Source: Eledone cirrhosa | Lineage: Eukaryota | DNA: 64,000 nucleotides | NCBI GenBank assembly: GCA_964016885.1 | Contig: OZ024743.1 | Coordinates: 300,204,001 to 300,268,000, forward strand | Direction of reading: 5' to 3' | Shown: in pieces, positions 1 through 64,000 of the stretch | How the letters are laid out: the number at the start of each line of letters is the position of its first letter | Position numbering within the stretch: position 1 is the first letter of the stretch | The notes under the pieces: model-generated | The model's database searches: none | Told to the model about the DNA's origin: nothing | The model's input: the letters and a program-made list of their open reading frames with translations, nothing else | Translations under genes and position numbers: made by a program

Positions 1-673
1 ACTTTCCGTATGAATGCTGCACAATTCATATATGAATATGCCAACTATGAATCTTGCATTGAATTATGTAATACCCAAGAGTATACTGAAAACACAGACA
101 CACATGTAAAACAGAGATACAACTACACAAATGTAAACTTATACAGGCGCCCACTAACACAAAATTATGCGTAAACACATATTTACAAAAAATCGTATGC
201 GCACACTATTGTAATAACTATATAGTATATAGTGAAAGTAGTGTGGAAAAGGTTATGCTTCTAATACAAGCATCCAATATATACTGAAACATAGACCATC
301 ACGTATAATGCGCAACAATCTGAAACATCACCCCTCGGTAATAAGAGGTCATTTACATACGAATTTGATATCTTATTTCATAGTGAAGTCAGAGGTCTAT
401 CTCAAATTATTATTATAGATACTTCTCATATGCTACCATTGAATATTAACTGCGCGGACAACGATTATACTTGACCATTATGTTATAAAACTCCATTGGA
501 ATCTGTGCTTTTCTATATATTATTGTGAACATGGCTATTAACTGTTTGTCGCTGACGCACACGTAATTTCTTAGAGATAAGCACAATTATATACATGTAT
601 ATATATCACGTTTAATATAGAAATGGTTTCTACAAAACAAGAAATGTTTCATTCAAAAGAAATGATGAGGTTT

Positions 674-805
674 ATTGCTGATGATTTCTTTTGAATGAAA
701 CAGTTCTAGTGCTGTAGAACCCATTTCAATATTAAAATTAATGTTTACAATCTACTAATGTATTGAGTATATTAGTTAGTGTGGTTACCCCCAATTGAAC
801 CTGGG
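674..805 (+). ncRNA. Type I hammerhead motif plus 3' tail, family B (stem I decayed)
   Basis: CTGATGA(678)-tttc-tttt-gaat-GAAAC-ag..ctGTA. Homologous to copies at 41448, 46958 and 58504. Confidence 0.6.
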
Positions 806-825
806 ACTCTCTCACACACACATAC

Positions 826-864
<39 letters not shown>

Positions 865-866
<2 letters not shown>

Positions 867-1210
867 AAAAAGTATGACCCCGACGGCAGAGCTTAAGCCG
901 TTTCGAATGCTATTTCTGGACTCTACTACCCTAAGTATTGAATACTCTGGTGCGTTATGGTCCATCTGGTTCCTTACCACATTTCCTTTGTTATATATAT
1001 AACAAAGGAAATGTGGTAAATAGGAAAATGTTTAATCCCGACGGCAGAGCTCAAGCCATTTCGACGTCCAGAAATAGCCGTCGAAACGGCTTGAGCTCTG
1101 CCGTCGGGGTTAAACATTTTCCTATTATCCACTCTACTACCCTAAGTATTGAGTACTGTTGTGCGTTATGGTCCATTTAGTTCCTTACCACACTTCCTTT
1201 GTTTTACATA
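865..1210. repeat. Nested inverted/direct rearrangement of PLE pLTR tail (HHR family A 3' halves)
   Basis: gtcGAAACggcttgagctctgccGTCgggg occurs on + (1066-1110) and twice on - (865-920, 1037-1065). The same tail occurs at 24680 and 45830. Flanked by (TA)n. Confidence 0.75.
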
Positions 1211-1218
1211 CATATAAC

Positions 1219-1790
1219 CTGTCGCAAGGTCGGGTCGTCGGCGACTAAACCGGCAACCACACGAAGTTTACTTGGTGGGGAGGGTGATTTTGGACACCCA
1301 GCAGGACAAAAAACAAAATCTGACAAAAGGCGGAAGAACTCATAAAGTCAACGCTCATCCAAAACTGTGTAAATATGTATATACATATGTACATATGTAT
1401 GTATATGTATATGGCTATATGCATGGATGCATGTGTATGTATATGCGCGGGGAAATAGAAATAGTCGGGTTGGACAGCCGATCCCGCGGTTAAACCACTG
1501 GGAGTGAAAGACCCCTAGCCTTTGTCAGGGCATTCTTCTAGGACAAGGCAACTCAGGAAACTGGGATAACTCCGGTATAAAACCTGCGGCTCAGTAGTTA
1601 CCGATGGTATTGATCATTTCTTCTTTTCGGGTTATAGCTACTGTCGCTCAGAGAGTGGGATTGGCTCAGTGCACAGTCTTTCCTCACTTTAAAAAATATC
1701 TTCATGCACAGGCATTACACGATAGAATTAATAATTATTAATAATGGTATATTGTGCAATGGCCATACTCAATAACGAGGGGGACAGCCA
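1219..1790 (+). mobile_element. RTE-like LINE 5' UTR / non-autonomous derivative fragment
   Basis: 1219-1400 is a clear homolog of 40830-41008 (opposite strand). GC-rich, with a cctgtcgc...ggcgactaaa head resembling RTE-type 5' ends. Family assignment is from memory. Confidence 0.45.
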
Positions 1791-1791
1791 T

Positions 1792-1824
<33 letters not shown>

Positions 1825-1825
<1 letters not shown>

Positions 1826-2160
1826 AGGGCGCATGCCTTAGAGGTTAGAGCATTAGGCTCGCAACCATAAGGTTGCGATTACGATTCAGGATCAGGGTGT
1901 TGCGTTGTGTCCTTGAGCAAGACACTTTATCCCACGTTTCTCAGTTGGAGAAAAGAGTTGCAACATCACTGGTGACAAGTTGTATCGGCCATTGCCTTTA
2001 CCTTGGAGATCATCAGTTGCGTCGAGAGGGGTGATTGGTAAGTATGGGCGACCGCTGGTCTTCCACAAACAACCTTGCCCGGACTTGTGCCTCGTCGGGA
2101 ATCTATCTCGGTGCAAATCTTATGGTCAGTCGTGACCGAAGGGGGTATTTACTTCTTTTT
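1825..2160 (+). mobile_element. tRNA-derived SINE
   Basis: A-box-like head (catgccttagaggttagagc) and decayed B box, followed by the central motif gttgtgtccttgagcaagacactt typical of metazoan SINE core domains. Confidence 0.7.
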
Positions 2161-2779
2161 TTACCATGCATACATACATGCATATATATGCATATATCTA
2201 TACATACATATATATCGATGACATTTTGTGAAGTTGTCTGAAGATTTAGTCACATGCACGTTCGAACTAGCGAAATTGCTCTGTTCATTAAAAAGGTAAA
2301 AAAAAGATGCCTCATTAAAATAATATACTTCCGAATTGCGCACCAGCGCATCTTATATAGATTACAGTGTTTCTCAAAATCTGCACTCGTTGGAGAGAAA
2401 AGACAGTAATAATATTGTAAAACCTGAAAAGGATGAGGGAAAGGAAGACGTGTGTTGTCGCACAACGCTGCTGATGTCACATTCTGCAAATACTAATTAA
2501 TAACATGATGCAGAAAATTACATTGAAGAGTCACGTACATTTTTCTGAATTGTAAACGGACTGCTAAAGGGCTGTCCATAGAATACTATATAGATTGATT
2601 ACCAAAGCCTCAATGTTCTGAACACACAATCTGAAACAGATAAGATGAGACACCTGATAACTTTGCTGATCAGAGATGATAAGAAGCAAATGTAAGCTAA
2701 TAACATACACTAATATAAACGTGATCGTGTATGGTGATAGCTGTTGTCAGAGCTATTCCTTTTCCGCACGAGGAAATCA

Positions 2780-3100
2780 CTATCGTATATACTCACAACA
2801 ATTTTGTACATACGATGTATAAACGTGCATTTTTGGTGTATCAGCCTGAAAGCTGTGTACCCGGCCCCAAGGAAAAAGCAAACTTCAACGGGTGACACTA
2901 CAATCTCTAACGTCAGAGGACAACGACAGATATGTTAGACAGGATCAAATGTCGGTCATGATGAACTCATAGATAGAGATCAAGTTATGAATCAGAGGTC
3001 AGAGAAAACATAATCATCAGATATCTCAAACTTCATCAAGCATGTCGCCGACAACGCTCAAACTAACTCGAACATTTGCTTTTCTTAACTGGTCACTATC
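2780..3100 (+). pseudogene. Possible highly decayed Tc1-like transposase HTH fragment
   Basis: Peptide ISNVRGQRQIC resembles the Tc1 IDARGQRRL segment. Multiple stops, weak match. Confidence 0.25.
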
Positions 3101-3789
3101 ATAACTGAATAAGATGGATGTAAGGAACTCACCAGATACTGTGTTCCTGGAAATTTAAACATCAATAGGGATGTGACCAGACTAAATTTCTCATACGAGT
3201 AGGGTTCTAAATACATATTCATATCGTACACGACATGAGTAGTTATATAGAAGTTGCATGTTCAACAGAAGAAAAGTCTATTTTTGGAGTAAGTTTATAT
3301 TTATGAAAATAATAAAAGCATTATAAACCTGGAGAGATACATGAAATAAAATTAAACAGATCTCTCTCTGGAAGATATCAATGTTCCGAATTATATAAAA
3401 TTTCCTATAAAATAATTATAACATTACTATAACATATAATATACCATCGATATAACAATTCTGTAACTAAACATTCTTCGAGTCCTACTTTGGTCTGTGG
3501 TACTCCTGGTATCCGTACCACGAAGAATTCAAATACTAAAACACTAATGTAGCTTTATAGTGACATCCATTTAATTCACAGCGGCCAACGCAATAACAAA
3601 CTTGCGAAAACAATTCTATAGATATTTCAACCACAACGATATCAATACGACCCAAGAAGGTATGATTATATTGAGGTTACACAAATGGGATGATTCCTCA
3701 AAATATTAAAATGCGATCATCATTTTTTTACAAAGGTCTTTATCAGCAGGTACACTTGCAAATTGTGATAATAAAATGACGAGAACACA

Positions 3790-4180
3790 GCCATTCAACA
3801 CTTTTCCCTCAAACTTTGAATTGGAGATTTTGCTCTATTATCAAGCGAATAATGTCTAAGAGGATTACAACAGAGTTCCGGAAAACATACGACACTGCAT
3901 CAGAGAATCTAGAAGGAAGGATTATCTGCCAGTTCAGTCAGATAAAGCCGGTAACATATCCGAAGTCAATCATAAGCGTTACCATTGACCTCCTCACACC
4001 TCGATGTAAAACAACCAGAAAACAAATCGGTTAGATTACCTTCAACGACATCATCACCACGTGTCAACGGGAAACGAATGAACTTCAGGACCTCGATCAC
4101 ATGAAATCTCTGAAACCTTGGGAAACTTACTTCTCCCTTAAAGATCACAAACTAAATTTTACCAGAATCCTACAATACAG
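3790..4180 (+). pseudogene. Decayed PLE RT N-terminal fragment
   Basis: Translates SDKAGNISEVNHKRY (cf. SDKTNNVYGISKDNY in the 62250-62846 ORF) and YFSLKDHKLNF (PLE TLKDHK motif). In-frame stops. Confidence 0.6.
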
Positions 4181-4451
4181 CATACAATAATTGTTCATCT
4201 AAAGCCATCCACATAACTAAGATGGCGTCTTATACTAGCACAGCCCAGCTTCTGTCCTGCAAACACACAACGTTATTTCCCTGCTAAATCTCTATCTACT
4301 ATAGGGGTGTATCATCTTTATATCCTGCTGGTTTCGTATTATCACCACTCAAATGTTGACGGGTCATTCATCTATCAACCTCTTCGGCCCTATATTGTAT
4401 TCATAGACTCCTGGAGTATACTGGCTTCTGTATCTAATCTTTCATTTACAG

Positions 4452-4508
4452 AACATCAGCTCTTTTGAATTCTGTACTTCCAGGGATCATTCCTACAAAT
4501 ACTAATCG
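4452..4508 (+). CDS. Candidate isolated 57-nt host exon (TSALLNSVLPGIIPTNTN)
   Basis: Acceptor tctttcatttacag, donor gtaagt, length divisible by 3, one open frame, in non-repetitive-looking sequence. No homology recognised. Confidence 0.3.
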
Positions 4509-6829
4509 GTAAGTATTCAACAATTACATTAATTTTATCAATTACATTTGTCTCGTAAAGCATAGTAAGATCATCAGAAATAACGCTTGTTTCAGATCAT
4601 AAAATGACAAAATTAGAAAACGCACATGCGTATTTAGACAGCAATTGTGGATATATGTTTTTTCTCGTTTCTCCCCTTTCCTTATTCATCAAACTCTTTA
4701 CTTTTCTATTTACAATTTCATTTCTTATTCTATCTTCCACTTACAAGTTATTCGTTATTTCAAGCTATGTTAGTCAAAATTCCGTGCAGCCAGAGTGATC
4801 CCAGGAGTACATGATTTCGAATCGTACTTCTTTACCAGAACATCAACCCATGAACATATTTTGCTTTTATAAGAGGATATATAATGCTTTAGTGTCTCTT
4901 TTCTTTTACACTGTTAAGAACTAACGGAAAATTAGTTGGTGGTAGCGGTTTGATAAAATTGTAAAGAATAGTTTTTGACAAGCAAAAATGTGATTTGGTT
5001 AGAACGGCAAATAATGGTTATGGTTTGTGCATTAACGTCATTGCTAGTTACAAATTTGTCTTCTTAATGCTAAGATTTTGCAGACAAAATCCACTCTGAC
5101 AAATATATTTTTTACTGAAAAACCATACAAAGAAGTTTGAGTACTGTGGTACGGTAATTGATTTAAAGACTTCTAACCGACGTCCTTTCAACTAGGCAGG
5201 TTATGCAGTGCTCTATTTCATGGCAGTGATAAATTAGAATCCAATGCGGATGAAATAATTTCAGAAGTGTGAATAAATGAATACAGCAATTGTCAAATAC
5301 GATTATAGAAAGAAATTAGACTCCTGCAGACTAAAATAATGTAATATTGTTATACATCCATTACGTTTCTGTTAATTATGCCTAAACCCAATTATCACCG
5401 ATATCAGTTTATCGAATGGAAACAACACCAATGATATGATTCGCGCTTTGCAAAGAAACACTTGTCAATGATACGGTGTCATACCGCAGGCAGTTTTTGA
5501 GCTGAAAACCATGTGTGAAATTTATAATTTTACTAAGGATGTTAGGCATGCGATGGATTAAAATTTAAACCCGTTCATTTTAGTAAATGCTACGGCATTA
5601 TTACAAATTCTCTCATAGACTTTCATCCGCAATAAAAATTGTTCATGTTGTCGTTGCTTTTGCTATTGTCGAAATAGTTGATAATAATGCTGTTTACTGT
5701 GGGTTTAAGCCGTAGAGTCTTTCATGGATTTTATATAGGTGTTAAATTCTCTTAGATGCAATAAAATAGTTCGAAATCAATTTCTATACGAATGTGTCAC
5801 ATTACCAAAATCAGAAAGGATCTTTTATATTAAGGTAGGTTTTCATTTAGTAATCTACCAACTACTATTGCTTACATTGTGTGAAGTTCCATAAAGCACT
5901 AATGTTCTAATGCTAATTGAAGAATAAATATGTAACAAATATAAGCATTCCAATGATATGGAGAAAAGTCATGTAATATTTGTTTTAAAAATTATCATAT
6001 GCAGATTATACGGAAATAAATATCCAATTACAAAAGGTTTGCTGTTATTCATAACATGTACTCCGAGTGGAATGTATGAAGCACATTTACCTTTCGGGCT
6101 ATTTGAACACTGAACCTACACGAAAACAAAATAGTTACAATGACGTCTTTAAACCGGTTTCTAGACAATTTCAGGAGTCGTTTTCTTTGTTTCCAATTTA
6201 TTCAAACTATACATTGACATCTGAAAAATGTGAAATATATATTTTTTCTTTATAAACGTTTTTGTTTATTGCATCAAAATAACTGAAATAGTTAATATCA
6301 TATCGTAATATCAGTTCATTTCCCGCCATAGCACATTTCTGTAACATACAATTTGTTGGAATTATTTAAAAATATAAATCGATGCATATTTAGTAGTTAC
6401 GGTGACGCATATAACTAGAGTAAGTGAAAAAATAGAGTTCAAAACTAATTTTAGTTATATGTATGTGTAGAATGCTGTTTTCAATAATATGCGTCTTTAT
6501 TATTTTGTCTGTCTCATCATCGTCGAGCTTGCACCAACTATAAACACAGACATTTTATTACGATTTATCAACGATTCGATTTTTAAGCAGCATATAAATT
6601 ACATTAAAAACTTTACTTCACCCAATTTAACTGGTAAACCAGTATTGCTTTTTTTTTTTATTGTGTGAGGAAAATTGAAAATAAACTTGAAAGAACTGTT
6701 TTTTCTGTGGTGGTGGGGAGTGGGGGGTCGAATAATATCAGTCAACGCTGTAAAGATTACAAATGTTGAAATGATTTAATCTATAGAGACACAGAGAGAA
6801 AAAGAGAAAGAGAAGCATATATACTTATA

Positions 6830-7465
<636 letters not shown>

Positions 7466-7974
7466 TGAAGAATAAATGTATCGTATGACAACAGATAAAA
7501 AAATAGATAATAGATAAAAATAGATAATAGATAAACCTGCCTATAGAATAACACACACCGAAATACAAACAGAGACGTAGACAGTCTCACACACAAAGTC
7601 TGACATAGGCAGATAGAAACCTAGATTTAAAAAACACATGAATCTACATAGAGTTATATAACAGCATTGGATTTTACATTTACAAAATAACGCTTCATTG
7701 GAGTCCAAGGAGAGACATCAGGTGTATTCTGCGACAGCAAAACGAATTATGTCATAAAATGTGATGTCGGATGAAATGTGTATCAACTAATGCCTGAAAT
7801 ATATAAAGCCACTCTATACTTTTAGATACACAGCTAAACAGACATATACACACAAACATACTTAAGTGTGCATATATGTCCCCATTAATTTACAATTGCA
7901 AGTATATGTTTTTCAATATATTCATAAGTATGTATATATATATGTTATATATATTAAACAATACAATATAATTA

Positions 7975-8042
7975 CCTCATTACCAGAGTTTTGCCGAATA
8001 AGACGAATACGAAAAACGTCCTCATTCGTTCATCGGACAAGG
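7975..8042 (-). ncRNA. Degenerate type I hammerhead motif
   Basis: Minus strand: ccttgt-CcGATGA-long stem II (cgaatgaggacg/cgtcttattcg)-aAAAC-tctg-GTA-atgagg. Two core substitutions. Confidence 0.5.
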
Positions 8043-8661
8043 CAATTTAAAACATAGTGAAATATTTGAAAAATCTCCTCAAGAAAGGCAAGAGTTTAAC
8101 GAGCAAAAAAAATAAAGCAAAAGATATATAAAAATAAGGAAATATAGTTAGGGTATGTGTATAAATGTGTTTATAATCACTCACAAATGTACATATGTGT
8201 GTATGTACAAATGCTTGTGTATAGTGAAAATGTATGCGTAAGTACATATATGAGGGTAAGCATAATAGTGCATGTGTGACCACAAATACGTATATAATAT
8301 AAGTTGAAAAGGGAATTGTAAGATAATGTACATCCAGATTTAGGTATTAAATATATACACATACAAGTATAAAAGCACGCGTATAAACACACACACACGC
8401 GCGATCATTTATATGCGGAAGATAAAAAAGGGAAAGGAGTGTATTAGTAAAAAAGAGTGTCATATTCGATACATATAAAAAAATGAAACAATATATGAGA
8501 AAGAAAAAAAAATTGTTTAAATCAAAGACAAAGTAAGAAGGAGGGGTTATCAATTATAAATTGACACTTGAGAAAAAGAAAACAAACATAGGTTCGCACG
8601 TACGCACATATACATATAAAAATATATATATATGAATACGTACAGGCAAAAGCGCATGCAT

Positions 8662-8708
<47 letters not shown>

Positions 8709-9215
8709 CACACGTATATCTAAGAACATGTACGTACGCGACTATATATATACATATATGCATACACACACATACATGCATATACATATACACATATACA
8801 TACACATACTTATACACATACATTCACCTACATACACACACTCGTGTAAATATAGATATAAAAACACACATGCTCACACACATGCTCACACATATAGACA
8901 CACACACGCACACATACGGAGGCGCATGCACACTTACACGCATAGATACAAATTATAAACCAGCCATATGAAAAAAAGAAATACAAATATAAAAGCGGCT
9001 GCGAAACAACAGAATATAGCTGGAGTTGAAAACGCAAGTGACATGTACAATAAGGTAGTGAAAGAAAATGAAGTAAAATGTGGAACGTGAAGATATTAGG
9101 TAAGTGAATTAAAAAGTATGTATGTATACATATTATATAGCTAGACAGAGAGACGCAGAGAGAGGGGGAGGGGGAGACAAAAGTGAGGTAGATAGAGAGA
9201 TAGAGAGATTAGTTG

Positions 9216-9486
<271 letters not shown>

Positions 9487-9770
9487 CATAGAAACAAACA
9501 TATATTACAAATATATTTTGCATCAGTTTCCTATACCTATGCATACTTATTATTTCCAAGTTGAATGTTGGAATTTTATTATAATATTAAATATATATAA
9601 ATAAATGCATAAATGCATCAATATATAAGAAATAGGATTTCGCTTCAAGCATAGCTTTATGCAATATGTATAGAAATTTCGTATCTCGAAAGAAATACGA
9701 TTTTAGGAAGCTGTAGCTAAGCGAACACCGGTGGGCTAACGCCCTTTGGTGTTTTGCAGCAGAAGCAAGA

Positions 9771-9823
9771 GGGACTACCGTCAATGCATTTCAGGCTTGA
9801 CTGGCCATCGTCAGCGCGGTCCC
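9771..9823 (-). ncRNA. Type I hammerhead motif (stem I imperfect)
   Basis: Minus strand: accgcg-CTGACGA-t-ggc(cagtcaa)gcc-t-GAAA-tgca-TT-gacggt. Palindromic stem III ATGCAT. Lies downstream of a PLE ORF fragment on the same strand. Confidence 0.55.
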
Positions 9824-9879
9824 TCCCACTGCAGGACTTTAAAATAGGCTAGAATATACAGTTTTCTCGTCTGTGTAAA

Positions 9880-10545
9880 TTAGCTGATTAATCTCCTTTG
9901 CATATGCAGTCCCCCGGTGTTCGTATAGTTACATTTTACGGAGTTGTTGTTGCTCGGAACGGTACTATTAGGTGGGATATTGGTAGAAATATTATTATTG
10001 ATATTATGGTTATTTTGGTTAGGGTTTAAATTTAAGTTTCTATTATTAATTATATTTATATTTTGTGCTATGTTCATAGTAGGAGAGTAGAATCGTTTTA
10101 TAGTATGTCTGTTAAAGATTGAGTGGGATCTGTGGGCCTTAGGAAAACATTTGTCTTGTGCTTTAAAGAATAGCTTTGCTAAAGGTGTTTTAACGCTTAA
10201 TGAGAATGGGGGTGAGTACCAAATAATATTTCTAGTTCTAGTTCTTCTGTTTGTTTTAGAGTTTAAGTTAAATTGTTTATTCTTATTATAATTAATAGTG
10301 GGGTGATTTGCCTTATTAATGTTGTCAATGTATTTAATTTTATTCATATACCCTGCTCTATTTAAAGCTTCATTATAATATTCAGCCTTATACTCAAACA
10401 TATTTTTATTAGCAGAGATGCGTGAAATTCGTTGCTGGACACTGTTGACAATAATGTTCTTAATAGATCTAGGATGATTAGAGTTAAAACCTACGTAATT
10501 TAGATTTTCATTAATTTTATGGAATGGATAGTAGAGCCCTGTGCT
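9880..10545 (-). pseudogene. PLE (Hydra-like) RT C-terminus/linker fragment
   Basis: NSNHPRSIK..RISRISANKNMF..AEYYNEALNRAGY..RNIIWYSPPFS..IFNRHTIK aligns with the 60679-62205 ORF. Confidence 0.85.
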
Positions 10546-10702
10546 ATGGTTTTTTCAGCCCTTTAACATAAACCTCATTTGCATATTCATATTAATAATT
10601 TGAAATATATGTTTTCTCTCTTCCCTTCACTTTCCAGGGATAAATTGAACCGTTAATGTATATTATCCTTGGTTATTTCAAATATTTAGAAAACACTTTG
10701 TA

Positions 10703-10760
10703 TTTTATCTGATGATAGCGTACCAAAATTTTAGTACCCTTCAAATATATATAATTGAAT
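10703..10760 (+). ncRNA. Hammerhead motif family F (G12->C)
   Basis: ttttat-CTGATGA-tagcgtac..gtaccctt-cAAA-tatata-TA. The homolog at 39261-39317 has intact GAAA but CTGATaA. Confidence 0.55.
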
Positions 10761-10904
10761 AAATATCGTTTTATAAATATAGTTTCCATTTATTTAAAAT
10801 GTTGAGTGCTCTGAATCCGTTATAAACATTTATATTTGTTGTATTTCCAACAAATTAAATATCCCTTCTACTTATATATATACATATATATATATATATA
10901 TAAT

Positions 10905-11090
10905 AATTGTTTCTACTTTTGGCCCCAGGCCAGCAATTATCCCAGTGCATTGCTGGTACTATATTTTATCGACCCCGTAAGGTTGAAAGGCAAAGTTAAC
11001 CTCGGCGGAATTTGAACTCAGATCATAAAGGGAGGTAACTCTATGCTTCAAAGCATGGCGCCCGACCCTCTACCAATACTCCCAATCCAC
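10905..11090 (-). mobile_element. Nin/Deu-domain tRNA SINE (octopus-type)
   Basis: Minus strand reads gagttcaaattccgccgaggttaactttgcctttcaaccttacggggtcgataaaa..gtaccag. Five copies in the window. Confidence 0.8.
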
Positions 11091-11221
11091 ATATATAATA
11101 ATGAGAGGTATACAGATATATGTGCATATTTTTTCATAGTGATCAGCGAAACTGTACAGTCGGGACGAAGAAAAAATAGGTATCTATTGTGTCTATTATT
11201 CCTTCTTATTTTATAATATTT

Positions 11222-11945
<724 letters not shown>

Positions 11946-13300
11946 GTCAATTAAACAACTCTACAAAACAAAACATTTTAGTAACAGATGGGCAGAACGT
12001 AATATCTGCCTCCCAACCACTAAATGGGAGATGGGTATTACACAATCCACCTGTACCGCTATCACAAACTATCCATGGTATACCCGCTACCCACAACAAA
12101 TAATGCAACTGCCATCTACCTGAAATATGTCCATTGAAGAATGAATGCCTAAAGTCCAACATTGTTTTTGAATCGAACGACCAGAAATGGTATTATATCG
12201 GATCTACCACCACCTCGTTTAAATCTCGCTGGTACCGTCATTGATTCTCAATCAAACATCCTAATCACCGTTTTGTGACCACGCTCGCCAACAAGACCTG
12301 ACAACTCCGAGAACGCAACCAACAGTTTACCTTAAAATGGGATATACTTTCCAGCGCAAGTGCATATCGGAGTGGAGTGAAGTACTGCAGGTTATGTAAC
12401 CTTGAACTCTTTTACATATTAAAATCCCAAAACAAACTACTTCACGATAGAATTGAACGATCATTATACTGCAACCACAAACTAAAAGCTAAATTCTCTC
12501 ACTATAAAATAACTTAACATTCGAATCCGTAACTATAACAGCGCTTTCTAGCTAACCACCTTCTCTTCCCCCACGCTACAAGACAATACACTGCTTATCA
12601 CTATAAATGGTTACTCAGTGCAATTCACAGATTACTACTACAAACCCAAAGTTCACTCACCACATACACTTCGTCTGTCCCCTCTCTACCTCTCTCTCTA
12701 CATCCATTACACTCTCTCTCTCGCCTTTGGCCTACCTCCCTCTCCACATCTATGAACCTGCCCTCTGGGGCAATAAATAATTCCGACCTTAACTATAAAC
12801 GCATCTCTCCAAAAGTAACCAGTATAATAAAACCCCTACCATTTTGATTAAGATATCTACAAACCACTCTCTCCTACTTCTCCAAACCCTGCATATCTTT
12901 CTCTCTCTCTCCCTCTCCCCTACTTTTCTCTCTTCCTTTCCTACTCTATCTTCCCCAACAACTCCACTTAAGGGTATTTACATTGTACATTTTACCATTC
13001 TGCTCTGAGGATACAGTGGTCACAGCATTGGAGTTCTGCAAATACTTGTAAATGTGCACATAGCATAACTAGGCTGTAGTACCACCGTGGAAACATTTGT
13101 AAGCACACGGAATAAATTACCTTTTTATGATGTCTACCTGTTTTTGTTCATTCTTTATATACACTCCGGAATACAGAAGGATCAGAACTAAGTTTCTTCA
13201 AGAATTCTTCCATAACTCGTAGAGTAACCTCTCACCGTACGTCAACCATATCCAGTGTAGTAATTAACCATTACTACATCTTGGGTAATCCTATACCTAA
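11946..13300 (+). mobile_element. PLE 3' end: GIY-YIG endonuclease remnant + pLTR with HHR
   Basis: 12100-12515 translates CNCHLPEICPLKNEC..YYIGSTTTSFKSRWYRH..KYCRLCNLE..RIERSLYCNHK, with stops. Then a pyrimidine-rich pLTR, an HHR, AATAAA, and an end in (TA)n. Confidence 0.85.
13001..13105 (+). ncRNA. Type I hammerhead ribozyme with ~78-nt extended stem II
   Basis: tgct-CTGAGGA-tacagtggt...accaccgtg-GAAAC-attt-GTA-agca, with AATAAA at 13111. Confidence 0.8.
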
Positions 13301-13361
13301 TATATATATATATATATATAATAATAATAATATATGTAATCTGAGATTTTCGAATATTAAT

Positions 13362-13550
13362 AATTGTTTCTACTTTAGGCACAAGGCCAGCAATTACACA
13401 GTGCATTACTGGTACTTTATTTTATCGACCCCGTAAGGATAAAAGGCAAAGTTAACCTCAGCGGGATTTGAACTTAGATCATAAAGAGTCGTAACTCTTT
13501 TCTTCAAAGCATGGCGTCCGACCCTCTACCGATACTGCCAGTCCAGCACA
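13362..13550 (-). mobile_element. Nin/Deu-domain SINE inserted in left arm of fold-back element
   Basis: Homologous to 10905-11090. aatattaataat on both sides looks like a target-site duplication. Confidence 0.8.
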
Positions 13551-13690
13551 CATTTCAAATATTAATAATAACATTAATATTAATAATAACATTCGATTCC
13601 TTTGCAATTGTGCAAAGAAGCCTCATTTTTAAAGCCATGTCAGTAGGATGAACCGTTCATTGTTGCTCATGTATTAGCATGTAAACAGAA

Positions 13691-13734
13691 CTGCAGACAC
13701 TAATGTTTCTGGGTTATACCCTTCATCAGTACAG
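13691..13734 (-). ncRNA. Type I hammerhead ribozyme, family D
   Basis: Minus strand: ctgta-CTGATGA-a-gggt(ata)accc-a-GAAAC-attagt-GTC-tgcag. Confidence 0.85.
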
Positions 13735-14082
13735 CTCACTGTTCACCTGCCAACTGTCAGAGCTGGTGAAAAGATATGTTATTTTCTAAAATATACAGTG
13801 ATTAATTGGCCTGATTTGCATATTAGAAGAACGGCCGATCAGTCAGATCTGCATATTTAAAAAAGATTTGAATGTGGTAAAGCCAGCCATTTATCACTCG
13901 TATACAGGAAACTGACTGGCCAGTCTGCTGATATGCAAATCTGGCTGATCAGTGGATCTGCTAATATGCAGATCTGACTGATCGGCGGGTCTACTAATAT
14001 GCAAATCAAGCTGATCCGTCACTGTATATTTTGAAAGTAGCATATATTTTCTCTAGCTCTGACAGCTAGCAGGTGAACAGTG

Positions 14083-14130
14083 AACTGTACTGATGAAGGT
14101 TGATACGCAGAAACATTAGTGTATGCAGTT
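14083..14130 (+). ncRNA. Type I hammerhead ribozyme, family D (stem II decayed)
   Basis: aactgta-CTGATGA-aggttgatacgca-GAAAC-attagt-GTA-tgcagtt. Confidence 0.75.
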
Positions 14131-14725
14131 CTGTTTACATGCCAACATAAGAGCAAGAATGAACGGTTCATTCTACTGACATGGCTTTAAACATGAGGCT
14201 TTTTTGCACAATTGCAAAGGAATCCAATGTTATTATTAGTATTGGAAAAACTCATATTACATTTACATTAGTATATTTCATTTTAATCAAAGGGTACCCC
14301 GGGGTCACCACCCCCTCTGAAACCTCCCGCTGAAGATTTTCTCCCTTTATATGAAATTTAAACCATAGGTATATAACTAGATATTATTCCTATTCACAAA
14401 ATTTCAGCAAATTTCAATGACATTAAGAAACCCTAATGGGGGTTAAACCCTCTATTAGGGTTCCCACGAGGTGCAAACCCGTGTTGAAAATGTTTTCCCT
14501 TCGATTTATATGAAATAAAATAAGAATAAGATTTAATAAAGTAATGTTGATTTGATATATTACAAAAAATAATGTTTTACAATTTTTCATGCATTACGTT
14601 TTTCATTAAGTAATATTGAAATGCAGAGTTGTTCTTCATAAATTATATTACTGATTTAAAATCAATCGTCATTTTCTTATAAAAAAAATGTGTGAAATGC
14701 AGCATGGCGCGGGTAATTCGGGTAG

Positions 14726-14843
<118 letters not shown>

Positions 14844-14866
14844 TGTATATATGTATATATCAATAA

Positions 14867-14958
<92 letters not shown>

Positions 14959-15929
14959 GTATGTGTGTGTGTACATATATCACATTCTATAATATATCAG
15001 ACTATATTACACGCTAGCCAGCAACGGGTTCCAAAACATTCCATGACATCCCAGCCATATATGAATTGGCAACCTTCTTAATTATATATAACCTTTTGGC
15101 GGCAATATCCACAAATCTGATGAACTATCAAATTTCAGAGACGTGCGCGGACACTAACAATCGTATCTTAATCTAATCAATCTCGAAACGCGCGTCACAT
15201 AGAAATAAGCATAATCCTGCTATATCGGTACTTCCTTCTTGCTTCTCATTTTTAATATTATTAACACTCTATTTCTTACGGATAACCACTACGGTGCAAT
15301 ACCAAACGTAGACGTAGCCGGACTCATAGTAGCAGTGAGTGTTTAGAGAAGAAGAAGGAACATTGGCCAGAGCAAAAAGAGGAGAAACTAGGTAACATTG
15401 AAGTAAAGATCACATCAACACACATAAACAAGAAAACGCATAGAAAATAGACGAAATCTCAACAGAAAACTCAAATGAAGCAGTAACAACAACACCCTAC
15501 GTTCTGAAGACTGAAGCCCGAATGATGCAAATAAAAACATAGGAAGACATAAATAAAGTAATGTGCAAATCCACATTTGCACACACTTCACACATACACC
15601 TGCCGCATACAATAACAAACAGGCGCAGGCGGAGAAGAGTACCACAGAAAGACAAGAAATAGTAAATACTGTAACAGCAGAAAGATTAAGAGATACGTAA
15701 GAAAACAAACAGTTGTTGAGGTGGTCACATAATGTGTAACGAAATAATTTTTTCGAACTAACTAATAACTAATAAAACAGTGTAAGGAGAATCAAATAGT
15801 TCGTGTATTTATTTATTCCTTATTGGCAAAAAGATCACCCACAAATACAACATCATCTGTTTCCACACAAGATTTCACGTTAAGAATCTTGCAAAATAAA
15901 ATATGCATATAATACATATACACTTACAT

Positions 15930-17265
15930 ACGGTGTAGTGATGTGCCTGTATATACATCTTAATCTAAAAATGTGGGCGGAATTTAAATTTTGTTATATA
16001 TGTGACATATTTTCTTTGAAATATTAATCCATTATTTAATGTAACTTCTTTCATTGTCGTATATCGTAAGTATTCATGCCAAAAGACAATTCTAGAAAAT
16101 AATTCTGGCGCTTCAGAATGACAAAATCTCGACGGCTTGCACGGTTATTAGAATAACAGATTAATTTAGCGACGAATCACTGCAACTATATTAATTGTAG
16201 CAACAAGAATTTTCCTTCCCAATTATTCGGCAATGTTCGATAGAAAATCTTTTTTCGTAAGGGCCTATACATTCGTTTAATTGAAGTTTTCTTTTATTTT
16301 GTCTCTACAAAAGCACTTCCTTAGTGTTGAGAGAAAGACGATTGTGTAAAGGCCAATACTACAAATGCGTAAACATAAAACAATATCGTTTCGAAAATAA
16401 ATACACAAGAACACACATACACACACAATCATTCATACACATGTAAACACGTATTTGCGACCACACACTGTTTGCCTCCGGTATACACATACTCCACTAT
16501 TCGAGTGTGGAAACCCATGCAAACTTTGGCTAGCCGCTCTTTATCAGCTTTAATTTCCAGGCAAGCCTATGAACTGAATCATAGCATTAACAGAATGTGG
16601 CTTACGTGCAAAAATAGTTTCTTTCACATTCCCAGAAAAAGAAGTCCATAGCGGTGAGATTTGGTAACCTGTCGTCCTTCGTTCGGGATCGCTTCGCGAA
16701 ATTGTAAACACCGATCCGAATCATTATCCGAGAAACAATGTATCAACCGTGGCATGTACATTTTCAGTTCTACACGGTGTATTAAACGTCCAAACGATCT
16801 ACGTTCAACAAATAATTCATATGACGCCCTGATCTTCGATTTGTGAGTGGTCTATGCAAATGCCATGGCTACATGCAGTGTATACTCTTGTCACGGTTAC
16901 TGGTTGATCTCTGTTTGGCGAGTTGTTGATCGACCCAGTCAACTGAAAATTATCACGTATTCGGTAAAAGGCTTGTTGAGGGAGACTGGACACATTTTTC
17001 TCGTCCATGCTCTCGCTAACGTTCACTACTCTCTGTCTTCCAGTACTGGTTAAATCCAATTTGCGCTCCTCGATCCTTAAATTACTAGCCACAGTTAAAT
17101 TTCCACTTTACAGGCAAATTATAGACCTATTATATAAAATTATGAAAATACATATAGTAACAATGAGTTTAATGAATTGAATGAATATTAGCACATCTAT
17201 TATAATAGTGGTAATAATGGTATAATACTTCCTGTACACCTACAGTTGCAGTCCCCGGTGTATAC
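15930..17265 (-). mobile_element. Decayed Tc1/mariner-superfamily transposon
   Basis: Minus strand RLPNLTAMDFFFW (cf. RSPDLTPLDFFLW) at ~16630-16670, and FQLTGSINNSPNRDQPVTVT (cf. FRETGSV..RSGRPRT). Boundaries approximate. Confidence 0.6.
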
Positions 17266-17299
17266 ATATATATATAAGTATATGTATAAATATATATAT

Positions 17300-17364
<65 letters not shown>

Positions 17365-17415
17365 AATATATATATATATATATGAATACATATATCTATA
17401 TGAATATATATATAC

Positions 17416-17492
<77 letters not shown>

Positions 17493-17549
17493 TGTGTGTG
17501 TGTGTATGGGTGTGTATGTTTGTGTGTATTCATATATATATATATATTA

Positions 17550-20005
17550 GGGTGTTCCAGAATCCCACATTTTACACAAAAGTGTTTTTTTCTTAGCTCC
17601 CTATGTATTTTCTCATGCCATTTTGTATATTATCAATTTATAATGTAAGTTTGATTATTTCAGACTAATTTAGGTTTTGCCTAATAGTTTCAAATTGGCA
17701 GAATAATGGGGGAAACCAGTGGGCCTAGTTGTAGCTAGTCGGTTCGTTGTGATGATCGAGAAATATGGCTCCTGGGGCAATATGTTACATTCTTTTAACC
17801 AAACAAAATATCAACAAAGGGGGATGTTCTAAGATATTTATTCTACCTGAAAGATGGTCCTATGAAACACGAAAAGCATGTGAGCTTCAATGGTGCTATT
17901 GCGGATAGGCTTGTGATGGAAGTAGTTAGTCAGTGGGAAAAAGCTGGTGTGGAGACTCAACGAAAAGACAAAGTGAAACTGAAAATGATGAACATGTACA
18001 GTGAATACAGAAATTTACAAAAATAACAAAGTTTCTAAGTCAAACAAAGAAAAGGAAGCACTATTTATTTCTGAATTGGATTCGTATTTCTACATTGCAC
18101 ATACTGATGCTGAAAAGAAAATTTTGAAAGACCGTTTTCGTAATAATGAACAGAAAATGGAAGATGCTACATTTCTCAAAGCCCTGCGTTGCCAGAAAAA
18201 AACATCTCTGGGTGCTTAAGACAAGGGTGACCAGAGAAAGCTATCTTCAAAGTTTAAGCGTGATCAGGTCTCCGTGGCTCGTCGAGAGTCAGAGAACCAT
18301 AGAAAGCGTTTGTCAGGATCTGAAGCAGCACAACTTCCACGTAATGAACTGAGTGATTCAAGTTCAACCAATGATGAAAGTGAAGATAAACAGAATCCTC
18401 AATTTCAGGCCTCAAACCCACCCAAAGACAGATCAAAGTCAGACAAGAAACGAAAAATCCAGCTGGAACTCCCAAAGAATACATTTGAAAGTCCAAACAT
18501 TTCTCTAATGGCTGATCGTTTAAACTTGACACTGCGCCAGAGAACAGCATTTATGGCATCGATTATTTCTGAGGGTGAGACTGAAATAGACGACACAACT
18601 CTCTCCTAGAATAGTAGCAGACGTGCAGCTAAGAATCTCAGAACTGTGTGGGCTGAACACATAAAGGAACAATTTGCTCTAGCAGACTTTGTTACCTTGC
18701 ATTGGGAAGGCAAAATAATTCCCGGTGACGATGAGAGGCTTGGTGTGCTAGCTGCTGGAACTCCGGACTTCAGAGAAGGTAAACTCCTCGGTGTTCCCAT
18801 AATTACTGATGGCACTGGAACCACCCAAGCCAAAGCCTCATTTGATCTTGTTAAAGATTGGAATGTTGATGGGTCTGTGGTGGGTTTGGTCTTCGACACA
18901 ACAGCTTCGGATTATGGATGGGAAAATGGTGCCTGCCTGAAACTAGAAGAGATGCTCAACAAAAGGTATTTTATTTTGCTTGTCGGCACCATGTCAGGGA
19001 GCGTATCTTGTGTGCAGTGTGGCAACAACTATTCGGAATAATGTCCAGTCCAGACACCCCAGAGTTCAAGGAGTTCAAAAGAAATTGGGTGTCACTCACC
19101 GACAAGACCAACTTTAAAACATTGAATATTGTCGACCGGAGACTCAAGCGTCTGTGTTCTGAGAACATCAAGTTCCTCCAAGATTTGCTGAAATCCGGCG
19201 ATGGGAAAATGAGTTCTCTTCCATGGGACGACTACCGAGAATGTGCCGAGTTGATGTTGATCTTGCTTGGTGTCACCCCTCCTCGTGGAATTCCTTGGAT
19301 GCTGCCTGGTGTACATCATAACGCTCGGTGAATGTCCACAATCATCTATAGTGCTAAGATGTATGCATTTAGTGAGCGACTCAATTACGATCAAGCTAAA
19401 ATGGAAAGGTTGCGCCGGATCTGTATGTTCAATGCTCTGTTCTACGTGCGATACTGGCTGATAGCAGTCAAGTGTGCTGATGCACCATCCACTGACATTC
19501 AATTCTACGTGGAGTTGACACAGTACAGTAAGGTTGACAGAGATCTCTCGCAGGCAGCCACTACAGCTCTGAGCAGGCATCTTTCGTACCTGACGGAGGA
19601 AGCCATTACGCTAGCGCTGTTTTCAAGTCGGGTCCAAGAGTTCTAGAAGAAACAAATAACCCAACATATTGTCAAAACGAAAACGTCTGGGCCTCTCGAC
19701 CGTGGTGCTCCAGTATTTCCCGAGTTGAAATCGTCCACGAAGCTGCCTTGTCTAGTTGGGAAGAAATCAACGCTTCTGTTCGTTCTCCTTGGTCTCGACG
19801 ATACTTGGCTTGAGCTATCCCCTGCAACTTGGTCATAACAAGCGTCATTTCGAAATGCCTGTGCTGTTGTCCACGATATCAAGGTAGTCAACGATCTGGC
19901 GGAGAGAGCAGTCAAGTTGATAACTGATTTTGTTGTCATCACCAAGAATGAGGAGGAGAAGCAGTGTGTTCTTCAATTAATCGAAGCTCATCGTCGCATG
20001 TCCCT
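17550..20005 (+). mobile_element. Sola2-like DNA transposon, transposase pseudogene, 3' truncated
   Basis: Split ORFs give LHWEGK, VFDTTAS..GAC, ACRHH..E, LPWDDYRE, PGVHHNAR(W)M and KVVNDLAERAVKL. Left end tta|GGGTG. No right TIR seen. Confidence 0.75.
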
Positions 20006-20103
20006 GTTATTATTTCTAGCAATATTACTACAATATGACCCTCCCCAAGTATAACAATATTTGTTTCGACACACGATTTCATGTAAAAAAACGCGCAAAA
20101 CAA

Positions 20104-20193
<90 letters not shown>

Positions 20194-20266
20194 ATGAAGC
20201 GAAATTTCATTTCTCACTCTTAGTACGGCTGATACTTAAATGTAAGTATGTACATTTAAGTATCAT

Positions 20267-21500
20267 GCATGAGGTGTTTCCAGATAATCTGGACAACGTG
20301 AGAATGTTTCAAATCTTGAATTTAGGCAATCGCTATAGCGGAATACCTTTATAATATTTATCCTTTCTTCAATATACATTCCACAAAACGGATTGCCCCT
20401 TATGTATAGCTTGGACTTAGCGAAAGCTTTCCATTGAATGGACTAGTCTATATGAGTCCTTCGGGGACAATACGTGGCTGGCGAGCTTCATGAATGGTCA
20501 TTTGTCATGGTACCTAAAGCTCAACTGATGGTTCAGGAGGCGTTCTTTAAATGACCCCGTCCGCCATACCCACATAGGATTTGACGGTCTGTGGCTGATA
20601 TGGTCGGTTGCAAGTGACCACAGCTTCATAAACTACAGCGGGTGTGTTGCATTGCTGTTGAAGGGGACAAGCTTCAGGCTTTCGGCAAGAGCTTCCTAGT
20701 GGGGTGCCGCTCTTTGGACTGTTGGTAATGTGGGCCTTCATATTCTTAGCGCAGGAGTACGATGACCCACATCACCAATAGTCGTAAGAGCGGCAGCCCA
20801 CCAAGATGTTCTTGCCGAAAGCCTGAAGCTTCCCCCTTCAACAGCAATGCAACATACCCGCTGTAGTTTATGAAGCTGTGGTCACTTCTAACCAACCAAA
20901 TCAACCATAGGAGGTCAAATCCTATGTGGGTATGGTGGATGGGCGATTTAAGGAGCGCTTCCTGAACCATCAGTCGGCCTTTAGGTACCTGGACAAACGA
21001 TCATCCACGAAACTCGAAAGCCACGTATGGACCCTCAAAGACTCAGGTATACACTAAGCCATCCATTCAATGGAAAGCTATCACTAAGTCTAAACCATAA
21101 GCAAGAGGCAATCCATCTTGGGGACTGTGTGTTGAAGAAAGGATAAATAATCTAAGGGTATGCATTAGCGATTGCCTAAATTCATGAAATGAAATATTCT
21201 CAGGTTGAACACCTGTCAGGAAACACCTCATGATTAACTGCAAATCTCCGGATTGAATAACAACAACATTCTAATTTTCTAATCAACTCGAACATTTTAT
21301 TCCGGAACCTCGCAGTTTTTTTCCTTACACCTTTCGCCCATTATACCGCCTGGGTGAAGTGAACATTTCTGCGCATACGCGTTCATACGGTTCTTCTTCC
21401 AGTTCCGTATAACCGTGACCAGTCCAAAACTGACGCTCCGCATAAGTTGAAACAATTGTTCTCGGTATGGTGAACTAACTGGTGTGTTACTACTTCTATA
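20267..21500. mobile_element. Head-to-head inverted pair of PLE GIY-YIG 3' ends
   Basis: 20267-20745 is a diverged reverse complement of 20760-21232. Encodes CRKPEACPLQQQCNTPAVVYEAVV..KSYVGMA. The right arm continues to a decayed HHR (CTGACGc..GAAACaattGTT, 21430-21464) and (TA)n. Confidence 0.85.
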
Positions 21501-21610
21501 TATATATATATATATTATATATTTCCGTAGGAAAGGTAAAAGAATGGAGAGTGCGGTAATAGGCTACAGACCTGTTTAGTTATGTAATAAACAACATAAG
21601 ATTATTATTC

Positions 21611-21677
21611 CATTTACTAAAGTTTTCACGAGACCAGATGATCTTGACACAGACGGCTGAAATCGTTCGTCAGAATG
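21611..21677 (-). ncRNA. Hammerhead motif family E (extra A after GAAA)
   Basis: Minus strand: catt-CTGACGA-acga...tcgt-GAAAaC-ttta-GTA-aatg. A deleted homolog lies at 26714-26800 (+). Confidence 0.6.
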
Positions 21678-21999
21678 AAACATTTATTTAAAGTCGATGT
21701 GAGATATGGATTTCAAAACAAATTCTAGAACAATTGAATGCGAGGCTGTATAAAAAAAAATAACGGACGTAATGTAATGGGGGAATTCATAAATATATAT
21801 ATATATATATGCAAAAGTTCTATTTAAATTGTTGGGATACAACAAGCAAATATTTTTATAACTGATATAAAGCACTCAACAAGATTTTGGAGTAAACATA
21901 CGATATTAACAGATGGAAACTATATTTATAAAACTGTCTTGAAATCTGTAAAATGAAATAAATATGGTTTTATAAATATAGTTTCCACTTGTTAATATC

Positions 22000-22048
<49 letters not shown>

Positions 22049-22327
22049 TATATAAATATACACATACACATATAAGCATCTATCCAGGCATATCCTTATA
22101 CTCACACACATACCTACATGTACACATACATATATATACATACACAAACACACACACGCACGCATATATATATACATACATACATACATACATACATACG
22201 TTCATATACACATGCGTTTACATACGAACACATACACATACGAACACATACACATACACATCGATAAATATATATATCTACAAATACATACATACACGCA
22301 CACATACATATATGTACACATATATGT

Positions 22328-22384
<57 letters not shown>

Positions 22385-22681
22385 TACATGTACACACACG
22401 CGCATATATCTATATATATTATATATATACATAGAAGCACACACACATATATACACATATACAATAGTACATACACACACGTACATGTACATCCATACAG
22501 TTCAGTAGCTAATTGAGTAGGCAAGAAAGAAAATTATTAAAAATAAATGTAAAAATTAAAATAAACGCACGTTCTCACGCCCGCAGGACGTATCCATATG
22601 CACAGTAGTGGACTAAAACAAGAAAATAAACATAAAAAAAAGAAAAATTCATAATATATATATATATACATATATATATAT

Positions 22682-24290
22682 AGTAACCTTGTCTACAAAT
22701 GTAAGGTTGTAACACCCACGTCCTGTAGCGCCTACATAGGGTTAACCGCCAATGGATTCAAGCAGCGTCTTTACATGCATACCCATTCTTTTCGTTACCC
22801 TTTAAGAAGGAATATGACGTCAATTTCAGCTTATATCTGGAGTCTAAAAGACAACCACACCCAATATAAGTTACACTGGGAGATCCTAGCTAGGGCTAGA
22901 TCGTATAACGGAAATAAAAGACAATATGACGTCTGCGCCGCTGAGGCTCTGGAAATACTCTACGCCAATGACCACATCTAAAACAAAAAATCTGACGCAA
23001 TTTCGGCTTGTAAACATAAATTGCACAAATCCTTCCTGTATTACAGCCTACATTATACCCTAACGGATAGTACGAACTATACGTGGATAATTTACGTCTT
23101 GATGTGGTAGCTAAGTATATTTTATGTTTATACCATTACTTATTTGTATAGGTAAGTATATATTACCTGTATGTTTTGTGAAGGTGCGTATACTTTCTCG
23201 TATGTATATTTGATTGTATATGTTATGGCGTATATATTATATATTTTGGTACATATGCTTTTGGTTATGTGTATACGTGAGTTTTGCGTCTATGTGAGTA
23301 TACGGATTCGTACGTATGTAGGGTGTGTGTATATGTGTACTTCGTGTTTTGGTTGACGTGCGTCTGCGAACATATGAGTATTTACATGTAGGTATTTGTG
23401 TGCGCTTGTTATATACGTATTTATTTGTTTATATACGTTTATTTAATTATATGTATACACGCACACACACACATATATATATATATATTTTTATTTTTAT
23501 ATATATTTTTATGTGCATTTGGTGTATACATTCGTATGCGCGCGAGTACAGGCGTTGTGTGGCTTCTGTAGGTGCGTGCGTTTTTTTGTTGCTTTTTGAG
23601 TGTGTGTGTGTACGTGCGTGTATTTATATACCTATGGCGAGTGTTTTCGCGTATGCTTGTGTATGTACATATATGGATGCCTGTATGTATTTATTTAATT
23701 TCAATTACTTCTGTATTTTATTTACTTTATTCTTAACTCTGAAGCCGAGAATCATTAGGTTTCCTAGTTAGAATTTTAGTCTACGACTTCAATTATACCA
23801 TTTACGTGGTTTTGTCTTTGCGTGCAATTGTTCTTCCAGCTCCACATATGACGTATTATCTTCGTGTTTTCCGTTCATTGCCAGAGAACGTCTCTATGAA
23901 CCACCTAATAGAATATTAGTCTACGACTTCTTTTATACCATAAATGTGGTTTTCTTTTTGCGTGTAATTGTTTTTCACTGCTCCAAAAAATAACGTATTA
24001 TATTCCTTTTTTGCCGTTCTTTGCCAGGGAACGTTTCCGCGAGCCAAAGTATCGTCTTCCTGTCTTCCTCCGTTTGAACGTTTTTTAAAAAATATTCACT
24101 TCTGCGTTCACATATTGACTTTGTTAGTTTCAGAAGATCCCGTTAAGGGTGAAAGCAGCGATTCTTTGCTTAAACATAAATCTGTTATTTTAATAAATAT
24201 TTGCTCAACGGTTCTTATATATTTGATATATATTTATCCTTATCGAGCCCTATTTGGATTTTAGTCTTCAAATTTATTATTATTACTATA
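22682..24290 (+). mobile_element. PLE 3' end: GIY-YIG remnant + long 3' UTR/pLTR
   Basis: LVYKCKV..AYIGLTANGFKQRLYMHTHSFRY..TSISAYIWSLKD..WEILARA..DVCAAE. Decayed HHR at 24127-24175 (gttt-CaGAAGA-tccc/gggt-GAAAgca..tgcTT-aaac). Confidence 0.8.
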
Positions 24291-24297
24291 TATATAT

Positions 24298-24575
24298 ATT
24301 GTTATGCTTTGGGAGGGTCATGTTGCCAATAAGAAACACACGCACCAGGAGATTCACTCCAATTTATTATAAATTAAATTTATAAATTTAAGAATTTATA
24401 AATTCCCGGTTCGTTGGTTGGTTCCATAACCGGATGGTTGTTCATATATTGTCACAGTTCTTTCGTCACACATTCTGTGATCTCTTCAGTAACCTGGGGA
24501 TTCTTTTCTTTGTTTTTGTGGCTCTTCTTTCTTTCAACACACGCTTTCAGATAAAGAATCGTGCTAAACAACTTC
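24298..24575 (-). mobile_element. Solo 3' pLTR of PLE family C with HHR (24451-24494)
   Basis: Homologous to 35739-35970. Minus strand CTGAAGA-gatcaca(gaa)tgtgtgac-GAAA. Confidence 0.8.
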
Positions 24576-24580
24576 AGAAA

Positions 24581-24638
<58 letters not shown>

Positions 24639-24749
24639 CGAAGGAGTTGTGGGAAGGAGCCAGATGGATCATAACGCACCAGAAATAGACGTCGAAACGG
24701 CTTGAGCTCTGCCGTCGGGGTCATATATTTTCCTCTATATATACATATA

Positions 24750-25335
24750 CGTTCTCGTACGTATATTAGCTTGTATTTGTTATAGGCGTATATATTATAT
24801 TATATATACTGTTACAAGTGTATACTTGAGTTTTGCGTTTGTGTGTGTATGCGGGTTTGCACCTATGTAGGGTGAGTGTATATGTGTACTTTGTGTTTTG
24901 GTTGACATATGTTTAGCGAATATATGTGTTTTAACATGTGTTTTTACATATATATATTTATAGTATGTACATATATGTATGTGTGCGTGTATGTATATAT
25001 ATATATATACATACAGGCACACATACATATATGTACATACTATAAATATATATATATGTTCATATATATATGTAAAAACACATGTAAAAACACATATTCG
25101 CTAAACCAACGTCAACCAAAACACAAAGTACACAAAGTACACAAAGTACACATATACACACACCCTACATAAGTGCAAACCCGCATACACACACAAACGC
25201 AAAACTCAAGTATACACATGTAACAATATATATGATATAATATATACGCCTATAACAAATACAAGCAAATATACGTACGAGAAAGTATACGTATCTTCAC
25301 AAAACATACAACTAATATATACTTACCTATACAAA
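24750..25335. repeat. Near-perfect inverted repeat of a PLE 3' UTR segment
   Basis: 24755-24990 is the reverse complement of ~25015-25285. Homologous to 23140-23400. Confidence 0.85.
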
Positions 25336-25361
25336 TAAGTAATGGTATATGTATGTATATG

Positions 25362-25432
<71 letters not shown>

Positions 25433-25669
25433 GTATGTATACGCATGTGTATGTGTGTGCGTGTGTATGTATGTATATATATATGTGCGTTTGTGTATAT
25501 ATGTACGCATGTATATGTGTACGTGTGTGTATGAGTGTGACTAAAGGTATATACTTCTTACCTCGAGATTTCCCATCTGCATTGTTGTGGCTTTCTAAAC
25601 TACATATTTTACACATTTCACAATGCTTCAAGCAAATTTTAACACCCTCATTTATATATATATATATAA

Positions 25670-26370
25670 GTAAGTTGAATTTTAATTTTTGAAATTTTCT
25701 TATTTTACGTCTTTCATATAATTGTTCGGCATCCTCCTGCATTGAACCACCTAGGTACTATGACATAACTTATGTATTTGCTAGCATTAGTGTACACCTG
25801 TACGCATATGTTGGTAAATATACTAATTCTCTATATGTATCTCCAAATTATTTATTTGTTGAGCAAACTTGCCAAATCCACTACTATTTCATGGTAGTGG
25901 TAGTAAGCTTTTGTCATTATACCACCCCACTCCTTCTGACTAGCCTCAGTGTCACATGATTGATTCTTTAGAATCTGCCATTTGACCAGAGACAGTGAAC
26001 GTTTTCAGTGCTATGGAATTCAGTCCCCGCTAGCTGTTCCATCCACCGAATTATTATTTTTATATGAGTCCCTAGTGTCCGCGCATTGCCTGGAGACTTA
26101 GCTGAGAATAGACTCCCTGATGACGTAATGAATTCTCGATGGTTACATTGCGTAACTATCTTTATCCCATTACAGAAACTAATTAGTTGGAGTGAAAATT
26201 TTAGTAATTAAGTTGATTTTTAATTTTTGAAATTTTCTTATTTTACGTCTTTCATATAATTGTTCTGCATCCTCCTGTATTGAACCACCTAGGTACTATG
26301 ACATAACTTATGTATTTGCTAGCATTAGTGTACACCTGTACGCATATGTTGGTAAATATACTAATTCTAT
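25670..26370 (+). mobile_element. Partial-tandem pLTR: ~165-bp direct repeats around an HHR-containing unit
   Basis: 25670-25835 is nearly identical to 26209-26370, with an HHR immediately before the second copy. Confidence 0.75.
26112..26193 (+). ncRNA. Type I hammerhead motif
   Basis: actcc-CTGATGA-cgtaatg...cattaca-GAAAC-taatta-GTT-ggagt. Palindromic stem III ACTAATTAGT. Confidence 0.75.
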
Positions 26371-26794
26371 ATATATATATATGTATATGTATATGTATTT
26401 ATATATATGTGTATGTGTACGTATGTATACGCACGTGTATGTGTGTGCGTGTGTATGTATGTATATATATATGTGCGTTTGTGTATATATGTACGCATGT
26501 ATATGTGTACGTGTGTGTATTAGTGTGACTAAAGGTATATGCGTGGGTTAGATGCTTATATATGTATGTGTATATTTATATACATACATATATATTTATT
26601 CATTTCCACATTACATAACGTCTGTTATGTTATTTTATATCAGCCTCGCTTGCAATTGTTCTAGACTTTGTTTTGAATTCCATTTCTCACATCCACTTTA
26701 GTTAAACTTTTTATTCTGACGAAGTATTTCTGACGTCTGTGCAAGCTTGTCTGTCTTCGAGAAATGGAATACTTGTCTTGTATTGTTTATTACA

Positions 26795-26874
<80 letters not shown>

Positions 26875-26879
<5 letters not shown>

Positions 26880-29030
26880 ATACTTTGGGAGGGTCATGTT
26901 GCCAATAAGAAATACACGCACCAGACGCTTTCACTTCAATTTATTATAATAAATTTATAAATTTAGGAATTTATAAATTTCCGTTTGGTTGGTTGGTTCC
27001 ACAACCAGATGATTGTTTATATATTGACAACGTTCTTTCGTCACACATTCTGTGACCTCTTCAATGGCTGGGGATTCCTTTCTTTGTTGTTGAGCCTCTC
27101 CTTTGTTCTGTCCTACGCCATCTTGTTTTTGTGTGCGTTGTCTGCTTGAGTTTGCACATGTGTTACATCCGGGTGTCTGTGTGTGTTTATATTTGTTTAT
27201 GTGTTTGTTTATTTACATGTTATTGGTTGGTTGTTTGTTCTATGTGCGTGTGTGTTTTCATTTTGTCCTTAATTGTAAGTTGTAATGTTGCTGTTCCATT
27301 CATGTTTCTATTTAATTTTGGTTGGAGTTCATTTATGTTTATTGCCTCTGTGATTTGTCTAAACATTGCGTCTTTTCTGTGTGTAGATTCTATTTTTATT
27401 TCTATGTTCTCTAATTTACCCTTATGTTCTATTTTAGCATGTAGGTAGAGTACAGATGATTCTTTACTATCTTGAAGGTCTCGCCAGGGTTCATTTATCC
27501 GTTCCCCTATACTACGAGCTGTCTCACCTTTGTACACTATATTCTTATCTCTACGTTGTCCTTCAGTACATCTTATGCTATATACTACATTTCTAGTTTT
27601 TCAGTTAATATGGGGGCTTAAATTATAGATTATACATTTTTTATCTATACATGGAGGTCTTTGAAAAGGGTATGTCTTGCTAATAAGTGTTTTTTATGGA
27701 GTTACCTGGTCTTTCTACTATCTTAATATTAAGTTTATCTTTATCTAAGGCCCTTCTAAATTTGTAAGTTAATTCATCTCTAAGGCGTATATCGATGAAC
27801 ATTACACTCTGGTATTTATTGCTACATACCATGAGTATATTCTATTAACCTCATTGCTAGTTCTTTCTATTCTATTCCAAATTTGCTCCTATAAAAGGGG
27901 CAGGTCCCGTTTGTGTCATTATTTACCATTTTTACCCATTTGGTTCTGGCTCCTCTATATACTCTGATTTTATCTCTCTGATTGTAACCAGAGAACTGCA
28001 TAAGGTGGATGAAGTTTTGTATGTTTCTCTCCAGTTCTTTGGGATTGCACACGCGGGACACGTTTGTCATCACCCGAACCAAATCCGCAATCAGTATGTT
28101 GATTTTGGTATGGTCTGAAACAGCTGAGTTTCGGTGGATCAGATATTTGGAAGTCATGTGTTTGGCATAATGGAAATGGAGGATTTCTTTTTTGTTATTA
28201 ATGGTTTCAAACCAGAGCTCTGTATCTAGTACAGGTAATCGATGGTTGGGGTGTTTGCTTGGGTAGTCTATAGTGACTCTAATACTCTGGTGGATGGAGT
28301 TAGCTATTTGCTGGATGCTTTCCATGGTGTTTTTCTCTAATTCCGGACTGTCCTCCAGTGGGGGTGTTTTAACTACGATGTTTATATCATCAACCTAGCA
28401 GGAGTACATTATCAGGGTTAAAGGGTTGCTGTCTTCTAATTGCTCTTTAAGTTTAAGTTTAAGTCTATTGTCCCACCATACCATGAATAGGTTAGCTATG
28501 TCACCTGCAATGCTAACACCAATTGCTGCTCCCTCCACTCGGGCATATGTTTTTCCATTAAATTTGAACATATGTTCTTTAAGGGTTAATTTTATGCTGG
28601 CCCCCTCCGCATGTGCAATCATTTTCTTTAGTTCATCGTGGTTTTCGGGGGTACGTATGGCTCTGGTCCACCCGTTCCATCTATGTGTGGGTTTTCTTGG
28701 CCATTGAGGTAATGGTAGGTGGTCTGCCTCTTGCTGGTCTTGTAGAGCACAGGTTGCTAAGGCCATATGTATCTAGATAATCATTACTATAAGTAAGAGT
28801 CCCAGCTCACTGGTATCAATCCCACGGAATTCAACATTGTTCTCTCTGATCATTTCTACGCATTTCTCCACAGCAAAATCCACGTCAATAGATGGATACA
28901 GGGACACAACATCCATACTACATATTATAAAGTTTGTTAGGTCCCTAGATCGGTTACTCTCGCCGATTCTGCTGTGGAGGTCCTCCGTGCTGTCACATAT
29001 ATCTGGGAACATTTCAATGATGGGGTGTAT
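26875..29030 (-). mobile_element. 5'-truncated PLE family C copy 1 (RT + GIY-YIG pseudogene + pLTR)
   Basis: SMDVVSLYPSI, GAAIGVSIAGDIANLFM, LPVLD and YKGETARSIGERINE motifs, frameshifted. HHR at 27025-27068. Confidence 0.93.
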
Positions 29031-29112
29031 GATGATACTTATATATAAGTATTTATACGCACATACATATATGTATACAGACGTATCGGCCAAGCCACGA
29101 GGACGATAAACA

Positions 29113-29715
29113 GAAAAAATGAAACGAAATTTCATTTCTCACTCTTAGTACGGATGTTACTTAAATATAAGTATGTATACGTACATACATATATGTATAC
29201 AGACGTACAGTAGTATGAATATATACATACATGCACATATATATATATATATATATATATACGTATGGATTCACCGAACATTTATTATAATGCTCGGTGT
29301 GTTTGTAAACAAACATCCCGAATTAAGCCGTACAGTGTATAGCAACCATCGTTGCTCATTTGTTGTACTAGTTTGCTCTACTAGTTTTAAGCTTATTAGC
29401 TATCGTCAGCAACGTATACCTCCCTGCCAGATGATTGGGCGAAAGTATATAATTTCCTTATGTATATTAACGGCTGAGCAGCCTAACTTGCATATCGAGT
29501 GAGTTAATCGGGCGGGGCACCGAAGCACACCGAGAATTATAATAAATGTTCTGTGAATCCATACGTACATATATATATATATGTGTGCATATATTTATAT
29601 ATATCTACATACTACTGTACGTCTGTATACATATATGTATGTACGTATACATACCTATATTTAAGTAACAGCCGTACTAAGAGTGAGAAATACAATTTCG
29701 TTTCATTTTTTCTGT
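29113..29715. repeat. Inverted repeat (~190-bp arms, ~220-bp spacer) of a dispersed repeat tail
   Basis: 29113-29305 is the reverse complement of 29523-29715. The tail ttcatttctcactcttagtacgg recurs at 20205 and 39980. Confidence 0.85.
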
Positions 29716-29721
29716 ATATAT

Positions 29722-30020
29722 ATAAAGAAAAAGAGATGAAATCGAAAATGCAACTGGAGTCTTATTTTTTAAAAAAATACATATATTTATTTGGTTCCTT
29801 TACCGGTTTCGCAGTTCTTCTGCTTTTCAAAAGGTGAGTTGAGATGGAGGGTCTGTGGTTTTTCTCACAGATGTGAGAAAAACCACAGACCCTCCATCTC
29901 AACTCACCTTTTGAAAAGCAGAAGAACTGCGAAACCGGTAAAGGAACCAAATAAATATACATATTTAAAAAAAAAAAAAGTCTCCAGTTGCATTTTCGAT
30001 TTCATGTCTTTTTCTTTATA
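29722..30020. repeat. Near-perfect ~300-bp palindrome centred at 29870/29871 with an HHR in each arm
   Basis: Centre reads tttctcaca-GA-tgtgagaaa. The inner ~85 bp of each arm are exactly complementary. Confidence 0.95.
29907..29944 (+). ncRNA. Minimal type I hammerhead, U3-A8 variant (mirror copy 29797-29834, minus)
   Basis: cctt-TTGAAAA-gcag(aagaa)ctgc-GAAAC-cg-GTA-aagg, then AATAAA. Confidence 0.75.
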
Positions 30021-30377
30021 CTTTCACTCGTGTAGGACACCTCGGTTATTTTTCATTTTGTAAAAAAAACCTCACTTTCTAATATATATATATATATATA
30101 TAATGTTATATATATATAGATATATATATATATGTATACACGTATACACATACATATATGCATGTATGTTTATATAAATATATATATAAATATGTATATA
30201 TAACAATGACATTCAAAGTAGTTTCAGATATTAAAGTCCTATATTGATAAAGCTGTGATACATATTTCAATGATGACAATGGCCACACAATTCTGCATGA
30301 TCTCATCAGACACCATCTTACATAATAATGTTATGTTCTAGAAGCAATCCAAATTGAAGCGACAAGGGATATATATA

Positions 30378-30449
<72 letters not shown>

Positions 30450-30603
30450 ACATAGAAACTGGCCTATACCTCCCTAGGTACTCAGAGTTTCCAGAATCCG
30501 ACTGATTCTACTGCTTCTTTGTTCGACAGCCAGAATGGAACTTTTATTACCGGCAATGATATAACAGGTGTCTCTTTTAAAAACTTTTCTTTTTGGAAAC
30601 ATG

Positions 30604-30699
<96 letters not shown>

Positions 30700-31904
30700 C
30701 ACACACACAGGCACACACAGACACACACACACACATGTCCGTTTGTACTTCATTACACGTCTGCTCACGCCCGTATATTGATATCTATAAATACACACAT
30801 ATGACGGATAATTTAATTTCTAAAGCTAGAATGCTTCGTCATTCGGTGTCAATAAAATGAGGGTGGTTATGAGTTCGTCCTGGAACATGTTTTGCGTGGT
30901 GTCCCGTAGATGTCAGGATATTTAATTTCCCAAAATGAAGTATATATTTTATGTTATGTGCGTATAACCTACGTATCTTGTTCCTCGAGTCGATGTATGA
31001 ATTGGGTCCAGTGAAGTTTTCCATATGAGACAGCTGTCGGTTTTACAGGGCCCACAGCTTTTAAAACCATTGATGTACAGTATAGAACTTTCCATTATCT
31101 TCCTGCTGGAGTTGTATTTAGTAGATTCCTTTTTCAGCTTCGATACATGGTTGGAGAACTTATTTGATGGTCTTTAGTTATACTTAAAGATTAGAATCGG
31201 ATGGATAGGATATAGTAGCAAAAGTAACATTCAATTAGTTGTCTAATGGTTTTCAATGCGCACTTATAAAGGGCATCCATAAATGAAAAGGAAAATAAGT
31301 CTGTGTTACTTTGGGATAATAAGACAATAATACAGGAAGGTGGACTTAAATATTCATTGGCTGCCTATGAGGAAATAATGCTAGAGCTGTGAAATATTGC
31401 ATGCATTAATTTTAACTCTTATTATTAATAACTGCATCTTTCCAGGAAATATGTTGAAAAATAACCGCTATTGTTGATGCTGGAGCTAATGCTGCAGGGT
31501 AAATTGTTAATAAAAATTTCCGGCTACACCTGGCTCAGGAATTGTGTGAAATGAGGCCAGCAAACGCCGTGATGGTGATGTCAGGAAAGCTTTTGATGAT
31601 ACTTGTGCTTCAGCATGGAACAGGTTATAAATAACAAATACCACCACACGTTTCTCTCAATAAGATTCAGCTCGTCTGTAATCATTTCTTGAAATGATGA
31701 GTCATTAGTACCTGCATCCAGCATGGACGTCTTGGTGCTTTCAACGTGCACCCCAAGGTTCACTATTTCTGATACTTCATCTCCATAGATTAACAGATTT
31801 TCTCATATGTCCTATATAATGCATTTCATCCATTCTCAATTGCTGATATTATTGTAAAGCGTCAGACAGCATGTATTGTGGCCTATAGCTACCTCTCTTT
31901 GTGT

Positions 31905-32050
31905 TATGAGTTCAAATACTGCTGAGGTTAGATTTGCCTTTCATCATTACAAGGTCGATCAAATAAAGCACCAGTAACGCACTGTGGTTGATTTAATCAA
32001 CATTCCCTTCCCCCCAAAATGCTGAATGTGTGCCTAAATCAGAAACCTTT
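31905..32050 (+). mobile_element. Nin/Deu-domain SINE, decayed
   Basis: gagttcaaatactgctgaggttagatttgcctttcatc..gtcgatcaaataaagcaccag. Confidence 0.7.
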
Positions 32051-32620
32051 AATTTATCGCTGCCCAGAGATTAAATGTGTAATCAAATCCATCAGAATAT
32101 AAGTTAAGATTGTCAAGGTAGGCAAATAAATGAATGCTTTATTGTTCTCTATCTAGAAATGATTGAATGTACATTGTAGTTTTCATGAAATTATCCTCAA
32201 CCCATCCGTAATATTCGTTCTGTTACACAGATCTTTTTTTGTCTCTTTCAATACGTCATTACGCCAGGCTCTGTAAATATTGCCAGTGATGTCGAAGGAA
32301 TAATATATATTACCATCCTTATTATTATTGCTGATTGTGTGTGTCGTTCGAGGACAGCATAGTTAAATCAGTTCTGTTTCATTTTAATAAAACAGACTGA
32401 TATGTAAATGAATCATCAACTATTAAACAGTAAAGTCTTGAAGTAGGCACTTCAAAATTCAATGAAATTATTCATTGCTGGACATTTAAAATGAAATTTT
32501 AAAGTAGGTAATTACATGCAGTAAGGAATATTTGCAGTACTTGAGTGTCGCCTTCTGTTTTCATCAATAGTACAAGATGCAGGTTTTCTACACTTTCATT
32601 TTATGATTGGTTTCTGTCAA

Positions 32621-32836
32621 TCTTCTTCTTCTTCTTCTTCTTCTTCTTCTTCTTCTTCTTTTTCTTTTTCTTTTTCTTTTTCTTCTTCTTCTTCTTCTTC
32701 TTCTTCTTCTTCTTCTTCTTCTTCTTCTTCTTCTTCTTCTTCTTCTTCTTCTTCTTCTTCTTCTTCTTCTTCTTCTTCTTCTTCTTCTTCTTCTTCTTCT
32801 TCTTCTTCTTCTTCTTCTTCTTCTTCTTCTTCTTCT
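32621..32836. repeat. (TTC)n/(GAA)n microsatellite, ~70 units
   Basis: Seen directly, with a short (TTTTTC)n interruption. Confidence 0.98.
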
Positions 32837-33966
32837 AACATTATACTCCGTATTAAATGCTTGCCTGCTAGAAATAGAATTATATGGAATCAAGAGCATT
32901 TTCAAAGGTCATGTCAATTGGTTAAGATACATAATGCGCAAAGGCAACTATAGAATAACTAAGAAGATCGTGTTTGATTAAATATTAGATTATTACGCTG
33001 GGCTAGAACGACCTAAATCGGTCTCCAGTTTTATAAGGAACGGAATTATGCATCATTTGCACAGGAATATCATTTCAATTGATATAAAGACATTTAACCC
33101 TAGCCAGATTTAGCAATCAAATTTTAACCGTCATCAGATTCGATCATAAAAGGGACTAAACACACACGATATTAATTAAATATCCGAACAATTAGAGCTG
33201 ACCTAGATCTAAAGAACAACTTGTCTTGTGACAAGTCTTTACCTAGATATTAATGCTGCTAAGAAGGGGGAAAATTGCAGGGCCATAATTATCTCGGCAT
33301 TTAATGGCTGGTACAGAAGGAATGATATGTTGTTTGTGCTTCAGCAATTAACCTAATTTGCTTTAATTACGTTACTCGCAGTTATGTTGTTGGTTAATGG
33401 TGATACTAAATTTGAAGCTTAGATTTAATTTATTGATATTAGAAAAACTTCTATAACGTTCGATATCGAAGTAGGGCTTACACGCACGATCCTGTCGTGT
33501 GAAGAAATTAGTTCTATAATACATTGTATCTCCAAAGACAGTGTATTCTTCTAGAGAAGGAACTATCATATGTGAACATTGACTGAAACAAGAAACTCTC
33601 TATTCAATCTATGAAATTCTATGCGAAATAAATATTCGATAAATGAGATGTCGTTATGGGATGCCATACTAGGTGGTACTAATGATTCATACCATATGGT
33701 ACATCTTATAATTACTTCCATATCAGATCATGAAGAAATGAGCGAAGACTTAAGGGAATTGAAATATCTGAATCTGAGCTTTTATATATGATGTATGACA
33801 TTAAATTTCTTAATTTCATCAATATGTACCAAAACAAACTTCACTAATATTACGGGTATTCATAAAACGCGGAAAGCATCCCAAATTTAATATAATCGTA
33901 TACGCACTAAATTTCCACTCAACAGAACCAAAAGGACTCTCTAATTTTCTCTCTCGGACCCCCTCT

Positions 33967-34077
<111 letters not shown>

Positions 34078-34439
34078 TATATGTATGTATGTATGTATGT
34101 GTATATGTTGTGTGTGTATTTCTATATCATAATGAAAAGGATAATAAAAATATAACATCTGAATTAAAGCCATGCAATGGTAGATGAATGTATATAGCCA
34201 ATACTCCAGATAGCTGAAAAGGAAAAATATAGTAGTGCACCATTCAGCGCATTTTGTAGAAAAAGCTGGACCAAAACCCGTGGCTGAAGCATTCATAACT
34301 GGATCAAAAGATCAAATTGTCCAACTAGAAACCACCAAAATTACACAATGAAGCACGTAACAGCAAATAAATGAAGTATATGTTTAGATAGAGTAGGAAG
34401 AATTAACTAGATTACTTGTGGATGGTGTGGTGACTTATA

Positions 34440-35050
34440 CCTCATACATAAGGCAGGATATAGGGCATGGTTGTAGGACCAAACAAGTGATTTGAAACGT
34501 CTCCGGTAGGAGGCCATTACTTTGACCACCAAGGAAATACTATTGTACAATGCAGCGATCTGGCCGAGGAATACGGGACCAGAGCCGGCTGACTTTACGA
34601 CAGCCTCAATATATTGATATTCGGCATTATCAAAAGCTTTCGATTGATCTAATGTGCTAAGAGCACCACCGAAGCCAGTATTACTCTCTGCACTCTCTAT
34701 GACTTATCGAATGAGATAGAGGTTATGTTGTATTGATGTGGTCAGTAATGTGCACGTTTGACCCACCCCACTAGATATTTGATGGTTTGCACCAACCTTG
34801 TGGCTTGCACCATGGCCAAAATCTTAAACTCTGTGTTGATCAGAATTATAGACCGGAAAGTATCGATAACGTTGCACATGCTCTCGTATTTCCTCATCAC
34901 TACTCTCTGGGAATTCTCCCGTTCTGCTACCTGTTCCAGTACACATTTAAGGAAAATAGGAGAACAAGCCTGGCATGTATATGGACAACTCAAAAGCTAG
35001 ATCATCCAAACCGGTTGATTTTTGCCTCGAATAGTTAGGGTTTCCTGTAT
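34440..35050 (-). pseudogene. Decayed L1/Tx1-type LINE RT fragment
   Basis: DTFRSIILINTEFKILAMVQATRL (cf. NFRPITLLNTDYKILAKVLANRL) and LDQSKAFD at ~34625-34652. Confidence 0.75.
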
Positions 35051-35666
35051 CTTGACTTCTGTTATTAGCTTTTCGCTGCACTGCACAGCAACCACAGAGA
35101 GGTGCAAGCGCAGCACTGTAGCAATCTAACTAATTTAGATATTTTCAACAACTACACGAAACGATTAAACTGTAAATGTTGCGAGCATACCTGGCCAACG
35201 CACATGCTAAAAGTAGCAGGGAATTTGCCATTAATTAACATTCAAATATGCACATAAATTTGCATGAGTTCGATCCAACTATACAGGACTTTTGGCCAAT
35301 TTCATACCCTGTAGCCTCAACTAAGCCGGTAGCTCATGATTGGTATTTGGAATCCGGGATCGGTAAATATGGTCTCTTATATATATATTCAGAGCAAATA
35401 CAATCGAAGTCAGTGTTGCAGCATATGTAAAAACGTTACTAGCACGTTACAATTGTTTCGATATCGATCAGCTATGCGGGCAATTATAATGACGGGGCCC
35501 GGCGCTTCTGCGACATCTCAGATAATAAAGTTTATATTTGCAAAGACTCAGCTAATTTGTTGTAGTATTGAGGGCGGCGAACAGCACGTGGCTTGTAACT
35601 GTAGTTACACACACATCTAGCATACATATATAATTCAAATTAAAAATTTATATTGAGAGAGGGAGT

Positions 35667-35743
<77 letters not shown>

Positions 35744-35901
35744 ATACTTTGGGAGGGTCATGTTGCCAATAAGAAACACACGCACCAGTTGCTTTCACTT
35801 CAATTTATTATATATTTATAAATTTATAAATTTACAAATCTACAAATTTATAAATTTCTGGTTGGTTGGTTGGTTCCACAACCAGATAGTTGTTTATATA
35901 T

Positions 35902-35946
35902 AGTCATAGTCCTTTCGTCACACACTCTGTGACCTCTTCAGTGACT
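35902..35946 (-). ncRNA. Minimal type I hammerhead, family C
   Basis: Minus strand: agtca-CTGAAGA-ggtcaca(gag)tgtgtgac-GAAA-gga-CTA-tgact. Confidence 0.8.
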
Positions 35947-36216
35947 GGGGATTCCCTTCTTTGTTTCTGTGCCTTTCCTCTCTTCTGTCCTACGCCATTT
36001 TGTTTCTGTGTGTGTGTTGTGAGCTGTTTGCGCATGCGCCACATCCGGGTGTCTGTGTGTATTTGTGTTCATTTATCTATTTGTTTACTTATTTATTTAT
36101 TTACATGTTATTGGTTGGTTGTTTGTTCTATGTGTGTGTGTGATTTCATTTTGTCCTTAATTGTAAGTTGTGATGTTGCTGTTCCACTCATATTTTCTAT
36201 TTAATTTTGGTTGTAA

Positions 36217-37911
36217 TTATTTTATGTTTATTGCCTCTGTAATTTGTCTAAACATTGCATCTTTTCTGTGTGTAGATTCTAGTTTTATTTCTATGTTCTC
36301 TAATTTACCCTTGTGTTCTATCTTAGCATGTTGGTAGATGTTTACAGATGATTCTTTATTATCTTGAAGGTCTCGCCAGTGTTCATTTATCCGTTCCCCT
36401 ATACTACGAGCTGTCTCACCTATGTACACTATATTTTTGTTTCTACATTGTCCTTCAGTACATCTTATGCTATACACTACATTTCTAGGTTAACAGTTAA
36501 TGTGGGGGCTTATTTTACAGGTTATACATTTCTTATCTATACATGGGGGTCTTTAAAACGGGTATGTCTTGCTAATAAGTGTTTTTACGGAGGTACCTGG
36601 TTTTTCTACTATCTTAATATTGACTTTATGTTTATTTAGGGCCCTTCTAAATGTGTAGGCTAGTTCGCCTCTAGGGGTTGTATCGATGAACATTACACTC
36701 TGGTATTTATTGCTATCATACCATGAGTTTATTCTATTAGCCTTGTTCCTAGTTCTTTCTATTCTATTCCAAAATTTGCTCCTATACAAGTGGCAGGTCC
36801 CATTTATGTCATTATTTACCATTTTTTCCCATTTGGTTCTGGCTCCTCTATACACTCTGATTCTATCTCTCTGATTGTAGCCAGAGAACTGCATACGGTG
36901 GATGAAGTGTTGTATGTGTCTCTCTAGTTCTTCGGGGTTGAACATGCGGGACACATTTCTCATCACCCGTACCAAGTCCGCAATCAGTATGTTGATTTTG
37001 GTATGGTCCGAAATGGCCGAGTTTCGGTGGATCAGATGTTTGGAAGTCATAGGTTTGGCATAATGGGAATGGAGGATTTGTTTTTGGTTGTTAATGGTAT
37101 CTAACCAGAGCTCTGTGTCTAGTACAGGTAATCGATGGTTGGGGTGTCTACTTGGGTAGTCTATAGTAACTCTAACGCTCTGGTGGATGGAGTTTGCTAT
37201 TTGCTGGATGCTTTCCATTGTGTTTCTCACTAGTTCCTGACTGTTATCTAGTGGGGGTGTCTTAACTACGATGTTTATATCATCTACGTAGCGGGAGTAC
37301 ATTATCAGGGTTAAGCTGTCTTCTAATTGTTCTTTAAGTTTAAGTTTAAGTCTACTGTCCCACCATACCATGAATAAGTTAGCTATGTCGCCTGCAATGC
37401 TAACACCAATGGCTGCTCCTTCCTCTTGGGCATATGTTTTTCCATTAAATTTGAACATATGTTCCTTAAGGGTTAATTTTATGCTGGCCCCTACCGCATG
37501 TCCAATCATTTTCTTCAGTTCATCGTGGTTTTCGGGTGTCCGTATGGCTCTGGTCCAACCGTTCCATCTATCTGTGTGGGTTTTCTTGGCCATTGGGGTA
37601 ATGGTAGGTGGTCTGCCTCTTGCTGGTCTTGTAGGGCACAGGTTGCTAAGGTCATATGTGTCTAGGTAACTATTACTATGGGTAAGCTTAATTAGAAGTC
37701 CCAGCTCACTGGTATCAATCCCACGGAACTCAACCTTGCTCTCGCTGATCATTTCTACGCATTTCTCCACAGCAAACTCCACGTCAATAGATGGATACAG
37801 GGACACAACATCCATACTGCCTATTATGCAGTTTGTTAGGTCCCCAGATCTGTTACCCACGCCGATTCTGCTGAGGAGGTCCTCCGTGCTGTCACATACA
37901 TCTGGGGACAT
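36217..37911 (-). pseudogene. PLE reverse transcriptase + GIY-YIG endonuclease (two premature TAA stops)
   Basis: 452-aa ORF with SMDVVSLYPSI, GAAIG, YSRYVDDI and LPVLD. Continues in frame through two TAA stops into CIDKKCITC..VVYSIRC..YIGETARS..RQITEA. Confidence 0.95.
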
Positions 37912-38221
37912 CTCAATGATGGGGCGTATGATCAGGGAGAGGAAGTAGGACAGGCTGTAGTTACTAGCAATGTTAGCTCCACAGACTGGCCGTGTTGGTG
38001 GTCCCGCGACAGGGTCACAGCCCGTTTTATGGTCTTTTCGAAGCCCTTACAACGCCGGCACATCTTGAATGTCGCAAATTTCGGGGGCAAACACAACACA
38101 GACATTTCGTCATTATCTATTTTTGCGTTCCCATATATATTGGTGTTTTTGTTGTTGAACTCTTCTGTTAATGTATAGATAAGAAATGTATAACCTGTAA
38201 AATAAGCCCCCACATTAACTT

Positions 38222-38329
<108 letters not shown>

Positions 38330-39140
38330 GAGAGAGAGAGAATGTAGTCATATATCATAAGAGAAACACATAGTGATTTTTACAGATATATAATACAAAT
38401 AATATTCAAACAGAAATACATACTTAAGGTGGAAAATGCTAGATTTTCCTGGCAGAACTCTTTCCTAGTCTAAGAGATGTCTATAAGTCGTACAATCCTA
38501 TTTAAATTTGCCCTCTTCCTTAAGCGATTTTGAGACAATACAACAGTAACAAAGGTAATTTTTACAGTGAGTTATATCTAAGACAATTCCTGCGATGAGT
38601 AGTTCCTTGTCTTCTGTGGGTTTACAAGAATCGATGGTTGATAATTGACATTCAATTGGTCAGTTCGATTTTCATTTAGGAGTTGTCTCTTGGACTACTA
38701 TACAGTAGTGTCAGGAAAATCTTAAGCATGAATCATGTTCCTGAATATTATTTCTATTTGGGTACAAAATACTGTTTCTCAGATGATATATGTCTCTCTC
38801 CCTCTCTCTCTCTCCCCCCCTCTCTATCTGTCTTAAAATATATCTTTTAAATGTTCATTATTGATACTTTGAACTAAAGTCCACTTAGCTTATTTAAAGA
38901 GAGACATTGTTATCATACATATTAAATATGTTTTCATAACATAATATTGTATGTATATATATGTATATATATATATAATATATATAATGTATAATAAACA
39001 ATACAATATAATTACTATATAATTACAATGTAATTATATTGTATTGTTTATTATACATTAAATTTAGCTCTGTAACTCACAAAGAGCACTCTTCACTCCT
39101 ATGGATTTTTCAATGTTCAACGGAAACCTCAATACTTATG

Positions 39141-39219
<79 letters not shown>

Positions 39220-39260
39220 ATATTAAATAAGTGGAGAGTATATTTATAAAACCATATTTA

Positions 39261-39317
39261 TTCTATTATTTTTATTTCAAGGGTACCAAAACTTTGGTAC
39301 GCCCTTATCAGATAAAA
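39261..39317 (-). ncRNA. Hammerhead motif family F (G8->A)
   Basis: Minus strand: ttttat-CTGATaA-gggcgtaccaaa/tttggtaccctt-GAAA-taaaaa-TA-atagaa. Confidence 0.55.
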
Positions 39318-39384
39318 TAAAAAAAGTTTGTTTTATAAATATTGACATAACCAGGAAAGAATAACTTACCGGTTCAAGTTTTTC

Positions 39385-39404
39385 ATATCAACTAGAAATT
39401 GATT

Positions 39405-39465
<61 letters not shown>

Positions 39466-39830
39466 AACACATGAAAAAATCACAAGAATAATTTGTAAAG
39501 TGTGTAAGCACACACATCTAGTTAGGTAAGTAATTAAAGTTTAACTTGAACTTAAATATAGATACCTTTTAACATGATTAATCTTCCTTGTATATATTTC
39601 ATTAAAGACATTAACTCCATTATTCAAAATCCAGGATTACACTACTGTGATTACCGATGAATGGTGAAATATATTTATTTAATTAAATATATACAAGGAA
39701 GATTAGTCATTTTAAAAGGTATCTACATTTAAAGTTAAACTTCAATTAGTTACCTACCTAGCTCTCTGTGCTTACACACTCTACAAATTATTTTATATAT
39801 ATATATGTCAATCAATTTCTAGTTGATATA
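39385..39830. repeat. Inverted repeat with ~75-bp spacer
   Basis: tatcaactagaaattgattgacat/atgtcaatcaatttctagttgata and aatcttccttgtatatattt/aaatatatacaaggaagatt are reverse-complement pairs. Confidence 0.8.
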
Positions 39831-39913
39831 AAATGCTCGGATCTATTCATTGCAATCTTTGAGCATATTCTACCATGGCGCATGTCTCTCGGACATGACA
39901 CCCGTAATTTAAT

Positions 39914-39944
<31 letters not shown>

Positions 39945-40145
39945 GTATGTACTATAGTGAGACTATAGTGAAAATATAACTAAGAGTGAGAAATGAAGTT
40001 TCATTTGTTTCATTTATATATACATGCCAATATTAAGCAGTTAAATTCAAAACAAACAAACAAACTATTCAGAATGATGATGACATATATTTGCCTAACA
40101 CTTGATATGAAATAAAAGAAGTCATATATCACAAACACACACATA

Positions 40146-41008
40146 TATGTGTTGGTTGTCTACCGTAAACGAGGATGACATCTTCGTCATATTTGTTCCC
40201 ATCTGCCGTGGGCGCGAAGGTGGCTGTGGAGACCGATCCACCTGTTATCTCTGCCTCGCGCCCATCGCCGCAGGGCTTTGGGAGTGCACGCTAAAGAAGA
40301 AACCTTTGCGGGAAAGGTTTATAGTGGGAGGGCAAGTGTACAGTGACGGTCCCACTCACTTGGCTGGCTGCAGAAACCAGAATCCGGTGGTACGCAGGAT
40401 CGTCACGACCAGGGACTTCCTTGGCTGCAGTGGATGGCTACGACGTCTGTAGTGCTTTGCCGTGCCCTAGCGCTCCACATCGCTTGTTGTCGCCGCCTTC
40501 GTAACCGTTGGGACGATGTTGTCCTCCTCCACTCACTCCGCCGGGTCTAGTCTTCGATGCATGAGTAGGCCTCCCCTATCTAACTCACCGGGGGGTTTCA
40601 GGCCCGTCCAGCTACCCTCAACCTGGTTCGGCCCGCCAGCCAAAGCGGTTTACCAGGGTGTGGGCGCTGTCGCATGCTACAGCTTCTTGGGGCCACAGGA
40701 GAGAGCTGAGCGTTAGGTGGGACCCAATGCTGGACGAGCTGTCCTGAGAAGGGCATGGCCAGCCCCCCCCCCCCCCCCCCCACACACACAGAGGTACATG
40801 CCACTCCCTGACACCCAAGGCATATACACACGCATATACATACATATGTACATGTGTATATAAATATTTACACATTTTTGGATGAGTTCTTCCGCCCTTT
40901 GCCACGTTTTGTTTTTTATCTTGCAGGGTATACAAAGTCTTCTCCTCACCTAGTAAACTTGGTGGGGTTTCCAGTTTAGTCGCCGACGACACGACCATGC
41001 GACAGGTT
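40146..41008 (-). mobile_element. GC-rich RTE-like non-autonomous retroelement
   Basis: Shares its head with 1219-1400. GC-rich UTR-like body without an RT ORF. Confidence 0.5.
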
Positions 41009-41195
41009 GTACACGTTTACATGTTACCAGTAGCACTCCAGACTGCCCTCATATGTATATATTACCTAAAATGGTCAAATCAGCATGCACGTGGTATTTC
41101 TCCGTCCAGCCAATTTTTATCTTTCAATATTAGCTTTTATTTCTCATTCTATCTTCTGATGAATAACTAGTATCCGACATGTTAACACACTTTTC

Positions 41196-41251
<56 letters not shown>

Positions 41252-41292
41252 CGAAACATAAGTCAATTGCATGAACTCATAATCCTTTATTT

Positions 41293-41348
41293 ACTTCTAT
41301 ATATATTTCGATGATAGCCATTGAATGGCTATGACCTCATCAGGCAGT
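41293..41348 (-). ncRNA. Type I hammerhead motif
   Basis: Minus strand: actgc-CTGATGA-ggtcatagcca(ttcaa)tggctatcatc-GAAA-tatata-TA-gaagt-AAATAAA. Confidence 0.7.
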
Positions 41349-41447
41349 TAGTCAGGTCTTAGATATGCCAGCTCTGTGTGTATAGTGTTGATGGTATCAG
41401 AGCCTTGGGACATATATATATATATATATATATTTTAATATAGCTGA

Positions 41448-41496
41448 GATTCTACAGGATTAGAGCTGTTTCAAACTTTAGAAATCATCAGGTAAC
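41448..41496 (-). ncRNA. Hammerhead family B copy (decayed)
   Basis: Minus strand: CTGATGA-tttctaaagttt-GAAACag..ctGTA-gaatc. Confidence 0.6.
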
Positions 41497-41924
41497 TGGC
41501 TTTCCAATAATAAATGTTGTGGTATTTATATCTTTTCAGGTGGTGATAGGAGAGGGTGGGGAGTGGGATGGGTGGATGTCATTGGTTTAATTTGTTTTGT
41601 AATACTACTGTGCATTCTATTTACTGTCTGGCCCTTACTCACTCATCCACATATATGTCTGTTTACCAACCTTATAATTATAAGTACTTATTTATTATAT
41701 TATGTTAATTATTTTATATTGTATTTGTTATTGTACTATCGATCCGTATTACTTACCGTTGATTATATGTAACATTGTGATATGTTAAACTTTATATATC
41801 ATGTAAGATGTTTATATTTTTGTACCATCATAATTTTGGGTATTGTACAATTTATTTATCCTCACCTACTCTGTAACTCTATATGAATTGATTTGTTAAC
41901 TTGAATGCCATTATATATTGTATA

Positions 41925-42575
41925 CTAGCAGTAAAGCCCGGCGTTGCTCGGGGTCGCTCAGTAGCTGTGTTAAAGTTACAATGTTAAGTTTCTTTTTTGG
42001 CTTAAAGTCTGTCTGCACGACTGTCTGTCTGCACGCCTAAGGAAATTTACAGATACATATATTTTAAAGAAACTTATATAATTTTTGCTTTTTTTTACGA
42101 AATATTTGCTTGTTTTACGTAGTCTTTAAATAGACTTGTTTTCAAGTAAAAATATTGTTTTAAAAGGCTTTTAAATGGAAATGAAGCAAAACGGAAGCTT
42201 AGTGTTCAAACTGATGAATTTTGCAGGTCAACATTTTGCTGGCTCGACAACTGTTCATGTATTGTGTTAATGTCATTTTAAACGCTGAGAAAGCCAGCGT
42301 AATTTTTTTAATTTTTGCACGCAGAAAATGTAAACAGAACGTAAGACGCTCAATGTAAACAGAACAAAGGGAAATAACTCGTCACTTACGCTTAAAAATC
42401 GATACATTAGATTCGATTTCGTCACGTAGGGTGGGTCAATTTGAAATATTTTTTTCCGATGTCTTCGCTAGGGCTCAATGTACAACTTTAGCAATTTCGG
42501 TGCAATTCCGTCAGAGATTCTAAGAGGAGATGTGTGCCAAAAATCGATAGACAGACAGACAACCACAGCTTTATA
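41925..42575 (-). mobile_element. Non-autonomous Helitron-like element
   Basis: Minus-strand 3' end has the GC hairpin cccgagcaacgccggg, a short spacer and CTAG|t. (CTGT)n near the other end. Confidence 0.65.
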
Positions 42576-43216
42576 TATATATATTATATGTTATTATATT
42601 ATTATTATAGTATTATTGTGACATCTATATTGTTTGTGTAAATTAACCGGAGATTATCTATTCTATTATATTATATTATATAGTATATAATTGTATAGTT
42701 TATTATATATTATATGTGCTACTTATAATAATATCATATCATTACCTCATGTATATTGGGTATATGTATTATTATTATTATTATTATTATTATTTTTATT
42801 CCTATCATGCTTATTTATATTTAAACTCTTAATAAGGTTTAATTTGTGCTGTTGAAGATGGATATGTGTATTGATGTATGTGTATATGTGCGTACGTGTG
42901 CGTACATATATACATATGTATATTGTACCTTTTGATTTTTATTGTAATTTTAATATTGGTAAAAGTATATTATATTATATTATATTGTATTATATATAAT
43001 TTCTGCTCTATATAACCACCTTTGTTTAGCTTTAGGCCTTTTTTTTTTTTGCTTTGGACTATATTTGTAATATGGTTCTAAATGTTATACACCTCCTTAG
43101 TGATTTTTATTATATATTTTTACCCATAGTCTTGCAATACTTTGGTGTATGTACACTCCATATTCTTCGGGGTTTCCGGCTTGTATTGGCCGATAATACT
43201 TCTTGTTGTTTTAATT

Positions 43217-43254
43217 GCCCTAATGAGTCGTTAATAGGACGAAACATTGTTGGC
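43217..43254 (+). ncRNA. Degenerate minimal hammerhead
   Basis: gcc-CTaATGA-gtc(gttaatag)gac-GAAAC-att-GTT-ggc-tAATAAA. Confidence 0.65.
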
Positions 43255-43393
43255 TAATAAAGACTTTTGATGTATTGAAGGCTTCCTTGTTTTACTTTCA
43301 TAACATATATATACATATATATATGTATATATATATGTGTGTATTATGTGTGTATATGTAAATATGTGTATATATAAATATGTGTATGCGTGT

Positions 43394-43433
<40 letters not shown>

Positions 43434-43582
43434 ATGCATATGTGTATATGTATATATATATGTATGTATGTGTATATGTATGTATATGTATATATATATA
43501 TATATATATATGTGTGTTTACATGTATGTCTGTGTGTGTGTATGTGGACCACACAATATCCTGTGGATATATCTGTGTATAC

Positions 43583-43662
<80 letters not shown>

Positions 43663-43678
43663 ATGTGTATATATGTGT

Positions 43679-43712
<34 letters not shown>

Positions 43713-43732
43713 GTATTAATGTATATATATAT

Positions 43733-43975
43733 ATTGTTATACTTTGGGAGGGTCATGTTGCCAATAAGAAACACACGCACCAGATACTTTCACTTCAATT
43801 TATTATAATAAATTTATAAATTTCCGGTTGGTTGGTTGATTCCAGAACCAGATGGTTGTTTATATATTGTCAAAGTTATTTCGTCACACATTCTGTGATC
43901 TCTTCAGTGATGGGGATTATTTTCTTTGTTTTTGTGCCTCTCCTTTGTTCTGTCCTAGCCATCTTGTTTTTGTGA
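43733..43975 (-). mobile_element. Solo 3' pLTR of PLE family C with HHR (43869-43911)
   Basis: Homologous to 35739-36010, with a short inverted piece at 43976-44008. Confidence 0.85.
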
Positions 43976-44135
43976 CACACAAAAACAAGATAAAGTAGGA
44001 CAGAACCAATATATATATGTGTGTGTATGTGTATATGTGTTTGTATATGTATATACATGTGTAGATACATACATATATATGTGTGTATACACATATATAT
44101 GCTTATGTGTGTATATATGTATATGTATATATAAG

Positions 44136-44186
<51 letters not shown>

Positions 44187-44272
44187 GTGTATGTATATAT
44201 GTATATGTGTATGTATATATATCCGCGTGTATGTGTGTATATAAATATGTATGTATATATATATATGTATAT

Positions 44273-44308
<36 letters not shown>

Positions 44309-44309
44309 G

Positions 44310-45165
44310 CCTATACCAACATCGATCTTCGATCAGGCCCGAGAAAATGCGCTCCGTAACAACCCTCGCCGATAAAGCCTGGCAGCTCCGGAGGAACAAT
44401 CAAACCTTCTCCCTTGATTGGCAAATTATTACGTCTGCGCCTGCATATAAGCAAAATATTCGATTCTGTAAATTATGCAATATTGCGATATACTGCATTT
44501 TAACGTCGGTAAACAATCTTTTGAACAGAAAAATTGAACGTTCACTGTAACCATCGTTTGAAAACGACTTTTTCTTTTTTTTAAATGCATATAATGTTAC
44601 CTTTTTACACCACCGTTTGCAAATTTCTGTTTTATATGTTTATACACAAGATATGGCTTTCTATAATAATAGTACTAAACACTGTTTTCTGGACCCCTTT
44701 ATAAATAACCTGCTACTATAATAGCCCCAAATACTTGTCTGTAACTTTGTACCACTTTGACCTCTTTAACTAACTTTTGTCCAAACAACACCACCAGAAG
44801 AATTTACTTTCCCCGCCAACCCTAACACTCCTCATTAATCTAACTGCTGCCAAAACATTCTCTCCTTACAATCTCTACTAGTCTGACAGTCTTAAATCCT
44901 AAGACTCCCTCCCTCTTACTCACTTCCCTCTTCCCCTTCTCTTCCTACCTCCTTCTTTCTCTTTTATCTAGTGTATAAAATATTTTCATATCATTCCAAT
45001 ACAAAGGTCTGACGACATCGTGTGTTTGCTTGCAGTGTACCTTCGGTTTATGATAATATTTCTATATTATTCAAATAGCGAGGTATAGTTAACCCATACA
45101 CTAGAGAAACAATTGTTACTTAATAAATTCTTTATACCCGCATTTCCGTTTCATAAACTTCTCCA
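44310..45165 (+). mobile_element. PLE 3' end: GIY-YIG C-terminus + pLTR with HHR (45005-45121)
   Basis: [35 protein letters not shown] reads aggt-CTGACGA-[~90-nt stem II]-GAAAC-aatt-GTT-actt-AATAAA. Confidence 0.8.
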
Positions 45166-45766
45166 TATATATATATATATATATATATATGGAGAAGTTC
45201 ACTTTGCTGCACTGGGTCGTTGCTGGCCCGGGATGGAAACCTTTATTTTTTCCGTGGTAGTCTCTTTAGTATTTTGGCCCCTTTTGTTGACCAGTCACCG
45301 TATCATTTACGTACTTATAGCTCTTAAAAGGGTCCTTGCCTATATCGTCCCACCTAGTTCTTTTACTTATTTCGTTATTTCTTTATTTATTTCTTTCTTT
45401 ACTTCTTTCTTTCTTTCTTTATTTTATTCTAGCCTAACAATAGCCTGAGACCTAGGTCGTAGAATTTTATTTACTTTACTTTTTTCTTTACACTTATTTG
45501 CTTTTCTTCACTCTCAGTATTTTTTCTTTCCTATTTCTACCCCCCATTGTTCTACCTACCGTTCCGACTTCCTCCCCCTCCCCCTCCCCTGTATCTTCTT
45601 TGACCTCATGCCCAGCTGTAGCTGGCACTACCAACGCTTGATTGGGTCTACTCCACCCCTTCCCCTCTTTCTCCTACTGGCAGGTTTAGCCACCATCTCC
45701 CCTACTAATTTGCAACCACAGAATTACTACTGATTTTTGACAATCACTTTGACCATATATGGAATT

Positions 45767-45860
45767 ACCCCTTGAGAAGATCGGCTATTTAAATACCAGG
45801 ATAAATTTTCATTTAGTCCAGAATTAGCCGTCGAAACGGCTTGAGCTCAGCTGTCGGGGT
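45767..45860 (+). ncRNA. Type I hammerhead family A, U3-A8 variant, at end of solo pLTR (45190-45872)
   Basis: acccc-TTGAGAA-gatcggcta...tagccgtc-GAAAC-ggc..gct-GTC-ggggt. Confidence 0.75.
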
Positions 45861-45872
45861 CTTACTGGTTCC

Positions 45873-46021
<149 letters not shown>

Positions 46022-46175
46022 ATGTATGTATAATATATATATGTATACATATATGTGTGTATATATATATATATTTATATATATATGTGTGTGTATATGT
46101 ATATATGTATGTATGTATATATATATATGTGTATATATATATATGTATGTATATATGTGTGTGTGTGTATGTATG

Positions 46176-46263
<88 letters not shown>

Positions 46264-46459
46264 CATATATATATATGTATATGTATATATATATATATCT
46301 GTGTATATATATTTATGATGTGTGTATATATATATATTTGTGTATGTTTTTATGTATTTTGTATATGTGCATATATGTGTATTTCTGTAGATGTGTTTGT
46401 ATTTGTTTATATATGTGTATATTTATATGTATGTATATATATATATGTGTGTGTGTGAG

Positions 46460-46492
<33 letters not shown>

Positions 46493-46509
46493 TTGTGTGT
46501 GTGCTAGTA

Positions 46510-47065
46510 TCTGAATGTCTCTGTTGTCAACTGGAATATAGCTTAAGAGAAATATGACAATAATGATATGATAGGCACCCAATAGTTTGAAGTGGTTTAT
46601 GGAATTCTCTTGGCCTTTGTCATTCTAAGTAGAGCTTTAAAGAATTAGCTTTTAAAGAATTTCTCTTTTCCTTAAATCGATCAACCATAACCGACCCCGA
46701 ACCATCTTATAGACACCTGAAATATAGGCATTGTTAGCTCAAGATAAACTTAAAAATAAGGAGTGGCACCCCATTCTGAACTTGTTTATAGAATTCTTTC
46801 TGCCTTTGTCATCCTAAATATAAATTATAGCCTTAAAGAATTATCTTTTAATGAATTCCCTTTTCTTTCAACCACGGACCTCCACCCATCCCACTCCTCA
46901 CCTTCTCCTACCACCTGAAAAGATATAAATACCAAAACATTTATTTTTGGAAAGCCAGATTCCTGATGATTTCTAAAGGATGAAACAGTTCTAGTCATAC
47001 CCTGCTATGTATCGAGTACCTTACTTACTCTGGTTACCTCCGATTCAACCCGTAAAAACTTACCT
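46510..47065 (+). mobile_element. Non-coding HHR element family B (pLTR-like) with internal ~190-bp duplication
   Basis: Homologous to 58490-58990 (minus). HHR 5' part at 46958-46996, with the cleavage-site strand deleted. Confidence 0.75.
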
Positions 47066-47409
47066 ATATATATATATATGATATTTTTATTATGCGTATA
47101 TATATACAACATAACTACATTATGCATAGCGGCATTTGTAAAAGCACATAATGCTGAAACTGATATTATTAAACGTATTTCTATACTAACTGTTTTGTAA
47201 CACTTACGGACACATCTGATAACTGTGACGTGAACAGAAAGTTACAAAATTAAAATTATATGAATAAAATGACATGAAAAATAATAAGTAAAAATAATGG
47301 GTTCTTACATAGGCAAAAGACCAGTAATTTGGGGTGAGGGGGAAGTCAATTAAATAGCCCCCACTGTGTGACTGGTACTTTATGTTATCGATATATATAT
47401 ATATATATT

Positions 47410-48979
47410 ATTCATGTGCAACCTGCAGTATTCTTCTCCCCATTTTTTCACATATATTTACCTAAACTGCGATTCTGTTTTTTTTCTCTCTCTCTCTCTC
47501 TTACTGCTCCCTCGTTCTCTCTGTTTCTCCTACTTTCTTTCGCCCCCTCTGTCATGTCAGTTAACTCTTCCTCACACTTCCACTCACTCACTCACTGTTT
47601 CTCCTCTTCTCACTTCACCCCGTTCGCGACGAAAACATTTTCTCTCTTTCTCACATTTGAATTCGTTCCCGAAAGGTCTTTTTTCTAAACGCTCCTAGCT
47701 TATGCTAACAGAAAAACTATGAAGGTTGTTCCCTTCCTTCTACGGTTAGCTCTCCTCTTTGTTGTTATCTTGTCTCACTCGCTTTACGCGTTTTAATTGT
47801 CCTAATAACTTAATTTAGTTATTATTGCACCGACGTGAGGTATATGATTTTTAATGCAATGAAATATATATGATCGTCGGCAAATCACTGATGAGGGACT
47901 TATTTTATTACATGTTATCCATGTGTAACCTGCAGTATTCTTTTCCCCATTTTTTCACATATATTAACCTAAACTGCGATTCTGTTTTTTTTCTCTCTCT
48001 CTCTTACTGCTCCCTCGTTCTCTCCGTTTCTCCTACTTTCTTTCGCCCCCTCTGTCATGTCAGTTAACTCTTCCTCACACTTCCACTAACTCACTCACTG
48101 TTTCTCCTCTTCTCACTTCACCCCGTTCGCGACGAAAACATTTTCTCTCTTTCTCACATTTGAATTCGTTCCCGAAAGGTCTTTTTTCTTATCGCTCATA
48201 TATTCACCTGGCTTATGCTAACAGAATAACTATGAAGCTTGTTCCCTTCCTTCTACGGTTAGCTCTCCTCTTTGTTGTTATCTTGTCTCACTCGCTTTAC
48301 GCGTTTTAATTGTCCTAATAACTTAATTTAGTTATTATTGCACCGACGTGAGGTATATGATTTTTAATGCAATGAAATATCTATGATCGTCGGCAAATCA
48401 CTGATGAGGGACTTATTTTATTACATGTTATCCATGTGTAACCTGCAGTATTATTCTCCCCATTTTTTCACATATATTAACCTAAACTGCGATTCTGTTT
48501 TTTTCTCTCTCTCTCTCTTACTGCTCCCTCGTTCTCTCTGTTTCTCCTACTTTCTTTCGCCCCCTCTGTCATGTCAGTTAACTCTTCCTCACACTTACAC
48601 TCACTCACTCACTGTTTCTCCTCTTCTCACTTCACCCCGTTCGCGACGAAAACATTTTCTCTCTTTCTCACATTTGAATTCGTTCCCGAAAGGTCTTTTT
48701 TCTAAGCGCTCATATATTCACCTAGCTTATGCTAACAGAATAACTATGAAGCTTGTTCCCTTCCTTCTACGGTTAGCTCTCCTCTTTGTTGTTATCTTGT
48801 CTCACTGGCTTTACGCGTTTTAATTGTCCTAATAACTTAATTTAGTTATTATTGCACCGACGTGAGGTATATGATTTTTAATGCAATGAAATATCTATGA
48901 TCGTCGGCAAATCACTGATGAGGGACTTATTTTATTACATGTTATCCATGTGCAGCCTGCAGTATTCTTCTCCCCATTT

Positions 48980-48985
<6 letters not shown>
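47410..48985 (+). repeat. Tandem repeat, 3 units of ~513 bp
   Basis: catgtg(c/t)aacctgcagtatt recurs at ~47413, 47920, 48433 and 48947. Units are highly similar. Bounded by (TA)n. Confidence 0.97.
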
Positions 48986-49022
<37 letters not shown>

Positions 49023-49455
49023 AATGTATATTTCAGCCATTTGTGTTAGAAAGTGCAGTCATCAATATTACACATAGGTCTATACGAGATAAGCTATCCC
49101 ATAAGAAAAATATCGACACCTACCACATTTACCTTTAACTGTATCTTCAAATTCGTCTAAGCGCCTGAAGATTATGTCACAATTTTGTCCCCGCTTACAA
49201 TCTGGAGATATGGCCATTAATGTGCCTTGAAAGTTTCGGAAGCGCTTTTATTCAGTATGTGAGATCAAATTAATATAATAGATCAGCCCTAGGCCTGATT
49301 GAACACTGTTTACCTTTTCTTTCTTTCACACCGATGGATATTTTCCACACATACACACTTACATACATACACACACCGACACACTCACACACATATACTC
49401 ATACACACACATACACTCATACACGCACGCATACACACGCGCACAGACACACACG

Positions 49456-49510
<55 letters not shown>

Positions 49511-49682
49511 AAACGAAAAACCTGTTATGCATCTGAACTCAATTTATTGTGTGTTACAGTTGTTTCGCCGGTTCAGATGCATCACTGATTTTTCGTTTTA
49601 TATATATATCATACTCTGCTCTGTAAGACCATAGTGTGTTCAACCGGCATACCGCCCATGGAACCATGTTAGCTACCATCCG

Positions 49683-49723
<41 letters not shown>

Positions 49724-50277
49724 CATATATGCAGTTTTTCTGGGTTGAGTCGAAATGCATCATGAGAACTTATTCGAAATCTTTCTACAATTTCTTTGTG
49801 GCACTGATAATTAAATCTGAAGTAGAATTTACATTCCAAATCCTATCGGATCTACGTCTATTTTCTCTCATTGTGTTTAAAAATATGAATTATAATATTT
49901 TACGTTACGCTTTATCGCTATTTTGAGATGCCTGGAAAAAATATATCGTTTGAGTATAACCTATATATCGCTCGTTGAATATAATAATTACAAAGAATTT
50001 CCCATATTTTTTACATTAGATTATGAAGGATTTCATTTTTAGCATAAAGAATGAAATGTTCAAATTATGAGGAGCTCTTTGAATATGTGAATGTTGTTTC
50101 CTCACATCATACTTTTGAAAATCATTATCCAACAAACCTTGTAAAATTCGGGTTAAAACGAATTTACATATTTAACATTTGCACTCTAAACAGATCTATG
50201 TCGATCTGTATCTATTTTCTCCCGCATCTTGCGTAATATACATATATAAATACACACACACACACACACACACACAT

Positions 50278-50453
<176 letters not shown>

Positions 50454-50742
50454 GTATTGATTTTCGTATATAGGGGGGGGGGTAGATCTGTAATTGATAT
50501 GCTGTGCGTGAAAGGAAGGCAAAGTATAACATTTATATTGCCATTATATATTTTAAAATTTATATCTGGAAATTGTATCTGAGATGATTTTATAGATATC
50601 TTTTACTTGACAGCATCAATGATAAATGCAGTATTTACGATTTATCGATTAACTCGTATATAGATATATATTATACTGCATGATATTCTAATACTTAGGT
50701 TATACTTTATTTCAAATATATATATAATCCTAAATAATTAGG

Positions 50743-50786
<44 letters not shown>

Positions 50787-50917
50787 GATACATATATACA
50801 TACATATATACATACATAGATGGGTCCATACATACTGACATACATTCGCACAAGCACATGGTTATCATTAATATATATATATATAGAAGTGGTAACACAA
50901 CAGTTAGTTCACCGTAT

Positions 50918-50955
50918 CGAAAACAATTGTTTCACCTTAGCCGATCTTCAGCTCG
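50918..50955 (-). ncRNA. Hammerhead motif (same family as 21430-21464)
   Basis: Minus strand: cgag-CTGAAGA-tcggctaaggt-GAAAC-aatt-GTT-ttcg. The tail ggtgaactaactg..cttctata is shared with 21469-21500. Confidence 0.6.
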
Positions 50956-51100
50956 TAATGGACATGGTTATACGGCAATATATATATATCCTTTACCATA
51001 TCTAAGTTTTGAGCTTTGTTAATCTATAGCATCATATATTTCGTCGCACGATTAGTACACACGACTAAGATAACACGTCTATTAACGGTGAGAAGGGCGT

Positions 51101-51156
<56 letters not shown>

Positions 51157-52949
51157 AGAGAGAGGCGAAGGAAACTGAAGTGGTAAGGGGGCAGAGACAG
51201 ATAGAGAGAAAGGGAGGAGTAGCGAAAAGTGTTATTTATGAAAATGTCGTTCATTTAGTTTTAATTATTTATTCGTATCCTGTTAGCTACTTTTAATCCG
51301 GAGTGTTTCTTATTGTTAAGTTAATTGTTAATTTGTGGTTCTGTTTAAATAGTTGTTTGGGATGATGTTTGATAGTAATTTTGTTCCGGTCTGTTTGTAA
51401 ACTGAGTTATCTATTTCCGGATGCGTTTGGAGTTGGTTAATAAATAACTATGTGGCTTCAATTTTGTCGGCCTTAGTTTTAATAATTAACTCATGAGCTT
51501 ACTTCATTGATTCCCATAATTTGATGTTTTAAGTTTGGAGTTTGTTCATCAGTGTTTATTCTCTTTCTGTCTAGATCCAATACGGTTTAAGTAGTTGAGT
51601 AGACATAGCTCAGATATATAGAACCGACTATATACGATGGTTGAAACAAGATGACATCCATGCCCACATTTCCAGTAATTATTATATATATTATTATTTC
51701 AAAATTATGTTTTGTGTTCTACGTATATTTTCAAATTGCGTCACATTTAGTTATGTGGTTTAATATAGTGTGTGGATAGCGTTAAACTGGAGACAGGTTA
51801 CAATTATGATAGCGAGTTTAACAGTTATGGTTATGTCCATATATATGTATATATTTCGTTTGTCAAAAACGCCACATTACCGAATGGCTAATTTGGCATT
51901 ATAATCACACCGGCCGTGTTCAAATTGAGTAAATCCTAAACAAGAGTCATATAACATTGTCATGGCTGAGCAAGAAATTTATTAGTGTTGAATCGTATTA
52001 AAGGGATTCTAACTATAACACTGACAAATCCTGTCATGTTTATTCTCACAGAATGTTACGTTAAGGAAATATGTTTCATGTTCATAGTCATTTAGTTGAG
52101 TAAAACCAACATGTGAATACTTAAATCCTTTCAATGTGTTTATGTGTTAAATATCTCCACGAGGAAATGTTGAACCAAGAAAAAGAGGAGAGCTTTACGT
52201 TGCAGGACAAATATTGACAGTGTTGCATATAGTGTGCTTCACGACATTATATATAGAAACATATATTTTAATATTTTAAGCATATATATACACTCACTCC
52301 TTAACACACGCACACACAGACATATTTCATAAATATAATTATAAAAGAGTTTACATATGCATATGTTTTATACACAATTTTGTGTAAAAACGAACATTAG
52401 TGATATATAAATACATACGCACACAAATAAGTACATTCATATGTATTTATGCATGTGTCCCCTATTATGTACACGAATACTGTGTGTTCCTATTTTCTAG
52501 AGGAACGCAATAAAAACAAAAGTAAATTCATGTAAATATAAAGTCCCCATTAAATCGAATATAAAGGCTTTTATTTTTTGTTTCATTTTCCTTTTATCTT
52601 TGTATGCAATTTCCATTTTCAGGACGAAAATATATTCTATGTAGCATATCCATTAAACCAAGTGCATGAATTTCAATCAATATATTTACATATAAACATA
52701 TACACACATATATACATATACGCACATATACACATTCATATATATATATATGTTCGCATGTCTTACATGTGTGCGTTTGTATGCATATGTGTGTATACGA
52801 GGAACTTTTCGAAATCACAAAAACAAGACGGGATTTCATGCATTTACTTAGTTTGACATTTACATAGGTACATCAATATGGATTATTTTGCTATGTCATT
52901 GATTTCTCATTCGTATATATACACACACACACAAACACACACACACACG

Positions 52950-53020
<71 letters not shown>

Positions 53021-54227
53021 CTGTGAGTTCTCCTTTCTCTCAACCGTCAATCACATATGGATACATATATATATAAGTATGTGTGTGTATGTGTATTACA
53101 TACATGTATTTATGGTCTATGTCCTCCTGTGTGCCTCAATAGCCTCGGAAGAAGAATCAGACATGTTTACCATATAATCCTATTTTCAGCGGAATTAAAA
53201 TGAATAAATATTTTATTTGGTATCGTCCAGTTGCCGTTGTAGATTATGGAGCTTCTTTTCAATTTACCATCATAACTGGAGAGTTCTGATGTATTTGTTT
53301 AATCTTGCAATTGAAGGACACATTATGTTTATTATAACAGAATTTGAATTCCATTCCGTGAGCCCGATATATTGGTCAAGGTTGACGATGCGGATGTTTA
53401 TTGTGGATTTGACTGTTGCCTGATATATTATATTCTCTATTTCTACGCCTTGTCTAATGAGAATGTATCGGTCCACGCACAAACATCCAGATACATTAGA
53501 TAGTTTTTTTAGCAGTGTTTGCAGGATCATCTGAAAACTCAGAATATCCCGTAACAGGCTCAAAGCAGAAAATATTTCTTAAACTTTGATCTGTACTACT
53601 AATAATTATTTGCTGTACTGGTTTATATACTTGTTACACTTGCATATGCATATATTTACATCATTATATACATATACAATCTTTAACGAACCCACTGCGG
53701 AATTTGGACTTCGTAATTATATATATATATATATACGCGTGTGTGAGTGTGTGTATATATATATATATATGTGTGTTGTATATATATATATGTGTGTGTG
53801 TGTGGACGTATGTATGTGAAATAATATGTTGCAACAATTGCCCTAGCGCATATATCCGTAGCACCTTTGCTTTTTACAATAGTGATGTTTGTATAGAAAT
53901 ATGTAGGTGAAGCTTTAAATTGGGAGAAATAATATAATCTTTCTTTAGGACCACCTCAGAGGACATATGTAAATATAGATAAATAAATAAATAAATTAAT
54001 TAATTAATAATATAATATAATTGTAAAATACATTGAATAAGGGAACGGACTTATTAGTGTAATTAAATGGTTGGCTAAATATATTTTTAGATTTACTACA
54101 TTTCTACTTCAATTTTACAATTACATATATTTATTTTCTCACTTTTTATTTGTGTTTTATTTTCAGGTATATTCTGAATTATGTCAGTAATGATTGACTA
54201 ATTGTTCATTATAAATACTATTATTAG

Positions 54228-54420
54228 GGCAGCAAATTTGCAGAGTCAGTAGAGCGCTGGATAAAATGCTTCGTGGCATAGAGTTACGGCCCTTTAGTTT
54301 CTAATTCATATCCTGCAGATATTAGATTTGTCTTCCCTCCTTCCGGGGTCGATAATATAAAGCACCAGCAATGCACTGGGTCGATTTTATCGATTTATCC
54401 TCCCCTTGTGCCTAAGGAAG
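54228..54420 (+). mobile_element. Nin/Deu-domain SINE, decayed
   Basis: tccttccggggtcgataatataaagcaccagcaatgcactggg. Confidence 0.7.
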
Positions 54421-57400
54421 AAACAATTTTTACAACCATTAAGGATAACTATGACGATCGTAATGACAAAATTTATAATAATTACTTATTTACTTAGGAT
54501 TACTTACTTAACTTCGCATCACATTTCATCTACCATCTACGATAATATATATCAAAGCATCATTAGAATATCACTTCATGTAATTTTGTGTTCATTAGAA
54601 TTGGAAGAACATAGTTTGGCTCCAAGTTTACAATACATAGTATAATTAATATATAAACTATTTTAGAGTAGACACGGATTCGTTTAGTATATGTTAAGAA
54701 AGTAACAGATGATGTGATTCAGACTATAACTTAATTTGAGCCTGGTATTGAATAATCGTCAATTAATATTTAGTCTATATGTTCACTTGTAGAATTTATA
54801 TACTTAAAATCTCCCAACATAGTGACACACCCATTATCTTTGTAGAAATGTATAGTTTACGACAAATGATTATCTCGCCTTTCAATAAAGAAATCCTTAA
54901 CAGAAAACTTTTTTCAAAATAAATCAATAATTGTATAAGGTGTCATGCAATATTCTATTTAAAATTTAATCAAATTATCATGTTCACTATCGCAATTTCC
55001 TAAAATTTCGTTCCATCAATGTCAGATCCCGAGAGCATGTTTAAGGTTTTCCTTAACTAGCTAACAAACGAAAGAAACAAGAAAAACACTTTTTTTTATA
55101 TTTCCATGTGAAAATTAATGTGCTAAATCTCAGTAAAATTTTTAATCACGGAACAATCGAACTAATCTTCTAAATGAGATTTGAACAATGCTACGAATAG
55201 CATTTGTTAAATACCGGAATACCGGAATACCGGATCTGATGATTATATACGCAGGCTAAATTCATATTTTATTGATAGTGGATGATTATAAAAGCTATAA
55301 CCGAGTATATCATATTCTTTAGGGAAGAAATACTTATAAAGATTCGTTTAAATATGTAGAACAATTTCATTTTGATGTGACTTTTAAATTCGTGTACTCT
55401 TTAATACATACAGCTAGTGGATGGATATTACTACTTATATAGGTTTTATAGTATTGTATGTCTTGCATAAAATATATAAATTTAGCTGTAACGAGATTGT
55501 TAGATTTTCGCGTCGAATGGTTTGACACTATGCATATTATATCGGGGACAGCAATTCCACTTTATATTTCGATAGAGAAAGATTTTACCTAAAGGAATTA
55601 CCTAAATTGAAATGTCAGCTGGTTGCTGACAAAATTCAGATGTTAGCGACGAAATACATTTCAAGCCTGGTGCATAGGAATGAAAATCTCACATATTATA
55701 TATCCCGTGATCATTTTGTACAATAGAACATATATAAAAACCGCTATTACAATTAAGGTTTCACGAAGAAATGTCATGAAACATTGATTGCACCTCGGAA
55801 ATCTATGTCTAAAATAAAACGTATGGGAAGAATTTGTAAATATACAAATGCTATATGAAAGCATTTGAACAGTATTGGCGTGGTATGTTCAATATTATAT
55901 ATTAACAAGAAACATTACAAACATTCTCCATATTCTAAAACAAATATTAACAGCATATGTCAAAAGACGGAAAAATTATGAGAAGAGTTATGAAGGAGAT
56001 TGTTACATGTATGATCAAATATCCCTTAGGTTGTCCTCTTTTAATCTTTCATTGTTTAGTATATAACATTCCAGATCGAGGACATTAATTTATTTTTCAA
56101 AAATAAATAATATGACCATATAAATTTGGCCTCATTTTATCTACTAGAAGTAAATCATTTTTTTTTTCACAAATGAACTGATTTTTCATCAACTAAAGGT
56201 GTCATGAGGCCTCTGAAAAAGTGGAATCGTAATTACGACTGATTTTCTGTATGTTCTTCCAATGATCTTAAAATGTTTAAAGAGAAAATAGTTTATTACA
56301 AGACAGAATCCCAAACAGAAAGAGACTTTACTTGCAATCATTTATTACTACGAAAACCAGTGATGAAAGCCTAAAGCTTGTTATCATTAGGATTTGAAAC
56401 ATATTTAAGTTCTGTTCATAAAGTTTGTTAAGTAATAAATAAAATCGTCAAAACTCGATTTTCCTAGATATGAGGTTTGAACCGATGATACTTAAATGCA
56501 ATTATATGTATTTCAATAACCTTCTGTAATTTTCCTTATTATTAAATTGTATTCAAATGTGGATTGTGTTGATAATTTATTATTCCAGCATGCATTCACT
56601 TTTGTTCATAATTAATATGTGTTGTATATTTCTTTGTTTAGAAACACCTTCTTTGAGGAATGCCAAATATAAGTGAAACATATTTCTATAAACGTTCTAT
56701 ATATACATTTCATTTCTTTTATTCAACATGTGTAAATAAACCTCTAATCCAAACTATAAACATTCGAACAAAAAATATAACGATAGATTAAGAGAATTCC
56801 TATTAAACAAAGGACAGGAATATATTATGCTACTTGTTTACATCAATGTTATTCAATTTCTTATAGAAAATTGAATGTCGAGAGCTAAATAAAATAAAAC
56901 GTATACAGCTCATCATTATGTATTATTTGTTAACGCGTTTATTTGCGGTTTGTAAGATATGAATAAATACTCAAACAAAATCCTTCACCTACATTATAAG
57001 AAGAACGTGTATTTCGTATTCACTTTTTATTCATATTGCTGGTAAATAGAATCTTAATATTATTTTATATTTTATAAATTGTGTTTGTATATTTCGTTCA
57101 GGTTAAAGCTAGAGGATAGAGATGGTTCATTGTTTAAATCTCACTGATGTTATATATTATTCACAATTAATACAGGGGAAAATAAATACAAAATTATAAC
57201 GCAGATATACAAATGCAAAAAAGCAAACTCACATTTATATCAAGTATGTGTTCATGATTTAATAGTAGTGTGGTATCAAAACAATTCCTCACACTTCTGT
57301 CTGTGATTCTGTTACTGTCAATATTTAACTGTCAATATTGAGAATTTACCATGGTCGAATTTTCTAGAAATCACCCGGTGACTTTCCTTTCCGCTCCCTT

Positions 57401-57789
57401 TTTTTCACTCGTTTCAATTCCTCTTGATATAAAATATTCAAATGCGTGTAGTCAATCTATAGATGAATGCTAAATCTCAGCTTTTAGATTATAGTGGTTG
57501 TTTGCCCTGTGTGCATTTGAACATTCAATTACGAGTTTATTTGTCTGTGCTGCAGTTTGTGTTTCTTTGTTTATTTAATTAAACTATTGTCTGTATTATA
57601 TATATTTTTCATAATGTGTTTTTTATGGATAGTGTCTCCTACTCATTGATTCATGGTTTGAACATTTCATGCGGGCCTTGACACTGAATTATCTGTTTAA
57701 CATTGATGAATATTGAGATTAGTTTGTTGGTAATATGATATATTTATTTATTTTAAAAAGTAAGAAATACAACATAATATATATATATA

Positions 57790-58200
57790 ATAAATGTAAC
57801 CTGAGTTTTTCCAATACTAAAAATAACATTGGATTCGTTTTCAATTATGAAAACAAGCCTCAATTGTATAGCCATGTCAGTAGAATGAACCCTTCATTAT
57901 TGCTCTTGTGTTGGCATGTAAGCAGAACTGCAGACACTAATGTTTCTGGGTATCACCCTTCATCAGTACTGCTCACTGTTCACCTGCCAACCTGTCAGAG
58001 TAAGTGAAAATATATGCTATTTTCAAAAATACACAGTGACGGGTCGGCCTGATTTGCATATTAGCAGATAGCCGATCAGTCAGATCTACATATTAGCAGA
58101 TCCGCTGATCTGCCAGATTTGCATATCAGCGGACTGGCCAGTCAGTTCCTTGTATACGAGCGATAAATGGCCGGCTGGATTTGAACCGGCAATCGCTCTG
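57790..58200 (-). mobile_element. HHR element family D, third copy (HHR 57928-57971)
   Basis: Homologous to 13882-14265. Minus strand CTGATGA-a-gggt(gat)accc-a-GAAAC-attagt-GTC-tgcag. Confidence 0.85.
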
Positions 58201-58503
58201 TATAATCAGTCCCTATAAGAATCCAGACTCTATAACTTTAAAGCAAAGGACGGCCAGTGCAAAGCCCTGATGAACAGAAACAGTGTGAAATAGATTTGTC
58301 AGCTTATTTCCCTTCCTTTGTTGTAAAAAAGAAGTGACATAGTCACTACTTTAAAATAATAGCGCAAGGTCTTCAAAAGGTGTTTAATTTAACATGCTGT
58401 ATATTGCCAAATATACTATACATACATTCATGTATACATCGCTATTTCAGAGCACCAATCCTAATTTTAATATATATATATATATATAGTTTTAATATAG
58501 ATG

Positions 58504-58554
58504 AGATTCTACAGGACTAGAACTGTTTCATTCTTTCGAAATCATCAGGAATCT
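58504..58554 (-). ncRNA. Type I hammerhead ribozyme family B, best copy (in element 58490-58990)
   Basis: Minus strand: agattc-CTGATGA-t-ttc(gaaa)gaa-t-GAAACag(ttctagtc)ctGTA-gaatct. Confidence 0.85.
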
Positions 58555-59265
58555 GGGTATCAAAAAATAAGCATGGTATTTATAGGTCTCTTCAGGTGGT
58601 AGGAGAGGGTAGGGAGTGGGATGAGTGTAGGTCATTGGTGATAGGAAAGGGAATTCATTAAAAGCTAATTCTTCAAAGCTATAGTTTATTTTTAGAGTAT
58701 CACAGGTACAAATAATTCTATAAACAAGTTCAGGATGGGGTGCCATTCCTTATTTTTAAGTTTCTCTTAAGCTAACAGGTGTCTATAAGATCATTGGGGG
58801 TCAGTCATGGTTGATGGATTTAAAGAAAAGGGAGATTATTTAAAAGCTAAATTCTTTAAGGTTCTACTAAGTGACAAAAGCCTAGAGAATTCTATAGACC
58901 AATTCAAAATATTGAGTGCATATCATACGATGATCTTCAAATTTCTCTTAAACTATTCAACTATATGCCAAAAATCAACAGACACATTCACGAACACACT
59001 CACTTACACACTCGCGCGCACCCACATACACCCACACATACATATATACACATAAGAGAGTATTGAAGTTTGCTTGAATCATTGTGGAACAATACGTAAA
59101 TATCTTTAAGTCGTTTGGAAGCCTCGACAATGCAAATGGGTAAATCTCCGAGTAACAACGTCCGGTGGTGGAGAGAGAGATGTAAGTGGGTGTACGTTGA
59201 GATGCGTGGTATGTATAAGATGTGTGAGATGTGTAGAATGAAGGGAAGAGTATATATATATATAT

Positions 59266-59318
<53 letters not shown>

Positions 59319-59441
59319 TATATATACGCACACACATACATATACACATATATATACACATATATATACACATACACATACATACATATATATATAAATA
59401 TATAATATATAATATCAAAATATGATTAAATGAGTTCCATG

Positions 59442-59512
59442 TATTTTATTATGCGCATTTCAAAAACAAATATCATCATGCAATAACATTTGTGTTTTCA
59501 TCAGATAAAATA
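59442..59512 (-). ncRNA. Type I hammerhead ribozyme, intact, at 3' end of near-full-length PLE
   Basis: Minus strand: tattttat-CTGATGA-~15-bp stem II-GAAA-tgcgca-TA-ataaaata. 8-bp stem I and palindromic ATGCGCAT. Confidence 0.9.
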
Positions 59513-59879
59513 GGAAGACATGATATGAAGGTTAAAAACACTTGTGGATAGTGCAGTTTTAAATCAACATATGAAAAGTAGTTTTAGATTGATGTGTGAT
59601 ATTGGAAAAAACATTTTTTTGTGGGGGGGGGGGGTGTAAAGGATGAAAGATAGGAGGAGATGAGAGTAAAAAGTGGAGGGGAGGAGTATAATGAGGAAGG
59701 ATGAGATAGGAGGAGAGATGGGTGATAGAGAGAGAGAGATAGCTTTTATAACTGAGAAAAATATATTGTTTTACATAGAGAGGTTGAAAAACCGTTGGAA
59801 GATAATGTATAAATTAAAAGAATTTGAAAATTAACGAAGAGAAAAATAATGTAAAGTTAAGGTTTGTATATTGAAGGGT

Positions 59880-60045
59880 GTAATAATATGTGCGATGAAA
59901 AAAATTGTTAATATGTATTAAGAATAATATTTAATGGTTTAATAATATGTGCGATGGAAAGACAATGTTAATATGTATTAAGTATAATATTTAAGGGTTT
60001 AATAATATGTGCGATGGAAAGAAAATGTTGATATGTAATATTAAA
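59880..60045. repeat. ~60-bp tandem repeat x ~3 in PLE 3' UTR
   Basis: taataatatgtgcgatg(a/g)aaa at 59881, 59940 and 60000. Confidence 0.9.
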
Positions 60046-60467
60046 AAAACAAAAGTAATGCAAGTAAGGATATATTGTGAGATGAGCATGAATAAATTAG
60101 ATGAAAGTGAGAAAAAATAATGAATAGAGGATGAATAATTTAACGTAAAAAAAATGTTTATGTTTACGAAGGATTTTTCAAAGTGATATGAAGTAAGAAT
60201 ATATTGTATTGTGTAATAATTGTTTCTATGTTAGGCACAGTGAGAAAAGGTACAGATTAGGGGTTAGAAATTACAAGAAAAAGAAAAGAAAAGGAAAAGG
60301 AAGAAAGGGAAGTGATAAATAGGAGTGATATAGAATATAATAAATAACTTTGAAATAAGGTAGAAAGATGGGTATATTTTTAAAGAAGTATATATATATA
60401 AAGTATATGTATATTAAGAAGTATATATATTTGAGAAAAGGATTCTGAATTGATAAAGTTTAGGATA

Positions 60468-62846
60468 TTAGCTGTATACTTTATGGAAAGTTCTGTGGAA
60501 TTTATGCAAGCAGATAGAAAACAAGGCAGTGCGTCTATTTATTATAGAATCTAAATTAGATATAATGGTACATTTTTCATTTAGACAGAGATTGCAAGTC
60601 TTGGATAGAGAACTGTTCAAATGGCTAAGCAGAGGAAACCTTTTTCCAAGAGATGTTATATTTAATATTTTTGTCTTTCTAGGACCATATGAGTTCTGAG
60701 AGAGCCGTGTTGGTTCTTTTAAGTTGGTATTTAAAAGACGAATGATGATTATAAAGACGAGGTTTAAAGGAGGTGGAAGTGGAGCCAAAATAGGTGAAGG
60801 AATTGGTGTCAGTTATAACTTTACATTCGTAGATTAATTTTTTATCAAGACAATGGTTGTTGAGAGGACATTTATTTTTAGCAGGGCAATTGCGATTAGA
60901 GAGATTATTAACGAGTGACCTAGTGTTATCTATAGAAAGAATTGGATTGGAGAAGTTATTTGCGATAGGAATAATAGTTTCTTGATTTAGAATGGGATTA
61001 AGAACATTTAGCGAAGTTGTGTTTGACGTTGTATTTGGGTTTGCAGAAATTAGCCTAGAGTTTACAGTGACGTCGGGAGTACTATTACTATTATTATGAT
61101 ATTCAGTGTTGGAAGGAAGAGATTTAGTATTTAGTATTTTATTATTGAGTTTAGATATAATGTTGGAAATGTTGGAGGATGTCGAATAGGAAAATGTTAT
61201 AGTGTGTTTGTTAAATATTTTACTATAGATATGTGAGGGAGGGAAGCATTTATTTAAGGCACTAACTAATAATTTAGGAATATTATTATAAATAGAGATG
61301 GAGAAAGGAGCATTATACCAGATTATGTTTTTGTATCTAGGTCTTTTATTAAAGTTATTGGAATGATCATGATTAATTATTCTACTGTAAGATGTTCTAG
61401 AATTTGTTTCTTTATTATATTTGATTTTATCAGGATAGCCTGCTTTAGAAAGTGCGTTATTATAGTAATTGGCGTTAGCATCGGATATGTTTTTATTAGA
61501 AGATAGGTTAGATATTCTTTTTCCAATATTACTAACTATAGCATTCTTAATATTAGTAGGGTGGTTAGATTTAAAATTAACATAATTTAGGTTCTCATTG
61601 TTTTTATGGTAAGGGTAATATAGGCCAGTGTCAAGATTAAGAAATACATCCAATAAATGAGCTAGTTCGATGCTGTTATCAAATTCAATATTTAGGTTAT
61701 GTTGGTTAAAGAGATTACGTATATTGTTCTTAATAATATTAAGGTTAACTGTGTTGCAATTTAAGATAGTAAAAAGTCCATCGACACGATAAATTCCACC
61801 GTGAAGTTCATGAATTTTCCGACTCAAAGAGTTCAAAATAAAGATACCAATTAAATCTGTCAATTGGGATGAATCGGATGCTCCCATTGTGATGTCGAAG
61901 TTGTTAGAGGTATCAGCTCTGGTCCAATATTCATTGTTGAACTCAAGGATGGTTTTACGTGCGGTGAGAATGATGTGAAGTTCATCTGTGGTGATGTCAG
62001 AATATTTAAGTGCGAAAGATAGAGCATTGTTGAGAAGTGAAGGCGAAATAGAAGAATAGTAGCTGGCAATATCAAATTGAACAAATTTTAGTTTGTTTTT
62101 ATTATTCAATTTGTTGAACCAGCCAATCACTTCAGAAGTACCAAACCATACATTTAAGTTCAAAGAAGAGCAATTAGAACGAACCTGTGGGATAATTCTA
62201 TCCAAGATGGCTTTACTAACAACCCCCAGATCTGATTTAGAGGGGGCGATTAATCTAACAGGTAATTCAGTGCGAAAATTGTTTTTGTGATCCTCGGAGT
62301 TCTTGGGAGGAATGTTTCGGTCTTTTTTCCGATGCCAAGTTTTGACATAATCTCAGAGGCTTCAAAGTTTATGGATTCTAAATTATCATGGTTGGTTTTA
62401 TGATATTTTTTCCTAAGTTCCTTTAGGATAAGGTTGTTATAATTATCCTTCGAAATACCATATACATTATTGGTTTTGTCAGAGGGGACTAAAACATTTT
62501 TTGAGGAATTTAGGTTTGAAATTGTGTTCTTGAGATTTACAAGGTGCTCTTGTCCTTTGTAAGGGTATCTCTTGAATTTAAGATTTTTTATAATATTTGT
62601 TAACTCTTCCTGGAATTGCACTAGATTTTTGTTGGAAGGAGGATTTCTTCTAGAGTTAAATAGATGATCGATGAAGTTATGTTCCTTGGTATAGAAGTTC
62701 CCTTTTAGGCGCTGGTCATAGAAATAAGCTATCCATCTAAGTTTTCTTACAAAGGAGTAAATTGTTTCAATTAGAAGTTTGGTGAATTCAGATTTACCAG
62801 GTATAGGAATGTCTTTAGTTGAATTGGTTATGTTGTAATAATCCAT
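60468..62846 (-). pseudogene. PLE RT/GIY-YIG polyprotein with two frameshifts and RDD->RVD
   Basis: QFDIASYYSSIS, FDITMGASDSSQLTDLIG, GIYRVDGL, SNHP, CPLNNHC..LIYECKV..YFGSTSTSFKPRLYNH, KTCNLCLNEK..CLHK. Confidence 0.93.
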
Positions 62847-63188
62847 GTTGTAGAAGAAAAAAGGTAAAGGACCATCAAAAGGTATCCAATATGAGAGTTA
62901 GCCCTCAACCGTTAAGGAGCAAGTTAATGTAGGAGGTGAGTTTTATTGTAGTACAATATATATATATTATGTATACTCCAGTCCTACAAACTGTAGAGTG
63001 CTTCTTATCCAATATCTACATTGCTTTATTGTACTAGAATAAAACTCACCTCCTATATATATATATATATATATACATATGTACATACACACATATATAC
63101 ACACATATACACATATACATGTAAATACACACACACATGTATATATATATATATATATACACACACATATATATATATATATATACAC

Positions 63189-63254
<66 letters not shown>

Positions 63255-63298
63255 ATATATATATAAATATATATATATATATACATACACATACACAT

Positions 63299-63353
<55 letters not shown>

Positions 63354-63355
63354 TG

Positions 63356-63387
<32 letters not shown>

Positions 63388-63761
63388 TATATACACATTT
63401 ATATACACACATACACACATACATAAATAAATACACACACAGAGAACCACACAAACACATCCACACCCACACACATATACACATACATATATACATACAT
63501 ACACACATATATATATATATGTGCGTATATGTGCGTGTGGGTGTGTGTGTTTATATATATATATATGTATATGTATGTGTGTGTGTGTGTATGTGTGCAT
63601 ATATGTGCGTGTGTGTGTGAACCTGTGTGCATGTCTGAATGTGAGTGTGCACACACGTGCACACAGGTATACACAAGTGTATCTGCAGGCGCATACATGT
63701 ACATACGTACACATGCGCACGCACGCGCGTGTGCACATGTATATGTGTGTGTATGTATATA

Positions 63762-63868
<107 letters not shown>

Positions 63869-64000
63869 TACATATTATATACACACACACGTATACATGT
63901 TCACACGAGCGTGCGTGCGCATGTTTACGTATGTACACGCATGCACCTGCAGATGCACATGTGTATACATGTGTGCACACTCACATGCACACATGCACAC

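Follow-up and report, generated by a model that had tools for sequence, protein, structure and literature searches.

Each unit of a tandem repeat in Eledone cirrhosa carries the core letters of a hammerhead ribozyme. How are these letters connected to each other, and what kind of element do they serve? The repeat lies in the window, which here means the whole stretch of DNA that was analysed (64,000 nt), in a host genome of 3.0 Gb (1,796 contigs). The original prediction was a hammerhead of atypical permutation, occurring once per unit in a retrozyme-like element and representing a new architecture.

The insertion and its tandem unit

The motifs of the predicted ribozyme are found, in the predicted order, in three tandem units spaced 513 and 514 nt apart (Table 1). 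These are part of an insertion with unit spacings of 507, 513, and 514 nt, whose 5' border (47408) is approximate and falls within a TA run. The 513-nt unit has no tRNA gene, no match to a simple Pol III A/B box pattern, and no CTGANGA on the minus strand. An Rfam search, in both E-value and gathering modes, gave no match to a hammerhead model here.

Contigs from three sequencing runs (kind unrecorded) agree with the DNA of the insertion. In these contigs loose ends at 47964 continue into (TA)n, and position 47868 is C at nearly all depth, the A of unit 1 being a rare variant. Units within one array share locus-specific variants. Units 2 and 3 also share two changes that are absent from unit 1, implying that local duplication may add units to an array.

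Predicted fold of the ribozyme

In the predicted fold the blocks are arranged in the order of cleavage site (S), GAAA (G), and CUGAUGA (C), i.e., as the non-circular type-SGC permutation of the hammerhead. The core letters C3-U-G-A-N-G-A9 and G12-A-A14 are present in all three units (47888-94 and 47861-63 in unit 1). Stem III pairs 47838-43 with 47864-69 (A15.1 is 47864), and stem I pairs 47845-50 with 47882-87. Block S sits inside what was originally called loop II, and the predicted cut in unit 1 is 3' of H17.

Past A9 there is a single pair, 10.1-11.1, after which the chain forms the outer helix P0 with the 5' start of the motif. The strand preceding GAAA pairs with an upstream strand running directly into the interaction helix of stems I and II. 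P0, the side hairpin, stem II, and the core are predicted to converge in a four-helix junction that interrupts stem II beside 10.1/11.1, and the three blocks would be linked as a closed ring that is entered via the outer helix. Stem II at the core is one pair in all 86 aligned copies described below (G.U in 62 and A-U in 24; not G-C in the window), followed by the junction. The two junction pairs hold in 85/86 and 86/86 copies in the SGC register, compared with 61/86 and 86/86 in the register of the original prediction. The register is ambiguous in family C and in a G-C subfamily (see below), where 10.1 and 11.1 can pair in separate helices.

No base is needed by more than one of the six helices. 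Four of them form in minimum free energy (MFE) folds of units 2 and 3, with modest z values (-1.5 to -2.1): P0, the side hairpin, CCGACG/CGUCGG, and, enclosed by the latter, 47838-43/47864-69. The fold demands that the interaction helix and stem III meet end to end. This geometry is called not obvious by the authors of type SGC as well (PMC10085705). Downstream of stem III, the 5-nt linker (47870-47874) looks like another stem I strand and is in part conserved in homologs. It may have been left by a block duplication, make a tertiary contact, or belong to an alternative conformer.

Table 1. Coordinates of the insertion and of the predicted ribozyme parts in the window (fold parts are those of unit 1)
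Feature	Position	Strand	Remarks
Whole insertion, ~3.1 tandem units, non-coding, 5'-truncated	47408..48984	+	(TA)n joined on both flanks
Ribozyme copy 1, type-SGC order, predicted four-helix junction	47799..47899	+	A47868 weakens stem III
Ribozyme copy 2	48312..48412	+	Every helix intact; predicted cut after A48357
Ribozyme copy 3	48826..48926	+	Every helix intact; predicted cut after A48871
Putative 513-nt monomer between two predicted cuts	47845..48357	+	Pyrimidine-rich; next monomer 514 nt
Internal copy of the family's fixed 3' end point, where copies join (TA)n	47940..47964	+	Terminal copy ends at 48984
Outer helix P0, 5' strand	47799..47802	+	Partner 47896-47899; chain entry/exit; in MFE fold
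Side hairpin A, arm of predicted four-helix junction	47803..47824	+	8 bp, 6-nt loop; 95.8% paired, double changes in 3/8 pairs
Stem II, upstream strand	47825..47829	+	Partner 47855-47859; 91.6% paired; T-A to C-G in 33/86
Stem I-II interaction helix, 5' strand	47830..47835	+	Partner 47875-47880; 96.1% paired, double changes in 3/6 pairs
Block S	47838..47850	+	Stem III strand 47838-43, U16.1 47843, H17 A47844, stem I strand 47845-50
4-nt linker, stem I to stem II	47851..47854	+	
Block G	47855..47869	+	Stem II strand 47855-59, U11.1 47860, G12-A13-A14 47861-63, stem III strand 47864-69
Block C	47882..47899	+	Stem I strand 47882-87, CUGAUGA 47888-94, G10.1 47895, P0 3' strand 47896-99

Conservation and covariation among genomic copies

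Alignment A1 includes 86 of the 93 distinct full-length copies; the other seven have large deletions or inversion junctions and were left out. Note that copies were selected by the core, the 3' strand of the outer helix, and the upstream GTCC, so that these are invariant by construction. P0, invariant in A1 through this selection, has another sequence at the same place in family C.

The SGC model has 36 pairs, and 95.1% of its 3096 cells are paired, compared with 28-45% in slid controls. Double changes are found in 14 of the 36 pairs: four in stem I, two in stem III, three in the interaction helix, two in stem II (one of them from a single sequence), and three in the hairpin. Stem I is 98.6% paired, with double changes in four of its six pairs, and stem III is 88.4% paired, with double changes in two of six. 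The number of double-change pairs is not above the shuffle of the tool (157/500). Three other measures exceed it (0/500), namely paired cells, double-change cells, and the covariation score, all being inflated by the relatedness of the copies. The helices are shown by the sequence and by this covariation, which comes from one genome and represents few independent events.

Two columns were not used in the selection of copies. U16.1 is T in 86/86, and H17 is A in 66, C in 19, U in one, and never G. In a FastTree tree, pairing survives 27 changes on internal branches and is broken by nine, while on tips it survives 17 and is broken by 41 (Fisher p 1.9e-5). Pairing kept on internal branches and broken on tips implies selection on source elements and decay of inserted copies. 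Five single copies (L009, L026, L028, L070, and L090) have deletions in the side hairpin or the interaction strand and are probably decayed insertions.

Much of what was originally proposed is retained in this fold. The outer helix, the side hairpin, the helix named stem II, and the 6-bp CCGACG/CGTCGG helix all hold across homologs. Covariation, which had been suggested as a check, is found in stem II, the hairpin, and the interaction helix; the originally proposed stem III is not upheld (see below). The SGC model in the 86 copies also supports a non-standard hammerhead topology in which an extra helix beside A9/10.1 is the point of entry.

A second family, a G-C subfamily, and searches for relatives

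The six-helix descriptor gives three matches in the 64-kb window, and these are the three ribozyme copies. It is passed by 2-3 of 3000 core-fixed shuffles of the window copies and by 0 of 3000 for family C. This second family was the one stretch outside the window's family obtained when the fetched loci were scanned for the core with stems I and III alone. Family C is tandem with a period of about 805 nt (381 exact matches; e.g., L213:1494-1610 (+), G000 C1:36393469). It has no sequence similarity to the window family beyond short low-complexity matches. Stem II, the interaction helix, the hairpin, and P0 are nonetheless at equivalent places and in the same order, with a GUC site and U10.1.C11.1. 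Family C is 96.5% paired and has no internal covariation, its copies being 98% identical.

Another variant is a subfamily of 895 units (L368-L375; e.g., G000 C1:14040041 (-)), in which 11.1 is C and CUGAUGA is followed by one G fewer. It can form the canonical G10.1-C11.1 pair, the other register being open as well. A metagenome search gave 75 pattern stretches, with the upstream S block in 0 of 56 scored matches and the full descriptor found 0 times in 189 kb. Among viral sequences ten pattern stretches were obtained, which by eye are chance-like matches.

Copy number and insertion structure

Counted by exact patterns, the window's group has 4,648 units and the wider family 16,077 (reversed-pattern control 5). 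The wider-family pattern does not include the 895-unit subfamily (control 0) or family C (381, control 0), and the genome-wide total by exact patterns, counted in units and not in insertions, is 17,353. Among related subfamilies, periods of 630 and 706 nt are found, with 69-84% identity over parts. Long arrays exist at L005/7/8 and L013.

The 3' ends were counted by eye in 27 distinct insertions, two of which run off the fetched stretch. Of the remaining 25, 23 stop at the same point joined to (TA)n, about 120 nt past the predicted cut. Family B 3' ends were not used since the query contained the junction. The 5' ends vary and some are inverted (also by eye). Plain (TA)n junctions at the 5' end follow TA microhomology and show no peak at the cut, where 2 of the 20 listed sites fall. 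None of the copies inspected reached a coding region. Copy number and end structure are in this way established. At L052:1060-1735, a family B copy has in its (TA)n tail an inserted family A copy, the 5' end of which is at the predicted cut site.

Inversion junctions were counted with three patterns of the same size, covering unequal shares of the subfamilies: 62 sites fall in the stretch with the predicted cut, 29 in the one immediately 3', and four in the one immediately 5'. Element-derived sequences account for 47 of the 50 listed sites in the cut-holding stretch. Of their 94 arms, 20 stop either at the cut or, with microhomology, 1-3 nt beyond it, and two extend farther. A TTTAAA palindrome located 4 nt inside the cut accounts for the largest peak (30/94 arms). 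In L052, L208, and L370, too, the predicted cut site has single clean junctions. The drop in junctions is suggestive of linear templates that would start at the predicted cut. Most long copies continue through this position, implying that their template was ligated or uncut.

Penelope-like elements in the genome

A Penelope-like element (PLE)-like family with RT- and GIY-YIG-like motifs is abundant in the genome (54,907 first-look candidates). Its ORF was not recognised in Pfam, and the PLE-like assignment is based on these motifs and on Atlas neighbours with RVT_1/GIY-YIG. Clade names for the local PLE-type families are ones that we presume. The 3' end of the family has a type I core in 30/30 copies and is joined to (TA)n in 29/30. 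In the very abundant PLE-like family of L266-L295, a type I hammerhead with U10.1.U11.1 and a palindromic stem III is found ~200 nt after the endonuclease ORF, and two alternative 3' ends are joined to (TA)n.

The SGC element and the PLE-like elements have the same (TA)n target and end layout. The 3' end of GIY-YIG families, pyrimidines followed by TTTTCA(TA)n, resembles that of the SGC element, a likeness of low complexity and a lead only. No SGC ribozyme is found in the 3' ends (within about 1.3 kb) of 30 PLE-like endonuclease and 30 GIY-YIG loci, nor is an autonomous element carrying it found among these 60 PLE-type loci. No sequence homology of the SGC element to the sampled PLE 3' ends or to a PLE terminal repeat was found. 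L196 and L197, 2.9 kb apart, were considered as terminal repeats of an autonomous element and rejected as separate insertions.

Other hammerhead-like motifs are also present. One of them, with GAAA and a UH site, is found at 47105-47190 (+) of the window and in the 3' UTR of L327, L337, L346, and L350. In this type, located in the 3' part of a family of GIY-YIG elements, the first core strand is changed, with UUGAUAA or UUGUAAA instead of CUGAUGA. A stretch similar to it lies 250 nt upstream of the insertion. Type I-like cores of other repeat families are in the window at 678 (+), 13729 (-), 46964 (+), 57966 (-), 58548 (-), and 59504 (-); in some of them 10.1-11.1 is A-U, stem II is branched or bulged, and stem III is minimal and palindromic. 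PLE-like element fragments, one of them inverted, are at 20290-21498 of the window (74-78% identity to L356). A short G(T/C)AACC(AC) motif is found downstream of the ribozyme in families A, C, and D and in L266-L295, which are unrelated (TA)n-targeting elements; it is weak and may be due to chance.

Comparison with known systems

Type SGC (HRIMA-1 and SGC variants) was described by Eckert et al. 2023 (PMC10085705), who report metatranscriptome contigs as its sources and none from the genome of a known organism. The published ribozymes are reported there to cleave and to need the interaction helix. Contrary to the original claim of a new architecture, the permutation itself is hence not new; the host, the copy number, and the four-helix junction are. 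In the literature outside subscription papers, "type SGC" is found only in the original paper, with no genomic or animal case of a non-circular permutation. For a four-way junction or extra helices in hammerheads, no tested precedent was found in the same literature.

The published ribozymes (PMC10085705) and those of the window have in common the S-G-C order, a short linker between stems I and II, a Watson-Crick helix between the ends of these stems, and all core letters. The linker is 4 nt here and typically 3 nt there. In the published descriptor (PMC10085705) the stem II strand directly follows CUGAnGA, with G10.1-C11.1. Here, on the other hand, the stem II partner and the interaction strand are upstream, reached via the four-helix junction with P0 and the hairpin, and 10.1-11.1 is G.U, A-U, G-C, or U.C. 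The published descriptor (CGAAA, CUGAUGAG, contiguous stem II; PMC10085705) would miss the copies of the window.

Animal non-LTR retrozymes, as presented by Cervera and de la Pena 2020 (PMC7229834) and Li et al. (bioRxiv 2026.07.22.740005), have tandem non-coding units of a few hundred bases with one hammerhead per unit, low GC, and co-occurring Penelope-like elements. All of this is common to the element here, and the prediction of a retrozyme-like tandem element agrees with its non-coding units, each with one hammerhead, dispersed in many copies. While those retrozymes are defined and searched by type I hammerheads (PMC7229834; bioRxiv 2026.07.22.740005), a non-circular permutation is found here. 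It is reported that 8/9 predicted retrozymes of Xenopus did not cleave (bioRxiv 2026.07.22.740005). The motif would work like a type-SGC hammerhead in a non-LTR retrozyme, departing from the first class by a block C that is broken after 10.1, where the chain goes over to P0, and from the second by its lack of type I topology.

Pseudoknotted type II hammerheads (Perreault et al. 2011, PMC3088659) also open the chain at stem II and have a stem I-II pseudoknot, and one with a 1-bp stem II plus pseudoknot is described there as cleaving fast. In the type II examples given in PMC3088659 the order is G-S-C with stems I and III as hairpins, whereas here S comes before G, stems I, II, and III cross one another, and a four-helix junction is present. 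With the (TA)n-targeting Penelope-like elements Neptune and Naiad, as described by Craig et al. (bioRxiv 2021.04.23.441226), the element has in common the (TA)n target, partial tandems, and inverted 5'-truncated copies. The SGC element is protein-free, and the PLE-type families sampled here have type I or type I-like cores.

Proposed mechanism and alternatives

The reading that we hold with good confidence is that of a tandem protein-free element with one SGC-order hammerhead per unit, predicted to cleave itself after A47844, A48357, and A48871, whose RNA likely forms a circle copied by Penelope-like enzymes. We infer cleavage from the published SGC ribozymes, which cleave at the analogous site, and from a 1-bp stem II being workable. 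Read-through transcripts would be cut into 513-nt monomers, whose two ends would stay in contact through four helices totalling about 21 bp and would be ligated, the enzyme being RtcB if they behave like the animal retrozymes that have been tested (PMC7229834). A Penelope-like RT/endonuclease would then nick (TA)n, prime about 120 nt past the cut at an AU-rich site of fixed position, and copy around the circle, producing 5'-truncated tandem insertions. Linear RNA that escaped ligation would account for copies in which the inverted junction coincides with the cut site.

Three alternatives concern the fold and its activity. The original one, with stems I and III as hairpins, a cut after A47870, and blocks in type II order, stem II being branched (possibly working as a dimer via its short stem III), is hardly credible. 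Its stem I does pair in 91.0% of cells, with a double change in one of four pairs, the A before this stem is nearly invariant (82/86), and a minimal palindromic stem III is found in other hammerheads of the same genome. In the column of its U16.1, however, T is found in 40/86 copies (A 35, C 6, G 5), so that the A-U pair of its stem III (GAAA-tata-TA) is kept in 46.5%, and this strand is non-palindromic in most subfamilies. The ATCA strand, assigned to a tgat/atca stem I, pairs at 98.6% with the upstream strand (four double changes), and family C has no counterpart of the second block of that fold. The predicted cut is accordingly moved to the position after A47844, the H17 supported by the two unselected columns. 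The caveat that GAAAtatcTA in units 2 and 3 weakens stem III is reversed, as the C completes the true stem III and A47868 of unit 1 is the damaged variant. The block orders that arise by circular permutation, CGS, GSC, and SCG (types I, II, and III), are not found, the GSC reading failing at U16.1. The claim that types I, II, and III do not apply is thus correct for the supported order, while the order that was claimed (GAAA, site, CUGAUGA) would be an ordinary type II. Loss of activity, the motif being a structural relic or an RT-recruitment fold that no longer cleaves, is quite improbable: the G.U at 10.1-11.1 would fit it, but the helix-preserving changes on internal branches, the non-G H17 in 86/86, the occurrence of one core in two unrelated families, and the fall in inversion junctions from one side of the predicted cut to the other speak against it. 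A switch, in which P0, the hairpin, the interaction helix, stem III, and perhaps the short stem I of the original fold form a resting state that keeps circles closed, with stems I and II forming for cleavage, is unlikely. The first four of these helices, and no others, make up the MFE fold of units 2 and 3, an alternative 4-bp partner of stem I is partly kept, and the ring geometry is tight; on the other side, the six helices do not compete for bases, and a tested SGC ribozyme is reported to have needed all four of its helices for cleavage (PMC10085705).

The fourth alternative bears on the life cycle, not on the fold. In it an active ribozyme makes no circle, tandems come from incompletely cut multimers or unequal crossing-over, and the cut sets only the 5' end. 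It is not the expected course but has an appreciable chance. Published SGC rates are slow (0.007-0.19 per min; PMC10085705), units 2 and 3 share their private changes and long arrays exist, and a similar amplification model is argued in bioRxiv 2026.07.22.740005. Against it, the sharing of locus-specific variants by units within an array and the abundant circles reported for tested animal retrozymes (PMC7229834) are in favour of a circle.

Implications

It is somewhat probable that the ring-closed SGC hammerhead with a four-helix junction is an active architecture that emerged or survived in an animal genome, driving at least two unrelated retrozyme families to more than 17,000 units, and that it would clamp its product ends for circularisation and mark a class of animal retrozymes invisible to searches for types I, II, and III and for published SGC. 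Ribozyme screens that assume an unbroken stem II have a blind spot. A predicted self-contained ribozyme whose cut ends stay paired may be of use in making circular RNA. With thousands of genomic copies and a traceable subfamily history, the origin and the spreading fitness of this permutation become testable.
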